Virus record (IMG/VR): IMGVR_UViG_3300043410_001471
Location: 124,001 to 188,000 of that record
Direction: 5' to 3' (one strand)
Length of the DNA stretch: 64,000 bases
The notes below the pieces were generated by a model. The model was given only the letters and a program-made list of their open reading frames with translations, did not search any database and had not been told where the DNA came from. The position numbers and the translations under genes are program-made. Positions 1 through 64,000 of this stretch are shown here, in pieces. Positions within the stretch are counted from its first letter, which is position 1, and every line of letters starts with the position of its first letter.

Positions 1-498
1 ATATTTGAAGTAGTAACAACCGAAGAACAATACGAACCAACTGATATCGTAAATTCTCGTTTTACTATTGCAGAAAGTATTATAAATTCTTCTATTCAAA
101 ATAAAGAAGCAAAAGTTAAAGATGCAGTTTTAGAAGAATATAGAAAACAAGATGAAGATTTAAGAGCTATTTCTTACAAAATATTAGTAGAGAATTTTAA
201 TTCAAAATATAAAAATTTATCTAAAGAACAAAAGGGATTATTGAAAGAATATATCAATAATATCAATAATACAGGTAAATTAAATGAATATGTTTCAAAC
301 GAAGTAACTGATTTAGTAAATTCTTTAAAAGAAATCGGTTCTAAAATTTCAGATAAAGTTACTAAGATTAAATTGGCTGAAACTATATCTAACATACGAA
401 AAATAAAATCAGTTAAGAAAGTTAGAGAGCAACACTTATCAGCGATGATGATGAGTTATGAATTATTAAAGGAATTAAAAGATAGTTTAAATAAATAA
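1..498 (+). CDS. Hypothetical phage protein, 5'-partial (head module)
   Basis: Frame 1 is open from base 1 (IFEVVTTEEQYEP...) to TAA at 496-498; the track ORF 241..498 is only its C-terminal part. Confidence 0.75.
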   Translation: MFEVVTTEEQYEPTDIVNSRFTIAESIINSSIQNKEAKVKDAVLEEYRKQDEDLRAISYKILVENFNSKYKNLSKEQKGLLKEYINNINNTGKLNEYVSNEVTDLVNSLKEIGSKISDKVTKIKLAETISNIRKIKSVKKVREQHLSAMMMSYELLKELKDSLNK

Positions 499-501
499 AA
501 A

Positions 502-747
502 ATGGTAAATTATAGAGCATTTAATGCAAAATTGGTAACATCTGGTTCTACCGCATTAGTAGATAGAGCATGGGGTGTATTGCCTGTAAGTGGGGTAACT
601 GGTACAATTACATTGGAAGGGTTTGGAACAGGTAGTACTGTTCATCCAACTATTGCATTGGAACATTTAGTAGCAGGACAACCATTTCCTTGTCACCTTA
701 GAAATATATCAGTAACCAATGGTGGTTCTGTTTATGTATTAGCTTAA
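502..747 (+). CDS. Small hypothetical protein (81 aa)
   Basis: ATG 3 nt after the upstream stop, A-rich start context, tight packing. Confidence 0.7.
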   Translation: MVNYRAFNAKLVTSGSTALVDRAWGVLPVSGVTGTITLEGFGTGSTVHPTIALEHLVAGQPFPCHLRNISVTNGGSVYVLA

Positions 748-759
748 ATCATATAACAA

Positions 760-1302
760 ATGCCAGCAGTATCAAAAGCACAACAACGATTTATGGGCAT
801 GGTTCATGCAGCTGATAAAGGAGAAACTCCTGCATCACCTGAAGTAGCAAAAGTAGCAGCTTCTATGGATGATAAAGATGCTAAAGATTTTGCATCAACA
901 TCTCATAAAGGATTGCCTGATAAAATCAAAGAATTTATAGTAAGAGAAGCTAGAGGTGTTAAATCAATCCAAAATGATTATATGAAAACAGTTAATGCTA
1001 TTGCACAAACTTTGGAATCATATAAGCAGGCTAAAGGAACTTCAAATGAAAAGAAATTTGTTGAAAGATTGAAACAACTACAAACTTTAAAAAAGAAATT
1101 TGCTAAAGAATTGGATGATAAGGTTAGTGGATTGTATAAAGATGTTGAGTTAAAAGCCGATGTGGATGAAATGAACACAAGTGGTGCAGCTGGAGAATAC
1201 AATACTCCATTTGCATTTGGTAAAAAAGAAGATGAGAAATCCAAAGGTAAAAGACAAGCAGATTTGACTGGATATTCGGTAGTTAAGGAAATTAAAAAAT
1301 AA
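760..1302 (+). CDS. Hypothetical head-module protein with DUF3008-like N-terminus
   Basis: N-terminal MPAVSKAQQRFMGMVHA...KDAKDFASTSHKGLP resembles DUF3008; contains (I/L/V)xE putative maturation sites. Confidence 0.6.
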   Translation: MPAVSKAQQRFMGMVHAADKGETPASPEVAKVAASMDDKDAKDFASTSHKGLPDKIKEFIVREARGVKSIQNDYMKTVNAIAQTLESYKQAKGTSNEKKFVERLKQLQTLKKKFAKELDDKVSGLYKDVELKADVDEMNTSGAAGEYNTPFAFGKKEDEKSKGKRQADLTGYSVVKEIKK

Positions 1303-1305
1303 TCA

Positions 1306-1313
1306 TATTTATA
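1306..1313 (+). promoter_or_regulatory. Putative late promoter TATTTATA
   Basis: Intergenic, 20 nt before the ATG at 1334; one of 14 similarly placed perfect copies. Confidence 0.65.
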
Positions 1314-1333
1314 CAATATAAAGTATATTATAA

Positions 1334-1648
1334 ATGAAATTACATCAATTAAGAGAATTTGTTAAGCAAGTTGTAAAAGAAGAGCAAGATTATCAGCAAT
1401 TATTCAAACATATGTTGGATAAGACTGGTAAAGATATCAACTCTATGAGTGATGAAGATAAAAAGAAATTCTTCAGTGCCGTAGATACTGCTTACAAAGC
1501 AAAATCGGAGGGTAGATTAAGAGGGTATAACGAAGCTGAATTAACTGCTGGACAAAAGAAAATTGATGTGGATAATGATGGTGAGATTGAAGGTTCGGAT
1601 TTAGCAGCATTGAGAGCCAAAAATGAAGGGGCTCAAAAAAAAAAGTAA
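1334..1648 (+). CDS. Hypothetical head/internal protein; possible N-terminal half of a -1 frameshift fusion
   Basis: Preceded by TATTTATA; ends in GCT CAA AAA AAA AAG TAA; EF-hand-like DVDNDGEIEGSD segment. Confidence 0.7.
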   Translation: MKLHQLREFVKQVVKEEQDYQQLFKHMLDKTGKDINSMSDEDKKKFFSAVDTAYKAKSEGRLRGYNEAELTAGQKKIDVDNDGEIEGSDLAALRAKNEGAQKKK

Positions 1649-1692
1649 ATGAAAATTTAGCAATTGATATAGTAGCTACATTAGGTACTATT

Positions 1693-2061
1693 ATGGTTGC
1701 TAAAATTATATTTTATTATTTAGTGGATTTGGCAATTAAAGGAATGAAATATTTCCAAGGAAAGTCGGAACACAAAAAAGAAGTTAAAAAGATTTTAGAT
1801 TATATATCGGATGATACAAAAGTAATATCAGATATAGCTAAAATGGTAGACCCGAAAAAAGGAATTGATAACACAACGGCTGATAAAATTGTAAATTTAC
1901 CAAGAGTAAAAACTCAAATAATAAAAGTGAGTGATTCTACAAATGGTGAATTGAGTGAAACCGAATTAGAAAATGAATTAAAGACAATTATAATTAAGTC
2001 TTGGAACGATTCATCGATAATTGATAACGCAGTTGAAAAGGTAAAAAAAGATATAAAATAA
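1693..2061 (+). CDS. Hypothetical protein with hydrophobic N-terminal segment; frame is open upstream to 1627
   Basis: Frame 1 reads KKKVNENLAIDIVATLGTIMVAKIIFYYL..., so it is probably reached by frameshift from 1334..1648. Confidence 0.65.
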   Translation: MVAKIIFYYLVDLAIKGMKYFQGKSEHKKEVKKILDYISDDTKVISDIAKMVDPKKGIDNTTADKIVNLPRVKTQIIKVSDSTNGELSETELENELKTIIIKSWNDSSIIDNAVEKVKKDIK

Positions 2062-2062
2062 G

Positions 2063-2653
2063 ATGAGTAAAGGATTATTGATAGAAACCCATTTATTTGA
2101 AGCCAAACTTGTAGAACAAGATAATGGTACTTATTTAGTTAAGGGTATCCTACAAAGAGCAGGAGCTGCAAACCAAAATGGTAGAAGATATCCAAAAGAA
2201 ATCTTAATGAGAGAGTGTGAGAAATACCAACAACTTATTAAAGAAAGAAGAGCATTGGGTGAATTAGACCATCCGGATTCTCCAGTTATCAACTTAAAAA
2301 ATGTATCTCATAATATCAGAGAAATTTATTGGGAAGGTGATGATGTTTGTGGTGTAGTAGAAATTCTTTCAACTCCATCTGGTAATATCCTTAGAGAATT
2401 ATTAAAGAACAATATTCGTTTAGGTATCTCTTCAAGAGGTTTAGGTTCAGTAAAAGAATTGAGAGATGGAACTGTAATGGTTCAGGAAGATTTTGAATTG
2501 GTAGGTTGGGATTTTGTATCAAACCCATCAACGCATGGAGCATTTATGGCACCAATGAACGAATCTAAACAATGGGCAAAAATAGCAGAAGAATGTGGAA
2601 AGTTCTGCAAAGCACAAGATTTAATGAGAGAAATTATAATTGAATTAAACTAA
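2063..2653 (+). CDS. Prohead core protein protease (T4 gp21-like)
   Basis: Motifs NQNGRRYP, ALGELDHP, GISSRGLGS and DFVSNPS are characteristic of gp21-type prohead proteases. Confidence 0.92.
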   Translation: MSKGLLIETHLFEAKLVEQDNGTYLVKGILQRAGAANQNGRRYPKEILMRECEKYQQLIKERRALGELDHPDSPVINLKNVSHNIREIYWEGDDVCGVVEILSTPSGNILRELLKNNIRLGISSRGLGSVKELRDGTVMVQEDFELVGWDFVSNPSTHGAFMAPMNESKQWAKIAEECGKFCKAQDLMREIIIELN

Positions 2654-2658
2654 AACAT

Positions 2659-2913
2659 ATGGCAAAGTTAGTAAATCTAATACCAAAAAATAACATTGTA
2701 GTTAAAGAATCTTTAGATGATATGGATACAACATTACCATCTCAAGTAGAAAGATTTTTAGACAAAGCAGTAAATGCAATAAAAGGATATAATTTAACAA
2801 AGAAAAAAGAACAATTAGTAATTGCTAAGATTATAGATGCATTGAATTTAGATAAACAACAACTAATGACTGCTATTCAAAAAATTAAGAAAAACGATAT
2901 TTTAAAAAAATAA
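2659..2913 (+). CDS. Hypothetical head-module protein
   Basis: Tightly packed ORF; N-terminal leader ending VVKE. Confidence 0.65.
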   Translation: MAKLVNLIPKNNIVVKESLDDMDTTLPSQVERFLDKAVNAIKGYNLTKKKEQLVIAKIIDALNLDKQQLMTAIQKIKKNDILKK

Positions 2914-2914
2914 T

Positions 2915-3352
2915 ATGATACGTCTAAAAGATTTATTAAGTGAAGCTGAAGAACTTCAACAACTTCCAACGGAATTAAAAAGACATTTCTTAGAAATCAT
3001 TTCTACATATGGACAACATAGAGAGGGAATGGCTAGAAAATCGGATATCAGACAGGTTGCGGAAACTTTGGGTGGAATCGCAGATGCAGCGCAAGAATAT
3101 ACTTTAAGAGAAGGTGGTGATTGGTTTGACAGAGTTACGATTAAGCGTAATATGGGTGAACTTAAAAAATTACAAGCTGCATTTGAAAAAGAAGCAGTTG
3201 AAGCAAAAGCACAAGAACAAAGATTAGAATCATTATATGAAGATATGGGGCATGTGTTAGGAAGATATTTTGAAATAGCAGATGTATCTGAAGATGTAAT
3301 GAAGCAAAGATTAGGATTACAAGAATGTAAAACTTGCAAAAAATTAAAATAA
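2915..3352 (+). CDS. Hypothetical head-module protein (helical)
   Basis: Leader MIRLKDLLSE; coiled-coil-like; abuts both neighbours. Confidence 0.7.
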   Translation: MIRLKDLLSEAEELQQLPTELKRHFLEIISTYGQHREGMARKSDIRQVAETLGGIADAAQEYTLREGGDWFDRVTIKRNMGELKKLQAAFEKEAVEAKAQEQRLESLYEDMGHVLGRYFEIADVSEDVMKQRLGLQECKTCKKLK

Positions 3353-3724
3353 ATGGAAGAATTAGCATCGTTATTATTACAAAGTAGAACTCAATCACAT
3401 TCATTTCATTTAGGAGTTAGGGGAGTTGGAGCACACTCTGCTCATTTGGCATTAGGTGATTACTATAATTCCATTGGTGATTTAATTGATGGATTGGTTG
3501 AAACATATCAAGGTAAAGAAGGATTGATTCAAATTTCAGGTATTGGAACATTGGATAAAAATAATGATATTAAAAACATTATTAAATATTTCGAAACACT
3601 TTGTGGTATGGTAGCTAGACTAAGACAGAATCCAAAATTACAAGATAGTTGGATTCAAAATGATATCGATACAGTTGTATCTTTATTATATAGAACAAAA
3701 TATAAGTTGGTAAATCACCAATAA
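3353..3724 (+). CDS. Ferritin/Dps-like four-helix protein (DUF5856-like)
   Basis: H19-x11-H31-x14-D46-x3-E50 matches Dps ferroxidase-site spacing. Confidence 0.65.
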   Translation: MEELASLLLQSRTQSHSFHLGVRGVGAHSAHLALGDYYNSIGDLIDGLVETYQGKEGLIQISGIGTLDKNNDIKNIIKYFETLCGMVARLRQNPKLQDSWIQNDIDTVVSLLYRTKYKLVNHQ

Positions 3725-3739
3725 AATAAAAAAAAATTA

Positions 3740-3770
3740 AAAACCTCAAAGAAATTTGGGGTTTTTCTTT
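3740..3770 (+). terminator. Intrinsic terminator, GAAA tetraloop
   Basis: aaaacctcaaa-GAAA-tttggggtttt followed by T-rich tail. Confidence 0.75.
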
Positions 3771-3942
3771 AGTTTTCTAAAAAACTATATATTTATTCTC
3801 AAATATCCTTTCTCATAAAGGATTTAAAAACTAATAGTTGATTAATGAATACCCTTCTCTATAAGGTGTGACCGAACAATCAACATAATTCTATTGGAGT
3901 TTCCTACAAATAACTTCACAATCAAAACAAGGAGAAAACAAG

Positions 3943-5166
3943 ATGGCAAATTCAAAATTATTGAAAGAAGCAATCGCTGATGCCAAAGCCGTTAAAGAAA
4001 CTGCTTTAGCAAACGCAAAGTTAGCTCTTGAAGAAGCATTTACACCAAGACTTCAATCTATCTTATCTCAAAAGATGAGAGCAGAAGCTGAAGAGCAGGA
4101 AGATGATGTTGAACAAGTAGCTGAAGAGTTAGATTCAGATGGTATCGGTTCTAAAGTAGAAGCTGGATACGCTGAAACTCCTGGTGCAACTCCAACTTTA
4201 GATGCAGACACTGATTTATCAGTAGGTGTAGCTAAGGATGCAGGAAAGCCAGAACAAGCTGGTACTGACTACACTAAAGTAGCAGATATCAACGAAGAAG
4301 AAGAAAATCCTTTCGCTGACCAAGAAGGTGACAAAGATGCAGAAATTGCAGAATTGAAAGCTAGATTAGCAGAATTAGAAGGAGAAGATTCTGAAGAAAA
4401 CCCAATGGCTGGTATGGATATGGGAACTGAAGAAGAAGACCCATTTGCAGCAGCTGGTGATGATATGGGTTCTATGGACATGGGTTCTGATGAAGAATCA
4501 GAAGATGATATGGACTTAGAAGCAATCATCAGAGAATTAGAAGCATCAATCAATGGTGATGAAGAAGGCGCTGAAGAAGCTCCAGAAGAAGAAAATCCAT
4601 TCGCAGCTAACGAAAATTTAGCAGATGGTTCTGAAGCTGGTACTGATAAAGGCGAAGACCCTAAGGTTGTTGTAACTAACGAAGAAGAAGAAAAAGAAGA
4701 TGACAAAGTTATCGACTTAGAAGAAATTCTTCGTGAAATGCAAGATGATATGGGTGGTGAAGAAGCAGAAGATGATTCAGCTACAAAAGCAGAATTAAAT
4801 GAAGCTTACAAAACTATCAAATCATTACAAAAAACTATTAACGAAGTAAACTTATTAAACGCTAAGTTATTATTCGCTAATAAATTATTCAGAGCACACA
4901 ACATGACTAACGAACAAAAAGTGAAAGTGATTGAAACTTTGGATAGAACAAAATCAGTTAGAGAAGTTAAATTGGTTTACTCTACATTAGCAGAGAATTT
5001 CAAATATACGACATCTTCTAACAAAACAGCTAAGAAATCAATTTCTGAAGGTATTGCTTCTAAAGCAGTTAAATCAACTGCACCAAAAGCAGCAGCTAAG
5101 CAAGTAATTGCAGAATCTGCACAAATTTCTGACAGATTTAAGAAATTAGCAGGTATTATTAAATAA
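3943..5166 (+). CDS. Prohead scaffolding/core protein (gp22-like)
   Basis: Very acidic, coiled-coil C-terminus (LNEVNLLNAKLLF), located between the protease and the major capsid gene. Confidence 0.85.
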   Translation: MANSKLLKEAIADAKAVKETALANAKLALEEAFTPRLQSILSQKMRAEAEEQEDDVEQVAEELDSDGIGSKVEAGYAETPGATPTLDADTDLSVGVAKDAGKPEQAGTDYTKVADINEEEENPFADQEGDKDAEIAELKARLAELEGEDSEENPMAGMDMGTEEEDPFAAAGDDMGSMDMGSDEESEDDMDLEAIIRELEASINGDEEGAEEAPEEENPFAANENLADGSEAGTDKGEDPKVVVTNEEEEKEDDKVIDLEEILREMQDDMGGEEAEDDSATKAELNEAYKTIKSLQKTINEVNLLNAKLLFANKLFRAHNMTNEQKVKVIETLDRTKSVREVKLVYSTLAENFKYTTSSNKTAKKSISEGIASKAVKSTAPKAAAKQVIAESAQISDRFKKLAGIIK

Positions 5167-5197
5167 TTAACAAACAAAAAAAATAAATTCATTTAAA

Positions 5198-6808
5198 ATG
5201 GACTTAAAAAAATTAATGAACGGCGCTAACCCACAAAGCATTATGCTTGAGCAAACTAGAGGTTTGAAAGCAAAGTGGGAAAAAACTGGATTGTTAGAGA
5301 ACGCAGGTTCTGAAACATCTAAGCATGGTATGGCAGTAATGTTAGAAAACCAAGCTAAACAATTATTGGATGAGGCTACAAGAACAGGTACTTCTTCAGG
5401 TTCTGAAGAGTGGGCTGGTGTTGCGTTACCTTTAGTAAGAAGAATCTTCGGTTCTATCGCTTCTAAAGAGTTCGTTTCAGTACAACCTATGAACTTACCT
5501 TCAGGTCTTATTTTCTACATGGACTTCAAATATGGTTCAAACCCAGCTGGTAATCCAAACTTCACAGGTTCATCTTTATTTGGTGATGGTGGAACTTTTG
5601 GTAAAGATTCTCAATCTCCAGCAGGAAACAAATTAGGTTCTACTCAAGCTACAACAGGTGGTTTGTATGGAGCTGGTAGATTCGGATATACAATCAATAA
5701 CGCTACTGCTGCACAAGCTGCAACTGTTGCTTCAGCATCTTTAGCAGATATCGATTGGGATTTATCTGACGCTACTGTTTCTGCATCTTATGCAGCTAAC
5801 ACATTGAAGAAAGTAACTGTGGCTTTACCATCAGATGCTGACTTCCAAGGTGTAAGAGCATTCGAATTAACTTTATTATCAGGTTCTTCAACTTTCTTCC
5901 CTCAATACACTACTAAGAATGGTTCTAACGTGGAATTCGTTGCAACTGTGACTGGTACAGGTTCAGCAGGTGCAAATGGTTCATCTTTAGCATACCATGT
6001 ACAACCTACTGATATCTCTCGTGGAGATTTCGAAGATAGAGGAGCTGATTTAGCGATTCCTGAAATCGAATTAGAATTGAAATCTGAGCCTATCGTGGCT
6101 AAGACTCGTAAGTTGAAAGCAATCTGGACTCCAGAATTAGCGCAAGACTTAAATGCATACCACTCTGTTGATGCAGAAGCGGAATTAACACAAATGTTAA
6201 GTGAGTACATCTCTTTAGAAATCGACTTAGAAATCTTAGAAATGTTACAACAAAACGCTTTCACAACTGATTACTGGTCTGCAAAAGTTGGATACGATTG
6301 GAATGGTGCAGGTTTCTCTATTGATTCAGACGCTGCAGCAGCATCTGCTTACACTAAGAGCACTTGGTATCAAACTTTAGGTATCAAATTACAAAAGGTA
6401 TCTAACAAGATTCACCAATTAACAATGAGAGGTGGAGCTAACTTCTTAGTAGTTTCTCCAAATGTAGCAACTATCTTAGAATCTATGAATGGTTTCTCTG
6501 CAAATCCTGGTAAAGATGCTTTACAATTTGCTGCAGGTGTAACTAACATTGGTTCTATCTCAAATAGATACGATGTTTACAAAAACCCTTACATGACTGA
6601 GAATGTAATCTTATTAGGTTTCAAAGGTTCTAACTTCTTCGAAACAGGAGCAGTTTACGCACCATATGTACCATTGATTATGACTCCATTAGTTTATGAC
6701 CCAACTAACTTCACTCCAAGAAGAGGTGTTATGACTAGATACGCTAAGAAAATCGTAAGACCAGAATTTTACGGTAAGATTATCGTTGATGGTTTAAACA
6801 CTCTTTAA
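5198..6808 (+). CDS. Major capsid protein (T4 gp23-like)
   Basis: Motifs VSVQPMNLPSGLIFY, AKTRKLKAIWTPELAQDLNAYH, EIDLEIL, YAPYVPL and RRGVMTRYA. Confidence 0.96.
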   Translation: MDLKKLMNGANPQSIMLEQTRGLKAKWEKTGLLENAGSETSKHGMAVMLENQAKQLLDEATRTGTSSGSEEWAGVALPLVRRIFGSIASKEFVSVQPMNLPSGLIFYMDFKYGSNPAGNPNFTGSSLFGDGGTFGKDSQSPAGNKLGSTQATTGGLYGAGRFGYTINNATAAQAATVASASLADIDWDLSDATVSASYAANTLKKVTVALPSDADFQGVRAFELTLLSGSSTFFPQYTTKNGSNVEFVATVTGTGSAGANGSSLAYHVQPTDISRGDFEDRGADLAIPEIELELKSEPIVAKTRKLKAIWTPELAQDLNAYHSVDAEAELTQMLSEYISLEIDLEILEMLQQNAFTTDYWSAKVGYDWNGAGFSIDSDAAAASAYTKSTWYQTLGIKLQKVSNKIHQLTMRGGANFLVVSPNVATILESMNGFSANPGKDALQFAAGVTNIGSISNRYDVYKNPYMTENVILLGFKGSNFFETGAVYAPYVPLIMTPLVYDPTNFTPRRGVMTRYAKKIVRPEFYGKIIVDGLNTL

Positions 6809-6850
6809 TCTTTGAGTAGATTTTAGAATCTTAAACTAAAAAATAAAAAA

Positions 6851-6879
6851 AGGGGAAGTAGAAATACTTTCCCTTTTTT
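6851..6879 (+). terminator. Intrinsic terminator after the capsid gene
   Basis: ggggaagta-GAAA-tactttccc followed by T6. Confidence 0.88.
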
Positions 6880-6892
6880 ATTTATATTTATA
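6879..6892 (+). promoter_or_regulatory. Putative late promoter TATTTATA (two overlapping copies)
   Basis: Directly after the capsid terminator. Confidence 0.65.
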
Positions 6893-6922
6893 TGTAATTA
6901 ATCATCTAAAATTAAAAAATAA

Positions 6923-7159
6923 ATGGCATATCCAGAATCACAATATACAGTAAGTGGAACAGGTCCTACATTTTTGGCAACGGATAGTGAAGTATCTTCA
7001 TTAAGTGGAAGTATTGCAACTAAAATGGCAAATACATCATTCACATATATCACAGGTTCAGCATCAGCAGCTTGGAACGATGCATCTGCATCTGCAGCAG
7101 GAGTAGCAGTTGGTGGAATGTATCACTCACAAGGAATAGTTAAAGTTAGATTAGTATAA
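6923..7159 (+). CDS. Small virion-associated protein (possible head decoration)
   Basis: Follows TATTTATA; N-terminus MAYPESQY is paralogous to the next gene's MSYPQSQY. Confidence 0.6.
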   Translation: MAYPESQYTVSGTGPTFLATDSEVSSLSGSIATKMANTSFTYITGSASAAWNDASASAAGVAVGGMYHSQGIVKVRLV

Positions 7160-7800
7160 TGTCTTATCCACAATCTCAATACGATAATTATCAAAAAGCA
7201 AAAACATTATCTATATACACATTAGATAATGCAGACCATATTCTTACAAAACAAGAAGATGGTATGATGGGATATATTGCCGTATCTGATATAACATCTT
7301 ATATCAATTTAAGAACTGCACAAAAATTAGGTTGGGCACGATATGATGATACATTATACACAACATCATCGGCATTCACCGCAAGTTATACTAATGGTGA
7401 ATATACTTTACCAAACAATGCAGGAAATACAATAGAAACACACTTACATTCTACTATTTCATTTTACAATAGTGGTTCTCAAAAAATCCAAGTTGAAAAT
7501 GAAGGTGATGTTTATATGTGCACTGTCGTATTCAAAGCAAAAACTCCAAATGCAAATTCTTGCGTTTTAAGGTTACAAATGGATAGTACGGGTGACACTC
7601 CATATCAAAGAGTTGGTAAAGATTTATTTTTTGGAAAAGGAAATGATGAGTGGCATGATTTTCACGAAGTTTTTCAATGGTATGCCGATGCAGATTTTGT
7701 AACAAACGGAAATAGATGGAAAATCGAAGCAGTTGGTGCAAACGCATACATATCCAATGTAATATTCTTCATACAACGAACTCAAAACCATTCGGTATAA
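7159..7800 (+). CDS. Hypothetical virion protein (beta-rich C-terminal domain)
   Basis: TAATG-coupled to the previous ORF; followed by a terminator. Confidence 0.7.
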   Translation: MSYPQSQYDNYQKAKTLSIYTLDNADHILTKQEDGMMGYIAVSDITSYINLRTAQKLGWARYDDTLYTTSSAFTASYTNGEYTLPNNAGNTIETHLHSTISFYNSGSQKIQVENEGDVYMCTVVFKAKTPNANSCVLRLQMDSTGDTPYQRVGKDLFFGKGNDEWHDFHEVFQWYADADFVTNGNRWKIEAVGANAYISNVIFFIQRTQNHSV

Positions 7801-7803
7801 ATT

Positions 7804-7833
7804 AAAAAGAGTAGTTTTATCTACTCTTTTTTT
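7804..7833 (+). terminator. Intrinsic terminator
   Basis: aaaaagagtag-ttttat-ctactc followed by T7. Confidence 0.8.
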
Positions 7834-7840
7834 ATTTCTA

Positions 7841-7848
7841 TATTTATA
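7841..7848 (+). promoter_or_regulatory. Putative late promoter TATTTATA
   Basis: After the terminator, before the neck gene. Confidence 0.7.
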
Positions 7849-7872
7849 GTAGTAAAACTATAAATTTTAGAT

Positions 7873-9102
7873 ATGTCTGTAAACACATACTGGTCAGGTT
7901 CAACCGCAGCAGCATTTTCATCATCGGTAGCACTATCTGAAGCAACTCCATTTGGGTTGTATGATAGTGATTCTGATTTTAGAAATGATGCACCTAAAAC
8001 TGCAACTTGGGTTGCAAAAAGATTGGGATATCCTATTGTAAATATAGAATTGGATAATCAGCAAATTTGGGCTTGTTTCGAGGAAGCTACTTCGGAATAT
8101 TCAGCTCAAGTAAATCAATTCAATCTTCGTAATAACTTAGATATTTTAAGAGGACAACCTAAAGGTAAAGTTGCAAACTATTCTCAAACACTTGTGGATG
8201 GTTCATTCTTACCAACGGCAATTCGTATGGCACAGCAATATGGAACTCAAGCCGGAGTAGGGGGTTCTACATCAATTAAAAAGGCATATATTGATTTAAC
8301 ACCGGGTCAGCAGAAATATGATATAATGAAATCTGCAATAGATGTTGAAATGTATGAAGCTAGTGGAAGCGCTTCGGCATCATTTGCTACATTATTTACA
8401 GGAAGTTCTACAATAGATGTAACCAGAGTATTTCACGAAGCAACTCCTGCAATTGCAAGATTCTTTGACCCATATTCGGTTGGTGCACAAGGAACTCTAA
8501 ATTTAATGAGTGAGTTAGGATTTGGAAACTTTTCACCTGCTGCACAATTCTTAATGATGCCTTTATATGAAGATGTATTGAGAATGCAACAAATTGAATT
8601 CAATGACCACATTCGTAAATCAGCGCATACATTTAATATTGTAGATAATAAATTAGAAATATTCCCAATACCAACTACTGGAACTGTTAGTAGAGTTTAT
8701 TTTGAATATATGAGTAGAGATGAATTTGAACATGATTCTCAAACTATTCAATCTGATTCACTTTCGGATTATTCTGATATTCCATACGATTTTATTCAGT
8801 ATTCCGATATTAACGATGTTGGTAAACAATGGATTAGAAAATATACATTAGCTCTTTCAAAAGAACTATTAGGTGCGATTAGAGAAAAATATAGTTCAGT
8901 ACCTATTCCAGATGGGGAAGTATCTTTGGATGGTGCGGCATTAAGAGCAGAAGCTCAAGTCGAAAAAGATATGTTGATGACTCAGTTGAGAGAAAATTTG
9001 GAAGAAATGAGTAGAAAAAATGTATTTGAAAAGCAAGCACACGAATCGACTCATCACCAAGAAATGTTGAGAAAAGTTCCTTTAAAAATATATGTAGGAT
9101 AA
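7873..9102 (+). CDS. Neck/head-completion protein (gp13-like)
   Basis: KRLGYPIVNIELDNQQIWACFEEA and WIRKYTLALSKELLG...VSLDG motifs; located after the capsid gene. Confidence 0.8.
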   Translation: MSVNTYWSGSTAAAFSSSVALSEATPFGLYDSDSDFRNDAPKTATWVAKRLGYPIVNIELDNQQIWACFEEATSEYSAQVNQFNLRNNLDILRGQPKGKVANYSQTLVDGSFLPTAIRMAQQYGTQAGVGGSTSIKKAYIDLTPGQQKYDIMKSAIDVEMYEASGSASASFATLFTGSSTIDVTRVFHEATPAIARFFDPYSVGAQGTLNLMSELGFGNFSPAAQFLMMPLYEDVLRMQQIEFNDHIRKSAHTFNIVDNKLEIFPIPTTGTVSRVYFEYMSRDEFEHDSQTIQSDSLSDYSDIPYDFIQYSDINDVGKQWIRKYTLALSKELLGAIREKYSSVPIPDGEVSLDGAALRAEAQVEKDMLMTQLRENLEEMSRKNVFEKQAHESTHHQEMLRKVPLKIYVG

Positions 9103-9103
9103 T

Positions 9104-9559
9104 ATGCCAAAATTTGTATTAGGTAGAGATATCGACTTTTTTAGAAGTATTAGTAGAGAATTGGTTGATACAGTCATCCAAACTGCTATTGTATTGTTTA
9201 AAATAAATACTTACGAAAGTAAAGTAAACATATATGGAGAATCAATTAATAAAACTTGGTATCCTGGGGTTGAAATGTATTGCATGATTGATAAGGAGCC
9301 GGAAAATGTGGTTTATGAAGGATTCGGCCCAGATAATTCACAAACAATTACTTTCAAATTGGATAAATTAACTTGTGAAGAGAAAGGAATATATCCTGAA
9401 ATTGGTGATATGATTTTCTTTGACCAATCTTATTATGAAATTGATAATACAAATGAAGTGCAATTCTTAGGAGGTCAGCCAGCAAATAATTATAGTATAG
9501 TTTGTACGGCATTTATGACTAGAAAATCCGATTTAAATATAGAAGAACGAGTAAAATAA
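9104..9559 (+). CDS. Neck/head-closure protein (gp14-like)
   Basis: NIYGES and PEIGDMIFFDQSYYEID motifs; synteny. Confidence 0.7.
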   Translation: MPKFVLGRDIDFFRSISRELVDTVIQTAIVLFKINTYESKVNIYGESINKTWYPGVEMYCMIDKEPENVVYEGFGPDNSQTITFKLDKLTCEEKGIYPEIGDMIFFDQSYYEIDNTNEVQFLGGQPANNYSIVCTAFMTRKSDLNIEERVK

Positions 9560-9565
9560 TAGATT

Positions 9566-10684
9566 ATGCCAGCATCGAATCCAATTAGACCGGAACTAAA
9601 TAGAGCCAATCAAATAAAATCAGAAAAAAACGAAGTAAGACATTCTGTATCTTTATTTGATATAGATTATGCTATGATGTCTTATTTAGAAGATGTTGCA
9701 TTACCCACTTTGGAAGAGGGAGATGGTAATGTTGTAAAAATACCTGTAATATATGGTAATTCCGAAAGATGGAATGGTGCAAGAAGAGAAGGTATTTTTA
9801 GAGATATAAAGGGAAAAATTCAACTACCTTTGATGATGATTAGAAGAACATCGATAGCAAAGGATGAATCTATGCCAATGTTAAATAATCACCTATCTTA
9901 TCAAACTATTACAAAATGGAATAAAAATAATAGATACGATAGGTTCACATTATTAGGAAACACAAAACCATCATATGAATTGTATAATGTAACTATGCCA
10001 GAATATGTAGAAATTAACTACGATTGTATGGCTTGGACATCATTTACAGAACATTTGAATAAAATAATTGAAAATCTTACATTTACTACCGATTATTGGG
10101 GTGATAAGAAGAAATATAAATTCAGAGCAACTATTGCGGATTATAATATTGTAAATGAAGTTGGTGAAGGGACTGAAAGAATCAATAGAGTTGAATTCAC
10201 ATTAAATGTAAAGGCTTATTTATTGCCAGAAAAATTCGATGGAGAAAATACAACTAAAAAATCATTTAGTGTAAAAAAAGTAGTTGTATCAACTGAAACC
10301 GATGTAACCGCTAATGGTAGGTTAGAAGGATTACTAACAACCCCATCTCCATATTATGATAATAAAGATTTAGTAGACTTTTTATCTTTAAATAACAGCG
10401 CAACTCAAAACCCAATAACAACAAATACTATAACATTTAGTAATATAAAATTAATAAAAACTCCTGACCAATTGGCTTCCGTAGTAACAAGTGGACTTAC
10501 AATTGCTGGAGTAAGTTATGATGTTAAAGTTTTTATAAATGGACAGAGAGTTTTACAAACCGATAATTTTACCGTATCAATTACATCAAATTCTATACAA
10601 ATAACATTTTTACCAGCAGGAATTGGATATAATGTTGATATTAACGATGAAGTAATAATAACAGGTAAATTTGTTGATTTATAA
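9566..10684 (+). CDS. Tail terminator / sheath-stabiliser (gp15-like)
   Basis: KIPVIYGNSERW...IQLPLMMIRRT motif; synteny after the neck genes. Confidence 0.65.
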   Translation: MPASNPIRPELNRANQIKSEKNEVRHSVSLFDIDYAMMSYLEDVALPTLEEGDGNVVKIPVIYGNSERWNGARREGIFRDIKGKIQLPLMMIRRTSIAKDESMPMLNNHLSYQTITKWNKNNRYDRFTLLGNTKPSYELYNVTMPEYVEINYDCMAWTSFTEHLNKIIENLTFTTDYWGDKKKYKFRATIADYNIVNEVGEGTERINRVEFTLNVKAYLLPEKFDGENTTKKSFSVKKVVVSTETDVTANGRLEGLLTTPSPYYDNKDLVDFLSLNNSATQNPITTNTITFSNIKLIKTPDQLASVVTSGLTIAGVSYDVKVFINGQRVLQTDNFTVSITSNSIQITFLPAGIGYNVDINDEVIITGKFVDL

Positions 10685-11013
10685 TGAAAAGAAGCTTATT
10701 AGATATAACAAAAAAAATAAATAGAACTCCAATCAAAGTACAATTAATTCCAAAAAATTTGGATGATTCTACTTATTGGATTTTTGAAGCAACTGGCTAT
10801 AAATTTGTTGATATCTTACGAGAAATTGAAATTAGAAATACACAAGATAGGGTAATCACATATATAAATACTCAAAATATATCAGCAAGAGATTATATAA
10901 TTGAACAAGGAGAAAAAGGATTATTAATTAAATTTATTAAAAATAATTTCGAATATCAATTGGATGATGAAGATTATATTGAAATTATAGGAGATATAGA
11001 ACAATATGCTTAA
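10684..11013 (+). CDS. Hypothetical virion protein
   Basis: Coupled ORF within the structural operon. Confidence 0.65.
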   Translation: MKRSLLDITKKINRTPIKVQLIPKNLDDSTYWIFEATGYKFVDILREIEIRNTQDRVITYINTQNISARDYIIEQGEKGLLIKFIKNNFEYQLDDEDYIEIIGDIEQYA

Positions 11014-11674
11014 CCAATTTTCATCAAATACACGAAAATTGAATAGAGTGATTTCAAAAATCAATCCAAATAATCTTGTCAACGCAGATTTAACAGCTAG
11101 TTTATTAAATATACAAATACCATCTACCACCAAATTTCAATCTAAAACTAGAAGTAGTGTAGTTAGTTCAATTGTAAATCCTAATAGTTTAAATATCCAA
11201 TCATATTTAACTGCAAGTTTGTTAAATATAGAATTACCATCATCTGCATCGGTTGTTTCTAATACTAAAACAAATCCAAATACTATATCAATTGTAAACA
11301 ATAAAAATAAAATTGAAGATTTCCAAAATGAAATTTTACAATATAGTGCAAGAAGTGTACAAAGAACAATTGATGCATTTGATAATGCAAATAATTCATT
11401 AATTATATACAATGCAAAATTAGGATATGGTACAGAAGAACCATCTCCATATAATTTTGAAATATTTTTATTTGGATTAAAAATTCCATCGGATTATACT
11501 ATAAAAGAAATAGATAATAATGTGGTTATAAAATTATTAGATGAATATATTGATTTTGAAAATACTCAAGCAAGCGATATTTATGTTATAGGTAAATTGG
11601 TAAATATTCAAATTACAACTGAAGAATTGGGTAATTTGATAACCGAAGATGATAACTTTGATATAATACTATAA
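11006..11674 (+). CDS. Hypothetical virion protein with internal duplication
   Basis: NPNxL...LTASLLNIxxPS occurs twice; acidic ITTEE..LITEDD C-terminus. Confidence 0.65.
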   Translation: MLNQFSSNTRKLNRVISKINPNNLVNADLTASLLNIQIPSTTKFQSKTRSSVVSSIVNPNSLNIQSYLTASLLNIELPSSASVVSNTKTNPNTISIVNNKNKIEDFQNEILQYSARSVQRTIDAFDNANNSLIIYNAKLGYGTEEPSPYNFEIFLFGLKIPSDYTIKEIDNNVVIKLLDEYIDFENTQASDIYVIGKLVNIQITTEELGNLITEDDNFDIIL

Positions 11675-11675
11675 A

Positions 11676-14582
11676 ATGGCAATAAGACAAACTAAAAAAA
11701 TATCCGAATTAAATACGCTAACATCTGCTTCTTTAAACACTTATGTTTTGGGAGTAGATAATGGTTCTACTTACAAAATTACATTGGATGTTTTGGAAGA
11801 TGCCGTTGTAAATATGGTATCTCGTTCTACGGATTTGAGATTGGATGCATTGGAAAGTTATACATCATCTGCAAATGCTGCAAGTGATATATCTGCATTA
11901 AATTCATACACATCTTCGCAAACCACATTAAATACTGCGTTTACAAATGGTATAAATGCAAGATTACAAACATCTTCATTTAATGAGTTTTCGGCATCGG
12001 TACATAATGAAATATTAGCAGCAACTAACGAACAAGATTTAACTCCATATGTTACCGAATTGGTATATAATGTATTGAGTAGTAGTGTTGATGATAGGAT
12101 AGATAATTTGGAAGCAAATAGTGGTTCTTATTTAACATCCTTAAATGGTGCAATAAGTTCTTCATCTCAATTAACATCATCATACGATAGTAGATATGTA
12201 ATTAGCGGAAGTATTACACAAACGACTTGGGATAATATAGCAAACAAGCCATCTGGTATAGTTTCACAATCTACGGATTTAAGTTCTTTAAATACATTTA
12301 CTCAATCAATCGATAATAGAGTTGATAGTTTAGAAAGTTGGAGTTCATCATTGGATTCTACATTTGCTACGGATTTACAAGTTTCAATTGTAAGTAGTTC
12401 GGTAGCAGCAACAATTGGTGTAATATCACAAAACACAGGTTTAGTTTCTACTTCATCATTTAATGAATACACTGCATCACAATCAACTGGTAGTTTAGTA
12501 AATAGATTAAATGCAATTGAAAATGTAAGTGGTAGTTGGATTACCGAAAGTGAAACTGGTTCATTTTTGACAAATTTGAATGGTGCAATTAGTAGTTCAT
12601 CTCAATTGACATCATCGTTTGATGCAAGATATACAATAAGTGGTAGTGTGGGGGCAACTCCATTAGGAACTATTAGTGGTTCTGCTCAAATAACTGCATT
12701 TGGATTTATAAGTTCTTCGGACAGCACAACTGCATTAAATTCATATACTGCATCATTAAAAAATGCAATTGAATTAACAGGTTCAACTGTTTCGTTTTTA
12801 GGTAATATTGTTATCTACGGAACTCAATCTGTAATCAATTCACAAAATGTAGAAATTAGTGATAATATATTATATCTGTCTCCAACGGCATCTACGGATA
12901 ACGATTTGGGTATCGTAGGTCACTATAACGATGGAACTTACAGACACGCCGGTATCTTTATGGATGCAAGTGATGAACACAGTTGGAAGGTATTTAATGG
13001 ATTACAAACAGAAACCACTGCAACAGTTGATACAAATGGTACTGGATTTGCTCTTGCACCATTTAAAGCAGGAGTGATTACAGCTACATCATTTAATGGA
13101 ATAATAAATGCAACAAATGGTGTAATTAGTGGGTCATCTCAATTGCCAGCAGGATTAGTTAGTGGTAGTTCTCAAATATTAGGAGGTAGTGGTGTTGTTA
13201 GTGGTTCATATGAAACAACAGGTAGAGGAATTATATCTTCATCTGCAAATTTAGTAACTACATCATCTTTCAATTCTTATACTGCAAGTATTTCTACGGC
13301 AAGTTTAGTAACATCTATAAATAACTTAAATACTTACACTGCTTCGGTTTCGACTGCTAGTTTGGTTACCTCCATAGCACAATTGAATACATTTACAGCA
13401 AGTGTAAGTACCGCAAGTTTGGTTACTTCTATAATACAATTAAATACTTACACTGCGTCGGTTTCGACTGCAAGTTTAGTTACTTCAATTAATAATTTAA
13501 ATACATTTACTGCTTCACAATCTACGGCAAGTTTAGTAACATCAATTACAAACTTAAATACAGAAACGGCAAGTTTAGAAAGTAGATTGGCAACTATTGG
13601 AACTCAATCGGGTTCTTGGGGAGGTGCAGCATCTTTAACATCATTAAATACATTTAGTGCAAGTATTAATTCATACACCACATCTGCTGAAAGTAAATTT
13701 ACATCAATAGCAACTATAACCGGTTCATTGATACTTTCAGCATCAGCAGATGCTAGTAAATTTACTACATTAGGAACATATACATCTTCATTAAATACTT
13801 GGACAAGTTCCATAGCAACTACGGGTTCAAATTCATTTAATGGAGCACAAAATATTACGGGTTCATTGACCGTAAGTTCAATAGCAACTATAAGTTCATC
13901 GTTTACAGCAAATAGTTCGTCTTTGACTTTGAATAGTGGAAGTAATTTATATGTTCAAAATAATGGTATAGTAGAAATTACAGGTTCATTAAAAGTTAGT
14001 GGTTCAACAAATTTAATTGTTAATAATTTATTAATAGGAACAGGAAGTGGAGATGAAGGTGGTGAAATAAATTTAGCAAAAGCAGTAACAAACACAACTT
14101 TAACCGGCAGTGGTATTACAATAGATTCATATAGAGATAGATTACGAATTTTTGAACAAGGTGGTGATGCGAGGGGTGTTTATATTGATTTGGCAAAAAC
14201 ACCAGGTGGAGTTGCCGGTGAATTGATGTGGAAAGCAAGTGGAATAGTAAATGCAGGAACATTTGTAACTTTGGATAATATCAAAGCACAAGTTCCAGCA
14301 AGTGGTAATAAGGGATTAAGTTTAGCAACTGTGAGTGGAACTGTGACAGGATATATATCAGGTCATTATCAAGGTATATTGAGTTCTTCATCAGGAACTT
14401 CCAGTACTACGAGTTTATCAACAACTGCAACTTCTTCAATGTTTAGTTGGAACTTTGGTCAACAAGGTGATATGTCTACTTATATTTTAAGAGATGATAC
14501 AAATAATAGAGTATATAGAATTATTTTGATAATCGGTGCAGCTTATAACAACAACTTTATTTCAATAGAAAGATTATATTAA
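11676..14582 (+). CDS. Long Ser/Thr-rich fibre protein
   Basis: KKISEL N-terminus, many TGS/SGS repeats, five 19-aa tandem repeats, and a module shared with 22684..24378. Confidence 0.75.
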   Translation: MAIRQTKKISELNTLTSASLNTYVLGVDNGSTYKITLDVLEDAVVNMVSRSTDLRLDALESYTSSANAASDISALNSYTSSQTTLNTAFTNGINARLQTSSFNEFSASVHNEILAATNEQDLTPYVTELVYNVLSSSVDDRIDNLEANSGSYLTSLNGAISSSSQLTSSYDSRYVISGSITQTTWDNIANKPSGIVSQSTDLSSLNTFTQSIDNRVDSLESWSSSLDSTFATDLQVSIVSSSVAATIGVISQNTGLVSTSSFNEYTASQSTGSLVNRLNAIENVSGSWITESETGSFLTNLNGAISSSSQLTSSFDARYTISGSVGATPLGTISGSAQITAFGFISSSDSTTALNSYTASLKNAIELTGSTVSFLGNIVIYGTQSVINSQNVEISDNILYLSPTASTDNDLGIVGHYNDGTYRHAGIFMDASDEHSWKVFNGLQTETTATVDTNGTGFALAPFKAGVITATSFNGIINATNGVISGSSQLPAGLVSGSSQILGGSGVVSGSYETTGRGIISSSANLVTTSSFNSYTASISTASLVTSINNLNTYTASVSTASLVTSIAQLNTFTASVSTASLVTSIIQLNTYTASVSTASLVTSINNLNTFTASQSTASLVTSITNLNTETASLESRLATIGTQSGSWGGAASLTSLNTFSASINSYTTSAESKFTSIATITGSLILSASADASKFTTLGTYTSSLNTWTSSIATTGSNSFNGAQNITGSLTVSSIATISSSFTANSSSLTLNSGSNLYVQNNGIVEITGSLKVSGSTNLIVNNLLIGTGSGDEGGEINLAKAVTNTTLTGSGITIDSYRDRLRIFEQGGDARGVYIDLAKTPGGVAGELMWKASGIVNAGTFVTLDNIKAQVPASGNKGLSLATVSGTVTGYISGHYQGILSSSSGTSSTTSLSTTATSSMFSWNFGQQGDMSTYILRDDTNNRVYRIILIIGAAYNNNFISIERLY
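13293..13577 (+). repeat. Five tandem 57-nt (19-aa) repeats STASLVTSIxxLNTxTASx
   Basis: Repeat starts at 13293, 13350, 13407, 13464 and 13521; copies diverge at synonymous positions. Confidence 0.9.
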
Positions 14583-14587
14583 AAGTT

Positions 14588-15691
14588 ATGGCAATAATAT
14601 TTCAAAATGGATTTACAATTGGGTCTTTAGCACTATATCCATTTACATCGTTTACATTTACAAGTGCAAGAGTAAGTGGTTCAACGGGCCCATTGGGAAC
14701 TACATTATTAGCTGCATATACCGGTTCATCCTCTGGAAGTTATTTTTCAAATCCATCATATTTCACAACGGGTTCATTTCAAGGTTATCAAATATGGACA
14801 GTCCCTGAAACTGCAACTTATGAAATTGAAACAGCAGGTGCGAGAGGTGGAACATCTACTGCATATTCTGGTTCTTTAAAATGGGGTAATGGTGCAATTA
14901 TTAAAGCAAGAGTCCCTTTAACACAAGGACAAAAACTAATGATGGTTGTTGGACAATATTCCGATGGTAATGGTGCACAAGCAAATAGTTGGGCAACTTA
15001 TCACGGATATGGTGGTGGAGGAGGTTCATTTGTAACACTTTCAGGTTCAGTTCCTACTCCATTGGTTGTTGCCGGAGGTGGTGGTGGAAGTGGACATTAT
15101 TCTTCATATTCGGGTGGTGCATATTTTACAGGTTCAAATGGTAAAACTACAACTAACGGAGGTGCTTCTATACAAGGTGCACCGGGTGGAACTGGAAGTT
15201 TAGGAGGTCGTTCTCATATCAATTCAGCATCAGTAGTATCAAACAATAACTACGATGGTGGTGGTGGAGGTGGTTTTAATGGCAATGGTGAAAATGGAAA
15301 TGGAACTTTAACAAAACCATACACCGGTAATCTAAATGCAGAAGGTGGTTATGCTTTCATAAGTGGAGCAATGGGTGGAAGGATGGCAACAACCTACACT
15401 ACAACATTATATGCAGGTTCTACCGGTGGATTTGGTGGAGGTGGAGGAGGTAATGGTATCATATGTGGTGGTGGTGGAGGAGGATACTCCGGTGGTGGTG
15501 GAACTTATACGCCATCTACACCGGGAGCCGATGCCGGCGGTGGTGGTGGTTCTTATATTATATCAACCGCAACATCGGTAGCAACATCTGATGGAAATTA
15601 TGATGGTTCATCATCATTTAGTGGAAGTGCAATTACAAATCTTTCTTCGTATAATAGTGGAAGTGGATATATACGAATAACTAAAATATAA
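14588..15691 (+). CDS. Glycine-rich putative receptor-binding protein (ALK/LTK-type glycine-rich domain)
   Basis: QIWTVPETATYEIETAGARGG, MVVGQ, GGGGGSFV and PLVVAGGGGG followed by many polyglycine runs. Confidence 0.7.
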   Translation: MAIIFQNGFTIGSLALYPFTSFTFTSARVSGSTGPLGTTLLAAYTGSSSGSYFSNPSYFTTGSFQGYQIWTVPETATYEIETAGARGGTSTAYSGSLKWGNGAIIKARVPLTQGQKLMMVVGQYSDGNGAQANSWATYHGYGGGGGSFVTLSGSVPTPLVVAGGGGGSGHYSSYSGGAYFTGSNGKTTTNGGASIQGAPGGTGSLGGRSHINSASVVSNNNYDGGGGGGFNGNGENGNGTLTKPYTGNLNAEGGYAFISGAMGGRMATTYTTTLYAGSTGGFGGGGGGNGIICGGGGGGYSGGGGTYTPSTPGADAGGGGGSYIISTATSVATSDGNYDGSSSFSGSAITNLSSYNSGSGYIRITKI

Positions 15692-15704
15692 GATATTTAT
15701 CAAT

Positions 15705-16151
15705 ATGGCAACATTTATAAGATTAAAACAAATAGAAAGTGGTTCAGCATTACAACAATCTGCAGCAGCAGGTACTGATTTTTCAGCATCTGTAACTTCC
15801 ATCGTTAGTCAATCATTGGAAACATCATTATCCCAATCGATAGTAAATATAATTGTAAATAATGTTCAAGCGGCATTGCCAGATGGAATTATATCATCAT
15901 CCGCACAAATAAATTTATCATTAGCATCGGGTAACATATCATCATCGCAAATAGTTGGAGAAATACTCGCAGATTCAATTGATTTTGCAGATATTATTAA
16001 CAAACCAACATTGGTATCAGGTTCACAACAAATTATAGGAATATTGGATTCGTTAAATACCTTTACTGCATCATTGGATAGTACATTTGCTACCGATGTT
16101 GAGTTAGCGGTTACTACTTCGAATTTGAATATCGATATGGGAGAATTTTAA
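15705..16151 (+). CDS. Short fibre-family protein
   Basis: IISSSAQI and LVSGSQQI repeats shared with the fibres; C-terminal IDMGEF. Confidence 0.65.
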   Translation: MATFIRLKQIESGSALQQSAAAGTDFSASVTSIVSQSLETSLSQSIVNIIVNNVQAALPDGIISSSAQINLSLASGNISSSQIVGEILADSIDFADIINKPTLVSGSQQIIGILDSLNTFTASLDSTFATDVELAVTTSNLNIDMGEF

Positions 16152-16198
16152 AAAATGAGATATATCATTTAATGTAATACGATTAGAAAAAAAAGTTA

Positions 16199-16206
16199 TA
16201 TTTATA
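16199..16206 (+). promoter_or_regulatory. Putative late promoter TATTTATA
   Basis: Intergenic before fibre gene 16250. Confidence 0.65.
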
Positions 16207-16249
16207 AGAAGTAAAAAGAGAAATTTCTTAAAAAGAGAATAACAAAAAT

Positions 16250-18295
16250 ATGGCACAAATCATTAAACACAGACGTGGTAGTTTAGAATCCCTATCAGCT
16301 GTAACCGGCTCATTACAAAAAGGTGAAATAGTAATAGCATCGGGTTCATCAAACCTAACCACAACCAATGGTTCATCTATTGTATTTACAGTACCATCCG
16401 ATGGACAGGTTCAAGCGGTAAATAGATTTCTTATTGGTAGTTCTGCACCTGCGACATTTGCGGCTAGTACTTACAATGGAATGGTTAATGGTGTTCCTTT
16501 CTACGATAGTGGAAGTGGTACATTATACTTATTAGGTAGTGGTGGAAATACTGCTATTAATTTAGTAGGTAACATTCAACCATTTAGTTCATCAGTTGCA
16601 ACATCAATAAATGCATTGAGTGCTTCTATTGGAAGTGGAACTATTGGTACATCTGTTACATTATTAAATGATTTTACAGGTTCTCAATTAACTCAAAATA
16701 GTACATTAGCAACTTATACAGGTTCAGTAGAAACAAGATTTACTGAAATCGGTGTTGTTAGTGGAAGTTTAATCGCTTCGGCATCAGCTGCAGCAATTGC
16801 AAACGCAAATCAAAATACATTTACTGCATCGGTAGCAACTAGATTAACGGAAGTTGGTGTAGTAACTGGCTCATTAATCAGTTCAGCATCAAATGCAGAA
16901 AGTAGATTAACTAATATTGAAGGATTTAGTTCATCATTTGATACCGCATTTAACATTAGTGGTTCTGATGTAACTATTGCTGGTAATTTGACTGTACAAG
17001 GTACTCAAACTATTGTAGATTCTACGACTGTTCAAATTGGCGATAATATACTTGAATTAAATGGAACAGGCGCAGCGAATGGTGGATTGTGGATTAAAGA
17101 CCCAACCGCACCAAATACGGCAACAGGTTCAATTGTTTGGGATTCTACTAACGATTATTGGAAAGCAGGTGTTAAAGGTTCTGAAATTAAAGTTCTTTTA
17201 GCAGGTGGTGATTCAATAGTTAGTGGTTCATCTCAAATTACTTTACAATCAACAACGGGATTCACAGCATACGATTCAGCATTAGCAACTATTACAGGTT
17301 CGTTAATCGCTTCAGCATCGGCTGCAAAAACAACCAATGATTCTCAAGCAGTTTCGATTAGTAATTTAAATAGTACATCTGCAAGTGTAAATGATTCAAT
17401 TGCAGCTTTAAATTCGTACACATCTTCTAACACATCAACAACTGCATTAAATAACTTTACTGCATCTGCTGAAACAAGATTTACTGAAATCGGTGTTGTT
17501 AGTGGTTCATTGATAGCATCAGCATCGACTGCAAAATCAACTAATGATTCACAAGGGGTTTCAATCACTAATTTAAATTCATTTAGTGGTTCTCAATTAA
17601 CTCAAAATAGTACATTAGCAACTTACACTTCTTCAGTAGAAACAAGATTGATAGAAGTTGGAGTAGTAAGTGGCTCATTAATAGCATCAGCATCAGCTGC
17701 AAAAACTAAAAATGACTCACAAGATGTAAGTATTTCAAACTTAAATTCTACAACTGCAAGTTTAAACACTTCAGTTTCAAATATTAATACATTCACCGCA
17801 TCTGCTGATAGTAGATTAGATACTTTAGAAGGAACTGGTACAATACAAGGTGTTGGTACATCTAACAATGTAACTTTCGCTAAGGTAACAACTTCAGGTG
17901 ATGTAGTAGTTGGTGGTGATTTGGTAGTGCAGGGTAATACTGTAACATTAAATACCGCACAATTAGTAGTAGAAGATAAATTAATAACATTAGCAAGTGG
18001 TTCAACATCATCAGCAACCGCAGATGGCGCAGGATTTGAAGTAGCAGGTGCTAGTGCAAATTTAGTTTATCAACATTCTACAACCGCATTCACATCATCA
18101 GTTCCATTAATCGCACCGGCTGTAACATCTTCTATCAATTTAGGTACGACAGCTGGAAGTTCTAAGAGAATCGCATTTAGAAACACAAATGGTAATTTGG
18201 ATTTAGTTCCTACTGCTAGTGTTGCGGGTGATTTACTACAATGGGATGGTTCTGATTTCGTAATGAGTAATGTAATCGATGGTGGTTCATTCTAA
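16250..18295 (+). CDS. Fibre protein with Mtd-N-like anchor domain
   Basis: MAQIIKHRRGS...GEI N-terminus, TGS repeats, C-terminal IDGGSF. Confidence 0.75.
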   Translation: MAQIIKHRRGSLESLSAVTGSLQKGEIVIASGSSNLTTTNGSSIVFTVPSDGQVQAVNRFLIGSSAPATFAASTYNGMVNGVPFYDSGSGTLYLLGSGGNTAINLVGNIQPFSSSVATSINALSASIGSGTIGTSVTLLNDFTGSQLTQNSTLATYTGSVETRFTEIGVVSGSLIASASAAAIANANQNTFTASVATRLTEVGVVTGSLISSASNAESRLTNIEGFSSSFDTAFNISGSDVTIAGNLTVQGTQTIVDSTTVQIGDNILELNGTGAANGGLWIKDPTAPNTATGSIVWDSTNDYWKAGVKGSEIKVLLAGGDSIVSGSSQITLQSTTGFTAYDSALATITGSLIASASAAKTTNDSQAVSISNLNSTSASVNDSIAALNSYTSSNTSTTALNNFTASAETRFTEIGVVSGSLIASASTAKSTNDSQGVSITNLNSFSGSQLTQNSTLATYTSSVETRLIEVGVVSGSLIASASAAKTKNDSQDVSISNLNSTTASLNTSVSNINTFTASADSRLDTLEGTGTIQGVGTSNNVTFAKVTTSGDVVVGGDLVVQGNTVTLNTAQLVVEDKLITLASGSTSSATADGAGFEVAGASANLVYQHSTTAFTSSVPLIAPAVTSSINLGTTAGSSKRIAFRNTNGNLDLVPTASVAGDLLQWDGSDFVMSNVIDGGSF

Positions 18296-18304
18296 AATAT
18301 TAAC

Positions 18305-18329
18305 TCCCCCCTAATCGGGGGGATTTTTT
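18305..18329 (+). terminator. Intrinsic terminator
   Basis: tcccccc-taatc-gggggga followed by T6. Confidence 0.85.
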
Positions 18330-18362
18330 AAATTATTAATGAATCAAAAAATACCAACTTAA

Positions 18363-19010
18363 ATGGCTCAAAAAATATTACAAAAAAGGTCACTAACATC
18401 GGGAAAAGTTCCTGATACCGGCTCTTTATTGGTTGGTGAATTGGGTATAAATGTTTACGATGGTAAAGTTTATATACATAAATCCGGTTCATCGCAATCC
18501 ATTGAAACATTAGTTAGTACAAATTCAACTACAACTGGTTCTATTGTATTAACTGGCACAGGTTCATTTGGGGAAGTAAATGTAACAAATGATGCCAATA
18601 TTGGTGGTGGTGTTTATGTAACGGGTGATATTGTTGGAAATGGTGATATTGATATAGCCGGAGCAGTTTCAGCATCAATAGTATCCGCATCTTTATTTGT
18701 AGGTAATGGTAGTGGTTTAACAAACATTACTGCTTCAATGAGACCGGATGATTTTGATTTCAATTCAGAACCATTTGCAGGAACAATTGGATACATACAA
18801 GGTAGTGGTTCTCTTTATAAAGTAGCAACTACAAATGATGCAGTTGAATTCAGATACAATGAACAAATAAAAGGAACTTTTACTAATACTAATGGGTTTA
18901 GTGGTTCTCTTTATGGTATTGGTGATGTATTATCATTTAGTGGTTCGGTAGCAACAAGATTAGCAAATTTAGAAATATCAGCATCATTAATCGATGCAGG
19001 TCAATTTTAA
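18363..19010 (+). CDS. Short fibre-family protein (Mtd-N-like anchor)
   Basis: KRSLTSGKVP...GELGINVYDGKVY; paralog of 19100..19900; C-terminal IDAGQF. Confidence 0.7.
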   Translation: MAQKILQKRSLTSGKVPDTGSLLVGELGINVYDGKVYIHKSGSSQSIETLVSTNSTTTGSIVLTGTGSFGEVNVTNDANIGGGVYVTGDIVGNGDIDIAGAVSASIVSASLFVGNGSGLTNITASMRPDDFDFNSEPFAGTIGYIQGSGSLYKVATTNDAVEFRYNEQIKGTFTNTNGFSGSLYGIGDVLSFSGSVATRLANLEISASLIDAGQF

Positions 19011-19032
19011 TTACTATTATAAAAATATTCTA

Positions 19033-19040
19033 TATTTATA
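19033..19040 (+). promoter_or_regulatory. Putative late promoter TATTTATA
   Basis: Intergenic before 19100, abutting the terminator hairpin. Confidence 0.65.
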
Positions 19041-19066
19041 AAGGTACTACATAGTACCTTTTTTTT
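19040..19066 (+). terminator. Intrinsic terminator overlapping the late promoter start region
   Basis: aaggtact-acat-agtacctt followed by T-run; begins immediately after TATTTATA at 19033-19040. Confidence 0.8.
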
Positions 19067-19099
19067 GTTATATAACTCTAAAACATTTAGTCCATACAT

Positions 19100-19900
19100 A
19101 TGGCACAAAGTATTATACTAAAGCGTTCCTCGCTTCCTGGCAAAGTACCAGATACGGGCTCATTGAATGTCGGTGAAATTGCAATAAATACCTACGATGG
19201 TAAATTATTTATCAAGCGTTCTGGTAATATAGATTCAATTGAAGGAATTGTAGCAACGAATTCAACTACAACCGGCTCAATAACTTTAACAAAAACAGGT
19301 TCTTTTGGGGAATTGGTAGTAATACAAGATGCTAATGTTGGTAGAGATTTATATGTAACAAATCATATTATAGGTGCTGGGGATATTGATATAAGTGGAG
19401 ATATCACAGGTAGTTCTGCATTATTAAGTGGTAGTTTAATTCTAAGTGGTTCTCAAACCATTACAAATAACTTAGTTGTTTTAGGTGAAGTTAATGCTAG
19501 ACAATTTAATATTTCGGTAATTTCATCATCCGTATTATTTCAAAGTGGTTCAACAAAATTTGGAGATACATTAGATGATATACATTCATTCACAGGCTCA
19601 GTATCGGTAACAGGTTCGTTTTTGGTTAATGGAACTGAAGTCGGTGTAGCAGCAGGACCAAATACATTTGATTTTAATTTAGACCCGGATGCTGCTGGAA
19701 CTGTAAATTTTGTAGAAGATTCTACCGGAAATACTCAAGCCGTAGCAAGAACGGGTTCATTTGATGTTCTAATTGCTGGAAATACCCATTTATCGATTAG
19801 TGCATCTTCTATGAATGTAACGACCGGAAGTATAACGGCAAACTACATGCATTTGGCAAAATACATAACAACAGCAGGAGATTTGGATTTTAATATTTAA
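19100..19900 (+). CDS. Short fibre-family protein (Mtd-N-like anchor)
   Basis: KRSSLPGKVP...GEIAINTYDGKLF; FGDTLDDIHSFTGS motif; C-terminal LDFNI. Confidence 0.7.
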   Translation: MAQSIILKRSSLPGKVPDTGSLNVGEIAINTYDGKLFIKRSGNIDSIEGIVATNSTTTGSITLTKTGSFGELVVIQDANVGRDLYVTNHIIGAGDIDISGDITGSSALLSGSLILSGSQTITNNLVVLGEVNARQFNISVISSSVLFQSGSTKFGDTLDDIHSFTGSVSVTGSFLVNGTEVGVAAGPNTFDFNLDPDAAGTVNFVEDSTGNTQAVARTGSFDVLIAGNTHLSISASSMNVTTGSITANYMHLAKYITTAGDLDFNI

Positions 19901-19903
19901 ACA

Positions 19904-19911
19904 TATTTATA
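19904..19911 (+). promoter_or_regulatory. Putative late promoter TATTTATA
   Basis: In the 30-nt gap before 19931. Confidence 0.65.
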
Positions 19912-19930
19912 AGAAACATAAAAGTATTAG

Positions 19931-22615
19931 ATGGCAGCAATATTTCAATTAAGAAGAGGTTCGGGTTCGGTATCTTTATCAGATGGCGAATTATATTTAC
20001 ATAAAACTTCGGGTTCACTTCAAGTTTCATTAGGAGATGCAAATCCGATAACTTTAGCTAGATTAGACCAACCAAACTCTGGCTCACTACATATAGCGGG
20101 CAATATTACCGCATCTAATGCATATTTTAGTGGAGATGTTGCAATTTCCGGTAATTTATTTTTAGGAAATACATCAGGAGATAACATTAGTGTTCCAGGT
20201 GTGTTTACAACTAATTTAGTTCCAGGTACAAACGGAACTTTGGATTTAGGAACAAGTGGTGCAAAATGGAGAACATTATGGGCAAATAGTGTTACGGCAT
20301 CTTTATCAGGTAGTGTAAATGGTATTGATGTTACATCTTTGAATCAAAGAGTAGGTTCTTTAGAAAGTGAAAGTAGTAGTTTAGAAACAAGAGCAGCTTC
20401 TTTAGCAATAATTTCTGGCTCATTGATATCAACCGCATCATCTCACGAAGAAAGAAATGCAAGTTTAGCAACAATAACTGGTTCTTTAATTTCAACTGCA
20501 TCATCCCATGAAACGAGAAATGCAAGTTTAGCAACGATAACAGGTTCGTTGATTCTAACCGCATCATCACATGAAGAAAGAAATGCAAGTTTAGCAACAA
20601 TTAGTGGTTCTTTAATTTCAACTGCTTCTAATCACGAACAAAGATTAACTAATTTTGAAATCGAAAGTGGTTCATATGCTAGAATAAATACAGCAAACTC
20701 ATTTGTAGGAAATCAAACTATCACAGGTTCATTAATAGTAAGTGGTTCAAATGTTGAATTAAATATTATATGGCCTGATTCTGGAAGTGAAAAGCATATA
20801 ATTAAAACAGATGGATTTACAGTTGATAATAGAGAATATGCTTATTCGGCAGTTGCGTTAGAACATTATGAAGATGGGCAAGGCGCTTTACATAACGCAT
20901 TGGCTATGTATATGTTTGACCCAACGGATACATATGGTTCATTGTTATCAGTTGGACCATACAGAGCACAAATGCAAATGTATCCATCCGGTTCTGGTGG
21001 AAATGTTGCAAATATATCGGTACAAGATTTAAAAGATGGAACGACTCAAGCATTAGTATATGCTGATTTTGTACAAATTGGAGCATTTCATGCTGAATCT
21101 ATTATTATAGGTAATAGTGGTTCGGTAATTGAAATATCCGGAAGTATTAAAAATTCACAATTAAATGCAATTGGTGTTATAACCGGTTCATTAATTAGTT
21201 CCGCATCATCACATGATGTACGATTTGCAAGTTTGGCAATCACTACCGGCTCATTAATTGAAACTGCTTCTAATCACGAACAAAGAATTGGAAGTATAGA
21301 ATCATACACATCATCTTTAAAAACAGCAATTGAATTAACTGGTTCATCTGTAACCATTTTAGGTAATTTAGTTGTTAAAGGTACACAAACTACAATCGAT
21401 TCAACAACTATTCAAATTGGTGATAATGTAATTGAATTGAATGGTTCAGCAAATACAAATGGTGGATTAATAGTTAAAGACCCTACGGGTGGTTCGATTG
21501 TATCTGGTTCATTACTATGGGATGCAACCAATGATTATTGGAAAGGTGGAATTAAAGATGGTGAATCAAAAATATTATTAGCAGGTGGAGATGATGTGGT
21601 TTCGGGTTCATCCCAAATTACATTGGAATCCATAAGTGGATTTGATACATATAATTCAGCATTAAGAGCTATCACAGGCTCATTAATTAGTTCTGCTAGT
21701 TCATTTGAAGATAGAAATTCAAATTTAGCAACTATTACGGGTTCATTAATTAATTCAGCATCTTCTTTTGAAAGTAGAAATGCAAATTTAGCAAATATTA
21801 GTGGTTCATTAATATTAACTGCATCTGCAAATACAATCTCTATATCAAATTTAAATGTAGAAACAGCAAGTTTAGAAGATAGAGCAATAGCATTAGCAAC
21901 AATTAGTGGTTCATTAATATCAACTGCTTCTTTAAATACAATCGCTATTTCAAACTTAAATAGTGAAACGGCTAGTTTAGAAGATAGAGCAGTTGCATTG
22001 GCAACAATTAGTGGTTCATTGATATTAACTGCATCTGCGAATGTAATTTCAATAACTAATTTAAATTCACTATCGGCATCGATTCTTACTCAATTACAAA
22101 CATTAGCAACTGAAACGGCTAGTTTAGAAACAAGAGCAATAGAGATTGGTATAGTAACGGCTAGTTTAATTAGTTCAGCTAGTTCATTTGAAAATAGATT
22201 TACTAATTTAGCAACTGAAACGGCTAGTTTAGAAACAAGAGCAACTCAAATAGGAATTGTATCAGCATCATTGATAGGTTCGGCATCTTCATTTGAAAAT
22301 AGATTTGCCGATTTAGCAATTGAAACTGGAAGTTTAGAAACAAGAGCAACTACTTTAGCACAAGTAACCTCATCTTTAATAAACGCTACGGCTAGTTTAT
22401 TTTGGACAGGTTCAGACCACGAGAGTAGAATTGATTTATTAGAATATACAGCATCTATTTCAGTAGGAGCTGGATTAGCAGCTGAATTTACTAAGATAAA
22501 TCAATGGACTGCATCGACTGATACGAGAATAGATGCATTGGAAGCATATTCAGCATCATACGCACAATACTTTACTTATAGTGGAAGTGAATTCCATATA
22601 GATTTTAATGTGTAA
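19931..22615 (+). CDS. Long fibre protein with coiled-coil repeats
   Basis: FQLRRGS N-terminus, DLGTSGAKWRTLWA motif, 21-aa repeats, C-terminal IDFNV. Confidence 0.75.
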   Translation: MAAIFQLRRGSGSVSLSDGELYLHKTSGSLQVSLGDANPITLARLDQPNSGSLHIAGNITASNAYFSGDVAISGNLFLGNTSGDNISVPGVFTTNLVPGTNGTLDLGTSGAKWRTLWANSVTASLSGSVNGIDVTSLNQRVGSLESESSSLETRAASLAIISGSLISTASSHEERNASLATITGSLISTASSHETRNASLATITGSLILTASSHEERNASLATISGSLISTASNHEQRLTNFEIESGSYARINTANSFVGNQTITGSLIVSGSNVELNIIWPDSGSEKHIIKTDGFTVDNREYAYSAVALEHYEDGQGALHNALAMYMFDPTDTYGSLLSVGPYRAQMQMYPSGSGGNVANISVQDLKDGTTQALVYADFVQIGAFHAESIIIGNSGSVIEISGSIKNSQLNAIGVITGSLISSASSHDVRFASLAITTGSLIETASNHEQRIGSIESYTSSLKTAIELTGSSVTILGNLVVKGTQTTIDSTTIQIGDNVIELNGSANTNGGLIVKDPTGGSIVSGSLLWDATNDYWKGGIKDGESKILLAGGDDVVSGSSQITLESISGFDTYNSALRAITGSLISSASSFEDRNSNLATITGSLINSASSFESRNANLANISGSLILTASANTISISNLNVETASLEDRAIALATISGSLISTASLNTIAISNLNSETASLEDRAVALATISGSLILTASANVISITNLNSLSASILTQLQTLATETASLETRAIEIGIVTASLISSASSFENRFTNLATETASLETRATQIGIVSASLIGSASSFENRFADLAIETGSLETRATTLAQVTSSLINATASLFWTGSDHESRIDLLEYTASISVGAGLAAEFTKINQWTASTDTRIDALEAYSASYAQYFTYSGSEFHIDFNV
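20399..20650 (+). repeat. Four tandem 63-nt (21-aa, three-heptad) repeats SLATITGSLISTASSHEERNA
   Basis: Copies start at 20399 and 20462 and continue with a 63-nt period; related degenerate copies occur at about 21.65-22.4 kb. Confidence 0.85.
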
Positions 22616-22633
22616 TTTTCATAAAAAAATAGA

Positions 22634-22641
22634 TATTTATA
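22634..22641 (+). promoter_or_regulatory. Putative late promoter TATTTATA
   Basis: Intergenic before the S74 fibre gene. Confidence 0.65.
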
Positions 22642-22683
22642 AACATATAATTAATTAATCGTACTAAAAAAAAGGTAAACTAG

Positions 22684-24378
22684 ATGGCACTTAAATTTAG
22701 ACGTGGGACAACCGCACAAAAATCAGGTTCGTTAGCATTCGGAGAACCATATGTGAACACCACATTGGGGACATTACAAATCGGACTTGATACCGGAGAT
22801 GTAACACTTGCATCTTCAAATGGTTTAATTTCCGGCTCATCTCAATTGACAAGTTCTTATGATGAAAGATACGAAACACAGGGTAGAGGTATCATCTCAT
22901 CATCTGCGCAAATCGATTTATTGTTCGATATAGATGGTTTAGTTAGTGGTTCATCTCAAATCACTTTACAATCTACCACTGGATTTACTACATACGATTC
23001 AGCATTATCTACTATTACAGGTTCATTGATTAGTTCAGCTTCCGCTAATACTATATCAATAAATAATTTAAATTCATTTAGTGGGTCACAATTAACTCAA
23101 AATGCAAGTTTAGCAACGATTAGTGGTTCATTGATTAGTTCAGCATCAACTGCAAAAACTACAAATGATTCTCAAGATACTTCGATAGCAAATCTAAATT
23201 CATATACCTCTTCTTTACAAGCGGGTATTCAAATGACAGGTTCGACAGTTTCTTTCTTAGGAAATATCATAGTATATGGTACACAATCTGTAATCAATTC
23301 ACAAAATGTTTCGATTTCGGATAATATTCTTTATCTATCACCAACTGCATCTATTGATAATGATTTGGGTATTGTAGGACATTACAATGATGGAACATAT
23401 AGACACGCTGGTATCTTTATGGATGCTAGTGATGGTCATACTTGGAAAGTGTTTAATGGTTTAACTGATGAGACATCTGCGCAAGTAGATGTTAATGGTA
23501 ATGGATTTACATTAGCAGATTTCAAAGCAGGTGCAATTACAGGTACTTCATTCAATGGTACAATAAACGCAACAAATGGTGTAGTTTCCGGCTCATCTCA
23601 ATTAATTGGAATATTAGGTTCATTGAACACATATACAGGTTCAAATGATACTACTAATACGACACAAAATACAAGATTAACGGCATTAGAAGCATCAGCA
23701 TCTACTGCATTATCTACAAATAATACACAAGATACTTCAATTACAAATATAAATTCATTCACTTCTTCAATCAATACAACGATTAAGAATAAATTGAATA
23801 CCGAAACTGTAATTAGTGGTTCTTCGCAAGTTCAATTGGGTTCAGCAAGTGGTAATATCGCTTTAGCAACTCAAACAACAGGTGATTATGTTGCAAGTTT
23901 AGTAGCTGGTACGGGTGTAACAATTACAAATAATAGTGGAGAAAATGCAACTCCGACAATTGCAATTGGACAAGCGGTAGCAACTACATCAACACCAACA
24001 TTTGGTAATTTAACAATTAACGGAACTATCACGGCAACGGGTGATATTACCGCATACTATACTTCAGATAAAAGACATAAGAATAACATTCAAACTATAC
24101 CAAACGCTTTAGAGAAAGTATCTAAATTAAACGGTGTAACTTGGGAATGGAATGAAGATGTAAATGAAGTAACTAAATCAACACCTAAGACTGGTTTAAT
24201 CGCACAAGAAGTTCAGGAAGTTTTACCTGAAGTAGTTGTTGAAAGAGAAAATGGTTTCTTAGGATTAGACTATTCAAAAATGATGGGTCTAATGGTTGAG
24301 GCAATTAAAGAACAACAAACGCAAATACACAATTTAACTTTACAAATAGAAGAGTTAAAGAAGCAAAAAGGGTTATAA
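22684..24378 (+). CDS. Tail fibre with C-terminal intramolecular chaperone (peptidase S74)
   Basis: ITATGDITAYYTSDKRHKNNIQTIPNALEKVSKLNGVTWEW...GLIAQEVQEVLPEVV...LMVEAIKEQQ. Confidence 0.88.
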   Translation: MALKFRRGTTAQKSGSLAFGEPYVNTTLGTLQIGLDTGDVTLASSNGLISGSSQLTSSYDERYETQGRGIISSSAQIDLLFDIDGLVSGSSQITLQSTTGFTTYDSALSTITGSLISSASANTISINNLNSFSGSQLTQNASLATISGSLISSASTAKTTNDSQDTSIANLNSYTSSLQAGIQMTGSTVSFLGNIIVYGTQSVINSQNVSISDNILYLSPTASIDNDLGIVGHYNDGTYRHAGIFMDASDGHTWKVFNGLTDETSAQVDVNGNGFTLADFKAGAITGTSFNGTINATNGVVSGSSQLIGILGSLNTYTGSNDTTNTTQNTRLTALEASASTALSTNNTQDTSITNINSFTSSINTTIKNKLNTETVISGSSQVQLGSASGNIALATQTTGDYVASLVAGTGVTITNNSGENATPTIAIGQAVATTSTPTFGNLTINGTITATGDITAYYTSDKRHKNNIQTIPNALEKVSKLNGVTWEWNEDVNEVTKSTPKTGLIAQEVQEVLPEVVVERENGFLGLDYSKMMGLMVEAIKEQQTQIHNLTLQIEELKKQKGL

Positions 24379-24381
24379 TTA

Positions 24382-25380
24382 ATGTATGATGTTTACTACA
24401 CCACCGCTGGAGGACCTTGGTTCAACAGCGGTGCTGATATATGGGTAACTAATTGGATAAAAGAAGTGGCACCTCATTTAGAAGTGAAGCCACTTCTTCT
24501 TTTCCATAGACATAAACCCCAAAACTACGAAGAATTTCCAATCGATATTGACCATATTTGGGAAACATCGGAAGATGAAATAATAAAAATATTAGATAGT
24601 GCTAGAAGGATACACATACTACATGGTCATTATACTCCAACCAGAGCTATTCATCAAAATTTGGAAAAGATTGATTCAATCGTTTTTCACAATTTAACAA
24701 AAGTGTCTTTGATGGCACAAATACAAAAAGATGAATACCTACATTGGTATGGTAATTGGGAATATGAATCTGAATTAATAGATAAGATTAAACATAAAGT
24801 TTGGGTAGGATTATATCATTTTCCATATAAAACGGAAAACTTACATCACATTCCAAATAACTACGAATTTATACAAAACAACGAACTTTCGAAATCCACA
24901 CAAATTGGATATGCGGCAAGAGTTGAAGGTAGAAAAAATGTAGAATATATGGATGGGTTAGGTGGATATATTTCAACTAATTCAGAAACATTTAACAAAT
25001 ACTACAAAAAGAAGTATGGTTTCAAATTCGAAAAAGCCAAAGTTTACAAATTTGATTACAAATTTAAAGAAAGGTTCTATGGACTTGATTGGGGAATCTC
25101 TCATTCTTGCTTTCAGCACGAACCCTTCGGATACGGAATATTTGAGGCAGTTGATTTCGGAAAGCTTCCCATACTACATGAGAATTGGCATGTTCCACTT
25201 GACTACAAATACAAAGCTAGTGATGCGGAATCATTTAAAAAGACCTACCAAACGATTTGTGAGGATGATTACGAAACCCGTAAAAAGGAATTCGAAAAAC
25301 TTAAAAATTGGATGATAGACCACTTCGGAAATAAAGATGTGTGGAAAGAAAAACTTTTAGATATTTATAACGGAGAATAA
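24382..25380 (+). CDS. Glycosyltransferase (GT-B fold, GT4-like)
   Basis: GYAARVEGRKN and the E-x7-E motif EPFGYGIFEAVDFGKLPIL. Confidence 0.75.
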   Translation: MYDVYYTTAGGPWFNSGADIWVTNWIKEVAPHLEVKPLLLFHRHKPQNYEEFPIDIDHIWETSEDEIIKILDSARRIHILHGHYTPTRAIHQNLEKIDSIVFHNLTKVSLMAQIQKDEYLHWYGNWEYESELIDKIKHKVWVGLYHFPYKTENLHHIPNNYEFIQNNELSKSTQIGYAARVEGRKNVEYMDGLGGYISTNSETFNKYYKKKYGFKFEKAKVYKFDYKFKERFYGLDWGISHSCFQHEPFGYGIFEAVDFGKLPILHENWHVPLDYKYKASDAESFKKTYQTICEDDYETRKKEFEKLKNWMIDHFGNKDVWKEKLLDIYNGE

Positions 25381-25390
25381 TACTTAACAA

Positions 25391-27118
25391 ATGGCAAGAA
25401 CAAATTTATCATTAGGTAACTTATATAGAGCAGTAAGTGGTTCAGTTAGAGCTGGGGCAGTTTCATTGGGTGGTTTATCCGGTGGAACATCAAATAGTTC
25501 TATGATTGGATTCGCAACTGATGCAATTAGTATAAGTTTACCAACATATACATACATCGTAGAAAGTACTACGGAAAATGCACAATTTTCATTTTCAACA
25601 ACAGGCTCATTGTTCTATTCTAAAGTACAAGGTGTAGCAAACAATTTTACTTGTTCATTTAATAATGCAAACTTTTCAGTAGGTTCACAAACTAAAACTT
25701 CTGGACCATCGGTATTTCCAATCACACCGGCAGCAATTAACGCTTCAAACTATTCCGAAGCATCCGCTACTTTAACTATGGCATACGCTGATGGGTATAA
25801 CACTGCGGCAACAAATTACAATACACCATCTACAAAAGTATTATATGCAGTAGATGTTTATAATACAATTAACCAACCTGATTTTTGTTTATTATTTGGT
25901 ACACAAATTCAATTAGAAGATGGTACATCGGTAAATGTTGAAGATTTGAATGTGGGTGATGTGATTAAGGCGTGGGTGCCAGCAGGATTGCCTGATGAAA
26001 CTCAAGACCCTGAATCGGACCAAGTTGATTGGAGATTCTATCATACATCTATTTTATCAGGTTCTGCACAAACTGTAACTGTAAAAGATGTTACATTTAA
26101 TTTTGCCGAAGGATATTTCTCTATTAATAATGGATTGATTAAAGCAACCGAAACCCATCCTCTGTATGTTTGGGATAATGAGATTGAAAAATACAAATTC
26201 AAAAATATAGGAGATATATTGCCTGGTGATAGATTGGTAATGGAAGATGAAACTGAAATAGATGTAACGAATATAGAAGTTGTCATTGAAGATGTTGAAA
26301 TTGTAACTGTGAATGTTGAAAATGCCGATGTGTATATTTCAAATGGTTTAATTTCTCATAATAAGGGAACAACGGCACAACCATTTATCCCATCTTCGGG
26401 TTTGAGAATGTACTTAGACCCATCGAAGGCAGCATCTACATCAGGAACCGATACAGCAGACTGGTTAGATTTGGGTGGATATGGAACAGGTGTTAGACCT
26501 GCAGCCGTAAGTAACGCAGCCGGAATTAGTGGTGGAAATCCAACTTATAATAATGGTGCAACTAGAATTGATAAATATTGGTCTTTATCTACTAATAAGT
26601 TTTGGTACAAAGATGGTACAACCAACATTAATGGTGGATATACACAATTTAATACATCAGCATATTCGGTGATAGCTTGGGTAAGATTTACATCGCATCC
26701 TTCAAATGGATATTATCAAATATTTAATAAACAAACTACATCTGGAACTGCAAATAGAATCATATCACTTTATTTAAATTCAAATGGTAGTGGTACTTAT
26801 TTTATACATGATGGAACAAATGTTCAATATAGTAGTAGTACATTTACATTGAGTTTGAACACTTGGTATATGATTTCGTATACTGCGGCATTAAATGGTA
26901 CGAATGTAGGATATACCGATAAAACATCGAGAGGAACTATATCAAATGGTTCACAAGATTATACTACATCGGCATTGATTCAAGTTGGTGGTAACTTTGC
27001 AGAAAATGGTTATTACTTTAATGGACAAATGGGGCCTGTATTATTCTACAATAGACAATTAAGTGGAACTGAAATAGGACAAGTATATGATTATTTCCAA
27101 CCAACATATCGACCTTAA
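25391..27118 (+). CDS. Virion protein: N-terminal domain + Hint (intein-like) domain + LamG/ConA-like lectin
   Basis: CLLFGTQI...ATETHP...VYISNGLISHN, then YLDP...SVIAWVR...WYMISYT...FNGQMGPVLFYNRQLS. Confidence 0.85.
   Translation: MARTNLSLGNLYRAVSGSVRAGAVSLGGLSGGTSNSSMIGFATDAISISLPTYTYIVESTTENAQFSFSTTGSLFYSKVQGVANNFTCSFNNANFSVGSQTKTSGPSVFPITPAAINASNYSEASATLTMAYADGYNTAATNYNTPSTKVLYAVDVYNTINQPDFCLLFGTQIQLEDGTSVNVEDLNVGDVIKAWVPAGLPDETQDPESDQVDWRFYHTSILSGSAQTVTVKDVTFNFAEGYFSINNGLIKATETHPLYVWDNEIEKYKFKNIGDILPGDRLVMEDETEIDVTNIEVVIEDVEIVTVNVENADVYISNGLISHNKGTTAQPFIPSSGLRMYLDPSKAASTSGTDTADWLDLGGYGTGVRPAAVSNAAGISGGNPTYNNGATRIDKYWSLSTNKFWYKDGTTNINGGYTQFNTSAYSVIAWVRFTSHPSNGYYQIFNKQTTSGTANRIISLYLNSNGSGTYFIHDGTNVQYSSSTFTLSLNTWYMISYTAALNGTNVGYTDKTSRGTISNGSQDYTTSALIQVGGNFAENGYYFNGQMGPVLFYNRQLSGTEIGQVYDYFQPTYRP
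25886..26362 (+). other. Hint domain (bacterial intein-like), 159 aa, no homing endonuclease
   Basis: Cys166 at position 1 (TGT 25886), block B TETH, terminal His-Asn (26357-26362); the next residue is Lys. Confidence 0.85.
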
Positions 27119-27142
27119 TTGATGTTTTGGAAATAAATTTTA

Positions 27143-27150
27143 TATTTATA
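27143..27150 (+). promoter_or_regulatory. Putative late promoter TATTTATA
   Basis: Intergenic before the sheath gene. Confidence 0.7.
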
Positions 27151-27186
27151 TTGAGATAATAAAAATTTTTAAAATAAGCATATAAA

Positions 27187-29418
27187 ATGGCAGAAAAAAT
27201 AGTATCACCGGGAGTTTTTACAAAAGAAAACGACCTTTCATTTTTACAGCAAGGTGTAGCTGAAATCGGTGCAGCATTTATTGGTCCTTTTAAAGAAGGT
27301 CCGTTAGTTCCAACAATTGTTAATTCTCAAGCAGAATTCGAAACATTGTTTGGTTCGGTTGATGACACTTATTATACTCCTTTAGCAGTACAATCATATT
27401 TAAGAGAAGCAGGAACTGCAACAATTTGTAGAGTAGCAGGTATTGGTGGTTATACCGAAACCGCTCCTTTATTATTAACTGCAACTTCTGGTTCAGTAAG
27501 TGCATCTTTAGGTATTTTATTTAATACTTCAGGAAGTGCAAATGGTGGGTTTGCAACTGCATCTGTAACATCTTCAGCAGCAGGTGATTTCGTAATACAT
27601 GATGGATATGGTTCGCATATTTCAGCATCATTGGATGTAGCTGATACAAACGATATTGAAGCAGTATTTGGAACATCGGCATTTGGAGCTAAGAAAGCAT
27701 ATTCATATGGATTCTTTAAAAATTCATCTATAACTTTTGATTCAGCAGTTTCAGCATCTGTAACTGTATTAGGAAATCAATTGTTCACATTTGATGCACA
27801 AGAAGCATTGACACCAATGATTAAATCACAAACGATTAGTGGTGATAGATACGATTTATTCCAATTAGAAACTTTAGGAGCAGGTAATGCAGCAAATACT
27901 AAAGTTAAAATTGGTATTACAAATATTAAAGCAGCAGGTAGTGTAAATGGTACTGATTATGGTACATTCACTATTGTTGTAAGAGATTACGCTGATACAA
28001 ACAAAAAGAAAGCAGTATTAGAAACTTGGTCAAATGTTAATTTAGACCCTAACTCTCCTAACTTTATTAGTAGAGTAATCGGTGATAGAAAATTAACAAT
28101 TGATTCTGAAGGTAAAATAAGTGAAACAGGTGATTGGGTAAATAACTCAAAATATGTTAGAGTTGCAAACTTAAATGTAGCAGCTCCGGTACAAGCAGTT
28201 CCATTCGGACACGCAGCTTATACATTGCCAGTATCTGCATCAGCAGGTGTTGGGGCATTAATTCCATCTGTAACATTTGTAACTTCATCAGCAACACAAT
28301 ATGGTGGTATTGATTTAGATAACAATACTGACAACGCAATTTACTTAAAGCCAATTCCGACTGGAGCTGGTGTGGGTTCTAACTCCGTATTTGGATTAGA
28401 TGCATCAAATGGTGGTTCGTTATCAGTAGGTTCTACTTTAGCACAATTTGTTGTAGCATTCCAAGAAGGTTTTGATGGTGTAAATCCAGCAACTCCAATC
28501 TACAAAGGAAGTGATATATCAGCTGGAAACTCACAAGGTTTCAACTTATCTTCTTCAACTGCAAGTGGTTCAGTTGCATACGCTAAACATATCGCAGCAT
28601 TATCAAACGCAGATGAGTGGGATATTAATATGGTTGTAACTCCAGGTGTTATCAGAAGATTACACTCTTCAGTAGCAACTTCAGTATTGGATATGGTTGA
28701 AGCAAGAAATGATTGTTTCTACATTATGGACCAAACAGCGGCTGGTGATTCAATCTCACAAGCTACTACTCAATCTGACGCTGTAGATTCAAATATGGCA
28801 GCAACTTATTATCCTTGGATTAAGACTGTTGATACAAATACTAACAAATTAATTTCAGTTCCACCATCAGTATTATTACCTGGCGTATTCGCTTCTAACG
28901 ATAGAGTAGCAGCAGAATGGTTCGCACCAGCCGGTTTAAATAGAGGTGGTTTGACAGGAGCAGTTAGTGTATTGAATAGATTAACTCAATCTGAAAAAGA
29001 TACATTATATGAAGGAAAGGTAAACCCAATCGTTCAGTTCCCAGGACAAGGTATCGTAGTGTTCGGACAAAAAACATTACAAGATAAACCATCGGCATTG
29101 GATAGAATCAATGTAAGAAGATTATTATTAACTGTTAGAAAATACATCGCATCTACTTCGAGATATTTAGTGTTCGAACAAAACACATCAACTACTAGAA
29201 ATAGATTCTTAAATATTGTAAACCCTTATTTGGAATCAATCCAACAAAGACAAGGTTTATACGCATTTAGAGTTGTGATGGATGATTCAAACAACACACC
29301 GGATGTAATTGATAGAAACATTATGAAAGGGGCTATCTACTTACAACCAACTAAGACAGCTGAATTCATTCAAATCGATTTCAACATCTTACCAACTGGT
29401 GCAAGTTTTAACGGATAA
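27187..29418 (+). CDS. Tail sheath protein (gp18-like)
   Basis: IVSPGVFTKEND, ATYYPW, WFAPAGLNRG, GQKTLQ and DRINVRRLL motifs. Confidence 0.96.
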   Translation: MAEKIVSPGVFTKENDLSFLQQGVAEIGAAFIGPFKEGPLVPTIVNSQAEFETLFGSVDDTYYTPLAVQSYLREAGTATICRVAGIGGYTETAPLLLTATSGSVSASLGILFNTSGSANGGFATASVTSSAAGDFVIHDGYGSHISASLDVADTNDIEAVFGTSAFGAKKAYSYGFFKNSSITFDSAVSASVTVLGNQLFTFDAQEALTPMIKSQTISGDRYDLFQLETLGAGNAANTKVKIGITNIKAAGSVNGTDYGTFTIVVRDYADTNKKKAVLETWSNVNLDPNSPNFISRVIGDRKLTIDSEGKISETGDWVNNSKYVRVANLNVAAPVQAVPFGHAAYTLPVSASAGVGALIPSVTFVTSSATQYGGIDLDNNTDNAIYLKPIPTGAGVGSNSVFGLDASNGGSLSVGSTLAQFVVAFQEGFDGVNPATPIYKGSDISAGNSQGFNLSSSTASGSVAYAKHIAALSNADEWDINMVVTPGVIRRLHSSVATSVLDMVEARNDCFYIMDQTAAGDSISQATTQSDAVDSNMAATYYPWIKTVDTNTNKLISVPPSVLLPGVFASNDRVAAEWFAPAGLNRGGLTGAVSVLNRLTQSEKDTLYEGKVNPIVQFPGQGIVVFGQKTLQDKPSALDRINVRRLLLTVRKYIASTSRYLVFEQNTSTTRNRFLNIVNPYLESIQQRQGLYAFRVVMDDSNNTPDVIDRNIMKGAIYLQPTKTAEFIQIDFNILPTGASFNG

Positions 29419-29431
29419 TTTGAAAAACAAA

Positions 29432-29439
29432 TATTTATA
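29432..29439 (+). promoter_or_regulatory. Putative late promoter TATTTATA
   Basis: Intergenic before the tube gene. Confidence 0.7.
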
Positions 29440-29465
29440 ATAGAAACAACTAAATAGAGAATAAA

Positions 29466-29954
29466 ATGCCAGAAGTATTAGAATTCGACAAAATGTTTTA
29501 TACAAACTTCGAACCAAAGTTGGGAAACCGCTTTATTATGGAAATCGATGGTATAGAATCATATATGATAAAAACAGCTAATAGACCAACTTTCACATCA
29601 GAAATTGTTGAATTAGACCATATTAATGTAAAGAGAAAGATTAAAGGAAAATCCAATTGGGATGATTTAGAAATCACTCTTTATGACCCAATCGTTCCAT
29701 CGGGAGCACAGCAAGTGATGGAGTGGGTAAGACAATCACACGAATCTATCACAGGTAGAGATGGATACGCTTCTTTCTATAAGAAGGATATCACATTCTA
29801 TTTGTTAGGACCAGTAGGTGATAAAGTTGAACAATGGACTCTTAAAGGAGCATTCATTTCTTCAGCAAACTTTGGTGAATTGGATTGGGCTTCAAATGAC
29901 CCACTTTCAATATCTTTAACTTTAACATTTGATTACGCAATTCTTGAGTACTAA
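29466..29954 (+). CDS. Tail tube protein (gp19-like)
   Basis: FEPKLGNRFIMEIDGI...ITLYDPIVPSGAQQVMEW...WTLKGAF; directly after the sheath gene. Confidence 0.92.
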   Translation: MPEVLEFDKMFYTNFEPKLGNRFIMEIDGIESYMIKTANRPTFTSEIVELDHINVKRKIKGKSNWDDLEITLYDPIVPSGAQQVMEWVRQSHESITGRDGYASFYKKDITFYLLGPVGDKVEQWTLKGAFISSANFGELDWASNDPLSISLTLTFDYAILEY

Positions 29955-29983
29955 TCTTTAATTGTAAAACTTAAAATAATTAA

Positions 29984-30010
29984 GGGGTGTAGAAATACAT
30001 CCCTTTTTTT
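29984..30010 (+). terminator. Intrinsic terminator after the tube gene
   Basis: ggggtgta-GAAA-tacatccc followed by T7; same GTA-GAAA-TAC apex as the capsid terminator. Confidence 0.88.
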
Positions 30011-30058
30011 ATGTCTTATTTAGAATGATTCCAAATTTTAAAAATATTTTAAAAAAGA

Positions 30059-30100
30059 CTTGACTTTTGTCGTGAAATGTGTTACCTTTACTATGTAATA
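30059..30100 (+). promoter_or_regulatory. Host-RNAP (early) promoter, copy 1
   Basis: CTTG-N20-TACCTTTA, equivalently TTGACT-N17-TACCTT; shares TACCTTTACTATGTAATA with copy 2. Confidence 0.75.
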
Positions 30101-30127
30101 AGAGTTAAACATAAATCAATAATCATT

Positions 30128-30424
30128 ATGAACATTTCAGAATTAAATTTGACCGAATTAGAATCTAAAACCTTAACTGCTTTCACCGATTGTTTATACG
30201 CTGAACCTGGTTTCTCCGATGTGGATGTAAGTGATATTAGTGAGTGTACTGGTATTTCTACTAAAAGTATCAGAGGTGCTTTGGGTTCTTTGGTTAAAAA
30301 GGGAGTAGTTACCATTAACAAAAACGATGGTGGTTACGATATTATTGACCTTAATGTTCGTTACTGGCATTTAGTGAACGAAAGTTGGGCAGAAGAAGCT
30401 GAATATATTTTGAAAAATAATTAA
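30128..30424 (+). CDS. Small winged-HTH-like protein
   Basis: VDVSDISECTGISTKSIRGALGSLVKKGVV; the ATG at 30128 is preferred over the track start because it lies downstream of the promoter. Confidence 0.65.
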   Translation: MNISELNLTELESKTLTAFTDCLYAEPGFSDVDVSDISECTGISTKSIRGALGSLVKKGVVTINKNDGGYDIIDLNVRYWHLVNESWAEEAEYILKNN

Positions 30425-30431
30425 GAAAAAG

Positions 30432-30473
30432 CTTGACTTTTTGCTTCGAATTGTGTACCTTTACTATGTAATA
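30432..30473 (+). promoter_or_regulatory. Host-RNAP (early) promoter, copy 2
   Basis: CTTG-N20-TACCTTTA followed by CTATGTAATA, 4 nt before the ATG at 30478. Confidence 0.75.
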
Positions 30474-30477
30474 AAAA

Positions 30478-30696
30478 ATGAGAGATATGAATGACTTAAT
30501 CGATGTTAGAGGAATGAGTGTTAATGAGTATTGTAACTTTTTGGAGAGTAGAGCTCTTCATTTGGGAATTCCTCCCCATGAGTTGAATATGGATATTTTC
30601 TTTGAGAGAATGTTGATTTCCGATGAGATGTATGAGAGAGCAAAGTGGGAGTTGGTACAGCGTAAGCAGTATATGGAAGAAGAATGTGAGTTTTAA
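30478..30696 (+). CDS. Small acidic hypothetical (early) protein
   Basis: ORF directly behind promoter copy 2. Confidence 0.6.
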   Translation: MRDMNDLIDVRGMSVNEYCNFLESRALHLGIPPHELNMDIFFERMLISDEMYERAKWELVQRKQYMEEECEF

Positions 30697-30715
30697 ACCT
30701 TAAAATATAAAAGTT

Positions 30716-30961
30716 ATGTCAAATTTTGAATTTACATTTAAAACAAATGCTGAATATATTGCAGCAAAAATTACGGGGTACATTGATGAATACAAATGTG
30801 TTAGAGTAGATACCATTTCATCGGAAGGTTGGAATATAGATTTTCCACTACATACCGAAGAGGAGTATAATGATTACTTATCAAATCATTCAAAAAATGG
30901 GGATAGAATTCTTAAAACCTATCCATCTACTACCTTTTACGAATCAAAGTGGAATTATTAA
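30716..30961 (+). CDS. Small hypothetical (early) protein
   Basis: A-rich start; ends just before the terminator. Confidence 0.6.
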   Translation: MSNFEFTFKTNAEYIAAKITGYIDEYKCVRVDTISSEGWNIDFPLHTEEEYNDYLSNHSKNGDRILKTYPSTTFYESKWNY

Positions 30962-30983
30962 AATTTTCATAATGTTTAAAAAT

Positions 30984-31015
30984 AAAGCAGTGGGGATATT
31001 CCTCACTGCTTTTTT
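30984..31015 (+). terminator. Intrinsic terminator closing the early island
   Basis: aaagcagtgggga-tat-tcctcactgcttt followed by T-run. Confidence 0.85.
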
Positions 31016-31055
31016 GTTTTATATATACTTATATATAAACATTAAGTTATTATTT

Positions 31056-31865
31056 ATGGAAGAAAATATCGAACAACAAGTTACAAGAGGATTGGGTTCT
31101 CAAAATTCACAAAGAACTTTCCCATTTCCAACAGAGGTTATTAGTTTACCATCAAAAGGTTTATGTTACCCAGAATCATCCCCACTATCTAAAGGAGAAA
31201 TTACAATCAAATTAATGACAGCTAAAGAAGAAGATATTCTTACTTCAGCAAATTTAATTAAAAAGGGTATCCATTTGGATAAATTATTGGAATCGGTAGT
31301 AGTTGAACCTGGTGTTAATATTAATGATTTATTAATTGGTGATAAAAACGCCATTTTAATAACATCTAGAATATTGGCATTTGGACCTGAATATACAGTA
31401 ACAGTATCAGACCCTGAAAGTGGACAACCAACCGAAGTTAATGTCGATTTATCTAAAATAAAAATAAAAGAAGTAGATGAATCATTGTTAAATAGACAAA
31501 ACGAATATAGTTTTGTACTACCTATTTCAAAAACGCCTATTAAGTTTAAGTTATTAACTCATAATGATGAAATCATAATCAATAAAGATATTGAAGCATC
31601 TGAAAAAGCATTAAAGCAAAGTAATGAGATAACTACAAGATATAGACGTATAATTATTGAAGTAGATGGTAATAGAGAAGTAGGTACTATTAGTAATTTC
31701 GTAGCAAATCGTTTATTAGCAGGTGATTCAAAAGCATTGAGAAAATACATAGCTTCAATTACACCTGATTTGGATTTAAAGTTTGATTATGAATCCCCAT
31801 TGACCGGTGAGAAGGAGGCTCTCCGAATCCCATTTGGGGTAGACTTTTTTTACCCTGCCGAATAA
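31056..31865 (+). CDS. Tail/baseplate-hub assembly chaperone (gp26/gp51-like; gpG equivalent)
   Basis: EVISLPSKG...MTAKEEDILTS...LLIGDKNAILI...RIPFGVDFFYP; the real start is the ATG at 31056, after the terminator and the TACTTATA motif. Confidence 0.8.
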   Translation: MEENIEQQVTRGLGSQNSQRTFPFPTEVISLPSKGLCYPESSPLSKGEITIKLMTAKEEDILTSANLIKKGIHLDKLLESVVVEPGVNINDLLIGDKNAILITSRILAFGPEYTVTVSDPESGQPTEVNVDLSKIKIKEVDESLLNRQNEYSFVLPISKTPIKFKLLTHNDEIIINKDIEASEKALKQSNEITTRYRRIIIEVDGNREVGTISNFVANRLLAGDSKALRKYIASITPDLDLKFDYESPLTGEKEALRIPFGVDFFYPAE

Positions 31866-32070
31866 CTACTCTGTAATATTACATCAGAAAATTTTTCAGA
31901 TGATTTACTTTGCTAATGGTGGATTTAATTGGCATGATTTATATTATATGCCTATTAAATTACGAGATTTTTATTGGAGAGAACTTCTTAAAACAAAAGA
32001 AGAAGAAAACGAAACAATTGAAGCTGCAAAATCTAAATCAAATAATTCTTCTAAAACGAGAAGAAGATGA
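31846..32070 (+). CDS. Overlapping +1-frame extension of the tail chaperone (gpT equivalent)
   Basis: FFTLPNNYSVILHQKIFQMIYFANGGFNWHDLYYMPIKLRDFYWRELLKTKEEENE...RRR*; 74 codons, absent from the ORF track. Confidence 0.75.
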   Translation, partial: FFTLPNNYSVILHQKIFQMIYFANGGFNWHDLYYMPIKLRDFYWRELLKTKEEENETIEAAKSKSNNSSKTRRR

Positions 32071-32102
32071 TATTTATAATAGTATTATAATATAAAAAAA
32101 TT

Positions 32103-32357
32103 ATGTCTAAACGAATATTAGTAAAAGAAGCCGGTTTAATGAATTTTTTCAAAAGCTTTTTTAAAGCAAAAGCTGATGGAAATGAAAGTGAATGGCTTCA
32201 AAAATTAAGAAAAGCTGACCCTAAGTTAGCAGATATATGGCATGATTATGATAAATCATTATCTAATGATATGAAGGTACAAAAAGCAGCTATGGATAGA
32301 TTGGGGTTAGATTCCAGTCATATAGATGATTTTACTAAACAATATGGTATAAAGTAA
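32103..32357 (+). CDS. Small hypothetical protein with head-protein-like leader
   Basis: Own TATTTATA at 32071; leader MSKRILVKE. Confidence 0.65.
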   Translation: MSKRILVKEAGLMNFFKSFFKAKADGNESEWLQKLRKADPKLADIWHDYDKSLSNDMKVQKAAMDRLGLDSSHIDDFTKQYGIK

Positions 32358-32369
32358 TCATTTTCTTAG

Positions 32370-35255
32370 ATGGCTAAACAAACACCCAAAGGTAAAGCAG
32401 GAGTTCCTAGACAGATAAGAGGTCTTGCACAAGATTCTGCAGCAGACTATAATTCATTAAGTCAGCAAGCCGATATATGGGATAAAATAAACAAAGCAAA
32501 AAAAGAAGGGCAAAAATACGATGAACGCGCATTAAAATATTTTGAAGAACAATATGGTTCTTTAAAAAATTTAAAAGATAAAGCGGATGATGTATTTAAA
32601 AAGTGGGAAAAATTTACCGATAAAATTGAAGATTCAAACGATACTATTAAAAAAGTATTAAATAATTTCGATGATATCGATGATACCATAGCAAGTATTG
32701 GAAATCAAATTGGTAAAAACAATAAATTATACGATACTTTTGCCACTCAATTAAAATCTACAAAAACATCAATGCAAAGTGTTTCCAACATTTTGCAAAA
32801 TTCATCAGATTTAACGGAAGGACAGGTAGAATCCGCTACAAATGCTGCTAAATCTTATAAAGATATGGGCATTTCCATTGCCAATGCTAGTAAAGAATTG
32901 CAAAATGGAAAAATAACTCAATCGGAATTTAATGATATTGTAAAAAAATCATATGAAAATTTTGAAGAATTATCTTCAAAAATTGATGATTCTACTGAAT
33001 CGGGTAAAGCATTATTAGAAATATTTGCAAGTGGTAAAGCAAAAGTAGATGCATTTAATGAATCGGCTAAAAAAAGTGCAGAATATTTAGATTCTATAAA
33101 TCAAACATTAGATACATTTGGAGGTTCGGGGATACCATTAGCTGGTCAAATGTCTGATGTGTTTAAGAAGATGGCAAATAAGGATGTGCCAGGACTTAAA
33201 GCAGGATTAGTTGCATTAGGGGCAGCAGCTGGTGCATTAGCAGCAAGTTATTTTGGCGCACCTATGCAAGTTGCAATTGAAACCTATTATGATAAACAAC
33301 AAAACATAATAGATGGAGCAAAAGAACTTGTAAAAATAAATAATGAGAGAGGATTCATACCACAAAAAATTGGATTAGAACTTTCTCAATCTCAAATTGA
33401 TAATCAGAACGAATTAAATAGATTAGGAGTAGAAAGAGAATTTGCAGCACAAAAAGCAGCAAATCAATTCAGTGCTACTATGAAATCTAATACGGCTGAA
33501 TTCCAAGCAGCATCAAAAACTGCATTATTTGGCAATTCTATTGGAAGTGTTTCATATGCAGCAGGTCAATTACAATTGGCAGGAGTTGGCGCAGAGCAAA
33601 TCGCAAGTTCTATGACAGCAGCTGCCGATGCTACTGGTAGAATGCCAACGGCTAAAATTGGGTCTGATATGGCTGTTTTACAAAGTAGAACAGGCGCTTC
33701 GGCTGAAAGTATAGCATCAATCAATGAGGCATACATGCGTATGGATGGGTTGAGTGCAGGAACGGCACTCAATATGCAAGAAGGATTGAGAGCAATGTCT
33801 GACCAAGCTAAAGTTAATTTAGGTGGGGTAATGGAGGAAATGGCAACCGCATCTAAAGATATGCTTGGATATCAAATCAAAAGCGCATCTGCATTATCAA
33901 AGCAAGTTATTTTTGCTAAATCAATGGGAGTTAGTTTTAATGATATAGCAAAGGCTGGGCAAGGTATGGTATTGAACTACAAAGATAGTATCAAATCAGA
34001 AATGCAGTTATCAGCTATGTTGGGTAAAAATGTAGACCTTTCAGAAGTAAGAGCTAAATTTGCAAGTGGTGATACATCCGGAGCAATAAGTGCATTAAAA
34101 GCGCAAGGTTTAGACCCTGCTAATATGGACATGTTCCAACAACAAATGTTGCAACAAGCGACTGGTATGGATTTAACTACTTTATCAAAGATAAATCAAA
34201 ATACAGGTAAATCGGTTAGTGCAGTAAGTGGAAATGTAAAAGCTGGTAATCAATCATTTTTAAGTAGAACTCAATCCGCTCAACAAACATTAGCTTCTCA
34301 ACAAGCTATAATATCAGCCGACCAAGCTATTGTAGATGCTAAATTATCTCAAAAAATTACCGAAGCATATTTAAAATCACCTGGATACCTTGCATATCAA
34401 AATTCATTGGCAGACCAACAAGCTAAGCAGGCTCAATTAAATACTCTTATTGAAGAAGCATTACTTAACAGTCCTCAAATGCAGGCTTTAAAAGCTCAAG
34501 AAAAGCAATTGAGTACTCAAAGAACTATTGGTGAAAATGTATTACCAACTGTAGGTGGAATTGCTGGTGGATTACTTACAAATAAACTTTTACCAAAAGC
34601 CGCTGGGGCAGGTGGAGGTCTTTTAAGTAAAGCCGGTGGATTTTTAGGAAAAGCTGGTGGTGGTATATTGGGAAAAGCTGGTGGATTATTGGGCAAAGTT
34701 GCAGCACCATTGATGATTGCAAAAGGACTTTATGATGGTTTTCAAGGATTTACAGCAGATAAAGATGCATCAACTGGTGATAAATTTCTTAATGCCGGTA
34801 GTAGTATATTAAGTGGATTGACATTTGGTTTACTTGGAAAGGATTCGGATACAATAAAAGCAGAAGCTGAAGCTAGAAAGAAAGGTAGTACTCCAGGAAC
34901 ATCTCCTGCTCCAACTGCTACTCAAGTAGCAGCTGCGACACCCGCTAATACTTCGGTTGCCGTTACGGATAAGTGGATGCAAGATAAACTTACCAAAATG
35001 AGTGGTAATTTGGAAAGAGTGGTTGATAGGACTCATAAAACTATGATGAATACTGCTCAATCTACCAAAGAATTACAAACTTTGAATGCAAATACAAAAG
35101 CAATGCTTACATTAACGAAAACAATCGAAGCATTGACTGTTGCAACCTATACAGGTACTGATAAAGCAGTTGTATTATCATTAGATGGTAAGCATATTGC
35201 AGCATCTTATACTAAGTACAAAGGAAATACTGAAGGTACTACACCTAAGAAATAA
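32370..35255 (+). CDS. Tape measure protein
   Basis: Long helical Ala/Gln/Lys-rich protein with GGxLGKAGG repeats, downstream of tube and chaperone genes. Confidence 0.8.
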   Translation: MAKQTPKGKAGVPRQIRGLAQDSAADYNSLSQQADIWDKINKAKKEGQKYDERALKYFEEQYGSLKNLKDKADDVFKKWEKFTDKIEDSNDTIKKVLNNFDDIDDTIASIGNQIGKNNKLYDTFATQLKSTKTSMQSVSNILQNSSDLTEGQVESATNAAKSYKDMGISIANASKELQNGKITQSEFNDIVKKSYENFEELSSKIDDSTESGKALLEIFASGKAKVDAFNESAKKSAEYLDSINQTLDTFGGSGIPLAGQMSDVFKKMANKDVPGLKAGLVALGAAAGALAASYFGAPMQVAIETYYDKQQNIIDGAKELVKINNERGFIPQKIGLELSQSQIDNQNELNRLGVEREFAAQKAANQFSATMKSNTAEFQAASKTALFGNSIGSVSYAAGQLQLAGVGAEQIASSMTAAADATGRMPTAKIGSDMAVLQSRTGASAESIASINEAYMRMDGLSAGTALNMQEGLRAMSDQAKVNLGGVMEEMATASKDMLGYQIKSASALSKQVIFAKSMGVSFNDIAKAGQGMVLNYKDSIKSEMQLSAMLGKNVDLSEVRAKFASGDTSGAISALKAQGLDPANMDMFQQQMLQQATGMDLTTLSKINQNTGKSVSAVSGNVKAGNQSFLSRTQSAQQTLASQQAIISADQAIVDAKLSQKITEAYLKSPGYLAYQNSLADQQAKQAQLNTLIEEALLNSPQMQALKAQEKQLSTQRTIGENVLPTVGGIAGGLLTNKLLPKAAGAGGGLLSKAGGFLGKAGGGILGKAGGLLGKVAAPLMIAKGLYDGFQGFTADKDASTGDKFLNAGSSILSGLTFGLLGKDSDTIKAEAEARKKGSTPGTSPAPTATQVAAATPANTSVAVTDKWMQDKLTKMSGNLERVVDRTHKTMMNTAQSTKELQTLNANTKAMLTLTKTIEALTVATYTGTDKAVVLSLDGKHIAASYTKYKGNTEGTTPKK

Positions 35256-35277
35256 TTCAATAAATTTTCTTAAAGGA

Positions 35278-35285
35278 TATTTATA
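35278..35285 (+). promoter_or_regulatory. Putative late promoter TATTTATA
   Basis: Intergenic before 35306; further copies at 25362, 32071, 39946 and 42062. Confidence 0.65.
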
Positions 35286-35305
35286 GTAAATAGAATATAC
35301 TATCA

Positions 35306-36895
35306 ATGCCAACAATCTTAGATTTATTTAAAAACGCAAATGGTAATAAAGATGTTACCACTTGGAATGGAGGACATAAAGATAAAGGAATAATCGGTGG
35401 TGCGATGGATTTTGTTCAAGCTGAATTGAATCCAAACGGACCAAGAATTACTTTTTATAAAAAATTGGTAACTCCTCCATTATTGTATGGTACTGAAACA
35501 CCTAGAATATCTCTTAAAGGTACAGTAGACCCTCCAAGAAGTTTAGCAACTACATCGGCCAGATATAACGAAGACCCGACAAAAAAACCACCTTTATTAA
35601 ATTTAGGTTCTTTATTGGGTGGTTCTGCTAATAGACCTTCTGATACAATTTTTGAAACAAAAACAGGAGCACCTGTTACAAAGGGAACATTACCAGCATC
35701 TGTTGGTGACCATTCTGCTGAAAGATATGCAATTGAAGGTGGTAAAACGGAATATTTTATAAGTAAAGCTCCAATAGGAACTAATGCACTTTCTGGTGTA
35801 TTAAAAGGTGATATGAATCAAATGGCTGGTAAAGCTATTGGCGCAGGTATTGGTGCAGCTAAAAAAGCAATTGGTAAAGCGGTTACGGGATTAGTAACTA
35901 AAAAAAGAAAAAAGGGACAAAAGCCACAACCGGAAAATAATAATAAAAATTTAGCCGGTAAACTATATAATAATAAACAAACAAATTCAGATTATTTTAC
36001 AAATTATACAGGAAAAACTCCTACTAAATTAGTTGAAAGAAAATCGGATGAATATATTAGTTTAGATAAATTTAATAAAATTTTATTGAGTAATGGTGAT
36101 TTTGATACTGATTCCCAATTCGATGATGCGATAAAAGCTAATAAAAAATTAGGACAGACTTATATTAAAATAAAACCATATGGTAAACAATATTCATTGG
36201 TATTTCCAGCATCAATTAGTGGATTAAGTGAAGATATTACACCTGAATGGAGTGATTTTAAATACTTGGGTTCTCCATATAAAATAAAAAAATATGGTGG
36301 AGTTGAAAGAAGCTTGAAGTTTGAATTTAAATTATATTATTTAGATGAGATAACAAAATATAGAATGATATCGAATTTAAATTCTTTGAAAGAATTGGTA
36401 TTTCCATATAATGAGATATCTCATATAAAATATTCGGATAGAGATACCGCATTATCTTACTCTCCAAATTTAATAGAACTTACACTTGGTAATTTGTATA
36501 AAAATGTTTTAGGAGTGATAGATTCATTATCATTTTCAATAGATGATAATGTATCTTGGGCAACTACTGACCCAAATCAAGCAAGCTCCGCTGAATTTAA
36601 TAGTAGAATATACCCAACAGTTATAAATGTTAGTTTTGGTATGAAAATTATAGAACGACATGTAGTTGATGATAGTGCAACTAATACGGGTACTAAAGTT
36701 ATAAGATATAGATTTGATGGATATGATAATTACACAATATCTGAAAGAGCTGAAGTTGAACGTGATATGGACAAACTAGCCAAAGATATACAAAGTAGTA
36801 TTATACAAAAGCAAACTAAAAATGCTGAAGATGAAATGGAGAATGGATTACAAACTCCTCCAGATGAAAACCCTTCAGCCGTAGAACCTAAATAA
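35306..36895 (+). CDS. Baseplate/tube-initiator-like protein
   Basis: C-terminal FPASISGLSEDITPEW...YLG...GGVERSLKFEF motif; synteny after the tape measure gene. Confidence 0.6.
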   Translation: MPTILDLFKNANGNKDVTTWNGGHKDKGIIGGAMDFVQAELNPNGPRITFYKKLVTPPLLYGTETPRISLKGTVDPPRSLATTSARYNEDPTKKPPLLNLGSLLGGSANRPSDTIFETKTGAPVTKGTLPASVGDHSAERYAIEGGKTEYFISKAPIGTNALSGVLKGDMNQMAGKAIGAGIGAAKKAIGKAVTGLVTKKRKKGQKPQPENNNKNLAGKLYNNKQTNSDYFTNYTGKTPTKLVERKSDEYISLDKFNKILLSNGDFDTDSQFDDAIKANKKLGQTYIKIKPYGKQYSLVFPASISGLSEDITPEWSDFKYLGSPYKIKKYGGVERSLKFEFKLYYLDEITKYRMISNLNSLKELVFPYNEISHIKYSDRDTALSYSPNLIELTLGNLYKNVLGVIDSLSFSIDDNVSWATTDPNQASSAEFNSRIYPTVINVSFGMKIIERHVVDDSATNTGTKVIRYRFDGYDNYTISERAEVERDMDKLAKDIQSSIIQKQTKNAEDEMENGLQTPPDENPSAVEPK

Positions 36896-36904
36896 ACTTA
36901 AATT

Positions 36905-37207
36905 ATGGCGAGTAGATATACATACAGTGAAGTTTTAAAAACAAAAGAAACCAAAAAAGAATATTTGGAATCTACTCTATATCCCATCGTTAAACCAAAT
37001 GATAAGGATATGTATATTATTTCTGAAGCTGGTGATAGATTGGATTTATTGGCACATAAATACTATGGTGATACATCTATGTGGTGGATTATAGCAACTG
37101 CTAACAATATAAATGATGCAACATTTTATGTAGAAGCTGGTAGACAATTGAGAATACCATTTGATACAAATACTATATTGAATGATTTAAGAAAAATAAA
37201 TAAATAA
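36905..37207 (+). CDS. LysM-like baseplate protein (tail X/gp53-like)
   Basis: GDRLDLLAHKYYGDTSMWWIIATAN...GRQLRIP. Confidence 0.85.
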   Translation: MASRYTYSEVLKTKETKKEYLESTLYPIVKPNDKDMYIISEAGDRLDLLAHKYYGDTSMWWIIATANNINDATFYVEAGRQLRIPFDTNTILNDLRKINK

Positions 37208-37210
37208 GTT

Positions 37211-39520
37211 ATGGGATTTCCGTATTTAGCGCCTCTTAAAGGTTGGGTGGTGGATGTACTAAAAGATAGAGAAGCATCTTATTCGGTTGGTGGTGATACC
37301 AATCCAATCAATAATCACTTAAAAATGCCTTGGGCAACATTAGTATCTGCTGCAAAAGTAACGCAAGTTAATGGTTTGAAGAAATTAGATGCAAAGGCTA
37401 GAGGTGAGGAATTGCAAAAAATAGTTTCTAGTAATTCATCCAATAGTAAAGATTTTTTTGGATGTATAATTAGAAATGATATAAATTCTACCGATTTATC
37501 ATATCAACAAACTGAAACAATAGTTGGTATAGATTTCAAAGGTGACCCAATCAAAGTAGTTGGAGAAAAAAATAAAAGAGTATCTACACCAATAATAGAA
37601 TCAATCGAAGTTGATACTGATGGTGCAAATAATACATTAAAAACAGCCAGAGTAAATGTTAAATGTTTTTCATTAAAACAATTTGAAATGTTTGAATTGT
37701 TTTTTTGTAAACCTGGCATGAATGTGTTGGTAGAATATGGTGATAATACTTTGGATGTGTATAGAGGTAATAAAAAGCCAAAAGATGCATATTCCAATTC
37801 AGCATATGTTTCGGGTCAATTATTTGATAAAACGAATTACAACGATTTTATAGAAAAATTTTCGGATTATTATAGATTTAATACCGCATCATTAAAAGTA
37901 TTTCAAAAGCATGTTGAAAAAGCATTGGGTTCATACGATTTGGTTGCTGGAAAAGTGACAGATTACTCATTTTCAATTGCGGAAGATGGTACATATAATG
38001 TTATGGTAGAAGTATCTCAAGGTAATCAAATGTCTTTAGCTATACCAATCAATATAGGTAATGAAAAATCAAAATTAGCTACTCAATCCGAAAAATCTAC
38101 ATTACAATGGGAACAATGGGTATCCCAATTGGTAGCAGATTTAAATATGGAAGCTGATAAATTCAAATCGAATGTTTCCAAAGAAGAAATAGAAAAGGAA
38201 TTTTTTAACTGGGGTAAGGTAAATGTTAAAAAGGAAGATGAAGTAGCATCAAATAATTCATATGTTAGTTTACGATTTATTTTAAAAAAATTAATGAATT
38301 ATTCATTGGATGAAAAGACGGGTGCATATAACCCTGATGATTTTCATTTTAGTATTCCAAAATATGATGTGGATGGTTCTCCCAAAGAATACATACCAAT
38401 TCGTTCTCATAAAAATATTATATCCACAAGTGAAGATGTAATTTTTCCAAACAAAGAAATGGTTAAATTCAGAGCACCGATAAAAGGGGATAAAGAGCAA
38501 GATAGTATTCAGATATCAAAAGATACCATAGATGGTTCTATAAATGGATATTCTATCAATGAAGGTAAAAGTGTAAAAAGTCCATTTGGTGGAATAATAA
38601 ATCCTAAATCCGATAAAGGGGATGTATGTGGAAATGCTTTGAATATTTTTGTAAATTATAAAATAATAGTACAAGCTTGGAAAGCATCATACAGTAGGAA
38701 AGATTTTTTATTGGCAATATTGAATACCATAAATGGCACATCTTTGGGTAAATTTAGACTTACATTGAATTCATATGTGGAAGGTTCAACTGCCACTGTT
38801 ATGGATTACACATCTATGCATGATACTAAAATAGAGCAGGAGAAAATATATAAATTTAAAATTAATACATTGGAATCGAATGTAAGAAATTTTAGTTTTA
38901 ATTTTGAAATGAGTAATTTAGTAGCAGGTAGAACTGTATTCAATTCTCAAAGGTTTTTAGTAAATGCATTAAAAAAATTGGATAAAAATAAAGAAGTATC
39001 CAATATATCACTACCACCCGAAGTTTATCAGGAATTTGATAATTCATTAATGAGTAATGCAGATGGATTCTTTTCAGTAAATATGATTGAATTAAAAGCA
39101 TTAGAAAAAAATTATAAAGAAGCTGTTGAAAAAAAGAGAGCACCTGGGGAAGATAAAAAGGATGAAGAATCAAATGAAGCTAAAAACTATACCGAAATAG
39201 TTGAACAAAAATCGATTAAATTTAAAAAAACGAAAAATGGTGATATTAAACCATTAATATTTACGGATGTAGATTTAATTAAAAAATATGTTGCTTCACC
39301 GGAAGAGGATAAAAAAAGTATATTGACTCCAATTGATATTACAATTACTATCGATGGTATGAGTGGATTTAGTTGTGGTGAGTATTTTTGTGTGAATGGT
39401 GTGCCTGAAATATACAATCAAATAGGTGTGTTTCAAATTACAAATGTTAAACATAATGTTTCAAACGATGGGTGGACAACCACAATTGAAGCTGGATTTA
39501 GAATAACTCCATTAAATTAA
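37211..39520 (+). CDS. Baseplate hub-like protein
   Basis: PGMNVLVEYG and ITITIDGMSGFSCGEYF...FQITNVKHNVSNDGWTTTIEA motifs, similar to gpD/gp27-type hubs. Confidence 0.6.
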   Translation: MGFPYLAPLKGWVVDVLKDREASYSVGGDTNPINNHLKMPWATLVSAAKVTQVNGLKKLDAKARGEELQKIVSSNSSNSKDFFGCIIRNDINSTDLSYQQTETIVGIDFKGDPIKVVGEKNKRVSTPIIESIEVDTDGANNTLKTARVNVKCFSLKQFEMFELFFCKPGMNVLVEYGDNTLDVYRGNKKPKDAYSNSAYVSGQLFDKTNYNDFIEKFSDYYRFNTASLKVFQKHVEKALGSYDLVAGKVTDYSFSIAEDGTYNVMVEVSQGNQMSLAIPINIGNEKSKLATQSEKSTLQWEQWVSQLVADLNMEADKFKSNVSKEEIEKEFFNWGKVNVKKEDEVASNNSYVSLRFILKKLMNYSLDEKTGAYNPDDFHFSIPKYDVDGSPKEYIPIRSHKNIISTSEDVIFPNKEMVKFRAPIKGDKEQDSIQISKDTIDGSINGYSINEGKSVKSPFGGIINPKSDKGDVCGNALNIFVNYKIIVQAWKASYSRKDFLLAILNTINGTSLGKFRLTLNSYVEGSTATVMDYTSMHDTKIEQEKIYKFKINTLESNVRNFSFNFEMSNLVAGRTVFNSQRFLVNALKKLDKNKEVSNISLPPEVYQEFDNSLMSNADGFFSVNMIELKALEKNYKEAVEKKRAPGEDKKDEESNEAKNYTEIVEQKSIKFKKTKNGDIKPLIFTDVDLIKKYVASPEEDKKSILTPIDITITIDGMSGFSCGEYFCVNGVPEIYNQIGVFQITNVKHNVSNDGWTTTIEAGFRITPLN

Positions 39521-39524
39521 TTTT

Positions 39525-39899
39525 ATGTATAAAGATGTAGCAAATAATTTGAATTTATTTAAAATAGAAATTCCAAAAACAATAGTACCATCACCATCAT
39601 CCGATGATTATGAATTAGGATTTATAAGAAGGTACTTTGCACAAAAAGCAAATGATATTTACGGACACATATATGAAATAGATGAGGAAGTTTATTCGGA
39701 ACTATCCGAATCACCATTTTGGAAAGTAGCTGATATGAAATGGAGAATATCAGGTCCATTGAATGTAGTATACAATGATGATGGTGGATTATATGATATA
39801 GGAGTTAGTTCTTCTAATAACGCATCGATACGATTAGTTGGTAAACAATTGAATAATATAGGATTATATTTACCCAATCTTTTACAATTTTATAAATGA
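39525..39899 (+). CDS. Hypothetical tail-module protein
   Basis: PSPSSDDYELGFIRRYF motif; coupled to the upstream gene. Confidence 0.65.
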   Translation: MYKDVANNLNLFKIEIPKTIVPSPSSDDYELGFIRRYFAQKANDIYGHIYEIDEEVYSELSESPFWKVADMKWRISGPLNVVYNDDGGLYDIGVSSSNNASIRLVGKQLNNIGLYLPNLLQFYK

Positions 39900-39970
39900 T
39901 AAGAATCATTTAAGATTTCTTTCTTTTGGTAAAAAATCTTATATATATTTATATATAAATTAATTAAGTT

Positions 39971-40747
39971 ATGGCACAATACAAACATCTTACAACAGAA
40001 GAACTTCAACAAATGTCATTTGATTGGAGATACAGAGGATTCACTGTTTTGGAATTATTAACCGAAACTGAAGTGGATGAAATCAACGCAGAATTAGATA
40101 GATTACGATTGGAACGCAATGAAAGAGAGCCGGGAAAATGGCAAGAATTCGAACCAATTATGTATCCACATAGAGAATCTGCTTTAATTGAAAAATTATT
40201 CGCACATCCAAAAATTATGGAAGCATGTGAATTCCTAATGGAAGGAAATGTTGTTGGATTACAAACTTGGGGTTATTATAAACCAAAAGGTGAATTAGGA
40301 AGAGACCAACATCAAAATGCATTCTATACTGGTTGTGGACATAACGAAATCATCAACACTGCATTGGCATTGGATAATCACGACCCTGAAAACGGAGCAG
40401 TGTGGAATTATGAAGGTTCACATAGATTACCGGTTTTACCAATTGAAGATAACGAAGAAAGAAAAGCAACAAATACTGATAACTGGAGAAGTGAAAGAGG
40501 TAAAAGTTGTGTAATGCCAGAAGGACATGATTTCCGTAAAGTAGAAGGTTATTTGAAAAAAGGACAAGTTGCATTATTACACTCCCATGTTGTACATGGT
40601 TCAGAACCAAATAGAGACCCAAATAGAATGAGAAGAAATTTCTTAGGTGGGTATTTAAAAGAAGGTGCATATTTTAATCCAGGTAACCAAATGAAACGTG
40701 AACCAATTAATATGTACGAACTTCGTGCAAAACATTGGGGAGAGTAA
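39971..40747 (+). CDS. 2-oxoglutarate/Fe(II) dioxygenase, PhyH family
   Basis: HQN...LALDNHDPENGAVW..GSH...VVHGSEPN...RR; late motif upstream. Confidence 0.85.
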   Translation: MAQYKHLTTEELQQMSFDWRYRGFTVLELLTETEVDEINAELDRLRLERNEREPGKWQEFEPIMYPHRESALIEKLFAHPKIMEACEFLMEGNVVGLQTWGYYKPKGELGRDQHQNAFYTGCGHNEIINTALALDNHDPENGAVWNYEGSHRLPVLPIEDNEERKATNTDNWRSERGKSCVMPEGHDFRKVEGYLKKGQVALLHSHVVHGSEPNRDPNRMRRNFLGGYLKEGAYFNPGNQMKREPINMYELRAKHWGE

Positions 40748-40779
40748 TTTGGATAATTAAAATATTTTTCGTATATTTG
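40748..40779 (+). promoter_or_regulatory. Bacteroidota-type sigmaA promoter
   Basis: TTTG-N20-TATATTTG. Confidence 0.85.
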
Positions 40780-40785
40780 TAGGGT

Positions 40786-42054
40786 ATGAATTTAATAGAA
40801 ACTAAATCTGCCCTACATTTTTTTGTCAAATCAAATCCAACAATCGATTTGATAGTACCAGTATGGAGTTCTCACAAAGCACATCCATTTATGAATCGTA
40901 TATCGTTTATCTATTATAGATTGAACGATAATAGTGATGGTATAATAAACATCAATCACATCGATGCAAAGAAGATTGAAAAGTTTCCAATAGATGGACT
41001 GGTTGGTGAAAATACAATCGTATATGGAAGTAGATATGTAGCAACAAAAGGACTTGATTATGAGTGGGTATACTTTGAACAATATGGTAAACCCTTCATA
41101 TTCAGCGAGTTCGCTGAATCGGTTTATAAGGGGTATAGAATCGATTATAAAGAGTTGAATGATTGTATTCCTCTAATGAAGTGGTATGAGGTGTTAAAAG
41201 CAATGCCTGTACCAAATACGATTACTCAATCATCAATCACATATTCTTCAGCTATCCGAACACTTGGGAGGCTGGAGGGGGCTGGGGTGAAAGTCGAAGA
41301 AGAAAAATTTATTGATAGTTTTAGCCTTTCTAAAGATTACATCAAAAGAGGATTGGTGTTCACACAATACAATCCATATACAACAACGGGTAGACCTTCC
41401 AATAGACACTTAAACATTAACTACTCTGCCTTAAACAAATCGGATGGGAGTAGGGGGTGCTTCGTTAGTAGGAATCCAAAGGGAACTCTCTTACAATTTG
41501 ATTACGAATCTTATCACATACGATTGATTGCCAAATTGGTTGGATATGAATTTCCTAAAGGGGTTACCGCTCACCAACACCTTGCCGACTTATATGGATG
41601 TGATTACGAAACTGCGAAGAAGGTAACCTTTACATATTTGTATGGGGGGTTAGATGATAACGCTCGAAGAATTCCGTTCTTTCAAAAGGTAGAGGGGTAC
41701 ATTAGGGAACTATACCAAAAGTTCGTAATTTCGGGTCGTTTAACGACTCCTCTCTATAAGAGGGAAATCCATTTCTCAAAAATTGAAGGAGCGACTGAAC
41801 AAAAGGTATTCAACTATTTGTTACAGGCGTTAGAAACTGAAGTGAACTATATGAAGATTGAGAAGGTGTTGGATTTACTGAATGGTAAAATGAGTAAAAT
41901 GATTTTGTACACCTACGATGCGTTTCTTATAGATGTTCATCCTGTTGAAAGGGATTGGGTTTTGAGTGAAGTGAAAAGGATTATGGAGGTAGGTGGATTC
42001 CCTGTCAAAGTTGAAGAGGGAAGTAATTATGATAATTTAGTTGGAATAGAATAA
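40786..42054 (+). CDS. Divergent, compact family A DNA polymerase-like protein
   Basis: TTTGRPS, motif A FDYESYHIRLI, motif B AKKVTFTYLYG, NYLLQ, motif C YTYDAFL. Confidence 0.8.
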   Translation: MNLIETKSALHFFVKSNPTIDLIVPVWSSHKAHPFMNRISFIYYRLNDNSDGIININHIDAKKIEKFPIDGLVGENTIVYGSRYVATKGLDYEWVYFEQYGKPFIFSEFAESVYKGYRIDYKELNDCIPLMKWYEVLKAMPVPNTITQSSITYSSAIRTLGRLEGAGVKVEEEKFIDSFSLSKDYIKRGLVFTQYNPYTTTGRPSNRHLNINYSALNKSDGSRGCFVSRNPKGTLLQFDYESYHIRLIAKLVGYEFPKGVTAHQHLADLYGCDYETAKKVTFTYLYGGLDDNARRIPFFQKVEGYIRELYQKFVISGRLTTPLYKREIHFSKIEGATEQKVFNYLLQALETEVNYMKIEKVLDLLNGKMSKMILYTYDAFLIDVHPVERDWVLSEVKRIMEVGGFPVKVEEGSNYDNLVGIE

Positions 42055-42106
42055 AAAATTATATTTATATCATATAATTATATAGGAATAAACACGCAAA
42101 AAAATA

Positions 42107-44170
42107 ATGATTCCAAATTTTAAAGAAATCTTATTAGAATTAAGTTACAGAGTAGAGGGTGGAATACCCGATTTAAACAAAGAATCTCATGTTAATCATT
42201 TAATCGATATTTTAAGAGAGAATGGCATATCAGATGCTGCACAACTTGCACAAAAAGCAAGAGTGTATTTTAGTTTTCTTAATGAAGATGAGGTAGTTAA
42301 AAATAAAAAATCTGGCAATGTATATGTTGTTAAGAAGTTAGACCCGACATATCATACTAAACCAACTCCAGCTGAAATTGCTAAAGCAAAGCAAAAGAAT
42401 GGTGGGGTAATACCAAAGGAAACTCCATCACAACAAAAAGTAGGGAAGCAAAAAGTTGCACCAAAAGCTGATATTGGAGTAAGTAGTGCTGAAAAACGAA
42501 ATGATAAAAAACAACAACCTACATCCAAAGAAGTAGATGTTAATAAAGGAGTAGTTGTTGCCGCTCCAAAGCAAAAATATGGTACTAAGGGTTCTAAAAC
42601 AGTTGACCAAAAAAGAGCAGCAAATAGATTAAAAGCATTACCACCTTCAGGCATTTCAACTGAAAAGGCTATTTCTAACTTTAAAAAAACATATCCGCAA
42701 GGTATTACTACAAAATACGAATACCCAAAAGAATCGGATGCAATGTTAAGGAGTAAATTACCTCCAGCTGGATATGATGCTTTAAAAAGTATTTTAAAAA
42801 TGTCTAAGCAAGGTGATTTCGAACCACCTATTAGTATGATTACCGACCAATATGGCGCAGGTAAAATTTCGGCACAAGCTAATGAATTGGCATTGCAAGC
42901 TGTATATTCATTTCCAAATACACCAAAGGGTATTCAATTAAGAAATCAATTTATCGATTCATTAGTGCAAAACGCTGATGCAATTGAAAAAGCTGGTGGA
43001 ACACCTATTTTAGATAAAACTTGGATTAAAGAATTTTCAGGTGCACATGATGCGTTCATTAAAAATATGAACAGACAATATGGTAACGGAAATTGGGAAG
43101 TTACAGGTATGACTTGGGATGTTAGACAGCAACAAGAGGCATTAGGTGCAAACTATGATGATAAAGGTGATTCAACCGATATCAATGCTCAAGTTAAAAT
43201 AAAAGGACAAATTGAAAATATTGAAATCAGTTGTAAAAAGAATTGGGAGATATTTTTATTAAATGCAGGTTTAGGTGAAGCTAAAAACTGGTTCTATACA
43301 TTGGGGCCTGAAAAAGAGAGTAGAGCTAATGATTTGCAAAATATGAAAGATGCAAAAGACCCTCGTTTTGGTAAAAATGAAGATGCGGAATTAAGAGAGT
43401 ATTCAAAAGCTGCATTATCAAAAGCACCTATTAAAAATAAAGAATTACAAGATGCACAATTACAAAGTGCACAAAGAGGATTTGAATTAATTAGAGAAAT
43501 ACCTAACAAAGATTTCAATAAAGTAATTACCGATTGTACAAGTCGTAAGAAAAACGACCCATTAGCTATGGATAAAAATGAAGCTCAATTAGCTATGAGA
43601 GTTCAGAAGTATTTAAATAGCGTTAAGCAAATGGATATGGAAGATTTTGCAAAAAATATTGGTGGAGGTGCAAAAGATTTCAAAAAAGCAGTAATGGTTT
43701 ATCATAAAATGTTGGGCGTATATTCTGGTAAAACTGATTGGTTAGAATCTCACAAAGAAATAACATATGGATTTATGCAAGAAGCCGCTAAAAAGATGGC
43801 AACTAATAAGGAATTCCAAGGTATGTTATTGAGAAAGTTACAAGAGGCAATTCCTGTAAAAACAATGGTTGAAGGAGTTGAAACAATGCAAATTGATAGT
43901 ATGTATATCACACAAAAACATATGCAAGAAATGTTTGGAACTGATAAGTGGGATAATATCAAAGAATTTTTAAGTATTAAAGTTACAAATGGTGTAGCAT
44001 CATTAACATATTCAGCAAAGGGTAATAATGTAAAACCATTGAAAATAGCTAATATTCAAATGAGAGAAAAAGGAGTTGGATATAATGGGGCTGTTTCTTT
44101 AGAATGTTTACCATCAAAAGAATTTCAGATGGCTTGTAAGGAAATAGACAATAAAATAAATCAAGCATAA
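42107..44170 (+). CDS. Large late protein, probable internal virion protein with PD-(D/E)xK-like core
   Basis: Late motif at 42062; leader MIPNFKEILLE; DSTD...EISCKK. Confidence 0.55.
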   Translation: MIPNFKEILLELSYRVEGGIPDLNKESHVNHLIDILRENGISDAAQLAQKARVYFSFLNEDEVVKNKKSGNVYVVKKLDPTYHTKPTPAEIAKAKQKNGGVIPKETPSQQKVGKQKVAPKADIGVSSAEKRNDKKQQPTSKEVDVNKGVVVAAPKQKYGTKGSKTVDQKRAANRLKALPPSGISTEKAISNFKKTYPQGITTKYEYPKESDAMLRSKLPPAGYDALKSILKMSKQGDFEPPISMITDQYGAGKISAQANELALQAVYSFPNTPKGIQLRNQFIDSLVQNADAIEKAGGTPILDKTWIKEFSGAHDAFIKNMNRQYGNGNWEVTGMTWDVRQQQEALGANYDDKGDSTDINAQVKIKGQIENIEISCKKNWEIFLLNAGLGEAKNWFYTLGPEKESRANDLQNMKDAKDPRFGKNEDAELREYSKAALSKAPIKNKELQDAQLQSAQRGFELIREIPNKDFNKVITDCTSRKKNDPLAMDKNEAQLAMRVQKYLNSVKQMDMEDFAKNIGGGAKDFKKAVMVYHKMLGVYSGKTDWLESHKEITYGFMQEAAKKMATNKEFQGMLLRKLQEAIPVKTMVEGVETMQIDSMYITQKHMQEMFGTDKWDNIKEFLSIKVTNGVASLTYSAKGNNVKPLKIANIQMREKGVGYNGAVSLECLPSKEFQMACKEIDNKINQA

Positions 44171-44577
44171 TGAATACACAATTACTTTGCCTATTTACGA
44201 CAAAGGAAGAGTTAGATAAATCAGTTAGTTTCATACTAACAAACTATACTTTAACAAATCCAAATGTTTTCATTTTGGAAAGCAAAATGAAACCAGAAGA
44301 AGCATTTATCACATTTAATGTTGGTAAAGGTTCTTCAGCGATTACATCCGAATGGAAAACTATATTAGTTCATAGAAAGAAACAATCAAATACAATATAT
44401 ACAATTAACGCTTTGAATGAGGTAGTTAAATCTAAAACAGGTGGTATGTTGGATAATTCCTATATGATTGAATGGGACGAATTCAAAAATTGTATAATTA
44501 CTACATCAAGTATAGGATACAAAAAAATACCTACAAAAGTTTTCAAAAGTTTTAATACGAATGATTTGGAATTCTAA
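44170..44577 (+). CDS. Conserved-type hypothetical phage protein
   Basis: MNTQLLCLFT...TILVHRKKQSNTIYTINALN; coupled start. Confidence 0.7.
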   Translation: MNTQLLCLFTTKEELDKSVSFILTNYTLTNPNVFILESKMKPEEAFITFNVGKGSSAITSEWKTILVHRKKQSNTIYTINALNEVVKSKTGGMLDNSYMIEWDEFKNCIITTSSIGYKKIPTKVFKSFNTNDLEF

Positions 44578-44596
44578 TTTATTTTTCATATATTTG
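44565..44596 (+). promoter_or_regulatory. Bacteroidota-type sigmaA promoter
   Basis: TTTG-N20-TATATTTG. Confidence 0.85.
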
Positions 44597-44600
44597 TAAT

Positions 44601-44942
44601 ATGAAAAAAAATAGATTCAAACCTATCGAAATACAAGCCAACGACCCTTCTGATATTTTCGAAACACATCGAATGGAAATATCGAAATCGATTATTAATG
44701 GTATAGAGTTTGGATTAAGGAATAAGAAGAGAAAGGTAGATTTTGCCCGAGTTATTGTAAAAGGGCTTATTGTAATTACACTATCAATCGATAGTAAGGA
44801 ATTCTTAGATTTATTAGATGAAAATGTACAAATCCTTGTTGATTATGAGGAGTATGAAACATGCGCACTTGCTATGAAACTTAAAAACAAAATAAATAAA
44901 TCAAATGAAAAAGTTACTAAAAAAAATCGAATTTTGGATTGA
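44601..44942 (+). CDS. Hypothetical protein (C-terminal EEYETCA helix)
   Basis: ORF right behind the promoter. Confidence 0.65.
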   Translation: MKKNRFKPIEIQANDPSDIFETHRMEISKSIINGIEFGLRNKKRKVDFARVIVKGLIVITLSIDSKEFLDLLDENVQILVDYEEYETCALAMKLKNKINKSNEKVTKKNRILD

Positions 44943-45030
44943 TATCCATTTAGTGTACTTTCTTTACAATGGTAGGAAGCACAAAGAGTATTATGATTAT
45001 TTAAATAAAAAATGGAATATAAAAAAGTAG
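44905..45030 (+). CDS. Unannotated 41-aa ORF
   Basis: MKKLLKKIEFWIDIHLVYFLYNGRKHKEYYDYLNKKWNIKK*; bridges the gap and overlaps both neighbours. Confidence 0.5.
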   Translation: MKKLLKKIEFWIDIHLVYFLYNGRKHKEYYDYLNKKWNIKK

Positions 45031-45386
45031 TTATGCCAGAAATCAAAGAAGAAACAGCAAGAGAACATTGCGAAAGGGTGTACCCAGAAATGATGGAAGA
45101 ATTCAAAAAGATTCAAGCCGAAATGTATGAAACCTTTTGTAAGAAACAAAGGAATTACGGACCAGGTAACATTTCAGTAGGAACATCATTACAATCCAAA
45201 GAAGATATCAAATTATCACTCACAGGTCTTTGGTTCAGAATCAATGATAAGATTCAAAGATTGAAGCAATTGGTGGTTTTGGGACAGCCTGATGAGGTTG
45301 GTGAATCCATTCAAGATACATATGAAGATTTATCTGTATATGGTATTATTGCTCAATTGGTTCAAAGAGGAAAATGGGCAAAATAA
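45012..45386 (+). CDS. Nucleotide-modification-associated domain 1 (DUF1599) protein
   Basis: FCKKQRNYGPGNI...RINDKIQRL...ESIQDTYEDLSVYGII. Confidence 0.8.
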   Translation: MEYKKVVMPEIKEETAREHCERVYPEMMEEFKKIQAEMYETFCKKQRNYGPGNISVGTSLQSKEDIKLSLTGLWFRINDKIQRLKQLVVLGQPDEVGESIQDTYEDLSVYGIIAQLVQRGKWAK

Positions 45387-45418
45387 TTTGGAAAATTCAA
45401 AAAAACTTCGTATATTTG
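45387..45418 (+). promoter_or_regulatory. Bacteroidota-type sigmaA promoter
   Basis: TTTG-N20-TATATTTG. Confidence 0.85.
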
Positions 45419-45519
45419 TGTAACAAAAGACGAAAAGGTTATATTTAGATATAGGTAAGTATCGATATAAAACCTTAAAACTTAAAACAATTTAATAACT
45501 TTTAAAACTTAAAAAAGCA

Positions 45520-46374
45520 ATGGACATTTCATTAGCACTAAAGAGATTTAGCTCTCTTCAAAACAACACAAAGAAGTCGGATTCAATCTGGAAACCGGCA
45601 AACGGAAAATCTCAAATCCGTTTAGTACCTTACAAATTCAACAAAGACAATCCTTTTATTGAATTGTATTTTCACTACAACATCAATAACAAAACTTATT
45701 TATCTCCAATGTCATTTGGTAGACCTGACCCTATCGTAGAGTTTGCAGAAAAACTTAAACGAACAGGCGATACAGATGATTGGAAAGCAGGTAAGAAAAT
45801 GGAGCCAAAATTAAGAACTTTCGCACCAGTTATCGTAAGAGGTAAAGAAAACGAAGGTGTTAAATTTTGGGGATTTGGTAAGACTGTTTATCAGGACATT
45901 TTAGGTTACATCGCTGACCCGGATTACGGAGATATTACTGACCCAATTACAGGTAGAGATATCGTATTGGAAGTAGTATCAGCTGAAGAATCAAATGCAG
46001 CTTATCCAACAACTACAATTAGAGTTAAACCAGCAACATCAAAAATCTTAGATGATGCAGCTCAGGTTCAACAATTATTAGATTCTCAAAAAGAAATTAC
46101 GGAATTATATTCTGAATTATCTTATGATGAATTAAAAGGTGTATTAGAAAATTGGTTAAATCCAACAGCAAATGCAAACGGCGCAGGTAATCCTGTAAAC
46201 GAAGCATTAGAAGCTCCTAAAGCAGCACCAACACAACCATCGGCTGATATGGGTGGTACACAAGAATTTGGTGATTTACCTTGGGAAACTCCGGCTCCAA
46301 AAGCTGAAGCACCAAAGGTAGCAGCACCAAAAGATGATGTAGCATCAGCATTCGATGATTTATTCAACAACTAA
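45520..46374 (+). CDS. Single-stranded DNA-binding protein (T4 gp32-like)
   Basis: IWKP...QIRLVP...PFIELYFHY...VKFWGFGK...DPITGRD; acidic tail AFDDLFNN. Confidence 0.88.
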   Translation: MDISLALKRFSSLQNNTKKSDSIWKPANGKSQIRLVPYKFNKDNPFIELYFHYNINNKTYLSPMSFGRPDPIVEFAEKLKRTGDTDDWKAGKKMEPKLRTFAPVIVRGKENEGVKFWGFGKTVYQDILGYIADPDYGDITDPITGRDIVLEVVSAEESNAAYPTTTIRVKPATSKILDDAAQVQQLLDSQKEITELYSELSYDELKGVLENWLNPTANANGAGNPVNEALEAPKAAPTQPSADMGGTQEFGDLPWETPAPKAEAPKVAAPKDDVASAFDDLFNN

Positions 46375-46389
46375 AATTAAAAAGTTACA

Positions 46390-47493
46390 ATGGCAAAAAG
46401 AGAAGAAGATTTAGCAGGTGTACTTGCCGATTCTCTAAACAAACAAAATAAGGATGGTAAGATTGCATACTTCCTGACAGATGAAGGAGGCGATGCCCCT
46501 ACAAATGTTAAAGATTGGTTATCTACTGGTAACGCAATGTTGGATGTAGCAATATCAAACCGACCTTATGGTGGATTGCCAGTAGGACGTATTAGTGAGA
46601 TTACGGGTTTAGAGCAGAGTGGAAAATCTCTGCTCTCCGCCCATCTCCTTGCTGAAACACAACGCAAAGGTGGTGTCGCAGTATTGATTGATACGGAAAC
46701 CGCAGTTAGTAGAGAATTCTTAGAAGCAATTGGAGTAGATATCTCAAAACTCCTATATGTTTCAGTTGATACTGTTGAAGGTATCTTTGAAGCATGTGAA
46801 ACAATTATTGAGCAAGTTCGTAAAGGTGATAAGGATAGATTGGTTACAATCGTAGTCGATTCAGTAGCAGCCGCTTCAACTAAAAAAGAGTTAGAAGCTG
46901 ATTATGATAAAGATGGTTACGCAACTGATAAAGCAATCATTATCTCCAAAGCAATGAGAAAGATTACCAATATGATTGGTAGACAATCAATTGCTTTAGT
47001 ATTCACAAACCAATTAAGACAAAAGATGAACGCAATGTTTGGTGACCCTTGGACAACATCGGGTGGTAAAGCACTTGCATTCCATGCTTCTGTTAGAGTT
47101 CGTTTAAAGAATATGGGACAGCTAAAAGCAGGTGATAGAATCGTAGGTATTAAGGTTCGTTGCCAGGTTATTAAGAATAGAATGGGACCACCATTAAGAC
47201 ACGCAGATTTCGATATCTTCTTTGATAGAGGTATTGATAACTACGGAGGTTGGTTATCGGTTATGAAGGATGGTAAATTAGTAAAGCAAGCAGGTGCTTG
47301 GTACGAATATACTGATATCGATACCGGTGAGATTATGAAGTTTCAATCCAAAGATTTTCCAAAAATGTTGGAGAATGAAGAATTGAAAGACCAAATCTAT
47401 CGTAGGATTTGTGAAGCAACTATATTACAATACAAAACATCAGCATCAGAGGAAGTTGAAATAACAACGGATGAAGGCAATGAGTCAGATTAA
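46390..47493 (+). CDS. uvsX: RecA/UvsX recombinase
   Basis: Walker A GLEQSGKS, IVVDSVAA, VFTNQLRQK, TTSGGKALAFHAS. Confidence 0.95.
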   Translation: MAKREEDLAGVLADSLNKQNKDGKIAYFLTDEGGDAPTNVKDWLSTGNAMLDVAISNRPYGGLPVGRISEITGLEQSGKSLLSAHLLAETQRKGGVAVLIDTETAVSREFLEAIGVDISKLLYVSVDTVEGIFEACETIIEQVRKGDKDRLVTIVVDSVAAASTKKELEADYDKDGYATDKAIIISKAMRKITNMIGRQSIALVFTNQLRQKMNAMFGDPWTTSGGKALAFHASVRVRLKNMGQLKAGDRIVGIKVRCQVIKNRMGPPLRHADFDIFFDRGIDNYGGWLSVMKDGKLVKQAGAWYEYTDIDTGEIMKFQSKDFPKMLENEELKDQIYRRICEATILQYKTSASEEVEITTDEGNESD

Positions 47494-48538
47494 CAAAAAG
47501 TATTTAGATATACTAAAACAAATAGATGAGGAACATAAGGGATTCGGTGATTTACAACGCAATTCCAAAACTTTAGTAATAGATGGATTAAATACATTTA
47601 TTCGTTCCTGGTCAACCGCACCAAATCTTAATGATAATGGTGACCATATTGGAGGAATAGTCGGTACTTTAAAAAGTATCGGCTACGCCATCCGTACATT
47701 AAACCCTACAAGAGTAATCGTAGTATTCGATGGTAAAGGGGGTTCACAAAGCAGAAAGGATATATATTCGGGTTACAAATCTGAAAGAGGTAAGAATAAA
47801 ATCAAAATGAGATTGAATCGTGCCGCTTCGGTTGAGATGAACCCTGAAGAGGAAAGCGCATCTATGAAACGCCAAATGGCTGGATTAGGTGAGTTACTTT
47901 CAGCTCTACCCGTTTCCATTATGATTTACGATGGAATTGAAGCCGATGATGTTATCGCATACATCGCTACTCAATTAAAGCAGGAAAATGAGAAGGTTAT
48001 TATAATGAGTACCGATAAAGACTTCTTACAATTGGTAAACAAAGATGTGAGTGTATATTCACCATCTAAAAAGAAAGTTTACAATATTGATGAGGTTGTA
48101 GAAGAATTCGGAATCCATCCACATAATTTTATCAATTTCAGAATGATTGATGGTGATAAATCCGATAATGTAGAAGGTATTACGGGATTAGGATTGAAAA
48201 CGATTATTAAATCATTTCCTATATTAGCAAATGAAGAAGTGCAAACTACGGAATCTTTATTGGAATATATTAAAGAGCAACCAAAGAAAACAAAAGCACA
48301 TGATTTATTTGAGAATAATTTAGAAATATTAAAGAGAAATCGTAAATTAATGCAATTATCCGAACCGACATTTAGTGGCAATCTTCGTATGAAAATTATG
48401 GATAGATACAATGAACCAACGGATAAATTCAGTAAGCAAGAATTTTTAAAAATCGGATTGAAAACGCGTGTATTGGATTCATTTCCAAATGTTACGGACT
48501 GGTTGCAATCCACATTTTCTCACATAGCAAAATTTTAA
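47471..48538 (+). CDS. 5'-3' exonuclease / T4 RNase H-like flap nuclease
   Basis: VIDGLN, VVFDGKG, EADD, STDKDFLQL and GDKSDN motifs; alternative start at 47480. Confidence 0.92.
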   Translation: MKAMSQINKKYLDILKQIDEEHKGFGDLQRNSKTLVIDGLNTFIRSWSTAPNLNDNGDHIGGIVGTLKSIGYAIRTLNPTRVIVVFDGKGGSQSRKDIYSGYKSERGKNKIKMRLNRAASVEMNPEEESASMKRQMAGLGELLSALPVSIMIYDGIEADDVIAYIATQLKQENEKVIIMSTDKDFLQLVNKDVSVYSPSKKKVYNIDEVVEEFGIHPHNFINFRMIDGDKSDNVEGITGLGLKTIIKSFPILANEEVQTTESLLEYIKEQPKKTKAHDLFENNLEILKRNRKLMQLSEPTFSGNLRMKIMDRYNEPTDKFSKQEFLKIGLKTRVLDSFPNVTDWLQSTFSHIAKF

Positions 48539-48543
48539 TAAAA

Positions 48544-49368
48544 TTGAAAACTAATCAAAAATTATGGATTTTTGGCGATAGTTTTGCAACTATAAGACAT
48601 GGTGATGTGTCTTGGCAACTTTTATTAAAAAATAAATTTGTAGGAAAAGAATTAATTGTAAGTGGTAGAGGTGGTAGAGATATACAAACTATTGTTGATA
48701 TTTTTTTAAAATGTTTGCATTTAATAAACGATGATGATTTGGTTATTATAGTATTGCCAACATCATCAAGAGTTAGATATCCAATTAAAGAATCTCAACT
48801 TAATTTGGAAATAAATGATAGAACATTTGATAATACTTTAAAAGAATATATTTCAGATGGATTTATCGCATATCATCCTAATTCTACTTTTCATACAAAT
48901 ATCAAATCTAAATTGATATTCCCATTTGATGTGATTGATGATAGTATGATTGAAGATATTTCTGAAAATTTAGAAAATCAAAATAGAGAAAGGTATTATA
49001 ATATTGTAGAAACTAATAAGATTATAAATAAAAAAGAAAGATTAAGTTATACGCAAATATCTACATTTATAAACACATCTGAACCAGTTATACAAAATTA
49101 TAATGACCAATTTTATTCCTTCTCAAAGGCATTTAAATTTAAAACAATGTTTTTAAGTTGGTGTAATGAATTTAATGTTTTTGATAAAAGTGTTGTATTT
49201 ACAAATTCTAAAATTGAAAATGAAATAGGTAAATTGGAAACTGAAAATGATTTATACATTAAAACAAATGGTAAATTTGGTAAATATGGCGATTGGCATT
49301 GGAGTGAAGAAAGTGATGCAAAAATTAGTGAGTATATTATAAAAAAGAATTCAGAATATTTTAATTAA
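48544..49368 (+). CDS. SGNH-hydrolase-like protein
   Basis: N-terminal WIFGDSF and C-terminal DWHWS; TTG start. Confidence 0.55.
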   Translation: MKTNQKLWIFGDSFATIRHGDVSWQLLLKNKFVGKELIVSGRGGRDIQTIVDIFLKCLHLINDDDLVIIVLPTSSRVRYPIKESQLNLEINDRTFDNTLKEYISDGFIAYHPNSTFHTNIKSKLIFPFDVIDDSMIEDISENLENQNRERYYNIVETNKIINKKERLSYTQISTFINTSEPVIQNYNDQFYSFSKAFKFKTMFLSWCNEFNVFDKSVVFTNSKIENEIGKLETENDLYIKTNGKFGKYGDWHWSEESDAKISEYIIKKNSEYFN

Positions 49369-49400
49369 TTTGTTAAATAATAAAATATTTCGTATATTTG
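49369..49400 (+). promoter_or_regulatory. Bacteroidota-type sigmaA promoter
   Basis: TTTG-N20-TATATTTG. Confidence 0.85.
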
Positions 49401-49419
49401 TAAAACAAAAAAATAAATT

Positions 49420-49725
49420 ATGGCAGAAAGATTAGCAAAACCATTAGGAGATAGAGTACTCCTAACAGAATTAGAACCAGAGGTTACACAAACCGCAGGT
49501 GGAATTATTATTCCAGACTCGGTTAGAAATGAAGATGTAAAAAGAGCAATTGTAGAATCGGTAGGACCTGGTATTTACACACAAAGTGGAACATTGATTC
49601 CAATGAATGTTGAACCAGGAGATGAAGTGATTCTCCCACCATATCATCAGGGTGTAGAAATTAAAATTGGTGGTAACAAATACATCCTATTAAGAGAATC
49701 GGAAATCTTAATGATAGTAAAATAA
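49420..49725 (+). CDS. groES: Co-chaperonin GroES
   Basis: KPLGDRVLL...TAGGIIIPD...VGPG...GDEV...LRESEIL. Confidence 0.95.
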   Translation: MAERLAKPLGDRVLLTELEPEVTQTAGGIIIPDSVRNEDVKRAIVESVGPGIYTQSGTLIPMNVEPGDEVILPPYHQGVEIKIGGNKYILLRESEILMIVK

Positions 49726-49753
49726 TTTTTAAATTAAAACATGGACAAAAAGT

Positions 49754-49990
49754 ATGAAGTGTATTAAAGTAGTAAAAGAAACAAAGGATAATAAAATCGG
49801 TACAATCCGTAGAGTAGCTGATACTGAAGCGGATGTAAAAGTAAGTACCGGTGTGTGGGCATTTTGCCCGAAATCGGAATGGAAATTGGCAACTCGTAAA
49901 CCAAAGAACGACCAACCTACCGACCAAGCTACCGACCAAGTAAAGGTTAAATCAAAAAAACAATTAAAGAAAGAAAAAGCTGAAGCATAA
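49754..49990 (+). CDS. Small basic hypothetical protein
   Basis: TAATG-coupled to the helicase gene. Confidence 0.65.
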   Translation: MKCIKVVKETKDNKIGTIRRVADTEADVKVSTGVWAFCPKSEWKLATRKPKNDQPTDQATDQVKVKSKKQLKKEKAEA

Positions 49991-51345
49991 TGGAAGCAGT
50001 AGATACATTGGTTAAATATGGACAATCGTATCAATCTAAAGTTGTTGCTTCACTTATAACGGATGTTAAGTTTCTTGAGCAGGTAACTGAAATCACCAAA
50101 CCGGCATTTTTTGAATCACAAGCAAATCAATGGATTGTAGATGAAGTACAAAATTACTTCTCCGAATTCCGTGCAGTTCCTACAATGGAAGTGTTCAAAA
50201 TTAAAGTTGGAACGATTGAAGATAAAGCATTAAAGCAGACCGTAGTTGACCAATTAAAAAATGTTTACCTACAAATTGATGCAAATGATATACCTTATGT
50301 TAAGAAAGAATATCTAACATTCGCTAAAAATCAGAAAGTTAAAGATGCCCTTCTAAAATCCGTAGACCTTCTTAAAGCAGGTAACTATGATAAGATTATA
50401 GATACAATGATGGCAGCATCCAAAGTCGGTGTAGAAAACGATTTAGGATTGGATTACATCGATGAATTTGAATTGATTATGGAAGATGTCAAACGAAATT
50501 CAGTATCAACAGGATGGGAGGTTATCGATGAATTGATGGATGGTGGTTTAGGACCAGGTGAATTGGGAGTTGTAATGGCACCATCGGGTATTGGTAAGAG
50601 TTGGTTCTTATCAAAGATAGCTTGTTCGGCATTACAAAAAGGTAAGAATGTTTTACACTACTCTTTGGAGTTGTCCGAAAGTTATGTAGGACAAAGATAT
50701 ACTACAATTTTGACTGGAATTCAAACATCGGAACATAAAGAACGAAAGGATGAGATTATCAGAAAGATTAAAGGTACTCCAGGCAGAGTTCGTATTAAAT
50801 ACTATCCACCACAGTTTGCAACTTCTAAAACTCTTTCAGCTCATATTGAAAAGTTAAAACAAATTGGATTCGCACCGGATTTAATCATTATTGACTACGC
50901 CGATTTATTAAAGAGTGGTAGTGGTAGAGATGGTTTATACGCTGAGTTAGGAGGAATCTATGAGGAATTGAGGGGATTAAGTGGTGAAACAGGTATTCCA
51001 ATTTGGACAGCAACTCAAACAAATAGAGCAGCTATTGAACATGAAGTTATCCAAGCCGATTCGGTTGGTGATTCATATAAGAAAGTTCAAACGGCAGATT
51101 TTATTATGAGTGTGAGTAGAAAAACAAAGGATAAGTTATCAAACACAGGTCGTATTCACATCGTTAAAAATCGATTTGGACCAGATGGAATGACTTTTCC
51201 AGCAAAGATTGATACCTTTCATGGTATTATGGATGTGTTCGCAGCAACATCGCAAGATGGTATGAACGCAACCAAAGACTCTAAAAACGGAGAGAATTTA
51301 GAGAAAAAATTATTACACAAAAAGTATGTTGAAAATATGGGATAA
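49990..51345 (+). CDS. Replicative DNA helicase (DnaB/gp41-like)
   Basis: Walker A APSGIGKS, IIIDYADLL, TATQTNR, KNRFG. Confidence 0.94.
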   Translation: MEAVDTLVKYGQSYQSKVVASLITDVKFLEQVTEITKPAFFESQANQWIVDEVQNYFSEFRAVPTMEVFKIKVGTIEDKALKQTVVDQLKNVYLQIDANDIPYVKKEYLTFAKNQKVKDALLKSVDLLKAGNYDKIIDTMMAASKVGVENDLGLDYIDEFELIMEDVKRNSVSTGWEVIDELMDGGLGPGELGVVMAPSGIGKSWFLSKIACSALQKGKNVLHYSLELSESYVGQRYTTILTGIQTSEHKERKDEIIRKIKGTPGRVRIKYYPPQFATSKTLSAHIEKLKQIGFAPDLIIIDYADLLKSGSGRDGLYAELGGIYEELRGLSGETGIPIWTATQTNRAAIEHEVIQADSVGDSYKKVQTADFIMSVSRKTKDKLSNTGRIHIVKNRFGPDGMTFPAKIDTFHGIMDVFAATSQDGMNATKDSKNGENLEKKLLHKKYVENMG

Positions 51346-51432
51346 TTGTATAAAATTTTCTAAAGAAAAAAGAAAATTTATAAATTCGGAAGATAGTTAT
51401 ACCTACACTTCAAACATAAACAAATTAAAAAT

Positions 51433-52446
51433 ATGAGCAAATTATTTACGGAACGAGTTCCTTTTAAACCCTTTGAATATCCGGATTATTACAATGAGGG
51501 TTGGTTGAAACAAATGCAAGCATTCTGGTTACATACGGAGATACCAATGCAGGGTGATGTTAAGGATTGGAATGAGAATTTAAGTGAATCAGAAAAGCAT
51601 TTGGTTGGTAATATTTTATTAGGATTTGCTCAAACCGAATGTGCCGTAAGTGATTATTGGACAGGTATGGTCACTAAGTGGTTTCCAAAGCATGAAATCA
51701 GACAGATGGCAATGGCATTTGGTTCACAAGAAACAATTCACTCTATTGCATATTCATATCTAAATGAAACATTGGGATTAGATGACTTCGAAGGATTCTT
51801 ACACGATGAAGCAATGAAAGAAAGATTTGAATTATTAACAAACACAACCGCCGATTGGACTCCAAAAGATTTGGATACTAATCCAAAAGCTAGAGTTGAA
51901 GTTGCTCGTTCACTTGCTATCTTTTCGGCATTCGCTGAGGGGGTAGCATTATATTCCTCATTCGCTGTATTGTATTCATTCCAAATGAGAAACCTTCTAA
52001 AAGGTATTGGACAACAAATGAAGTGGAGTGTTAGAGATGAATCTTTACATTCTAAAATGGGTTGTCAATTATTCAGACATATGTGTGAAGAATTCCCAGA
52101 ATTATTAGAAGAAGCAAAAGAAGATATTTACAAAGCAGCCAAAATCATTATTGATTTAGAACATAAATTCATTGATAAGATTTTTGAGATGGGTGATTTG
52201 GAGAATCTTAAAAAAGATGACCTAAAAGAATTCATTACAAAAAGAGTTAATGAAAAATTAGGCGAATTGGGATACAATCCAATTCCAGGCGGCGATGATT
52301 ACTTTGAATTTGATGAAGTAAAAGCATCAGAATTAGATTGGTTTTATCATTTAACAGGAGGAGTAACTCACACCGATTTCTTCGCAATGAGACCAACGGA
52401 TTATTCAAAAGCGGGTGAGGGTGAAAATTGGGATGATATATTTTAA
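51433..52446 (+). CDS. nrdB: Ribonucleotide reductase class I beta subunit
   Basis: FWLHTEI, ETIHSIAY, EGVALYSSF and RDESLH diiron motifs. Confidence 0.95.
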   Translation: MSKLFTERVPFKPFEYPDYYNEGWLKQMQAFWLHTEIPMQGDVKDWNENLSESEKHLVGNILLGFAQTECAVSDYWTGMVTKWFPKHEIRQMAMAFGSQETIHSIAYSYLNETLGLDDFEGFLHDEAMKERFELLTNTTADWTPKDLDTNPKARVEVARSLAIFSAFAEGVALYSSFAVLYSFQMRNLLKGIGQQMKWSVRDESLHSKMGCQLFRHMCEEFPELLEEAKEDIYKAAKIIIDLEHKFIDKIFEMGDLENLKKDDLKEFITKRVNEKLGELGYNPIPGGDDYFEFDEVKASELDWFYHLTGGVTHTDFFAMRPTDYSKAGEGENWDDIF

Positions 52447-52456
52447 ATTATAAGTT

Positions 52457-54238
52457 ATGAAAAATTACGGAGAAGAATACGGATGGGAAGTAGATGTAGA
52501 TTTCCCACATTGGGGAAATAATGAGATATATGTAAAAACTATATCCAAAACATATCTACAAGCTGGCGAAAAGCCAAAGGATGCATATTGGAGAGTTGCT
52601 ACGGCAGTTGCTAAAAGATTGGAAAAACCACAATTAGCAACAAAATTCTTTGATTACATTTGGAAAGGTTGGTTGTGTTTAGCAACACCTGTATTATCAA
52701 ACACAGGTACCGATAGAGGTTTACCAATCAGTTGTTTTGGTATTGATGTTGGTGATAGCGTATATGAGATTGGTTCTAAGAACTTAGAATTGATGTTGTT
52801 AGCAAAACATGGTGGTGGTGTTGGTATTGGAATCAATATGATACGACCTGCAGGTTCGAAAATCACCGGCAACGGAACAAGTGATGGTATTGTACCATTT
52901 GCTAAAATCTACGATTCTACGATACTTGCAACGAATCAGGGAAGTGTTCGTAGAGGAGCAGCATCGGTAAACATTAAAATCGAACATAAGGATTTTGAAG
53001 ATTTCTTAGAGATTAGAGAACCAAAAGGTGATGTTAATCGTCAATCACTTAACTTACATCAATGTGTTGTAGTTAGTGATAGATTTATGAAGAAGGTTGA
53101 AGAAGGTGATAGTGAAGCAAGAAGAAAGTGGGGTAAGTTACTTCAGAAGCGTAAAGCAACGGGTGAACCATACATTATGTATAAGGGTAATGTGAACAAA
53201 CAAAACCCTGAAATGTACAAAAAGAATGGATTGAAAGTTCATATGACTAATATTTGTTCTGAAATTGTGTTACATACTGATGAACAACACTCTTTTGTTT
53301 GTTGTTTGAGTTCTTTAAACTTAGCAAAATATGATGAATGGAAAGATACGGATTTAGTTTATACATCAACAATCTTTTTAGATGGGGTGTTAGAAGAATT
53401 TATCCAAAGAGCCAAAAATATGAAAGGGTTCGAAAATTCAGTTCGTTCAGCAGAAAGAGGTAGAGCATTGGGATTGGGTGTATTAGGATGGCACACATAT
53501 TTACAACAAAAAGGATTACCATTTGAAGGTTTACAAGCTCAATTTGAAACTCGTAAGATTTTCTCTCAAATGAAGATTGAATCTGAAAGAGCAAGTAGAG
53601 ATTTGGCATCTGAATATGGTGAACCATTATGGTGTAAAGAAAGTGGTATGAGAAATACCCACCTAAGAGCAGTAGCACCAACTGTTTCAAACTCTAAATT
53701 GAGTGGAAATGTGAGTAGTGGTATCGAACCTTGGGCAGCTAATGTATTTACGGAACAAACGGCTAAAGGAACATTCATTAGAAAGAATCCAGAATTAGAA
53801 AGAGTGTTTAAGAAAATTGGTAAAAACACAAAAGAAGTTTGGGATAAGATTTTAGCAGATGGTGGTTCAGTACAAGATTTGGCATTCTTAGATGATTGGT
53901 GTTTTTTAGATGGTAAATTAGTTGAATGTAATGAAGTAACTGAAGAATCGCACAAAGGTAGATGTTATTCAGTTAAAGATGTATTCAAAACATTTAAAGA
54001 AATCAATCAGTTAGATTTAGTAAGACAAGCCGGTGTAAGACAACAATATATTGACCAAGCAGTTTCTCTAAACTTAGCATTCCCTGCAACTGCAGAACCA
54101 AAGTGGATTAATCAAATTCATATGGAAGCTTGGAAGCAAGGTGTTAAAACTCTTTATTATATGAGAACCGAATCAGTATTGAGAGGTGATATAGCAGCAA
54201 GAGCAATGGATGAGACTTGTGTAAGTTGTGAAGGTTAA
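52457..54238 (+). CDS. nrdA: Ribonucleotide reductase class I alpha subunit (short form, no ATP cone)
   Basis: ATPVLSN, PISCF, GGGVG, TNICSEI, APTVSNS, C-terminal CVSCEG. Confidence 0.95.
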   Translation: MKNYGEEYGWEVDVDFPHWGNNEIYVKTISKTYLQAGEKPKDAYWRVATAVAKRLEKPQLATKFFDYIWKGWLCLATPVLSNTGTDRGLPISCFGIDVGDSVYEIGSKNLELMLLAKHGGGVGIGINMIRPAGSKITGNGTSDGIVPFAKIYDSTILATNQGSVRRGAASVNIKIEHKDFEDFLEIREPKGDVNRQSLNLHQCVVVSDRFMKKVEEGDSEARRKWGKLLQKRKATGEPYIMYKGNVNKQNPEMYKKNGLKVHMTNICSEIVLHTDEQHSFVCCLSSLNLAKYDEWKDTDLVYTSTIFLDGVLEEFIQRAKNMKGFENSVRSAERGRALGLGVLGWHTYLQQKGLPFEGLQAQFETRKIFSQMKIESERASRDLASEYGEPLWCKESGMRNTHLRAVAPTVSNSKLSGNVSSGIEPWAANVFTEQTAKGTFIRKNPELERVFKKIGKNTKEVWDKILADGGSVQDLAFLDDWCFLDGKLVECNEVTEESHKGRCYSVKDVFKTFKEINQLDLVRQAGVRQQYIDQAVSLNLAFPATAEPKWINQIHMEAWKQGVKTLYYMRTESVLRGDIAARAMDETCVSCEG

Positions 54239-54248
54239 TTTTAAATAA

Positions 54249-55289
54249 ATGGATAATTTTAAAGAATATATTGTAATAGATGATTCGGCTAAAGCTTTAT
54301 TAATAAATCGACCAATTCTTGTATTTTTTTCAAATGAAGAAATTGATGAATTATTAAAGTTTTATGAACAAAATTATAGAGAGTATAAGTTGATTTATTG
54401 TGAACGCGGTGAACCACTTACACACTCATCTATATTGCATTTGTATAGAATACATGAATTCTTTTTAGAAAACAAAATCAATACTAAAAAGTTTCATATT
54501 CTATATGAAAATAGAAGTAAAGAATATGAAAGTTTATTGGGATTTTTTCAATTTAATTTTTATTATTATCCATTTCATTTAAATTTTGTAACGCCGCCTA
54601 CATATTTTAATTCCGGTGAATATCCATTTCCATTGGATAGAAATTTTGAAAAACATTTTTTAATGTTAAATAGAACCGGAAAAGAACATAAGTTAAAATT
54701 TAAAACATTTTTTGATTCTAATAATTTAAAAGATGTATCGTATTATTCATTTTTATGGTTGAATGAACGCAATTTTGAAGAAAATTATATCCAATCTACA
54801 CACGCTAATCATGATGAATTGATTGACATATATAAAAATACGGCAATTAATGTACTGAATGAATCAAAATATTCATCGGAATTATTATCAATACCATATA
54901 CATTTATATCAGAAAAGACTTTTAGAGCATTGGCATTTCCTAGACCATTTATTGTAATAGGACAAAGACATACTTTAAAAAATTTACAAAAAATGGGATT
55001 TAGAACATTTTCTGATATAATAGATGAAAGTTATGATGAAATGAATGATTCGGAAAGAATGGATAAAATACAGGAAATAATTTTAGATTTATCGAAAAAA
55101 TCAAAAGAAGAAATTTATACAATGTGGGAGAAATGTATAGATAATTACGAACATAATAGAAAATCAATATTCTATCATGCAAGGCAAATGAATGAAAATT
55201 TTAAAACAATATTCCCAAATGAATATAAGATGATGAATATGCATTATTTATCATCAATTGAAAGAACTAAAAATTTAAAAGAATGGTAA
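54249..55289 (+). CDS. Putative glycosyltransferase (GT10/fucosyltransferase-like motif)
   Basis: KHFLMLNR...FISEKTFRALAFPRPFIVIG...GFRTFSDIIDESYD. Confidence 0.5.
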   Translation: MDNFKEYIVIDDSAKALLINRPILVFFSNEEIDELLKFYEQNYREYKLIYCERGEPLTHSSILHLYRIHEFFLENKINTKKFHILYENRSKEYESLLGFFQFNFYYYPFHLNFVTPPTYFNSGEYPFPLDRNFEKHFLMLNRTGKEHKLKFKTFFDSNNLKDVSYYSFLWLNERNFEENYIQSTHANHDELIDIYKNTAINVLNESKYSSELLSIPYTFISEKTFRALAFPRPFIVIGQRHTLKNLQKMGFRTFSDIIDESYDEMNDSERMDKIQEIILDLSKKSKEEIYTMWEKCIDNYEHNRKSIFYHARQMNENFKTIFPNEYKMMNMHYLSSIERTKNLKEW

Positions 55290-55546
55290 CAGTAAAGAAA
55301 TTTTCCGCAGCATGGTGTGGTCCATGTAGAGCATTAGCTCCAGTTATGAATGAAGTAAAATCTCAATTTTCAAATGTAGTATTTGAAGATTACGATGTAG
55401 ATGTTGCATATGATGAAGCAACAAAATACGGCATCCGTTCAGTACCAACAGTTGTTATTGAAAAAGATGGTAAAGAAGTTGAAAGATTTGCGGGAGCAGC
55501 AGCAAAGATGACTTATGTAAATGCATTGAATGAACATTTAAAGTAA
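55283..55546 (+). CDS. Thioredoxin
   Basis: FSAAWCGPC active site, GIRSVPT. Confidence 0.95.
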   Translation: MVTVKKFSAAWCGPCRALAPVMNEVKSQFSNVVFEDYDVDVAYDEATKYGIRSVPTVVIEKDGKEVERFAGAAAKMTYVNALNEHLK

Positions 55547-55588
55547 AATAAATTTGTGATTATCAAAAAAATTGGTTATATTAGACAT

Positions 55589-55789
55589 ATGTTAAGAGGA
55601 GAATCGCATCCAATGCATAAATTGACTGAAGAGCAGATAATGCAAATCAGAGAATTATACAAAGTGGGTCATAGAAATATCAAAGTTATTGCTAGGAACT
55701 ACAAAGTATCTCCTGCTAACATTAAGAAAATAGTTACAAACCAAACGTGGACACACATGATAAAGTGGCCGTATGAAAGAACTAAATAA
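55589..55789 (+). CDS. Small HTH DNA-binding protein (homing-endonuclease-type DNA-binding module)
   Basis: RGESHPMHKLTEEQIMQIRELY...IARNYKVSPANIKKIV...W; ATG at 55589. Confidence 0.7.
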   Translation: MLRGESHPMHKLTEEQIMQIRELYKVGHRNIKVIARNYKVSPANIKKIVTNQTWTHMIKWPYERTK

Positions 55790-56537
55790 GTTATATTGTG
55801 ATACATCGAAATTAATCGTAAGAGTAGTAAACAAAAATGTAGCAAAGGATATCATCGTTAATAACCATTATAGTGGGATATGGACGAAGGTATCCTATGC
55901 TATTGGATTGTTTTATGTTTCCAATGATGAACACAAATTCTTTGGTGGAGTAAACGAACAACTTATTGGAGTAGCGTGTTATGGTGACCCGGTGGGTAGA
56001 CACTCCGGCGCATCTATATCCGGAAATTTGGATAGAACGGAAGTTTTAGAACTTACCCGTTTATTTGTATTTGATGGTTATGGTAGTAATATTGAAAGTT
56101 GGTTCGTTGGACAAACTTTTGAGTGGTTAAGAAAAAACGCACCACACATCAAAGCATTGGTATCGTATTCAGACCCAAAAGCAGGACATTTAGGAACTGT
56201 ATATCAAGCAACTAATTGGATTTATCAGGGTAATAAGATTCGACCTAACGATAGTTGGTCTTTTAAATGGAGTGAAATAGATGAATGGCATCATAGTAGA
56301 ACTTCATATGTAAAGTATGGTACTAATGACCCAAAGATAATTCAAACAATGGTAGCATCGCCATTTTGGATTAAAAAAGAACCCCGAAAACATCGATATG
56401 TTTATATACTTTTGAATGGTAGAGAACGAAAAAAATTATTGAAATCGTTAAAGTATCCATCATTACCATATCCAAAAGCAAACGAAGAATTTATTGAAGA
56501 AATACATAAATTAGAACCAATTGAAAGTAGAAAATAA
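55773..56537 (+). CDS. Mom-family (GNAT-fold) DNA adenine modification protein, copy 1
   Basis: IIVNNHYS, IGVACYG, LELTRL, LVSYSDP..GHLGTVYQATNWIYQG, KHRYVY. Confidence 0.85.
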   Translation: MKELNKLYCDTSKLIVRVVNKNVAKDIIVNNHYSGIWTKVSYAIGLFYVSNDEHKFFGGVNEQLIGVACYGDPVGRHSGASISGNLDRTEVLELTRLFVFDGYGSNIESWFVGQTFEWLRKNAPHIKALVSYSDPKAGHLGTVYQATNWIYQGNKIRPNDSWSFKWSEIDEWHHSRTSYVKYGTNDPKIIQTMVASPFWIKKEPRKHRYVYILLNGRERKKLLKSLKYPSLPYPKANEEFIEEIHKLEPIESRK

Positions 56538-57324
56538 GTTATATTGTGATACCAGTAGAGTATCCATTAGAGAAATCAATAGTAATGTAGCCAAAGAGAT
56601 TATTGTTAAAAAGCACTACACTCACGCTTGGACTGCTTGTAGATATGCGTTAGGTATATTCTATAAAACTGATAATGAAAATGTAATCGGTGATGATGAA
56701 ATTCTAATCGGTTGTATGGTTTATGGATTTCCCGTAGGAGCAAGAGCATCCACATCCGTTTGTGAGGGATTAACCAAAGATAACATTTTGGAATTGACTC
56801 GTTTATATTGCGATGATGGGTATGGTTCGAATATTGAATCATACGCATTGGGACAATCGTTTAAATGGTTCAGAGAAAATGATAAAGATATCAAAGTACT
56901 CATTTCTTATGCAGATAACGGACAAGAACATTTAGGTGGTATTTACCAAGCAACTAATTGGATTTATCAGGGATTAAATACAGATATCGCCCTAATGCCA
57001 AACTATGGTATTTCATTATCAAATGACCCATTTAAATGGATTCATAGTAGGACTGTATTTACAAAATGGGGTAGTGGTAATCTGGAACATCTTCGTAGAG
57101 AAATTGGTAAGGATGGTTACAAAGAATTTTGGAGAAGGGAAGAACCACCAAAGCATAGATACATACAAATCATAGGAGCAGATAAAAAGGAGAAAAAGGA
57201 TTTAATTAAGAGATTAAAACATGAGGTTAGACCTTATCCTAAAAATGCTAGAGAATACAATAAAGGTGTTCAGCACCACACTACAATTGAACCAGATACC
57301 GAAATTTCGGTTAAATTCTGGTAA
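56521..57324 (+). CDS. Mom-family (GNAT-fold) DNA adenine modification protein, copy 2
   Basis: IIVKKHYT, IGCMVYG, LELTRL, LISYADN..EHLGGIYQATNWIYQG, KHRYI; TTG start. Confidence 0.85.
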   Translation: MKVENKLYCDTSRVSIREINSNVAKEIIVKKHYTHAWTACRYALGIFYKTDNENVIGDDEILIGCMVYGFPVGARASTSVCEGLTKDNILELTRLYCDDGYGSNIESYALGQSFKWFRENDKDIKVLISYADNGQEHLGGIYQATNWIYQGLNTDIALMPNYGISLSNDPFKWIHSRTVFTKWGSGNLEHLRREIGKDGYKEFWRREEPPKHRYIQIIGADKKEKKDLIKRLKHEVRPYPKNAREYNKGVQHHTTIEPDTEISVKFW

Positions 57325-57339
57325 ATATACCCCAAAATA

Positions 57340-57371
57340 TTTGGTAATATCAAATAATATTCGTATATTTG
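57340..57371 (+). promoter_or_regulatory. Bacteroidota-type sigmaA promoter
   Basis: TTTG-N20-TATATTTG. Confidence 0.85.
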
Positions 57372-57408
57372 AGTATATCAAAAGAGTTAAAATTTAAAAT
57401 TTAAAGTT

Positions 57409-59163
57409 ATGGCATTAAAACTTAGTTATGATGATTTTATTAAAGAAGTTGCTTATTTAAGAGCTGAGAAACTTCCGTATTGTGTATCAACAATGAACAC
57501 ATATTTTACAGCATATGTTATCAAATGGTCTGATTTAAAGTTCTATCCTAAAAATTATAAAGGCGAACTTCAACCACATGATATTCAAAATTCTCAATCA
57601 AATAGAAATCCATCAATTAATGTTAATTCGAAAAAGTTACCTAAGAAATTAGCATATGGAATTCGTATTATGGGAGGTAATTCATCTTTTAATTATTTAC
57701 CATTGGGTATTTTAGATGATACAATTGCACTTCAAGCTGAAGATAGAGGACATGAGGGTGGTGTATTATTCTTTAATTATGATACTAAATGGCCTATTAA
57801 AATTTGGAAAAGAGCTTTACAAATTTTAGAAACGGAAGTTATGGAATCCGAACAAACTTCCAATACAAAATTAATTATAAAATCTTTGAAATCATTGATG
57901 AATGATAAGAAAGTAAAGGAATTATCATTTGCGGAAATTGTTCCATTAGATATAAAGAAAGAAAAAGATAACGCTTATATTCCAATAGAATTGAAAGTAT
58001 ATCCTAATAGAACATTTCATAGAAGAGAAATTTTAGGAATTAATAATAATGAAGATACTTGGCAAACTCACCAAAAAGCAGTAGCTGAAGCTGAAATTGT
58101 TTTAGATGCAATTTATGGTGTGGGTAACGATTATTTTGATAAAATATATACACCAGTTGAAGGTAAAGCACTTTTTCAAGGTGAATTAACTATGTTAGCA
58201 AAACATGCAGCAGCTGGTCACAAAATGGAAAGATATGAAGAAGAACCAATTATGCTATGGTTAAGTTCTAGACAATATAGAAAAGATTCTTTGGACATTT
58301 ATAGAGGATTTGATTGTTCAACATTAAATACTCGCATTGCTCAATATAAAAAATTAGTTGAATCCATTTCTAAAGATAAAAAATTAGATGAATTAGTTAA
58401 AACGGAAGTAGATTTTTTAACTTACATATCAGAATGTGTTAATATAGACTCATTTGAAACAACGATTGATAATGTTGTTGCTAAATATAAAGGAAAATCT
58501 ACAACCAACATCAATGACCTTTCTATGACAAAAATGGATTCGGCTCTTATGATGGCTCAAATTATTAGAGATTATTTAGATACACGAACTGCTAGATTAA
58601 CAAAAGATGTTGTAATTACAGTTGGTAATAAAGTATTGAAAATGGCTTCTGAATTATTGGAGAATGAAAATGTTCAATCCGAATTAATTTCATCATCTAC
58701 CGGTGCTAATGGAAGATATAAGCAATTTTATATGAACTTAGAGGAGGAATTAAATGAATTACCATATGAAGAGGTTAGTGATGTTAAAGAAACATTGATT
58801 TCAAAAGCTAAACAGCAAATGGATTCATCTTTAAATCCAAATGGAGATATTCCAATGATTGATAGAGATGAAAATGCAAAATCGGTTTTTAAAATTGTTA
58901 TTGTAAATATTAACAAAGGTATCGGATTTGAAAAAGGGCATAAGAATGCTGGAATAGATAGTAAAGATATCGATAACTTTTTCTTACAATTTACAGGAGA
59001 TAATGGATTCTGGTCTAATAAAAGAGATTTTGAACCAAACACATATTCAGCTGAATATTTAAATTCAATAAAAGAATTTATGAAAACTAATGAGTTGAAT
59101 GATAATGATGAGTGGCAAGATGCATATCAAAATACTCGTAAATTTGTAACATCTGTTTGGTAA
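57409..59163 (+). CDS. Degenerate GmrSD-like protein (DUF262/ParB-like N-terminus + HNH-like C-terminus)
   Basis: Order of elements resembles DUF262 with EDRGHE in place of DGQQR; C-terminal FEKGH...DNFFLQ...DN..WSNK is HNH-like. Confidence 0.45.
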   Translation: MALKLSYDDFIKEVAYLRAEKLPYCVSTMNTYFTAYVIKWSDLKFYPKNYKGELQPHDIQNSQSNRNPSINVNSKKLPKKLAYGIRIMGGNSSFNYLPLGILDDTIALQAEDRGHEGGVLFFNYDTKWPIKIWKRALQILETEVMESEQTSNTKLIIKSLKSLMNDKKVKELSFAEIVPLDIKKEKDNAYIPIELKVYPNRTFHRREILGINNNEDTWQTHQKAVAEAEIVLDAIYGVGNDYFDKIYTPVEGKALFQGELTMLAKHAAAGHKMERYEEEPIMLWLSSRQYRKDSLDIYRGFDCSTLNTRIAQYKKLVESISKDKKLDELVKTEVDFLTYISECVNIDSFETTIDNVVAKYKGKSTTNINDLSMTKMDSALMMAQIIRDYLDTRTARLTKDVVITVGNKVLKMASELLENENVQSELISSSTGANGRYKQFYMNLEEELNELPYEEVSDVKETLISKAKQQMDSSLNPNGDIPMIDRDENAKSVFKIVIVNINKGIGFEKGHKNAGIDSKDIDNFFLQFTGDNGFWSNKRDFEPNTYSAEYLNSIKEFMKTNELNDNDEWQDAYQNTRKFVTSVW

Positions 59164-59181
59164 TATAATAGTAAAATTAAT

Positions 59182-60285
59182 ATGAATAAATTTTGGGATT
59201 CCGAAATAGGTAATTTTGATAAGAAGGTATTAGTAGTACCCAATTATACTCACTTTGGTGAAGGTAAAAATATAAACGCAGATTCGTTTGTGTTAGTTAT
59301 GAAATCATTTTTAGATAACACTAATTATGATAATTTACAATTTATAATTCCATATCCAAATGGATATATGCCAACGGATTTTATGAAGTATAAAAATGTA
59401 AAACTTATTAATATGGGGAATGTTTCTACATTTCCCCCATTAATGAGAATTCAATTCCCCGATTCTGCATTTAAAAAGATATTTTCTGAAGAAGGAATTG
59501 ATATCATTTGGTCACATTTGCCGGAATGGACTAATCAATTATTAATCGTTCGTAGATACAACACAGTAACTCAACCTGTTTTGGGTTATTGCCATTGGTG
59601 GGAGATTCCTGAAAATGGTGCATATAATCATAATTCCTTTTGGGCAAATGTGCAAGGTATGTTGAAAATGAGTGTATGTGGGGTAAACTCACAATGGGTT
59701 AAGAATTTAGTATTAAAAAGAGCAAGTGGGTTTTTGAATAAAGAACAATTAGAAAAATTAGATACAATCATTCAGCCTTGGTATTTAGGATGCGATGAGT
59801 GGCAAGAAGGAATTGTAAAACCAAAAACTATTTTATTCAATCATAGAGCAGATGGGTATACCGGTGCTGATTGGTTTTTTGAAGAGATGGATAAGTTGTG
59901 GGAACAAAGACAAGATTTTAAAGTTCTTACATCCATAGCTAGTGTTTCAAAACCATATACGGAATCAATCCGACATCCTAATAGAGAACATTATAAACAA
60001 AATGTAGGAAGCGCTGATATTGGTGTTGGATGTTTTACAAAATATTCAGCATGGAGTATGAGTACAACTGATGGGTTGAGTATGAATGTACCATATATTT
60101 TACCAAAAGGATTGTGCTATGAAGAAATGGTTGGAGAAGATTATCCATTACTTTATAATGGTAAAAAGGAATTTGTAAAAATGTTAGTAGATTACTTAGA
60201 TGGTAAAATAGAAAGACCTAACACAAAAAAAATGGCTGAGAAGTTATATTGGAAACATAGTTTAGAAAATTGGAAAATTATATAA
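59182..60285 (+). CDS. Glycosyltransferase (GT-B), candidate DNA-modifying enzyme
   Basis: IDIIWSHLPE, GYCHW, ILFNHR, WSMSTTDGLSMNVPYILP; located in the replication operon. Confidence 0.7.
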   Translation: MNKFWDSEIGNFDKKVLVVPNYTHFGEGKNINADSFVLVMKSFLDNTNYDNLQFIIPYPNGYMPTDFMKYKNVKLINMGNVSTFPPLMRIQFPDSAFKKIFSEEGIDIIWSHLPEWTNQLLIVRRYNTVTQPVLGYCHWWEIPENGAYNHNSFWANVQGMLKMSVCGVNSQWVKNLVLKRASGFLNKEQLEKLDTIIQPWYLGCDEWQEGIVKPKTILFNHRADGYTGADWFFEEMDKLWEQRQDFKVLTSIASVSKPYTESIRHPNREHYKQNVGSADIGVGCFTKYSAWSMSTTDGLSMNVPYILPKGLCYEEMVGEDYPLLYNGKKEFVKMLVDYLDGKIERPNTKKMAEKLYWKHSLENWKII

Positions 60286-60286
60286 T

Positions 60287-61513
60287 ATGAAATTTTGGGA
60301 TACAGGTGAACAAACCAACACAGAAGTATTTGACTACGATGAGATGAAAAAGAAGTTCATTGAGAACTTGGATTATCTTAAAGAAATGTCAGTAGAAGAG
60401 CAAACTCTATACAAAAAATGGATGGAGTGGAATGAAGATTTAATTGGTAATATGCGAAAATTACCTGCTTTACAACAACATTATGATTCGTTGTGGAAAC
60501 CGACTGATATTATGGATAAGGAATTAACGATAAAAGAAATCGAAGGATTGCAACCATATATTGAAGTTGTAGAAGATAATCCAAAAGAATCTACTCGTTG
60601 GACTGAAATCCGTAGATTAATTCATACTATGGAGTTTCAGGCAAATCCAGGTCGTAATGTAAAGTGCTATGTTAAAGATAGAACAAGCGGAAAGATATTA
60701 GGACAAGTTTGTTTAGGTTCAGACATTACATCATTGGGTGTGAGAGATGCATACATTGGTTGGCAGAAAGAAGATAAGTTTCAAAATGGTAAATTGAATT
60801 GTACTACTATTGCAACTACAATCGTATCAACCCAACCATTTGGATATAATTTCTTAGGTGGTAAGTTAATTGCAGCATTGGCAACTGCACCTGAAGTTAG
60901 AGATTACTGGCAAAAGAAATACAACAATCCATTGATTGGAGTAGGTACAACATCATTGTATGGTATTCACTCACAATACAATGGTATTCCTCATTTCAAA
61001 ACATTGGGAGAATCTAAAGGTAAGATTTCTACAAAGCCAGATGATAAGGTATACGACCCATGGCATCAATGGTTGAAAGAAAATCGTTCTGAATGGTATA
61101 AGCAACACATTATGGATGAGAGAGAACGAAATGGTGCTAATATGGGATACGATAGAAACGGACCTGTAAGTGGAATCAAACAAAAGATTATTCAGGCAAT
61201 TTTTAAAGAGTTGGGAATCAAAGGAAACGCTTATGACCACGGATTCCAAAGAGGTGTGTATTTCGCACAAATGTATGAGAATGGTAATGAGTTCCTTTGT
61301 TCTAAAATCGAAGAGAAGGATTTAGTTCTTAAAAAGAAATTCGCTGATGGTAATGATTATACTATCAAATGGTGGAAAGATAAAGCAATTAAGAGATATA
61401 CTAAATTGCATGAAGAAGGTAAAATTAAACCCGAAGTTTTATTCTATATTGATGCAATTGGAATGACTTGGGAACAAATGAAAGAACATTACTTAAAAGA
61501 AGTGGGAAGATAA
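60287..61513 (+). CDS. DUF4338 (DruA-like) protein
   Basis: PGRNVKCYVKDRTSGKILG, RDAYIGW, QPFGYNFLGGKLIAAL, TTSLYG..SQYN, LGESKG. Confidence 0.8.
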   Translation: MKFWDTGEQTNTEVFDYDEMKKKFIENLDYLKEMSVEEQTLYKKWMEWNEDLIGNMRKLPALQQHYDSLWKPTDIMDKELTIKEIEGLQPYIEVVEDNPKESTRWTEIRRLIHTMEFQANPGRNVKCYVKDRTSGKILGQVCLGSDITSLGVRDAYIGWQKEDKFQNGKLNCTTIATTIVSTQPFGYNFLGGKLIAALATAPEVRDYWQKKYNNPLIGVGTTSLYGIHSQYNGIPHFKTLGESKGKISTKPDDKVYDPWHQWLKENRSEWYKQHIMDERERNGANMGYDRNGPVSGIKQKIIQAIFKELGIKGNAYDHGFQRGVYFAQMYENGNEFLCSKIEEKDLVLKKKFADGNDYTIKWWKDKAIKRYTKLHEEGKIKPEVLFYIDAIGMTWEQMKEHYLKEVGR

Positions 61514-61516
61514 AAT

Positions 61517-64000
61517 ATGTATCAAAATATATACTACGAAAGAAGCAAGAATTTAATTCATCTATGGGATGATACCAATGGATACCAAACATTTCCATAC
61601 CGAAAATATGCCTACAAAAAAGACCCATATGGACAGCATCGTTCAATGTATGGGGATAAGTTATCTCGTATTTCAAAGTGGGAAAAGGATGAGGCCGAAG
61701 ATTTATTCGAATCGGATGTACCAGAAACAACGAGAGTATTGGTAGATATCTATGATAATGATTTACCATCAAAAGGACATACAGTATTAACATTTGACAT
61801 TGAGGTAGAAATGATATCAGGTCTACCAAACACACGAGAAGCTCAAAACGAAATCACAGCAATCGCAGCACACGATTCTATTACAAAAGAATATGAAGTG
61901 TTCGTATTAGATAAAGAAAGAAAAGTTAAAAACAATGCTACTAATTTTAGTAAAAACGGCAGAGAGGTTAAAGTACACATATTTGACAACGAAAGGAATT
62001 TATTATTTGCATTTCTTAATTATTACCAACAAGTTGACCCGACTATTCTAACGGGTTGGAACATTGATTTTTTCGATATTCCATATCTTTACAATCGTAT
62101 TAAGAATGTTTGTGGAGAGGGACATGCTAAGAGATTATCTCGTATCGGAGAAGCATTCTGGTCACCATATAGAGAGAAGTTTAGTTTTGGTGGTGTGAGT
62201 GTATTGGATTACATCAATTTGTATAAAACATACACATATACATTGGAAGCATCTTATACATTGAACTACATCGCTACCAAAGAATTGGGTAGAGGTAAGG
62301 TGGAGTATGAGGGAAGTTTGGATGATTTATTTGTAAACGATTTGGAGAAATTCATTGAGTATAACATTGTCGATGTGGAGTTGGTTGTAGCAATGGATGC
62401 CAAATTACAATTCATTGAATTATGTAGAGCCGTTTGTCACGCTGGATTTGTTCCATATGAAGATTACATATTTTCATCAAAGTGGTTAGAAGGAGCTTGT
62501 TTAGGATATCTTAAAAAGAAAGGATTGGTAGCAACCAATAAACCAAAAGATAGAAAGGAAAGAATGCAAGCTCTTAGAGATAATAACGAAGAGAAATTCA
62601 TTGGAGCATATGTAAAAGAACCTATCGTTGGTAAGTATGATTGGATTTATGATTTGGACTTAACATCTCTATATCCATCAATCATTATGACTTTGAATAT
62701 CAGTCCCGAAACAAAGATTGGTAAGATTCAGAATTGGGATGCTGAAGCAAATATCAGAGGGTTAGATACTACATACAAAGTAGTTGGTAAAGATGGTGAT
62801 ACTTATGAATATACGACTCAGGAACTAAAGGAAGTTATTAAGGATAGTAATTTAGGTGTTGCGGCAAATGGAGTTCTCTATTCACAAGATTCACCGGGTT
62901 TGATTGCCGATATCTTAAATGATTGGTTTCAAAAGCGTGTTGAGTTCCGTAAATTAGAAAAGAAATATGGTACGGAAGGTGATACTGAAAAGTATGAATT
63001 CTATGCTAAAAGACAGCTAGTACAAAAGATTCTTTTGAACTCAATGTATGGTGTATTGGGTTTACCAGCATTTCGATTCTATGATGTGGATAACGCTGAA
63101 GCAGTAACCCTAACAGGTCAAACTGTTATTAAGAAAACAGCAGAGATGGCAAACATCAAATATTGGAAAGAACTCGGAACTAAAGAGGATTATAATGTGT
63201 ACATCGATACTGATTCCATTTATATGATGGCAGAACCTTTGGTAAAACATAGATACCCTGAATATAAAACATTTGACCAAAATCGAATGGCTGAAGAGGT
63301 AAATACTATTGCCGAAGAAACTCAAACATTTTTGAACACATTCTATGATATGTTGGCTGAAAAGTTCTTCTTTATTCCAAAAGAGAAACATAGATTTGAG
63401 ATTAAGAAAGAATACATTAGTAAAGCAGGATTTTGGGTAGCAAAGAAGAGATATGCACAATGGATGATTCTAAAAAATGGTGTACCTTGTGATAAGTTGG
63501 ATGTTAAAGGATTGGATGTGGTTCGTTCATCATTTCCTAAAGCATTTCAGGACTTTATGGCTAAAATGTTGAAAGATATTTTAATGGGTAAGGATAACGC
63601 ATTTATGGATGAATCTTTATTGGATTTCAAAAAGAATATGATTAATCTACCTGTAAACAAAATAGCAAAGGGTGGAGCAATTAAGGAGTTAAGTAAGTAT
63701 GATAATGGTAGTTGGAGAAAAGATGGTGGAGAAGCTATCGCATCATTTGAAAAGGGAACACCTGCACACGTTAAAGCTGGAATCACTTACAATCGATTAT
63801 TAAAATTCTTCAATTGTCCATTTAAGCATGAACCAATTAGAGATGGTGATAAAGTAAAGTGGGTATATCTTAAAACAAATCCATTGGGATTAGATACTGT
63901 TGCATTTAAGGATTATAATGACCCAAAAGAGATTATGGATTTCGTAGAACAATATGTTGATAGAGATATGATTTATAAAGCAGAGTTGGAAAACAAAGTA
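61517..64000 (+). CDS. DNA polymerase family B (gp43-like), 3'-partial
   Basis: Not in the track because no stop occurs before the window end. Exo motifs FDIEV, GWNIDFFDIPY and YNIVDV; polymerase motifs DLTSLYPS (about 62657), KILLNSMYG (about 63025) and YIDTDS (about 63200). Confidence 0.97.
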   Translation, partial: MYQNIYYERSKNLIHLWDDTNGYQTFPYRKYAYKKDPYGQHRSMYGDKLSRISKWEKDEAEDLFESDVPETTRVLVDIYDNDLPSKGHTVLTFDIEVEMISGLPNTREAQNEITAIAAHDSITKEYEVFVLDKERKVKNNATNFSKNGREVKVHIFDNERNLLFAFLNYYQQVDPTILTGWNIDFFDIPYLYNRIKNVCGEGHAKRLSRIGEAFWSPYREKFSFGGVSVLDYINLYKTYTYTLEASYTLNYIATKELGRGKVEYEGSLDDLFVNDLEKFIEYNIVDVELVVAMDAKLQFIELCRAVCHAGFVPYEDYIFSSKWLEGACLGYLKKKGLVATNKPKDRKERMQALRDNNEEKFIGAYVKEPIVGKYDWIYDLDLTSLYPSIIMTLNISPETKIGKIQNWDAEANIRGLDTTYKVVGKDGDTYEYTTQELKEVIKDSNLGVAANGVLYSQDSPGLIADILNDWFQKRVEFRKLEKKYGTEGDTEKYEFYAKRQLVQKILLNSMYGVLGLPAFRFYDVDNAEAVTLTGQTVIKKTAEMANIKYWKELGTKEDYNVYIDTDSIYMMAEPLVKHRYPEYKTFDQNRMAEEVNTIAEETQTFLNTFYDMLAEKFFFIPKEKHRFEIKKEYISKAGFWVAKKRYAQWMILKNGVPCDKLDVKGLDVVRSSFPKAFQDFMAKMLKDILMGKDNAFMDESLLDFKKNMINLPVNKIAKGGAIKELSKYDNGSWRKDGGEAIASFEKGTPAHVKAGITYNRLLKFFNCPFKHEPIRDGDKVKWVYLKTNPLGLDTVAFKDYNDPKEIMDFVEQYVDRDMIYKAELENKV

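What the first reader, a model, noticed from the sequence alone, without database searches (positions are those of the whole stretch)
1625..1707. Candidate -1 programmed frameshift (A AAA AAG + stop + long hairpin) in the head module
Seen: ORF 1334..1648 ends CAA AAA AAA AAG TAA, with the heptamer A_AAA_AAG at 1639-1645 inside an A10 run. About 8-10 nt downstream lies a long imperfect hairpin: TTTAGCAAT 1656-1664 pairs with GTTGCTAAA 1696-1704, ATAGTA 1669-1674 pairs with TACTAT 1686-1691, and the apex is CTA-cat-TAG. The -1 frame continues KKVNENLAIDIVATLGTIMVAKIIFYYL... into ORF 1693..2061. This restores a VNE maturation-type site and a complete hydrophobic helix that the Met1693 start would cut in half. 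Known: A AAA AAG with a 3' stem-loop is the dnaX/IS-type bacterial -1 signal. Inference: two products (104 aa and about 240 aa) of an internal or membrane-inserting head protein; frameshifts in this position are not the usual capsid or tail-chaperone case.
Basis: partly seen in the sequence, partly recalled or inferred. Interest (0 to 1): 0.72.

Follow-up and report, generated by a model that had tools for sequence, protein, structure and literature searches.

The report
Conserved -1 frameshift in phage head gene
In an uncultured freshwater T4-like phage, a run of ten A's, a stop codon and a conserved RNA hairpin let some ribosomes slip back one base, fusing a small head-core protein to a second protein that has no start codon of its own; this is a well-supported new example of a known decoding trick in an unusual place.

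Summary
ORF A (1334-1648) ends CAA AAA AAA AAG TAA. A 138-codon frame (B, 1645-2061) is open in the -1 frame, and a hairpin lies at 1647-1713.

Among 100 distinct junctions from related viral contigs:
- 65 keep B in the -1 frame behind A9-A12, with the zero-frame stop 0-4 nt after the run and no usable start codon. The window's Met1693 is ATG in 1 of 43 aligned relatives.
- 24 relatives lack B, and their longest A run near the end of A is 7 or fewer.
- One clade encodes A and B as a single in-frame protein at the same locus.
- Three variants give B its own ATG and a short leader.

The hairpin shows compensatory changes and is far more stable than synonymous recodings of the same peptide (median z -3.7). 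It is absent from the in-frame and own-start forms.

A [VIL]-x-E site, of the kind prohead proteases cut, is invariant at the junction.

Best reading: a programmed -1 ribosomal frameshift makes A (104 aa) and A-B (242 aa). This would load B into the prohead for later release by the protease. RNA polymerase slippage on the A-run may also contribute. Both the mechanism and B's function are untested. I rate it a new member of a known kind.

The parts
1334..1648 (+). ORF A, the zero-frame product (104 aa). It is a highly conserved small head-module protein with an N-terminal leader MKLHQLRE... and an invariant D-x-D-x-D-G-E-I-E loop. It ends QKKK-stop.
   Evidence: alignment A3 has mean column identity 84%; no Pfam or PHROG family.
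1626..1631 (+). Shine-Dalgarno-like AAGGGG, ending 7 nt before the heptamer. It is a possible 5' stimulator.
   Evidence: AGGGG or AGGAG stands at this position in 15 of 16 VV-type junctions and 13 of 48 VNE-type junctions. It also encodes N-E-G, so the evidence is weak.
1635..1644 (+). The A10 run. Relatives have A9 to A12.
   Evidence: It is one of only two runs of A10 or longer in the genome. The run length co-varies with the flanking bases so that the -1 relation is kept.
1639..1645 (+). Slippery heptamer A_AAA_AAG in the zero frame.
   Evidence: Of 65 frameshift-type junctions, 51 have A_AAA_AAG and 14 have A_AAA_AAA. The stop follows directly in 55 and after one further codon in 10.
1646..1648 (+). 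Zero-frame stop TAA immediately 3' of the heptamer. The +1 frame also stops, at TGA 1650-1652.
   Evidence: In all 65 frameshift-type junctions the stop lies 0-4 nt after the run.
1645..1653 (+). The first codons read after the shift, GTA AAT GAA = V-N-E. This is a candidate cleavage site for the prohead protease.
   Evidence: [VILM]-[NDST]-E is present at this place in every form: frameshift, in-frame and own-start. The Glu is invariant in alignment A4. Cleavage itself is inferred from what is known of S77 proteases.
1647..1713 (+). The 3' hairpin. The main stem pairs 1656-1665 with 1695-1704, the upper stem 1669-1674 with 1686-1691, and the apex 1676-1678 with 1682-1684. A weak outer extension starts at 1647.
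   Evidence: -18.6 kcal/mol, z -3.8. Covariation. Comparison with synonymous recodings. Absent from in-frame and own-start relatives.
1645..2061 (+). B, the -1 frame extension (138 codons plus stop). It has a long hydrophobic N-terminal helix and then a helical domain of unknown fold.
   Evidence: AlphaFold model has pLDDT 91. No structural match.
2063..2653 (+). Context: the prohead protease (Peptidase_S77, T4 gp21 type), immediately after B.
760..1302 (+). Context: the DUF3008 virion-type protein upstream of A.
   Evidence: The order DUF3008, A(-B), protease is the same in relatives.

Best explanation
This is a programmed -1 ribosomal frameshift cassette in the head module of an uncultured freshwater T4-like phage.

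Most ribosomes translating gene A stop at TAA 1646 and release the 104-aa protein A. A fraction slip back one base on A_AAA_AAG (1639-1645). Slippage would be favoured by the stop codon in the next position, by the hairpin whose main stem starts 10 nt downstream, and perhaps by the AAGGGG upstream. These ribosomes continue in the -1 frame to 2061 and make a 242-aa A-B fusion with the junction ...AQKKK-VNE-NLAIDIV....

Steps that are shown:
- The signals are present and conserved.
- The B frame is coding upstream of any start codon.
- The hairpin is selected at synonymous sites.
- The hairpin occurs only where a frameshift is needed.
- A-B exists as a natural single protein in relatives.

Steps that are inferred:
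- The fusion carries B into the prohead on the back of core protein A.
- The neighbouring S77 prohead protease then cuts after the invariant V-x-E and frees B. This is the same logic as Gag-Pol.
- RNA polymerase slippage on the A10 run probably adds some +1-A transcripts that give the same fusion.
For: 1. Conservation. Of 100 distinct junctions, 65 have B in the -1 frame behind A9-A12, with the zero-frame stop 0-4 nt after the run and no ATG/GTG/TTG before the V-x-E site. Run length and flanking bases change together (ctcA10g, gttA11g, gttA10gg, ctcA11, ggtA12g, tgtA9g), so the frame relation is preserved.

2. B is translated upstream of Met1693. Over those 17 codons the B frame has 0 stops in 43 sequences, against 142 and 74 in the other two frames. 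Second codon positions are the most conserved. The ATG of 1693 is ATA, ATC, ATT, TTA or CTC in 42 of 43 relatives.

3. Natural controls.
- The 24 relatives without B have at most A7 at the end of A.
- Eight 50%-identity clusters of 208-217 aa are in-frame short-A-B fusions. The two whose contigs were fetched lie at the same locus, between DUF3008 and the protease.
- Three variants give B its own ATG and the leader MIKLKSILIE.

4. Hairpin.
- 79% of cells are paired, against 39-58% when the partners are slid.
- 61 cells have changes on both sides, against 35.8 +/- 4 in shuffles (0 of 500 shuffles reach it). Examples are pair 28-75 (CG 25, UA 12) and pair 39-63 (AU 13, UA 13).
- Against synonymous recodings of the same peptide, the median z is -3.68 in the 65 frameshift forms. 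In control stretches further downstream it is -0.4 to -1.2.
- In natural in-frame forms z is -1.27 to +1.57, and in own-start forms -0.86 to -1.76. Mann-Whitney p = 9.5e-7, not corrected for phylogeny.
- A 3' hairpin cannot act on the polymerase while the run is being transcribed, so it points to the ribosome.

5. The genome encodes tRNA-Lys(UUU) and no tRNA-Lys(CUU).

6. On the protease tree the -1 state lies on both sides of the midpoint root. This suggests the arrangement is old and maintained.
Against: - No protein or RNA evidence exists. Only contigs were available, and no RNA contig crosses the junction of this strain.
- Every frameshift-type junction has at least 9 A's, never 7 or 8. 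Nine is the length at which bacterial RNA polymerase slips efficiently (PMC5009743), so transcription may do part or most of the work.
- The lysines are also conserved as protein in some in-frame forms. The A-run is therefore partly explained by coding in an AT-rich genome.
- The window's own hairpin is only modestly better than synonymous recodings (z -2.2 to -2.3, p about 0.03).
- Seven frameshift-type junctions have weak or no hairpins, among them L080 and L040.
- The main stem starts 10 nt after the heptamer, somewhat beyond the usual 5-9 nt.
- The host, its ribosomes and its tRNA modifications are unknown.
Confidence: 0.7

Rival explanations
1. Transcriptional slippage is the only mechanism. 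The host RNA polymerase stutters on the A10 template run, and the transcripts that carry one extra A are translated normally into A-B. On this view the hairpin has another role or none.
For: All 65 frameshift-type junctions have A9-A12 and none is shorter. Bacterial RNA polymerase slips efficiently on runs of 9 A or T, and this is used productively in Thermus dnaX and Shigella spa13 (PMC5009743). Both other frames stop within 2 codons of the run, so the remaining slippage products are harmless near-copies of A, as in Thermus dnaX.
Against: The conserved structure lies 3' of the run and tracks the need for a frameshift. Known RNA stimulators of slippage lie 5' of the site, in the nascent RNA (my knowledge of the Roseiflexus IS630 case; no paper read here gives the 5' position), and the 48 nt upstream show no consistent structure (median z -0.88). 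The zero-frame stop is kept within 0-4 nt of the run, which slippage does not require. In-frame relatives tolerate A10 and A12 runs without any hairpin.
Confidence: 0.17
2. B is an ordinary separate gene that initiates at Met1693 or at a non-canonical codon, and the A-run and hairpin are incidental.
For: Gene callers annotate B this way (122 aa in this genome). The database holds many B proteins with assorted N-termini.
Against: The first start codon in the B frame lies anywhere from +12 to +183 nt after the run and is not conserved. ATG1693 is unique to the window, at 1 of 43. The 16 codons upstream are conserved as protein, with no stops. ATG1693 sits inside the 3' half of the hairpin and has no Shine-Dalgarno sequence. 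Starting there would cut the predicted N-terminal helix.
Confidence: 0.05
3. The cause is a DNA-level change. Either a homopolymer assembly error hides a true in-frame fusion, or the A-run is a mutable switch that gives A10 and A11 subpopulations.
For: Two single-contig variants exist. L095 has A11 and is an in-frame 242-aa protein (P0003). L096 has A9.
Against: The -1 arrangement recurs in 65 distinct junctions from many samples and sequence contexts. Two assemblies from other studies keep A10. L095 still carries a strong hairpin (z -6.5), unlike the evolved in-frame forms, so it looks like a recent slip or an error in a frameshift-type locus.
Confidence: 0.05
4. The hairpin is a terminator, attenuator or RNA-stability element placed after gene A, and is not a frameshift stimulator.
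For: It is followed by a U-rich stretch, AUUAUAUUUUAUUAU.
Against: No terminator-like site is scored here. The stem is long, AU-rich and imperfect. The U-rich stretch encodes the conserved IIFYY, which in-frame forms without a hairpin also have. The protease, scaffold and capsid genes downstream need read-through.
Confidence: 0.03

Closest known systems
E. coli dnaX tau/gamma -1 frameshift cassette
   Same: The same heptamer A_AAA_AAG, a 3' stem-loop, and a Shine-Dalgarno-like element upstream. Both yield two products in a set ratio.
   Different: In dnaX the -1 frame stops at once and gives the shorter product. Here the zero frame stops at once and the -1 frame adds 138 residues. The main stem starts 10 nt after the site. 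The upstream element is present in only a minority of relatives. No sequence relation, and no Rfam match.
IS3/IS911-type OrfA-OrfAB frameshifting
   Same: A short upstream ORF and a downstream ORF without its own start are fused by a -1 shift on an A-rich heptamer with a 3' structure.
   Different: This is a virion-assembly gene pair, not a transposase. The overlap is minimal because the stop directly follows the site.
Frameshifts in phage structural genes: lambda G/GT, Lactobacillus phage A2 major head protein, T7/T3 10A/10B
   Same: A -1 shift near the 3' end of a virion or assembly gene gives a minor C-terminally extended form beside the major short form (PMC5009743, PMC5221750).
   Different: The gene family and place are different: the prohead-core position between a DUF3008 protein and the prohead protease of a T4-like phage. 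The extension is a complete folded protein with a protease-type site at the joint. Relatives alternate between frameshift, in-frame fusion, own start and absence.
Retroviral and totiviral Gag-Pol
   Same: The logic is the same. A frameshift fuses a low-copy cargo to an abundant assembly protein so that it is packaged, and a viral protease later separates them (PMC5009743).
   Different: This is a bacterial virus with unrelated proteins. Packaging and cleavage are inferred here, not shown.
T4 gp67/gp68 prohead core proteins and the capsid-targeting sequences of the internal proteins
   Same: The gene position is the same: 67, 68, 21 in T4 and A, B, protease here. Sizes are similar (gp68 141 aa, B 138 aa). 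There are short N-terminal leaders ending in hydrophobic-x-Glu, of the kind S77 proteases cut.
   Different: No detectable homology (hhalign probability under 1%). T4 genes 67 and 68 are separate genes with an overlapping TAATG.
Productive transcriptional slippage (Thermus dnaX at a run of 9, Shigella spa13)
   Same: A homopolymer of 9 or more, with stops close by in the other frames.
   Different: Here a conserved 3' hairpin and an adjacent stop point to the ribosome. No RNA data are available.

Membership tests
Bacterial -1 programmed ribosomal frameshift cassette (dnaX/IS type) | Slippery heptamer X_XXY_YYZ in the zero frame | tested here: met
   A_AAA_AAG at 1639-1645. All 65 frameshift-type relatives have A_AAA_AAG or A_AAA_AAA in register.
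Bacterial -1 programmed ribosomal frameshift cassette (dnaX/IS type) | A -1 ORF that overlaps the site, is conserved as coding sequence and has no initiation codon of its own | tested here: met
   The B frame is open from 1627 and has 0 stops where the other frames have 142 and 74. The position of the first start codon is variable, and ATG1693 is found in 1 of 43.
Bacterial -1 programmed ribosomal frameshift cassette (dnaX/IS type) | Stimulatory RNA structure a few nucleotides 3' of the site | tested here: met
   Hairpin 1647-1713. It shows covariation, is more stable than synonymous recodings, and is absent where no shift is needed. That it actually stimulates the shift has not been measured.
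Bacterial -1 programmed ribosomal frameshift cassette (dnaX/IS type) | Shine-Dalgarno-like element 5' of the site (optional) | tested here: inconclusive
   AAGGGG at 1626-1631. It is present in 28 of 64 frameshift-type junctions and also encodes N-E-G.
Bacterial -1 programmed ribosomal frameshift cassette (dnaX/IS type) | A trans-frame protein is actually made by ribosomes on unedited mRNA | not testable with these tools
   No proteomic data, and no RNA reads over the junction. Natural in-frame homologues show only that the fused protein is viable.
Productive transcriptional slippage site | Homopolymer of about 9 or more A or T | tested here: met
   A10 here and A9-A12 in all 65 relatives.
Productive transcriptional slippage site | A heterogeneous mRNA population at the run | not testable with these tools
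   The only RNA-library material was contigs of relatives, and none crosses this junction.
Phage tail assembly chaperone G/GT frameshift | Located between the tail tube gene and the tape measure gene | tested here: not met
   The site lies between a DUF3008 protein and the S77 prohead protease, upstream of the scaffold-like and gp23 capsid genes.
T4 gp67/gp68 prohead core proteins | Sequence homology to gp67 or gp68 | tested here: not met
   hhalign of A3 against gp67 and of A1 against gp68 gives probability under 1%. Only the gene position corresponds.
Substrates of S77 (T4 gp21-type) prohead protease | Cleavage after Glu in a hydrophobic-x-Glu motif | tested here: inconclusive
   The motif [VILM]-[NDST]-E is invariant at the junction in all forms. 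Cleavage itself cannot be tested here.

The most novel reading that the evidence does not exclude
A T4-like phage lineage uses a Gag-Pol-like strategy. A tuned -1 frameshift fuses a low-copy hydrophobic cargo protein (B) to an abundant prohead-core protein (A), so that B is packaged. The prohead protease then releases it at an invariant V-x-E joint. Sister lineages solve the same problem in other ways: by an in-frame fusion, by giving B its own targeting-type leader, or by dropping B. The RNA hairpin is gained and lost in step with the need for a frameshift, and there may be a trade-off between the 5' Shine-Dalgarno-like stimulator and the 3' hairpin.
Probability: 0.4. Interest if true: 0.75.

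Novelty: new member of a known kind. Interest (0 to 1): 0.62.

Why it matters
Known programmed frameshifts in tailed phages lie in tail-chaperone, capsid and tail genes. I found no report of one in the prohead-core module of T4-like phages.

This case comes with an unusually complete set of natural controls within one family: frameshift, in-frame, own-start and absent forms. These make it a good system for studying how recoding signals arise and decay, and how the stoichiometry of internal head proteins is set.

In practice, gene callers truncate B at arbitrary internal codons in hundreds of metagenomic contigs, so the annotation should be corrected. If the packaging model holds, the A leader, slip site and V-x-E joint together form a natural cassette for loading a protein into a capsid at a set dose.

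Tried and rejected
- RNAalifold on the 43-sequence alignment found only the outer pairs. Subclades use two registers of the lower stem (an Ala or a Gly codon at one position). I therefore tested explicit structures instead.
- Rfam at permissive thresholds gave nothing near any gathering score.
- B has no homologue among 50,697 deposited phage genomes, and A has only weak partial hits.
- Pfam and PHROGs give nothing for A or B.
- The high-confidence B model has no match in PDB, the AlphaFold DB clusters or the ESM Atlas. BFVD holds only one uncharacterised relative.
- The A model is of low confidence (pLDDT 68), so I did not search with it.
- T4 gp67 and gp68 are not homologues.
- Sequencing runs were available only as assembled contigs. 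Neither read-level A-run heterogeneity nor RNA slippage could be measured.
- The terminator scan was negative.
- The 48 nt upstream show no consistent structure.
- Re-initiation at the ATG directly after the stop (1649-1651) is rejected. That ATG is in the A frame and is followed by a stop two codons later.
- The fused protein was not folded or searched by reference.

Full report
**What is there.**

The window is part of a 245-kb viral record with terminal repeats, taken from a freshwater metagenome. The region is a T4-type head module:
- a DUF3008 protein (760-1302);
- ORF A (1334-1648);
- ORF B;
- an S77 prohead protease (2063-2653);
- small ORFs;
- an acidic scaffold-like protein (3943-5166);
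- a gp23-type major capsid protein (5198-6808).

ORF A ends CAA AAA AAA AAG TAA. The A10 run is at 1635-1644, the heptamer A_AAA_AAG at 1639-1645 and the stop at 1646-1648. The -1 frame is open from 1627 to 2061. After the run it reads V-N-E-N-L-A-I-D-I-V..., and its first ATG/GTG/TTG is at 1693.

The genome has only two runs of A10 or longer, and long A-runs are visibly depleted. Contigs from two other studies carry the same A10 without gaps.

**Comparative test.**

Four scans of viral contigs plus protein-database look-ups gave 236 loci. After removing duplicates there are 100 distinct junctions.

*Frameshift-type junctions (65).*
- B lies in the -1 frame behind a run of A9-A12.
- The zero-frame stop is 0-4 nt after the run.
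- There is no start codon in the B frame before the conserved V-x-E.
- Run length and flanking bases change together (ctcA10g-TAA, gttA11g-TAA, gttA10gg-TAA, ctcA11-TAA, ggtA12g-TAG, tgtA9g-aat-TAA). The frame relation survives although the sequence differs.
- The zero-frame reading always offers A_AAA_AAG (51) or A_AAA_AAA (14).

*Junctions without B (24).* A is followed directly by the protease gene. The longest A-run near the end of A is 7 or fewer. A twenty-fifth apparent case, L072, is a locus cut at the stop and carries A11.

*In-frame fusions.* Five junctions, forming one clade on the protease tree (support 100/97), encode a shortened A joined in frame to B. So do eight 50%-identity protein clusters of 208-217 aa from an exhaustive profile search. 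The two clusters whose contigs I fetched sit at the same locus, between DUF3008 and the protease.

*Own-start forms (3).* L029, L038 and L078 have a longer upstream protein. They give B its own ATG and the leader MIKLKSILIEVMKKKSVNE....

*Run-length variants.* Two single-contig variants differ by one A: L095 (A11, read as an in-frame 242-aa protein) and L096 (A9). L002 has an indel upstream of the junction.

**B is translated upstream of Met1693.**

Over the 17 codons between the run and the position of 1693, the B frame has no stop in 43 aligned sequences, while the other frames have 142 and 74. Second codon positions are by far the most conserved. The codon aligned with ATG1693 is ATG only in the window; elsewhere it is ATA, ATC, ATT, TTA, CTC, CTT or GTT. 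Gene callers accordingly give B a scatter of arbitrary N-termini. The ATG directly after the stop (1649-1651) is in the A frame and is followed by a stop two codons later.

**The hairpin is selected and tracks the frameshift.**

On the alignment of 43 VNE-type junctions, the majority structure behaves as follows:
- 79% of cells are paired, against 39-58% when the 3' partners are slid.
- 61 cells have changes on both sides, against 35.8 +/- 4 in shuffles (0 of 500 reach it).
- Clear compensatory pairs include 28-75 (CG 25, UA 12), 27-76 (UA 33, CG 6), 36-66 (UA 16, GC 6, AU 4) and 39-63 (AU 13, UA 13).
- Several of these link a synonymous Leu change (UUA to CUU) to a synonymous Lys change (AAA to AAG).

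I then recoded each peptide at random with the phage's own codon usage and compared stabilities.
- The native RNA is far more stable: median z is -3.68 over the 65 frameshift forms.
- Stretches 150 and 240 nt further downstream give medians of -0.4 to -1.2 in the two frameshift clades.
- The natural in-frame forms give z -1.27 to +1.57, and the own-start forms -0.86 to -1.76.
- Mann-Whitney p is 9.5e-7. This is not corrected for relatedness; the non-frameshift forms represent about five lineages.
- L095 keeps a strong hairpin (z -6.5). This marks it as a recent slip or an error in a frameshift-type locus, not an evolved fusion.

There are exceptions. Seven frameshift forms have weak or no hairpins, among them L080 and L040. 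Six of them belong to the VV-type clade, where 15 of 16 members carry AGGGG or AGGAG just upstream of the run, against 13 of 48 in the VNE-type clade. That hints at a trade-off between 5' and 3' stimulators, but it is confounded by phylogeny.

The window's own hairpin is among the weaker ones (z about -2.2 against synonymous recodings). No terminator-like site, no Rfam family and no consistent upstream structure were found.

**Mechanism.**

The heptamer, the adjacent stop and the selected 3' hairpin together form the classical bacterial -1 frameshift cassette, the dnaX/IS type. The genome also encodes tRNA-Lys(UUU) and no tRNA-Lys(CUU); this is the tRNA that makes A_AAA_AAG so slippery in E. 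coli (established knowledge).

RNA polymerase slippage cannot be excluded, and I expect it to contribute. Every frameshift-type junction has at least nine A's, and bacterial RNA polymerase slips efficiently at nine (PMC5009743). Both other frames stop within two codons, so the other slippage products would be harmless.

However, a structure 3' of the run cannot influence the polymerase while it transcribes the run. In-frame relatives keep A10 and A12 runs without any hairpin. Lys-Lys-Lys is also conserved as protein in some in-frame forms, which partly explains the run in a 32% GC genome.

My estimates are about 0.7 for a ribosomal frameshift as the main route and 0.17 for slippage alone. The remaining 0.13 is shared among a separate start for B, DNA-level causes and another role for the hairpin.

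**What it is for (inferred).**

A is very conserved (84% mean column identity). It has a short leader, MKLHQLRE, and an invariant D-x-D-x-D-G-E-I-E loop.

B is variable. It folds with high confidence (pLDDT 91) into a long hydrophobic N-terminal helix plus a helical domain. This fold has no match in PDB, the AlphaFold DB clusters or the ESM Atlas.

A and B occupy the position of T4 genes 67 and 68, before gene 21, but are not detectably homologous to them.

In T4 the core proteins and internal proteins are cut by gp21, and 10-20-residue N-terminal leaders target proteins into the prohead (PMC9958956, PMC5694885). S77-type proteases cut after Glu in x-X-E motifs (PMC5694885; L/I-x-E for T4 is from my own knowledge).

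Three observations fit a Gag-Pol-like scheme:
- the motif [VILM]-[NDST]-E is invariant at the A-B joint in all forms;
- when B is a separate gene it acquires a leader ending L-I-E;
- the slip module (KKK, stop, hairpin, B) can follow A proteins with different inserted C-terminal domains of 133-229 aa.

In that scheme the frameshift sets how many A molecules carry B into the prohead, and the protease then frees B. The copy numbers, the location and the function of B are unknown.

**Evolution.**

On a tree of the adjacent protease, which is highly conserved and so poorly resolved, the -1 state lies on both sides of the midpoint root. The in-frame forms are one nested clade. Forms without B need at least 5-7 changes. 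The own-start form L078 is sister to L080, the frameshift form that has lost its hairpin. The frameshift is therefore old and maintained, with repeated loss of B. Recombination between phages could blur this picture.

**Known or new.**

The mechanism is a known kind. Frameshifts in phage tail-chaperone, capsid and tail genes are well documented (PMC5009743, PMC5221750). I found no report of one in the prohead-core module of T4-like phages, and B has no relative in deposited phage genomes. I therefore rate it a new member of a known kind, with better natural controls than most predicted cases.

Noticed in passing
window 1334-1648 (residues 78-90 of A): A carries an invariant D-x-D-x-D-G-E-I-E-x-S-D-L loop, like an EF-hand or dockerin calcium-binding loop (weak Pfam Dockerin_1 hit, E 0.004). 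The short-A in-frame fusion lineage lacks this whole segment.
   Followed up: partly
L042 591-1109, L080 3001-3690, L029 2147-2749, L149/L150, L224: In some relatives, extra domains of 30-130 residues lie between the conserved core of A and the KKK-stop slip site. The slip module travels with B, not with the core of A.
   Followed up: partly
window 760-1302; L029 569-2098; L080 1280-2953: The upstream DUF3008 protein is 180 aa here but 509-557 aa in relatives. The additions are large, repetitive-looking C-terminal segments punctuated by S/V-x-N-E motifs.
   Followed up: no
window 2659-2913, 2915-3352, 3943-5166, 5198-6808: Neighbouring head-module ORFs start with short leaders that end in hydrophobic-x-Glu, for example MIRLKDLLSE and MANSKLLKE, and there are several such motifs in the capsid propeptide. 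This is consistent with processing by the S77 protease.
   Followed up: no
window 3353-3724; L155 6763-7475: A ferritin/Dps-like gene (DUF5856, PHROG 858) sits inside the head module. In a relative, a Ferritin-family gene is followed by a ribosomal protein S21 gene.
   Followed up: no
genome (G000) 235902-236275 and 239707-245317, outside the window: The phage genome encodes a tmRNA and 25 tRNAs. Most are in one cluster, which includes tRNA-Lys(UUU) but no tRNA-Lys(CUU).
   Followed up: partly
genome (G000) 116456-116465, outside the window: The only other A10 run in the genome lies in frame inside a very long ORF (about 1570 codons). No alternative frame is open around it.
   Followed up: partly
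L095 1157-1167; L096 148-156: Two single-contig variants differ by one A at the run. A11 gives an in-frame A-B protein (P0003, from a Logan assembly of one run). A9 puts an upstream ATG into the B frame. I could not tell whether these are sequencing errors, real DNA variants or, if the run is RNA, slippage products.
   Followed up: partly
junctions of the VV-type clade (e.g. L018, L027, L039, L049): The clade with weaker 3' hairpins almost always has AGGGG or AGGAG 5-9 nt upstream of the run. The clade with strong hairpins mostly lacks it. This may be a trade-off between stimulators, but it is confounded by phylogeny.
   Followed up: partly

What the first reader, a model, noticed from the sequence alone, without database searches (positions are those of the whole stretch)
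31839..32070. Tail-chaperone frameshift in the unusual +1 (or -2) direction at GAC UUU UUU UAC
Seen: the chaperone ends ...GTA GAC TTT TTT TAC CCT GCC GAA TAA with a T7 run at 31845-31851. The +1 frame is open for 74 codons from the run (FFTLPNNYSVILHQKIFQMIYFANGGFNWHDLYYMPIKLRDFYWRELLKTKEEENE...) and is missed by the ORF track; the -1 frame closes at once. It lies between the tube and tape measure genes. Known: long-tailed phages make gpG/gpGT pairs by frameshifting, mostly -1, with -2 in Mu; T4 itself is not known to do so. Inference: a gpG/gpGT-type recoding event in a T4-related myovirus, via UUU-to-UUU +1 slip or -2 slip.
Basis: partly seen in the sequence, partly recalled or inferred. 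Interest (0 to 1): 0.66.

Follow-up and report, generated by a model that had tools for sequence, protein, structure and literature searches.

The report
Conserved +1 frameshift in tail chaperone
A run of seven T's near the end of a phage tail-assembly gene (a relative of T4 gene 26) very probably makes some ribosomes slip forward one base and add a 72-residue extra domain. The same trick is kept in hundreds of related phages, and proteobacterial relatives do it by slipping backward at the same two Phe codons.

Summary
The gene 31056-31865 ends GAC TTT TTT TAC CCT GCC GAA TAA, with T7 at 31845-31851. The +1 frame is open from 31843 to 32070 and the -1 frame closes after 10 codons.

This is not chance. 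In 80 related viral contigs (48-91% identity) the extension always lies in the +1 frame. Similarity in that frame starts at the T run, not at an ATG, and four loci have no ATG at all. 79 of 80 keep T7; both Phe codons are TTT in all 74 distinct junctions, against 76% TTT elsewhere. Codon-position variability switches frame at the run.

The upstream protein belongs to Pfam PF12322 (T4 gp26, "hub assembly chaperone"). Its model's three best PDB matches are the three known tail-assembly-chaperone structures. It lies between the tube and tape-measure genes.

Relatives with broken runs (TTC TTT C, TTT CTT T, TTT CTA T) allow only a +1 slip of tRNA-Phe on UUU_Y, a known shift-prone site. Proteobacterial jumbo phages and one T4-family phage use -1 at T_TTT_TTC on the same Phe-Phe codons. 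T4 itself has no extension. None of the records examined annotates this.

Verdict: a real gpG/gpGT-type recoding signal, most likely +1 ribosomal; a new variant of a known kind. No product was observed.

The parts
31056..31865 (+). 0-frame gene: T4 gp26-like tail assembly chaperone ('A', 269 aa). The listed ORF starts at 30870, but the likely start is ATG 31056.
   Evidence: PF12322 E 4.1e-9, 36.9 bits against a cutoff of 24.5. phrog_150 'baseplate hub' 1.7e-11. Relatives align from this Met. AF2 model pLDDT 86.9. The three best PDB matches are the three known TAC structures.
31845..31851 (+). Slippery T7 run, read TTT TTT T in the 0 frame (Phe-Phe, then the first base of Tyr). It holds two overlapping UUU_U sites.
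   Evidence: Invariant in 74 of 74 distinct junctions; 79 of 80 loci keep T7. Both Phe codons are always TTT, against 76% TTT elsewhere in the gene.
31846..32070 (+). +1-frame extension ('B'): 74 codons plus TGA. After the shift it adds 72 new residues (TLPNNYS...), giving a 337-aa A-B fusion.
   Evidence: Translation. Homologous in the +1 frame in the related loci, from residue 1-2. Alignment A2 has conserved residues before the ATG. AF2 model pLDDT 84, three helices.
31814..31818 (+). Conserved Shine-Dalgarno-like GGAGG, 31 nt upstream of the run. Role unknown.
   Evidence: Found at exactly -31 in 57 of 74 distinct junctions. This holds although GAG is only 16% of Glu codons and G only 9% of third positions elsewhere.
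31827..31840 (+). Small hairpin (UCCC/GGGR stem) ending 4 nt before the run; with the run it looks terminator-like.
   Evidence: Flagged by the terminator scan. 88% of cells are paired but only one pair covaries. RNAalifold finds no consensus structure. Weak evidence.
29466..29954 (+). Tail tube gene (context).
   Evidence: PF06841 1.6e-9; phrog_4542 9.5e-32.
27187..29418 (+). Tail sheath gene (context).
   Evidence: PF04984 and PF17482; phrog_23 5.8e-68.
32370..35255 (+). Putative tape measure protein, 961 aa (context).
   Evidence: Weak phrog_167 match, 2.9e-4. The syntenic gene is annotated as tape measure in phages immuto, LIS04 and HSE3.

Best explanation
The gene 31056-31865 encodes the tail assembly chaperone of this phage. 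It is a two-domain, TAC-fold homologue of T4 gp26. Most ribosomes terminate at TAA 31863 and make the 269-aa protein. A minority slip +1 while tRNA-Phe decodes the UUU UUU U run, moving from UUU to the overlapping UUU (a UUU_Y shift-prone site). They continue in the +1 frame to TGA 32068. The result is a 337-aa fusion (...GVDFF-TLPNNYS...) carrying a small three-helix C-terminal domain. By analogy with lambda gpG/gpGT, the shared part would coat the tape measure protein. The extension would recruit the tube protein or the hub, and the fixed slip frequency would set the ratio of the two products. Shown here: the sequence anatomy, deep conservation of the site and of both frames, protein-level selection on the extension from the slip site onward, family membership, fold resemblance and synteny. 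Inferred: that the shift happens, that it is ribosomal and +1, its efficiency, and the binding partners.
For: 1. All 80 related contigs carry an open +1-frame extension after the Phe-Phe site, or run off the contig there. tblastn finds the B homologue in the +1 frame in 78 of them, aligned from B residue 1-3, that is from the run.
2. T7 is invariant in 74 of 74 distinct junctions. All slip-site Phe codons are TTT, against 76% elsewhere (naive P about 1e-22). The most variable codon phase switches from 0-frame third positions to +1-frame third positions at the run.
3. The first ATG of the extension moves about, and it is absent in L046, L047, L072 and L081. Residues before it are conserved; for example His13 is kept in at least 90% of sequences.
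4. The upstream protein matches PF12322 and phrog_150. Its AF2 model (pLDDT 86.9) has 3fgx, 3klu and 2ob9 as the three best of 48,161 chains (Z 6.4, 5.0, 4.6). These are the three tail assembly chaperones named in PMC9603447.
5. Synteny is sheath, tube, this gene, tape measure, here and in cultured relatives.
6. Relatives with interrupted runs keep the +1 extension: TTC TTT C (GXN1, HSE3), TTC TTT T (L040), TTT CTT T and TTT CTA T (immuto clade). The only element all of them share is UUU_Y. PMC5009743 calls UUU_Ynn 'especially prone to +1 frameshifting' in bacteria.
7. One sub-clade has a 6-bp GC hairpin 5 nt after the run, with 3 compensatory pairs. A downstream hairpin can act on a ribosome but not on RNA polymerase that has not yet transcribed it.
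8. Proteobacterial relatives use the canonical -1 heptamer T_TTT_TTC at the same Phe-Phe codons. This shows that ribosomal recoding at this point is a trait of the family.
Against: In the window itself a T7 run equally permits a -2 slip or loss of one U by RNA polymerase. Conservation of all seven T's is more than UUU_Y requires. No rare or slow 0-frame A-site codon was demonstrated. No stimulatory structure is shared by the whole clade. The conserved GGAGG lies 26 nt before the run, too far for the known SD-type stimulators. The fold matches are modest (Z below 7). The function of the extension is only an analogy; the tube-extension complex prediction gave no answer.
Confidence: 0.68

Rival explanations
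1. Transcriptional slippage. RNA polymerase drops one U on the T7 tract, perhaps helped by the small upstream hairpin. This gives a minority of U6 mRNAs in which A and B are in one frame, and translation itself is standard.
For: A homopolymer of exactly 7 is kept in 79 of 80 loci, more than UUU_Y needs. The hairpin plus T run is flagged as terminator-like and is 88% paired across relatives. The family uses the T run to reach both the +1 and the -1 frame (XacN1 has T7 with a -1 extension), as loss or gain of one U would.
Against: Members with interrupted runs (TTC TTT C/T, TTT CTT T, TTT CTA T) keep the same arrangement and cannot slip transcriptionally. The -1 clade has T_TTT_TTC placed exactly as an X_XXY_YYZ ribosomal heptamer. 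A covarying hairpin downstream of the run in one sub-clade fits a ribosomal stimulator. The upstream hairpin is largely explained by Pro and Gly codons.
Confidence: 0.15
2. A -2 ribosomal frameshift. tRNA-Phe on the second UUU slips back two bases onto UUU, giving ...DFFF-TLP... with one extra Phe, as proposed for phage Mu.
For: The T7 run allows perfect re-pairing two bases back. This would use more of the run than a +1 slip does. -2 shifts are known for tail chaperone genes (PMC5009743).
Against: In TTC TTT C/T and TTT CTA T relatives, a -2 re-pairing is mismatched while +1 is cognate. A -2 shift is mechanistically rarer.
Confidence: 0.08
3. No recoding. The downstream frame is an independent small gene translated from ATG 31900, or by termination-reinitiation after TAA 31863.
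For: An ATG-started 56-aa ORF exists. Gene callers and GenBank records list such small ORFs.
Against: Conserved +1-frame residues lie upstream of the ATG and begin at the run. The ATG position varies, and it is absent in four loci. No SD precedes ATG 31900. The phase of variability switches at the run.
Confidence: 0.04
4. An artefact: a homopolymer sequencing error or a pseudogene. The true gene would be one continuous frame with T6.
For: Homopolymers are error-prone in assemblies.
Against: The same T7 and the same two-frame layout recur in 79 independent assemblies and in cultured phage genomes. None of the 120 best database homologues is an in-frame fusion.
Confidence: 0.01

Closest known systems
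Lambda gpG/gpGT and its analogues in long-tailed phages (conserved tail-assembly-chaperone frameshift; Xu, Hendrix and Duda 2004, as reviewed in PMC5009743)
   Same: Two overlapping ORFs lie just upstream of the tape measure gene and downstream of the tube gene. The slippery site is a few codons before the first stop. The extension is a small domain. The predicted fold of the first ORF matches HK97, YqbN and Rbstp2171 chaperones.
   Different: The direction is +1, not -1. The first ORF is about twice as long (269 aa, two TAC-like domains) and belongs to the T4 gp26 family. Binding to the tape measure or tube, and absence from virions, were not tested.
T4 gp26 (PF12322 T4_baseplate; 'hub assembly chaperone', PMC3004832)
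   Same: The Pfam match is above the gathering score. The fold family is shared with many 'baseplate hub subunit' proteins (BFVD). T4 gp26 also ends just after an E-F-F motif (...KEFFELL*).
   Different: T4 gene 26 has no extension in either frame; gene 25 follows it. It does not lie between the tube and tape measure genes. T4 records a second product (26') from an internal start instead.
Bacterial UUU_Y +1 shift-prone sites (Schwartz and Curran 1997; proposed Yersinia yopN-tyeA UUU_UGG; influenza PA-X UUU_CGU; all as cited in PMC5009743 and PMC3789692)
   Same: The same tetranucleotide occurs. The sub-clades read UUU_UGG, UUU_UAC and UUU_CGU. The tRNA-Phe can re-pair perfectly in the +1 frame.
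   Different: Here the site is conserved across hundreds of phage lineages and embedded in a T7 run. In Yersinia, mutating the site did not abolish the hybrid protein (PMC3789692).
Phage Mu -2 and haloarchaeal myovirus HSTV-2 +1 tail chaperone frameshifts (PMC5009743)
   Same: These are non-(-1) routes into the +1 frame in contractile-tail phages.
   Different: The proteins and slip sites were not compared here, and homology was not tested.

Membership tests
gpG/gpGT-type tail assembly chaperone pair | Lies between the major tail/tube gene and the tape measure gene | tested here: met
   Tube gene at 29466-29954, this gene at 31056-32070, putative TMP at 32370-35255. The order is the same in immuto, Mel-JY01, SP-15, LIS04 and HSE3.
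gpG/gpGT-type tail assembly chaperone pair | Second ORF overlaps the 3' end of the first in another frame, with a slippery sequence in the overlap, conserved among relatives | tested here: met
   23-nt overlap containing T7. The arrangement is conserved in 80 loci and in 9 cultured phages.
gpG/gpGT-type tail assembly chaperone pair | Second frame has no start of its own and is selected as protein from the shift site | tested here: met
gpG/gpGT-type tail assembly chaperone pair | G-like part has the tail assembly chaperone fold | tested here: inconclusive
   The three best of 48,161 chains are the three known TAC structures, but Z is only 6.4, 5.0 and 4.6. Foldseek gives 2ob9 a probability of 0.60, E 0.69.
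gpG/gpGT-type tail assembly chaperone pair | Two products made in a fixed ratio; both bind the tape measure; the extension binds the tube protein; neither is in the virion | not testable with these tools
   The complex prediction gave no verdict. No proteomic data were available.
T4 gp26 family (PF12322) | Profile match above the curated cutoff | tested here: met
   36.9 bits against a cutoff of 24.5. All 120 listed homologues carry PF12322. 68 BFVD structural matches at E <= 1e-3, the named ones mostly 'baseplate hub' proteins.
+1 ribosomal frameshift at UUU_Y | UUU followed by a pyrimidine in the 0 frame, with cognate re-pairing in the +1 frame | tested here: met
   UUU_U occurs twice in the run. 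UUU_Y is the only element common to all +1-frame members examined.
+1 ribosomal frameshift at UUU_Y | Slowly decoded 0-frame A-site codon or another stimulator | not tested
   The host and its tRNA pool are unknown. No tRNA genes occur in the window. A conserved GGAGG and a clade-specific hairpin were seen, but their role is unproven.
-2 frameshift (Mu type) | Re-pairing two bases upstream is possible at the conserved site | tested here: inconclusive
   Possible in T7. Not possible in TTC TTT C/T or TTT CTA T relatives, which keep the arrangement.
Programmed transcriptional slippage | Uninterrupted homopolymer required; indel-bearing transcripts | tested here: inconclusive
   The run is uninterrupted here, but it is interrupted in several relatives. 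Transcripts could not be examined.

The most novel reading that the evidence does not exclude
The T4 gp26 'baseplate hub / hub assembly chaperone' family is the G/GT-type tail assembly chaperone of T4-type contractile tails. Recoding at its Phe-Phe dicodon would then be ancestral to the family. Its direction would have flipped between -1 (U_UUU_UUC, phages of Proteobacteria) and +1 (UUU_UUU_Y, phages of Bacteroidota, Cyanobacteria, Firmicutes, Rhodothermus and this clade). T4 itself would be a lineage that lost the extension. The +1 form would be the first widely conserved programmed use of the UUU_Y site, possibly with a new kind of distant (26-nt) SD-like stimulator.
Probability: 0.35. Interest if true: 0.8.

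Novelty: new variant of a known kind. Interest (0 to 1): 0.68.

Why it matters
The tail-chaperone frameshift is described as near-universal in long-tailed phages "except T4" (PMC5009743). These results suggest that T4-type tails have the same device, hidden in genes annotated "baseplate hub subunit". None of the GenBank records examined annotates it, so many phage genomes (RaK2-like, PA5oct, Atu_ph07, SP-15, cyanophage and flavophage genomes) would lack one protein product. Because one homologous family shifts -1 in some lineages and +1 in others at the same two codons, it offers a natural system for asking what sets the direction and efficiency of slippage. It also offers a conserved, natural example of +1 shifting at UUU_Y, for which few programmed cases are known. 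It further gives a testable function for T4 gp26, whose role has been unclear.

Tried and rejected
- A DNA search of the phage collection with 30700-32400 found nothing.
- The extension has no Pfam or PHROG match even at E 10. Neither part has a PDB sequence match.
- BLASTP of the fusion against T4 gp26 was insignificant. A profile of the A alignment (A3) also misses T4 gp26. The link to T4 rests on Pfam alone.
- The extension profile did not reach XacN1 or RM378. Their extensions are called similar only by eye and by position.
- RNAalifold found no consensus structure upstream of the run. Single-sequence folds downstream are weak in the window's own clade.
- Complex prediction of the tube protein with extension residues 1-55 returned no answer. 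It is no evidence either way.
- IMG/VR scans seeded with the XacN1 and SP-15 proteins gave nothing new.
- Foldseek of the extension against BFVD gave only weak hits. Several are the small ORFs next to gp26-like genes.
The two parts were folded separately.
- The big representative-protein search was not used.
- Literature searches found no paper linking gp26 or PF12322 to a frameshift. Subscription journals are not covered.

Full report
**What is in the sequence.** The window is bases 124001-188000 of a 245,436-bp IMG/VR virus record with direct terminal repeats. Around the finding all genes are on the + strand:
- tail fibre-like protein (22684-24378);
- sheath (27187-29418);
- tube (29466-29954, PF06841 T4 gp19);
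- three small ORFs;
- the gene in question;
- a small ORF (32103-32357);
- a 961-aa putative tape measure (32370-35255);
- baseplate-like genes.

The +1 frame is shut by TAG 31840-31842 and then open to TGA 32068-32070. The two frames overlap by only 23 nt, and the run lies within that overlap. The -1 frame closes after 10 codons. The listed ORF 30870-31865 is over-extended. Relatives align from the Met at 31056 (269 aa), which follows a 13-bp terminator-like hairpin at 30984-31012.

**Is it more than chance?** A T7 run alone is not unusual in this AT-rich DNA. The comparative evidence is strong.
- A scan of IMG/VR returned 597 confirmed relatives, of which the best 80 were kept (48-91% identity).
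- All 80 carry an open +1-frame extension after the Phe-Phe site, or run off the contig there. tblastn finds the homologue of the downstream frame in the +1 frame in 78 of them.
- The alignment to the window's +1 translation starts at residue 1-3, that is at the run.
- 79 of 80 loci have T7. The exception, L040, has TTC TTT T.
- In 74 distinct junctions all seven T columns are invariant. Both Phe codons are TTT in every one, against 76% TTT elsewhere in the same genes (naive P about 1e-22).
- The codon phase with the highest column entropy is the 0-frame third position upstream of the run. Downstream it becomes the +1-frame third position, already in the stretch before the window's ATG.
- The first ATG of the extension sits at varying positions and is missing in four loci.
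- Residues upstream of it are conserved: FFTLP.NYS..LH, with His13 kept in at least 90% of sequences.

Independent initiation at ATG 31900 and sequencing error are therefore both very unlikely. None of the 120 best database homologues is an in-frame fusion; all cover only the first 78-79% of the fusion.

**What the proteins are.** The upstream protein matches Pfam PF12322 (T4_baseplate, the T4 gp26 family; 36.9 bits against a cutoff of 24.5) and phrog_150 'baseplate hub'. T4 gp26 is listed as a 'hub assembly chaperone' (PMC3004832).

Its AlphaFold model is confident (pLDDT 86.9, pTM 0.82). An exhaustive structural comparison with 48,161 PDB representatives gave these top three:
- 3fgx (Z 6.4, residues 17-118);
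- 3klu/YqbN (Z 5.0, residues 148-237);
- 2ob9/HK97 tail assembly chaperone (Z 4.6, residues 80-240).

PMC9603447 names exactly these three as phage tail assembly chaperones. Foldseek also singled out 2ob9 (probability 0.60). The Z-scores are modest. Still, that the three best of 48,161 are the three known chaperone folds, matching two successive parts of the model, suggests a tandem TAC-like architecture.

BFVD holds 68 structural matches at E <= 1e-3; the named ones are mostly labelled 'baseplate hub subunit', 'assembly protein' or 'assembly chaperone' and come from many myoviruses.

The extension folds as a small three-helix domain (pLDDT 84). It has no named relatives. Its weak BFVD hits include the small ORFs lying next to gp26-like genes in other phages, recognisable by adjacent accession numbers.

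**The wider family.** Cultured phages with the same gene in the same place (tube, gene, tape measure) show the same layout. None is annotated as joined.

Members with the extension in the +1 frame:

| Phage or clade | Slip site (0 frame) |
|---|---|
| Mel-JY01 | AAC TTT TTT TGG |
| RM378 | TCC TTT TTT TGG |
| SP-15 | GAA TTT TTT CAC |
| LIS04 | GAG TTT TTT AGT |
| GXN1, HSE3 | GAR TTC TTT CGT |
| immuto clade (43 distinct junctions) | TTT CTT TGG/TAC (21), TTT CTA TGG (3) or TTT TTT TGG (19) |

A profile of the window-clade extension finds these +1-frame ORFs with E from 3e-28 (Mel-JY01) to 1e-4 (SP-15).

Members with the extension in the -1 frame, at the canonical heptamer T_TTT_TTC on the same Phe-Phe codons:
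- PA5oct, Atu_ph07, 121Q, RaK2 and CBB;
- Rhizobium phage LG08;
- the Straboviridae member Cronobacter phage LPCS28;
- XacN1, which has T_TTT_TTT.

T4 gp26 ends ...KEFFELL* (GAG TTC TTT GAG TTA CTA TAA) with no open extension, and gene 25 follows it. Aeromonas phage B614 is also without one. Recoding at the Phe-Phe motif is thus a family trait, and T4 and its close kin appear to have lost it.

**How it most likely works.** In the window a T7 run permits three routes into the +1 frame:
- a +1 slip of tRNA-Phe (UUU to UUU);
- a -2 slip;
- loss of one U during transcription.

The relatives discriminate between these. TTC TTT C/T and TTT CTA T permit only UUU to UUY (+1). They are not homopolymers, and they are mismatched for -2. 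In the TTT CTT T variants a +1 slip at the first UUU gives Phe-Phe in the product, as in the T7 variants. In the CTA variants it gives Phe-Tyr.

[quoted passage not shown] It names the Yersinia yopN-tyeA site and the influenza UUU_CGU cassette (see also PMC3789692).

A sub-clade (L061-L080) carries a 6-bp GC hairpin starting 5 nt after the run. Three of its six pairs show compensatory changes, none is ever broken, and the 0-frame stop lies in its loop. Such a structure can pause a ribosome but cannot act on a polymerase that has not yet made it. The -1 clade has its heptamer in the exact X_XXY_YYZ phase.

Together these observations favour ribosomal +1 slippage (about 0.68) over transcriptional slippage (about 0.15) and -2 (about 0.08). 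By analogy with lambda (PMC5009743), the short product and the shared part of the long one would bind the tape measure, and the extension would recruit the tube or hub proteins. This functional part is inference only.

**What remains unexplained.**
- All seven T's are conserved although four would do.
- GGAGG sits exactly 31 nt before the run in 57 of 74 junctions. This is against strong codon bias (GAG 16%, third-position G 9%) and against a background of 0.27 per kb. The 26-nt spacer is longer than in known SD-type stimulators.
- A small hairpin ends 4 nt before the run and, with it, looks terminator-like. Its pairing is largely what Pro and Gly codons give anyway.
- In the sample seen, the shift direction follows host phylum: -1 in phages of Proteobacteria, +1 elsewhere.

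**Limits.** The complex prediction gave no verdict. The link between the window's protein and T4 gp26 rests on the Pfam profile, not on pairwise similarity. Literature searches found no description of this recoding, but the library does not hold most subscription journals.

**Verdict.** The finding is a new variant of a known kind: the tail-assembly-chaperone frameshift, here in the T4 gp26 family and in the +1 direction at UUU_Y. It has unannotated counterparts, -1 and +1, in many cultured phages.

Noticed in passing
L092 (PA5oct), L093 (Atu_ph07), L094 (121Q), L095 (RaK2), L096 (CBB), L177 (LG08), L178 (LPCS28), L090 (XacN1): 3' end of the 'baseplate hub' CDS: These cultured phages of Proteobacteria, most of them jumbo phages, have an unannotated -1-frame extension of 65-86 codons. 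It starts at T_TTT_TTC (T_TTT_TTT in XacN1) on the same Phe-Phe motif. Part of it is usually called as a separate small hypothetical ORF.
   Followed up: partly
window 31814-31818: GGAGG is fixed 31 nt upstream of the T run in 57 of 74 related junctions, against strong codon bias. This is too far for known SD-type frameshift stimulators.
   Followed up: partly
L061, L063-L066, L069, L071, L076, L077, L079, L080: 5 nt after the T run: A clade-specific 6-bp GC hairpin has three compensatory pairs and the 0-frame stop codon in its 9-nt loop. It is absent from the window's own clade.
   Followed up: yes
L086 2803-3429 (T4 gene 26, minus strand of the record): T4 gp26 ends three residues after an E-F-F motif (GAG TTC TTT GAG TTA CTA TAA) that matches the family's slip site. 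Neither alternative frame is open there. The T4 record instead lists an internal-start product, 26'.
   Followed up: partly
window 29982-30005 and 30984-31012: Two strong terminator-like hairpins with T tails. One follows the tube gene. The other lies just before the gp26-like gene, so the chaperone, its extension and the tape measure may form their own transcription unit.
   Followed up: no
window, whole: T7 runs are about five times rarer on the sense (+) strand (11 positions, several of them intergenic) than A7 runs (about 50). T7 inside genes also occurs at 37453, 37700, 40818, 48701 and 54324; these were not examined for alternative frames.
   Followed up: no
window 30077-30424: A 115-aa ORF with weak winged-helix matches (TrmB, DnaD_N, MarR) lies between the tube and chaperone genes, an unusual place for a DNA-binding protein.
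   Followed up: no
window 40786-42054: A 422-aa ORF in or just after the tail module. Its last 110 residues or so match a DNA polymerase PHROG (phrog_17, 2.9e-11).
   Followed up: no
BFVD hits (e.g. A0A8S5RZL9, 430 aa; G4KKH9, 475 aa; I1VX76, 517 aa): Some structural relatives of the chaperone are much longer than 270 aa. They could be natural in-frame fusions with an extension or other domains. Their sequences could not be fetched.
   Followed up: no

What the first reader, a model, noticed from the sequence alone, without database searches (positions are those of the whole stretch)
55589..61513. Putative multi-enzyme DNA hypermodification locus coupled to the replicative polymerase
Seen: HTH - Mom-like 1 - Mom-like 2 - [promoter] - GmrSD-like - GT-B glycosyltransferase - DUF4338 - PolB, tightly packed or overlapping, with an Nmad1 gene at 45012. 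Known: Mu Mom is a GNAT-fold enzyme that acylates adenine N6 to block restriction; T-even GT-B enzymes glycosylate DNA bases; DUF4338 is the DruA component of Druantia, with unknown chemistry; Nmad1 is linked to base-modification systems. Inference: two diverged Mom paralogs (different sequence specificity or a heterodimer), DUF4338 as a further GNAT-like transferase, and a GT build one layered or several parallel base modifications. I do not recognise this combination as a characterised pathway. This is the best candidate for an undescribed system in the window.
Basis: partly seen in the sequence, partly recalled or inferred. Interest (0 to 1): 0.82.

Follow-up and report, generated by a model that had tools for sequence, protein, structure and literature searches.

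The report
Phage DNA-modification island with swappable nuclease
A freshwater T4-like jumbo phage carries, between its thioredoxin and DNA polymerase genes, a six-gene island with three acyltransferase-fold enzymes, a sugar transferase and a fast-swapping GmrSD-like nuclease; it probably decorates phage DNA in an undescribed way, but no chemistry has been shown.

Summary
- HTH: 55589-55789.
- Two Mom-family GNATs, 43% identical: 55773-56537 and 56521-57324.
- A promoter-like element: 57340-57371.
- A 584-aa protein, GmrSD-like only by predicted fold and motifs: 57409-59163.
- A GT-B/GT4-like glycosyltransferase: 59182-60285.
- A DruA/DUF4338 protein whose model matches only GNAT folds: 60287-61513.
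- PolB from 61517.

The block is an island. The closest cultured relative by PolB, Microcystis phage Mel-JY01, has Trx followed by two small ORFs and PolB, with no such block.

A survey of about 170 viral loci shows modules rather than one fixed pathway.
- DruA is old and widespread in T4-like aquatic phages.
- A [ParB/DUF262-HNH-type protein + GT] cassette sits beside DruA in two lineages.
- The Mom pair is specific to this lineage.
- The nuclease-like slot holds at least five unrelated-looking families next to a nearly constant GT.

Best reading: a DNA modification island plus a modification-discriminating nuclease cassette. "Coupled to the polymerase" is only gene order, and the Nmad1 call is below threshold. 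This is a new variant of a known kind. All chemistry is inferred.

The parts
55589..55789 (+). Small HTH protein (66 aa from the ATG at 55589; the ORF opens at a GTG at 55556). It is always found immediately upstream of the Mom genes.
   Evidence: Pfam HTH_7 24.0 bits, cut-off 23.8. PHROG HTH DNA-binding protein. The start is shared with orthologues. It is conserved next to Mom in the locus survey.
55773..56537 (+). Mom1: Mom-family GNAT (254 aa). Its start overlaps the HTH stop by 17 nt.
   Evidence: PF25680 150 bits. Matches 8bv8 Mu Mom at 3e-10. R111, S124, Y159 and W181 equivalents are kept. The R151 equivalent is K in 31 of 31 orthologues.
56521..57324 (+). Mom2: second Mom-family GNAT (267 aa, TTG start). 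It overlaps Mom1 by 17 nt and is 43% identical to it.
   Evidence: PF25680 150.4 bits. BLASTP against Mom1 8e-72. R111 and S124 are kept. The R151 equivalent is G in 41 of 43 orthologues. It is present without Mom1 in L013, L023, L024, L026, L030, L043 and L044.
57340..57371 (+). Promoter-like element TTTGG-N-TTCGTATATTTG, which also marks the boundary of the variable cassette slot.
   Evidence: Five + strand copies lie just upstream of genes (40748, 44565, 45387, 49369, 57340). The 12-mer with up to one mismatch gives 7 matches against 0.79 expected. It is conserved downstream of Mom2 in all cassette variants. Contig loose ends pile up at 57336-57339 and 57369-57371.
57409..59163 (+). g584: a divergent GmrSD-like protein. 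The N-terminal part is ParB/DUF262-like with an invariant EDRGH (111-115). The C-terminal part has a beta-beta-alpha His-Me/HNH-like motif (H511, N523, N532). It occupies the variable slot.
   Evidence: It belongs to an orphan family of 31 proteins. AF2 pLDDT is 87.7. BFVD hits are GmrSD_N/DUF262 proteins at E 2.3e-4 to 1e-2. The PDB fold search was not significant. Motifs were compared with bona fide DGQQR/DGQHR + HNH proteins found in the same slot. It is related to the L055/L069 slot family (hhalign 92%).
59182..60285 (+). GT-B (GT4-like) glycosyltransferase, 'type A'. It is always directly downstream of a slot protein.
   Evidence: Atlas 0.99 to viral and GT4 clusters, with structure neighbours that include queuosine mannosyltransferase-like GT-B proteins. 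Ten of 19 homologues hit Glyco_transf_4 and Glycos_transf_1. There was no PDB sequence hit.
60287..61513 (+). DruA/DUF4338-family protein (408 aa) with a GNAT-fold core and a conserved QPFGYN..GGK loop.
   Evidence: PF14236 72.6 bits. PADLOC DruA 1e-20. AF2 pLDDT 92.9. All top-50 Foldseek PDB hits are GNAT-fold proteins, best E 7.7e-3, probability up to 0.99. The family has 1058 clusters at 50% identity. Fusions to ParB_N and to UDG exist.
61517..64000 (+). Family B replicative DNA polymerase (runs off the window). It is the conserved right flank of the island, not shown to be functionally coupled.
   Evidence: The frame is open to the window end. 50.5% identical to Microcystis phage Mel-JY01 PolB. 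In Mel-JY01 the order is Trx, two small ORFs, PolB.
55283..55546 (+). Thioredoxin: the conserved left flank of the island.
   Evidence: PF00085 70 bits. Thioredoxin also precedes PolB in Mel-JY01.

Best explanation
The region is an accessory island inserted between the conserved thioredoxin and PolB genes of a freshwater T4-like jumbo phage (245-kb contig). It is built from three separable modules.

1. HTH + Mom1 + Mom2. These are two translationally coupled Mom-type GNATs. By analogy with Mu Mom, they would transfer an aminoacyl group from charged tRNA to N6 of adenine in duplex DNA after replication. The two paralogues differ fixedly at one Mu-essential position (R151 becomes K in Mom1 and G in Mom2). 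This suggests different donors or sequence contexts rather than redundancy.

2. DruA-family GNAT. This is an old gene of aquatic T4-like phages that sits among replication and recombination genes. Relatives are fused to ParB_N or UDG domains. I infer that it also acts on DNA as an acyl or aminoacyl transferase.

3. A two-gene cassette transcribed from its own promoter-like element: a ParB/DUF262-HNH-type (GmrSD-like) protein followed by a GT-B glycosyltransferase. I infer that the GT adds a sugar to a group on phage DNA installed by the GNATs or by an enzyme outside the window. I infer that the GmrSD-like protein is a nuclease that reads modification state and spares DNA carrying the phage's own mark. 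It would cut host DNA or the DNA of co-infecting relatives. The pair would then behave like a restriction-modification pair and be swapped in an arms race.

Shown: gene identities and folds, the island nature, the modular co-occurrence and the hypervariable slot. Inferred: every substrate, the DNA target of DruA and the GT, and nuclease activity.
For: Island nature:
- The closest cultured PolB relative has Trx followed by two small ORFs and PolB, with no island.

Mom pair:
- Both score 150 bits to PF25680.
- The catalytic R111 and S124 of Mu Mom (PMC13219725) are invariant in every orthologue, while the R151 position differs fixedly between paralogues.

DruA:
- The Pfam and PADLOC matches hold.
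- The confident model matches only GNAT folds.
- PMC10853773 calls DUF4338 a GNAT.
- ParB_N-DruA and UDG-DruA fusions exist.
- It sits in replication/recombination modules of cultured pelagimyophages.

DruA-GT linkage:
- Among loci with at least 4 kb on both sides, GT lies within 4 kb of DruA in 24 of 30 loci of the window's lineage.
- The same holds in 9 of 12 loci of a lineage whose DruA is only about 40% identical and whose neighbours differ.

Cassette:
- In every locus examined the slot protein sits immediately upstream of a GT.
- Slot families include canonical DGQQR+HNH proteins (GmrSD_N 1.3e-7), DGQHR+HNH proteins and a ParB_N protein.
- g584 matches GmrSD_N proteins by fold. It shares the H..N-x8-N motif and has invariant H511, D531 and N532.
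- A nearly identical GT-A (87-95% identity) pairs with four different slot families.
- The promoter-like element marks the swap boundary.
Against: - No chemistry or nuclease activity has been measured.
- g584 has no significant sequence match to any named family, and its PDB fold search was not significant.
- DruA shows no profile similarity to Mom. The Foldseek E-values for its GNAT hits are only about 1e-2.
- GNAT and GT-B enzymes act on many non-DNA substrates.
- No hydroxymethylase or TET-type gene that could supply a hydroxyl acceptor was seen in the 64-kb window. Only a quarter of the genome is visible.
- DruA occurs without GT or Mom in pelagimyophage-type loci (0 of 15), and several close relatives lack any GT. 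The modules can therefore work alone.
- The surveyed loci are related, so the co-occurrence counts are not independent events.
Confidence: 0.5

Rival explanations
1. The island is a hyperplastic insertion hot spot holding functionally unrelated accessory genes. Only the Mom genes modify DNA. DruA-like is a protein or small-molecule acetyltransferase. The GT glycosylates a non-DNA substrate (protein, cell-envelope precursor, tRNA base). The GmrSD-like genes are selfish or exclusion nucleases that happen to land there.
For: - The modules occur separately: DruA alone in pelagimyophage-type loci, Mom absent from lineage 2, and GT absent in several close relatives.
- The same intergenic positions also receive free-standing homing endonucleases (GIY-YIG in L016, HNH-NUMOD3 in L063) and a DNA methylase (L026).
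- A conserved promoter element sits at the swap boundary, as expected for a shuffling hot spot.
- Structure neighbours of the GT include tRNA-queuosine mannosyltransferase-like enzymes.
Against: - A slot protein with GT sits directly next to DruA in two lineages that differ in surrounding genes.
- DruA relatives are fused to the DNA-acting domains ParB_N and UDG.
- In every locus examined the slot protein is immediately upstream of a GT rather than scattered.
Confidence: 0.27
2. The slot proteins are not nucleases. They are ParB-superfamily activators or DNA-targeting partners of the adjacent glycosyltransferase or of DruA, like the ParB proteins that switch on cognate phage thymine dioxygenases.
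For: - PMC13229309 shows that phage ParB homologues activate cognate 5mYOX DNA-modifying enzymes.
- The slot proteins share ParB, DUF262 or DGQHR-type N-terminal motifs.
- ParB_N is fused to DruA in relatives.
- The slot protein is strictly adjacent to GT.
Against: - Three slot families keep an HNH-type H..N..N motif, and in g584 it is invariant.
- The same GT-A (87-95% identical) is paired with four unrelated slot families. This is the opposite of the cognate-pair specificity reported for ParB and 5mYOX.
- GT type B usually has no slot partner at all.
Confidence: 0.15
3. The phage DruA homologue is an anti-defence decoy that interferes with host Druantia type I by mimicking DruA. It is not an enzyme of a phage pathway.
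For: The match to DruA profiles is clear. Phages are known, from general knowledge, to carry homologues of defence components.
Against: - The family is very large and conserved in phages: 1058 clusters at 50% identity, present in pelagimyophages and many cyanomyophages.
- It has nearly invariant enzyme-like motifs.
- No DruB-E partners occur nearby; no ORF in the window exceeds 968 aa.
- It is linked to GT and fused to ParB or UDG domains.
Confidence: 0.05

Closest known systems
Phage Mu Mom (tRNA-dependent N6-adenine glycyl transfer giving 6-NcmdA; PDB 8bv8; PMC13219725)
   Same: Mom1 and Mom2 are clear PF25680 members. They keep R111, S124, H58/Y59, Y159 and W181 equivalents. They are expected to act after replication on duplex DNA.
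   Different: There are two diverged paralogues (43% identical) in tandem, each with a fixed replacement of Mu-essential R151 (K or G). They are preceded by an HTH gene rather than Com. They are embedded with a DruA GNAT, a GT and a GmrSD-like gene in a lytic T4-like jumbo phage. Donor and product are unknown.
DruA (DUF4338) of Druantia type I anti-phage defence
   Same: The same Pfam and PADLOC family. The GNAT fold was already noted by Aravind and colleagues (PMC10853773).
   Different: It is encoded by a phage with no DruB-E. Its neighbours are GT, Mom and PolB. The phage branch is huge and includes cultured pelagimyophages and cyanomyophages. No biochemical function of DruA turned up in the literature searches run here.
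GmrSD / BrxU / SspE type IV (modification-dependent) DUF262-HNH nucleases
   Same: The predicted fold of g584 matches viral GmrSD_N/DUF262 proteins. It has a C-terminal H..N..N beta-beta-alpha motif. Proteins in the same slot in sister phages have canonical DGQQR or DGQHR plus DH..N..N.
   Different: No sequence-profile match was found. It has EDRGH instead of DGQQR. It is phage-encoded and paired with a glycosyltransferase instead of being a host defence gene. Its activity and specificity are unknown.
T-even phage DNA glucosyltransferases and other phage DNA glycosyltransferase clusters (MT-5mYOX-GT; 10.1101/2023.12.21.572611, PMC13326640)
   Same: A phage-encoded GT-B-type transferase sits among DNA-metabolism genes next to base-modifying enzymes.
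   Different: A profile of the GT family gave no PDB-sequence hit even at E 10. No hydroxymethyl-pyrimidine pathway (methyltransferase/TET or dNMP hydroxymethylase) was seen in the window. The partners here are GNATs, so the acceptor would have to be a different chemical group.
Promoter-early stem-loop (PeSL) mobile cassettes of T4-type phages
   Same: A short conserved promoter element flanks a gene slot whose content is shuffled among related genomes.
   Different: The motif resembles a -33/-7 TTTG / TAnnTTTG promoter. No stem-loop was tested. The analogy is a lead only.

Membership tests
Mom family (PF25680, Mu Mom-type GNAT) | Profile match above the curated cut-off over the full domain | tested here: met
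   Mom1 150 bits and Mom2 150.4 bits against a cut-off of 27.1, covering profile positions 2-202 of 202. PHROG 1384 at 3.5e-52 and 4e-48.
Mom family (PF25680, Mu Mom-type GNAT) | Residues essential for Mu Mom catalysis: R111 and S124 (PMC13219725) | tested here: met
   Both are invariant in 31 Mom1, 43 Mom2 and 5 third-type orthologues.
Mom family (PF25680, Mu Mom-type GNAT) | Third essential residue, R151 | tested here: not met
   K in all 31 Mom1 orthologues and G in 41 of 43 Mom2 orthologues.
Mom family (PF25680, Mu Mom-type GNAT) | Gly-tRNA-dependent transfer to N6-adenine of dsDNA | not testable with these tools
   This needs biochemistry. No tRNA gene is present in the window.
DruA / DUF4338 (PF14236) | Profile match above the curated cut-off | tested here: met
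   72.6 bits against a cut-off of 27, covering profile positions 15-295 of 297. PADLOC DruA 1e-20.
DruA / DUF4338 (PF14236) | GNAT fold of the core domain | tested here: met
   The model has pLDDT 92.9. All 50 best PDB matches are GNAT-fold proteins, with probability up to 0.99. E-values are only 7.7e-3 and above. This agrees with PMC10853773.
Druantia type I defence system | DruA encoded together with DruB, DruC, DruD and the large DruE helicase | tested here: not met
   The neighbours are GT and PolB. The largest ORF in the 64-kb window is 968 aa. There are no other PADLOC Druantia hits among the island proteins.
GmrSD-type DUF262-HNH nucleases | N-terminal DUF262 (GmrSD_N) domain with the DGQQR motif | tested here: inconclusive
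   There is no Pfam hit for g584 or any of its 19 aligned relatives, and the motif is EDRGH. By fold, the best named BFVD matches are GmrSD_N/DUF262 proteins (E 5.9e-4 to 1e-2). The PDB fold search was not significant.
GmrSD-type DUF262-HNH nucleases | C-terminal His-Me/HNH (DUF1524-type) nuclease motif | tested here: inconclusive
   The model shows beta-beta-alpha topology at 507-535. H511, D531 and N532 are invariant and N523 is nearly invariant. The N-x8-N spacing is the same as in slot families b and c, which give weak HNH hits. There is no profile hit for g584 itself.
GmrSD-type DUF262-HNH nucleases | Cleavage that depends on DNA modification state | not testable with these tools
   This needs an enzyme assay.
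GT-B fold glycosyltransferases (GT4-like) | Match to the Glyco_transf_4 (N-terminal) and Glycos_transf_1 (C-terminal) domains | tested here: inconclusive
   The window protein has no hit of its own. Ten of 19 aligned homologues hit both domains (best 6e-5). The lineage-2 GT scores 32.8 bits against a cut-off of 26.4. The Atlas score is 0.99 with 224 of 256 shared features to viral clusters whose models resemble GT4 enzymes.
T4 alpha/beta-glucosyltransferase-type DNA glycosyltransferases | Detectable sequence relationship to solved DNA glucosyltransferases | tested here: not met
   Neither the single sequence nor the family profile gave a relevant PDB match, even at E 10.
Nmad1 (DUF1599, PF07659) for the gene at 45012-45386 | Profile match above the curated cut-off | tested here: not met
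   22.9 bits against a cut-off of 25, covering only profile positions 18-58 of 61.

The most novel reading that the evidence does not exclude
DruA-family GNATs are DNA base acyl or aminoacyl transferases. In this phage, three GNATs (Mom1, Mom2, DruA) and a GT-B enzyme together build a glycosylated aminoacyl or acyl purine, a class of hypermodification not yet described. The adjacent, rapidly swapped GmrSD-like nucleases cut DNA that carries the base mark without the sugar. Each [nuclease + GT] cassette would then be a phage-borne, modification-dependent restriction-modification pair used against co-infecting relatives. By extension, DruA in Druantia type I would be the self-marking enzyme, the counterpart of the DruM methylase of type II.
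Probability: 0.15. Interest if true: 0.9.

Novelty: new variant of a known kind. Interest (0 to 1): 0.62.

Why it matters
Mom's chemistry was solved only recently, and the paper that solved it leaves the reactions of Mom-like GNATs open for further study. My searches found no experimental function for DruA/DUF4338, although it names a defence-system component and is common in abundant aquatic T4-like phages, including cultured pelagimyophages and cyanomyophages.

This island places a DruA GNAT next to two diverged Moms, a glycosyltransferase and a ParB/HNH-type protein. That gives a compact, clonable gene set for three questions:
- Does DruA modify DNA?
- Can Mom paralogues use other donors?
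- Do phages carry restriction-modification-like [type IV nuclease + glycosyltransferase] cassettes?

If DNA is modified, this would matter for metagenomic sequencing bias, for phage-host arms-race models in freshwater plankton, and for understanding Druantia type I.

Tried and rejected
- Sequence searches of g584 against Pfam, PHROGs, PADLOC, NCBIfam and PDB found nothing, either as a single sequence or as a 20-member profile or member-by-member scan.
- Foldseek of the g584 model against PDB was not significant. The best E was 0.33, with SspE, ParB/Noc and a DndBCDE-DndI entry only as weak hits.
- The Atlas search of the g584 C-terminal part scored 0.72 (DndB, AIPR). That is a lead only.
- hhalign of the g584 family against slot families b, c and d showed no relationship, so homology between slot families is not claimed.
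- hhalign of the DruA family against the Mom family gave probability 0.3%. 'DruA is a diverged Mom' is rejected at sequence level; only the shared GNAT fold stands.
- The DruA PDB sequence search returned only spurious designed-protein hits.
- The GT profile against PDB sequences returned no hit. GT-A against cultured phages returned no match.
- Contigs encoding the ParB_N-DruA and UDG-DruA fusions are only 2-4 kb long and give no context.
- The Iyer et al. 2013 paper that introduced the Nmad domains, as I recall it, was not held under the PMC id and DOI I tried from memory.
- The generic sigma-70 and terminator scan was not above chance.
- Stop-codon recoding was considered and rejected. All genes, including PolB, are open in table 11.
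- The metatranscriptome run X25 holds 85-95%-similar contigs over Mom1, Mom2, g584 and DruA. The tool warns that DNA may be present in the library, so expression is not claimed.

Full report
**Observation.** The + strand between 55283 and the window end is a tightly packed gene row:
- Trx, 55283-55546.
- A small HTH protein. The ORF opens at a GTG at 55556, but the ATG at 55589 matches the start used by orthologues.
- Mom1, 55773-56537.
- Mom2, 56521-57324 (TTG start).
- An 84-nt gap.
- A 584-aa gene, 57409-59163.
- A 367-aa gene, 59182-60285.
- A 408-aa gene, 60287-61513.
- A family B polymerase from 61517 that runs off the window without stops.

Mom1 overlaps the HTH gene by 17 nt and Mom2 overlaps Mom1 by 17 nt. 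The remaining gaps are 18, 1 and 3 nt.

**Family assignments.**
- Thioredoxin scores 70 bits. HTH_7 scores 24.0 bits, just above its cut-off.
- Mom PF25680 scores 150 bits for each paralogue.
- DruA PF14236 scores 72.6 bits, confirmed by PADLOC DruA at 1e-20.
- The 584-aa and 367-aa proteins hit nothing in Pfam, PHROGs, PADLOC, NCBIfam or PDB sequences.
- The 'Nmad1' gene at 45012 reaches only 22.9 bits against a cut-off of 25.

**Source.** The window is 100% identical to part of a 245-kb IMG/VR contig. It occurs in freshwater metagenomes. It carries T4-type structural and replication genes: gp19, baseplate, gp32, UvsX/RecA, DnaB-like helicase, RNR and GroES. The closest cultured PolB is that of Microcystis phage Mel-JY01, at 50.5% identity. 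In that phage, thioredoxin is followed by two small ORFs and then PolB. The six genes from the HTH gene to DruA are therefore an island inserted between two conserved replication-module genes.

**The Mom pair.** Mu Mom is now known to be a GNAT that transfers glycine from Gly-tRNAGly to N6 of adenine in dsDNA. The glycyl group then rearranges on the base to carbamoylmethyl. R111, S124 and R151 are essential (PMC13219725).
- Both window proteins align to the Mu Mom structure 8bv8 and are 43% identical to each other.
- Across 79 orthologues from related contigs, the R111, S124 and Y159 equivalents are invariant. The H58/Y59 equivalents are invariant wherever that position is present in the called ORF.
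- The R151 position is K in all 31 Mom1 orthologues, G in 41 of 43 Mom2 orthologues, and T or E in a third, shorter paralogue found in a sister clade.
- Both therefore look active but have diverged in a fixed way.
- Seven relatives keep only Mom2, so an obligate heterodimer is unlikely.

**The DruA-like protein.** The family is very large: 1058 clusters at 50% identity and 3151 hits in the 90% database.
- Some members carry N-terminal ParB_N, UDG or DUF3102 domains.
- A profile-profile comparison with the Mom family found nothing (probability 0.3%).
- A confident AF2 model (pLDDT 92.9) gave 50 of 50 best PDB matches to GNAT-fold enzymes. Probabilities reach 0.99, but E-values are only 7.7e-3 and above.
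- This agrees with a statement in PMC10853773 that DUF4338 is a GNAT domain.
- Nearly invariant residues include a QP.G....GGKL loop after the fourth strand, the usual place of the GNAT cofactor-binding loop (the placement is my inference from general GNAT knowledge).
- Homologues occur in cultured Pelagibacter myophages (Mosig, HTVC008M) and many T4-like cyanophages. One of these is annotated 'methylcarbamoylase mom'.
- In the two pelagimyophage records examined, the gene sits in the gp46/gp47, peptide deformylase and clamp region without a GT or a Mom.

**The glycosyltransferase.**
- The Atlas search gave 0.99 with 224 of 256 shared features to viral clusters. The structure neighbours of the top hit are GT4/GT-B enzymes and queuosine-mannosyltransferase-like proteins.
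- In an alignment of 19 homologues from related loci, 10 members hit Glyco_transf_4 and Glycos_transf_1.
- The GT of a more distant lineage passes the Pfam cut-off.
- No relation to solved DNA glucosyltransferases was detectable by sequence.

**The 584-aa protein.** It belongs to an orphan family of 31 sequences.
- Invariant motifs are QNS.SNR, EDRGH (111-115), EEE, DR (485-486), GH (510-511) and FLQ..DN.
- The AF2 model (pLDDT 87.7) places EDRGH between a strand and a helix. It gives the C-terminus a beta-beta-alpha arrangement, with H511 at the end of a strand and N532 in the helix.
- The PDB fold search was not significant.
- Against BFVD, the best named matches are GmrSD_N/DUF262 proteins. 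Three matches have E of 1e-3 or less. AIPR, DndB-like and HNH-domain proteins follow further down the list.
- 'GmrSD-like' is therefore reasonable at the level of fold and motifs, and no more than that.

**Neighbourhood survey.** I fetched 83 loci through DruA and g584 and 90 more through two divergent DruA representatives.
- In the window's lineage the conserved order is Trx, HTH, Mom1, Mom2, [slot], [GT type A], DruA, [GT type B, about 29% identical], PolB.
- A sister clade has the order Mom, GT, PolB, short ORF(s), DruA. The short ORFs are a conserved 231-239-aa protein of no known family and, in some loci, a third Mom-like gene.
- The slot holds at least five families that look unrelated by sequence:
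  - g584 and the distantly related L055/L069 type.
  - A DGQHR + HNH type.
  - A canonical DGQQR + DH..N..N type (GmrSD_N 1.3e-7).
  - A ParB_N type.
  - In L026, a DNA methylase lies between Mom2 and DruA.
- In every locus examined, a slot protein is directly upstream of a GT.
- GT type A at 87-95% identity is paired with four different slot families.
- In the lineage whose DruA is about 40% identical, the order DruA, [slot], GT recurs among different neighbours. One of its slot proteins is a g584 relative.
- With at least 4 kb of flank on both sides:

| Lineage | GT within 4 kb of DruA | Mom within 4 kb of DruA |
|---|---|---|
| Window's lineage | 24 of 30 | 22 of 30 |
| About 40%-identity lineage | 9 of 12 | 2 of 12 |
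| Pelagimyophage-like lineage | 0 of 15 | 0 of 15 |

These loci are related, so the counts are descriptive only.

**Promoter and cassette boundary.** The 84-nt gap contains TTTGG-N-TTCGTATATTTG.
- Five + strand copies lie just upstream of genes in the window. The 12-mer with up to one mismatch is found 7 times against 0.79 expected.
- The element is conserved downstream of Mom2 whatever follows it: one of four slot families, or DruA directly. A copy also precedes the slot gene that lies after DruA.
- In metagenome contigs laid on the region, loose ends pile up at 57336-57339 and 57369-57371.
- Single contigs join 57371 to 59174 (dropping g584 exactly) and 57175 to 60285 (dropping g584 and GT). 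Their short sides are only 26-28 letters, so this is weak evidence.

**Interpretation.** The evidence fits a modular DNA-modification island, not one fixed pathway. The Mom pair and DruA are predicted active GNATs. DruA's fusions and replication-module context point to DNA. The GT's recurrent adjacency to DruA suggests that it elaborates a group on DNA.

The slot proteins look like modification-reading nucleases. Their rapid replacement beside a constant GT fits a restriction-modification-like or exclusion role better than a cognate-activator role. The activator role does have a precedent in the ParB-dependent thymine dioxygenases (PMC13229309).

None of the chemistry is shown. The link to PolB is gene order only.

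**Literature.** No paper in the searched library held both 'DUF4338' and 'Mom', or both 'DruA' and 'GNAT'. The other searches turned up no description of this gene combination.

Noticed in passing
window 40748-40779, 44565-44596, 45387-45418, 49369-49400, 57340-57371 (+ strand): A repeated promoter-like element, TTTGG-N(17-18)-TTC(G/A)TATATTTG, lies immediately upstream of genes. It resembles a -33 TTTG / -7 TAnnTTTG (Bacteroidota-type) promoter, although the nearest cultured PolB relative infects Microcystis. It may hint at the host or be a phage-specific early or middle promoter.
   Followed up: partly
L026:3484-4395: In one relative, an N6/N4 DNA methyltransferase (PF01555, 3.9e-23) sits between Mom2 and DruA, where other relatives have the nuclease-like slot protein.
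   Followed up: no
L016:3836-4420; L063:1398-2012; protein P0292: Free-standing homing-endonuclease-type genes are inserted next to DruA or PolB in relatives (GIY-YIG; HNH+NUMOD3+I-TevI DNA-binding domain). One DruA homologue carries LAGLIDADG_3 and NUMOD3 domains. The locus is a hot spot for mobile nucleases.
   Followed up: no
L065:1872-2483, L067:6651-7262, L069:6640-7251, L078:588-1199, L023:3155-3784: A third, shorter Mom-like paralogue (about 204 aa) keeps R111 and S124 but has T or E at the R151 position and R or A at the W181 position. In a sister clade it lies between PolB and DruA.
   Followed up: partly
L045:5550-6269 and 22 similar loci: A conserved 231-239-aa protein with no Pfam family lies directly upstream of DruA in the clade where PolB precedes DruA.
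   Followed up: no
L096, L113-L115, L119-L128: Short DruA-like ORFs of about 230 aa occur either as a second copy near a full-length DruA or alone. They may be truncated paralogues or a separate subfamily.
   Followed up: no
L015:8866-11169: The PolB match is split into four pieces in different frames. This may be a frameshifted, interrupted or mis-assembled polymerase gene in that contig.
   Followed up: no
window 39971-40747 and 40786-42054: A PhyH-type 2OG-Fe(II) dioxygenase (63 bits) is followed by a 422-aa protein with a sub-threshold DNA_pol_A match (31.7 bits against a cut-off of 34.3). The latter is odd beside a family B replicative polymerase.
   Followed up: no
L095:8272-9174: A RimK-type ATP-grasp ligase (173 bits) lies about 0.8 kb upstream of DruA in the second lineage. 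It could make or extend an amino-acid-type adduct, which would be worth testing alongside DruA.
   Followed up: no
PQ898602.1 134000-134782 (Synechococcus phage S-SCSM2R): A DruA-family homologue in a cultured cyanophage is annotated 'methylcarbamoylase mom'. This shows that annotation pipelines already conflate DUF4338 with Mom.
   Followed up: no
window 54249-55289: A 346-aa ORF between RNR and Trx has no family in any library. It is poorly conserved (42-50% identical, or absent) in otherwise close relatives.
   Followed up: no
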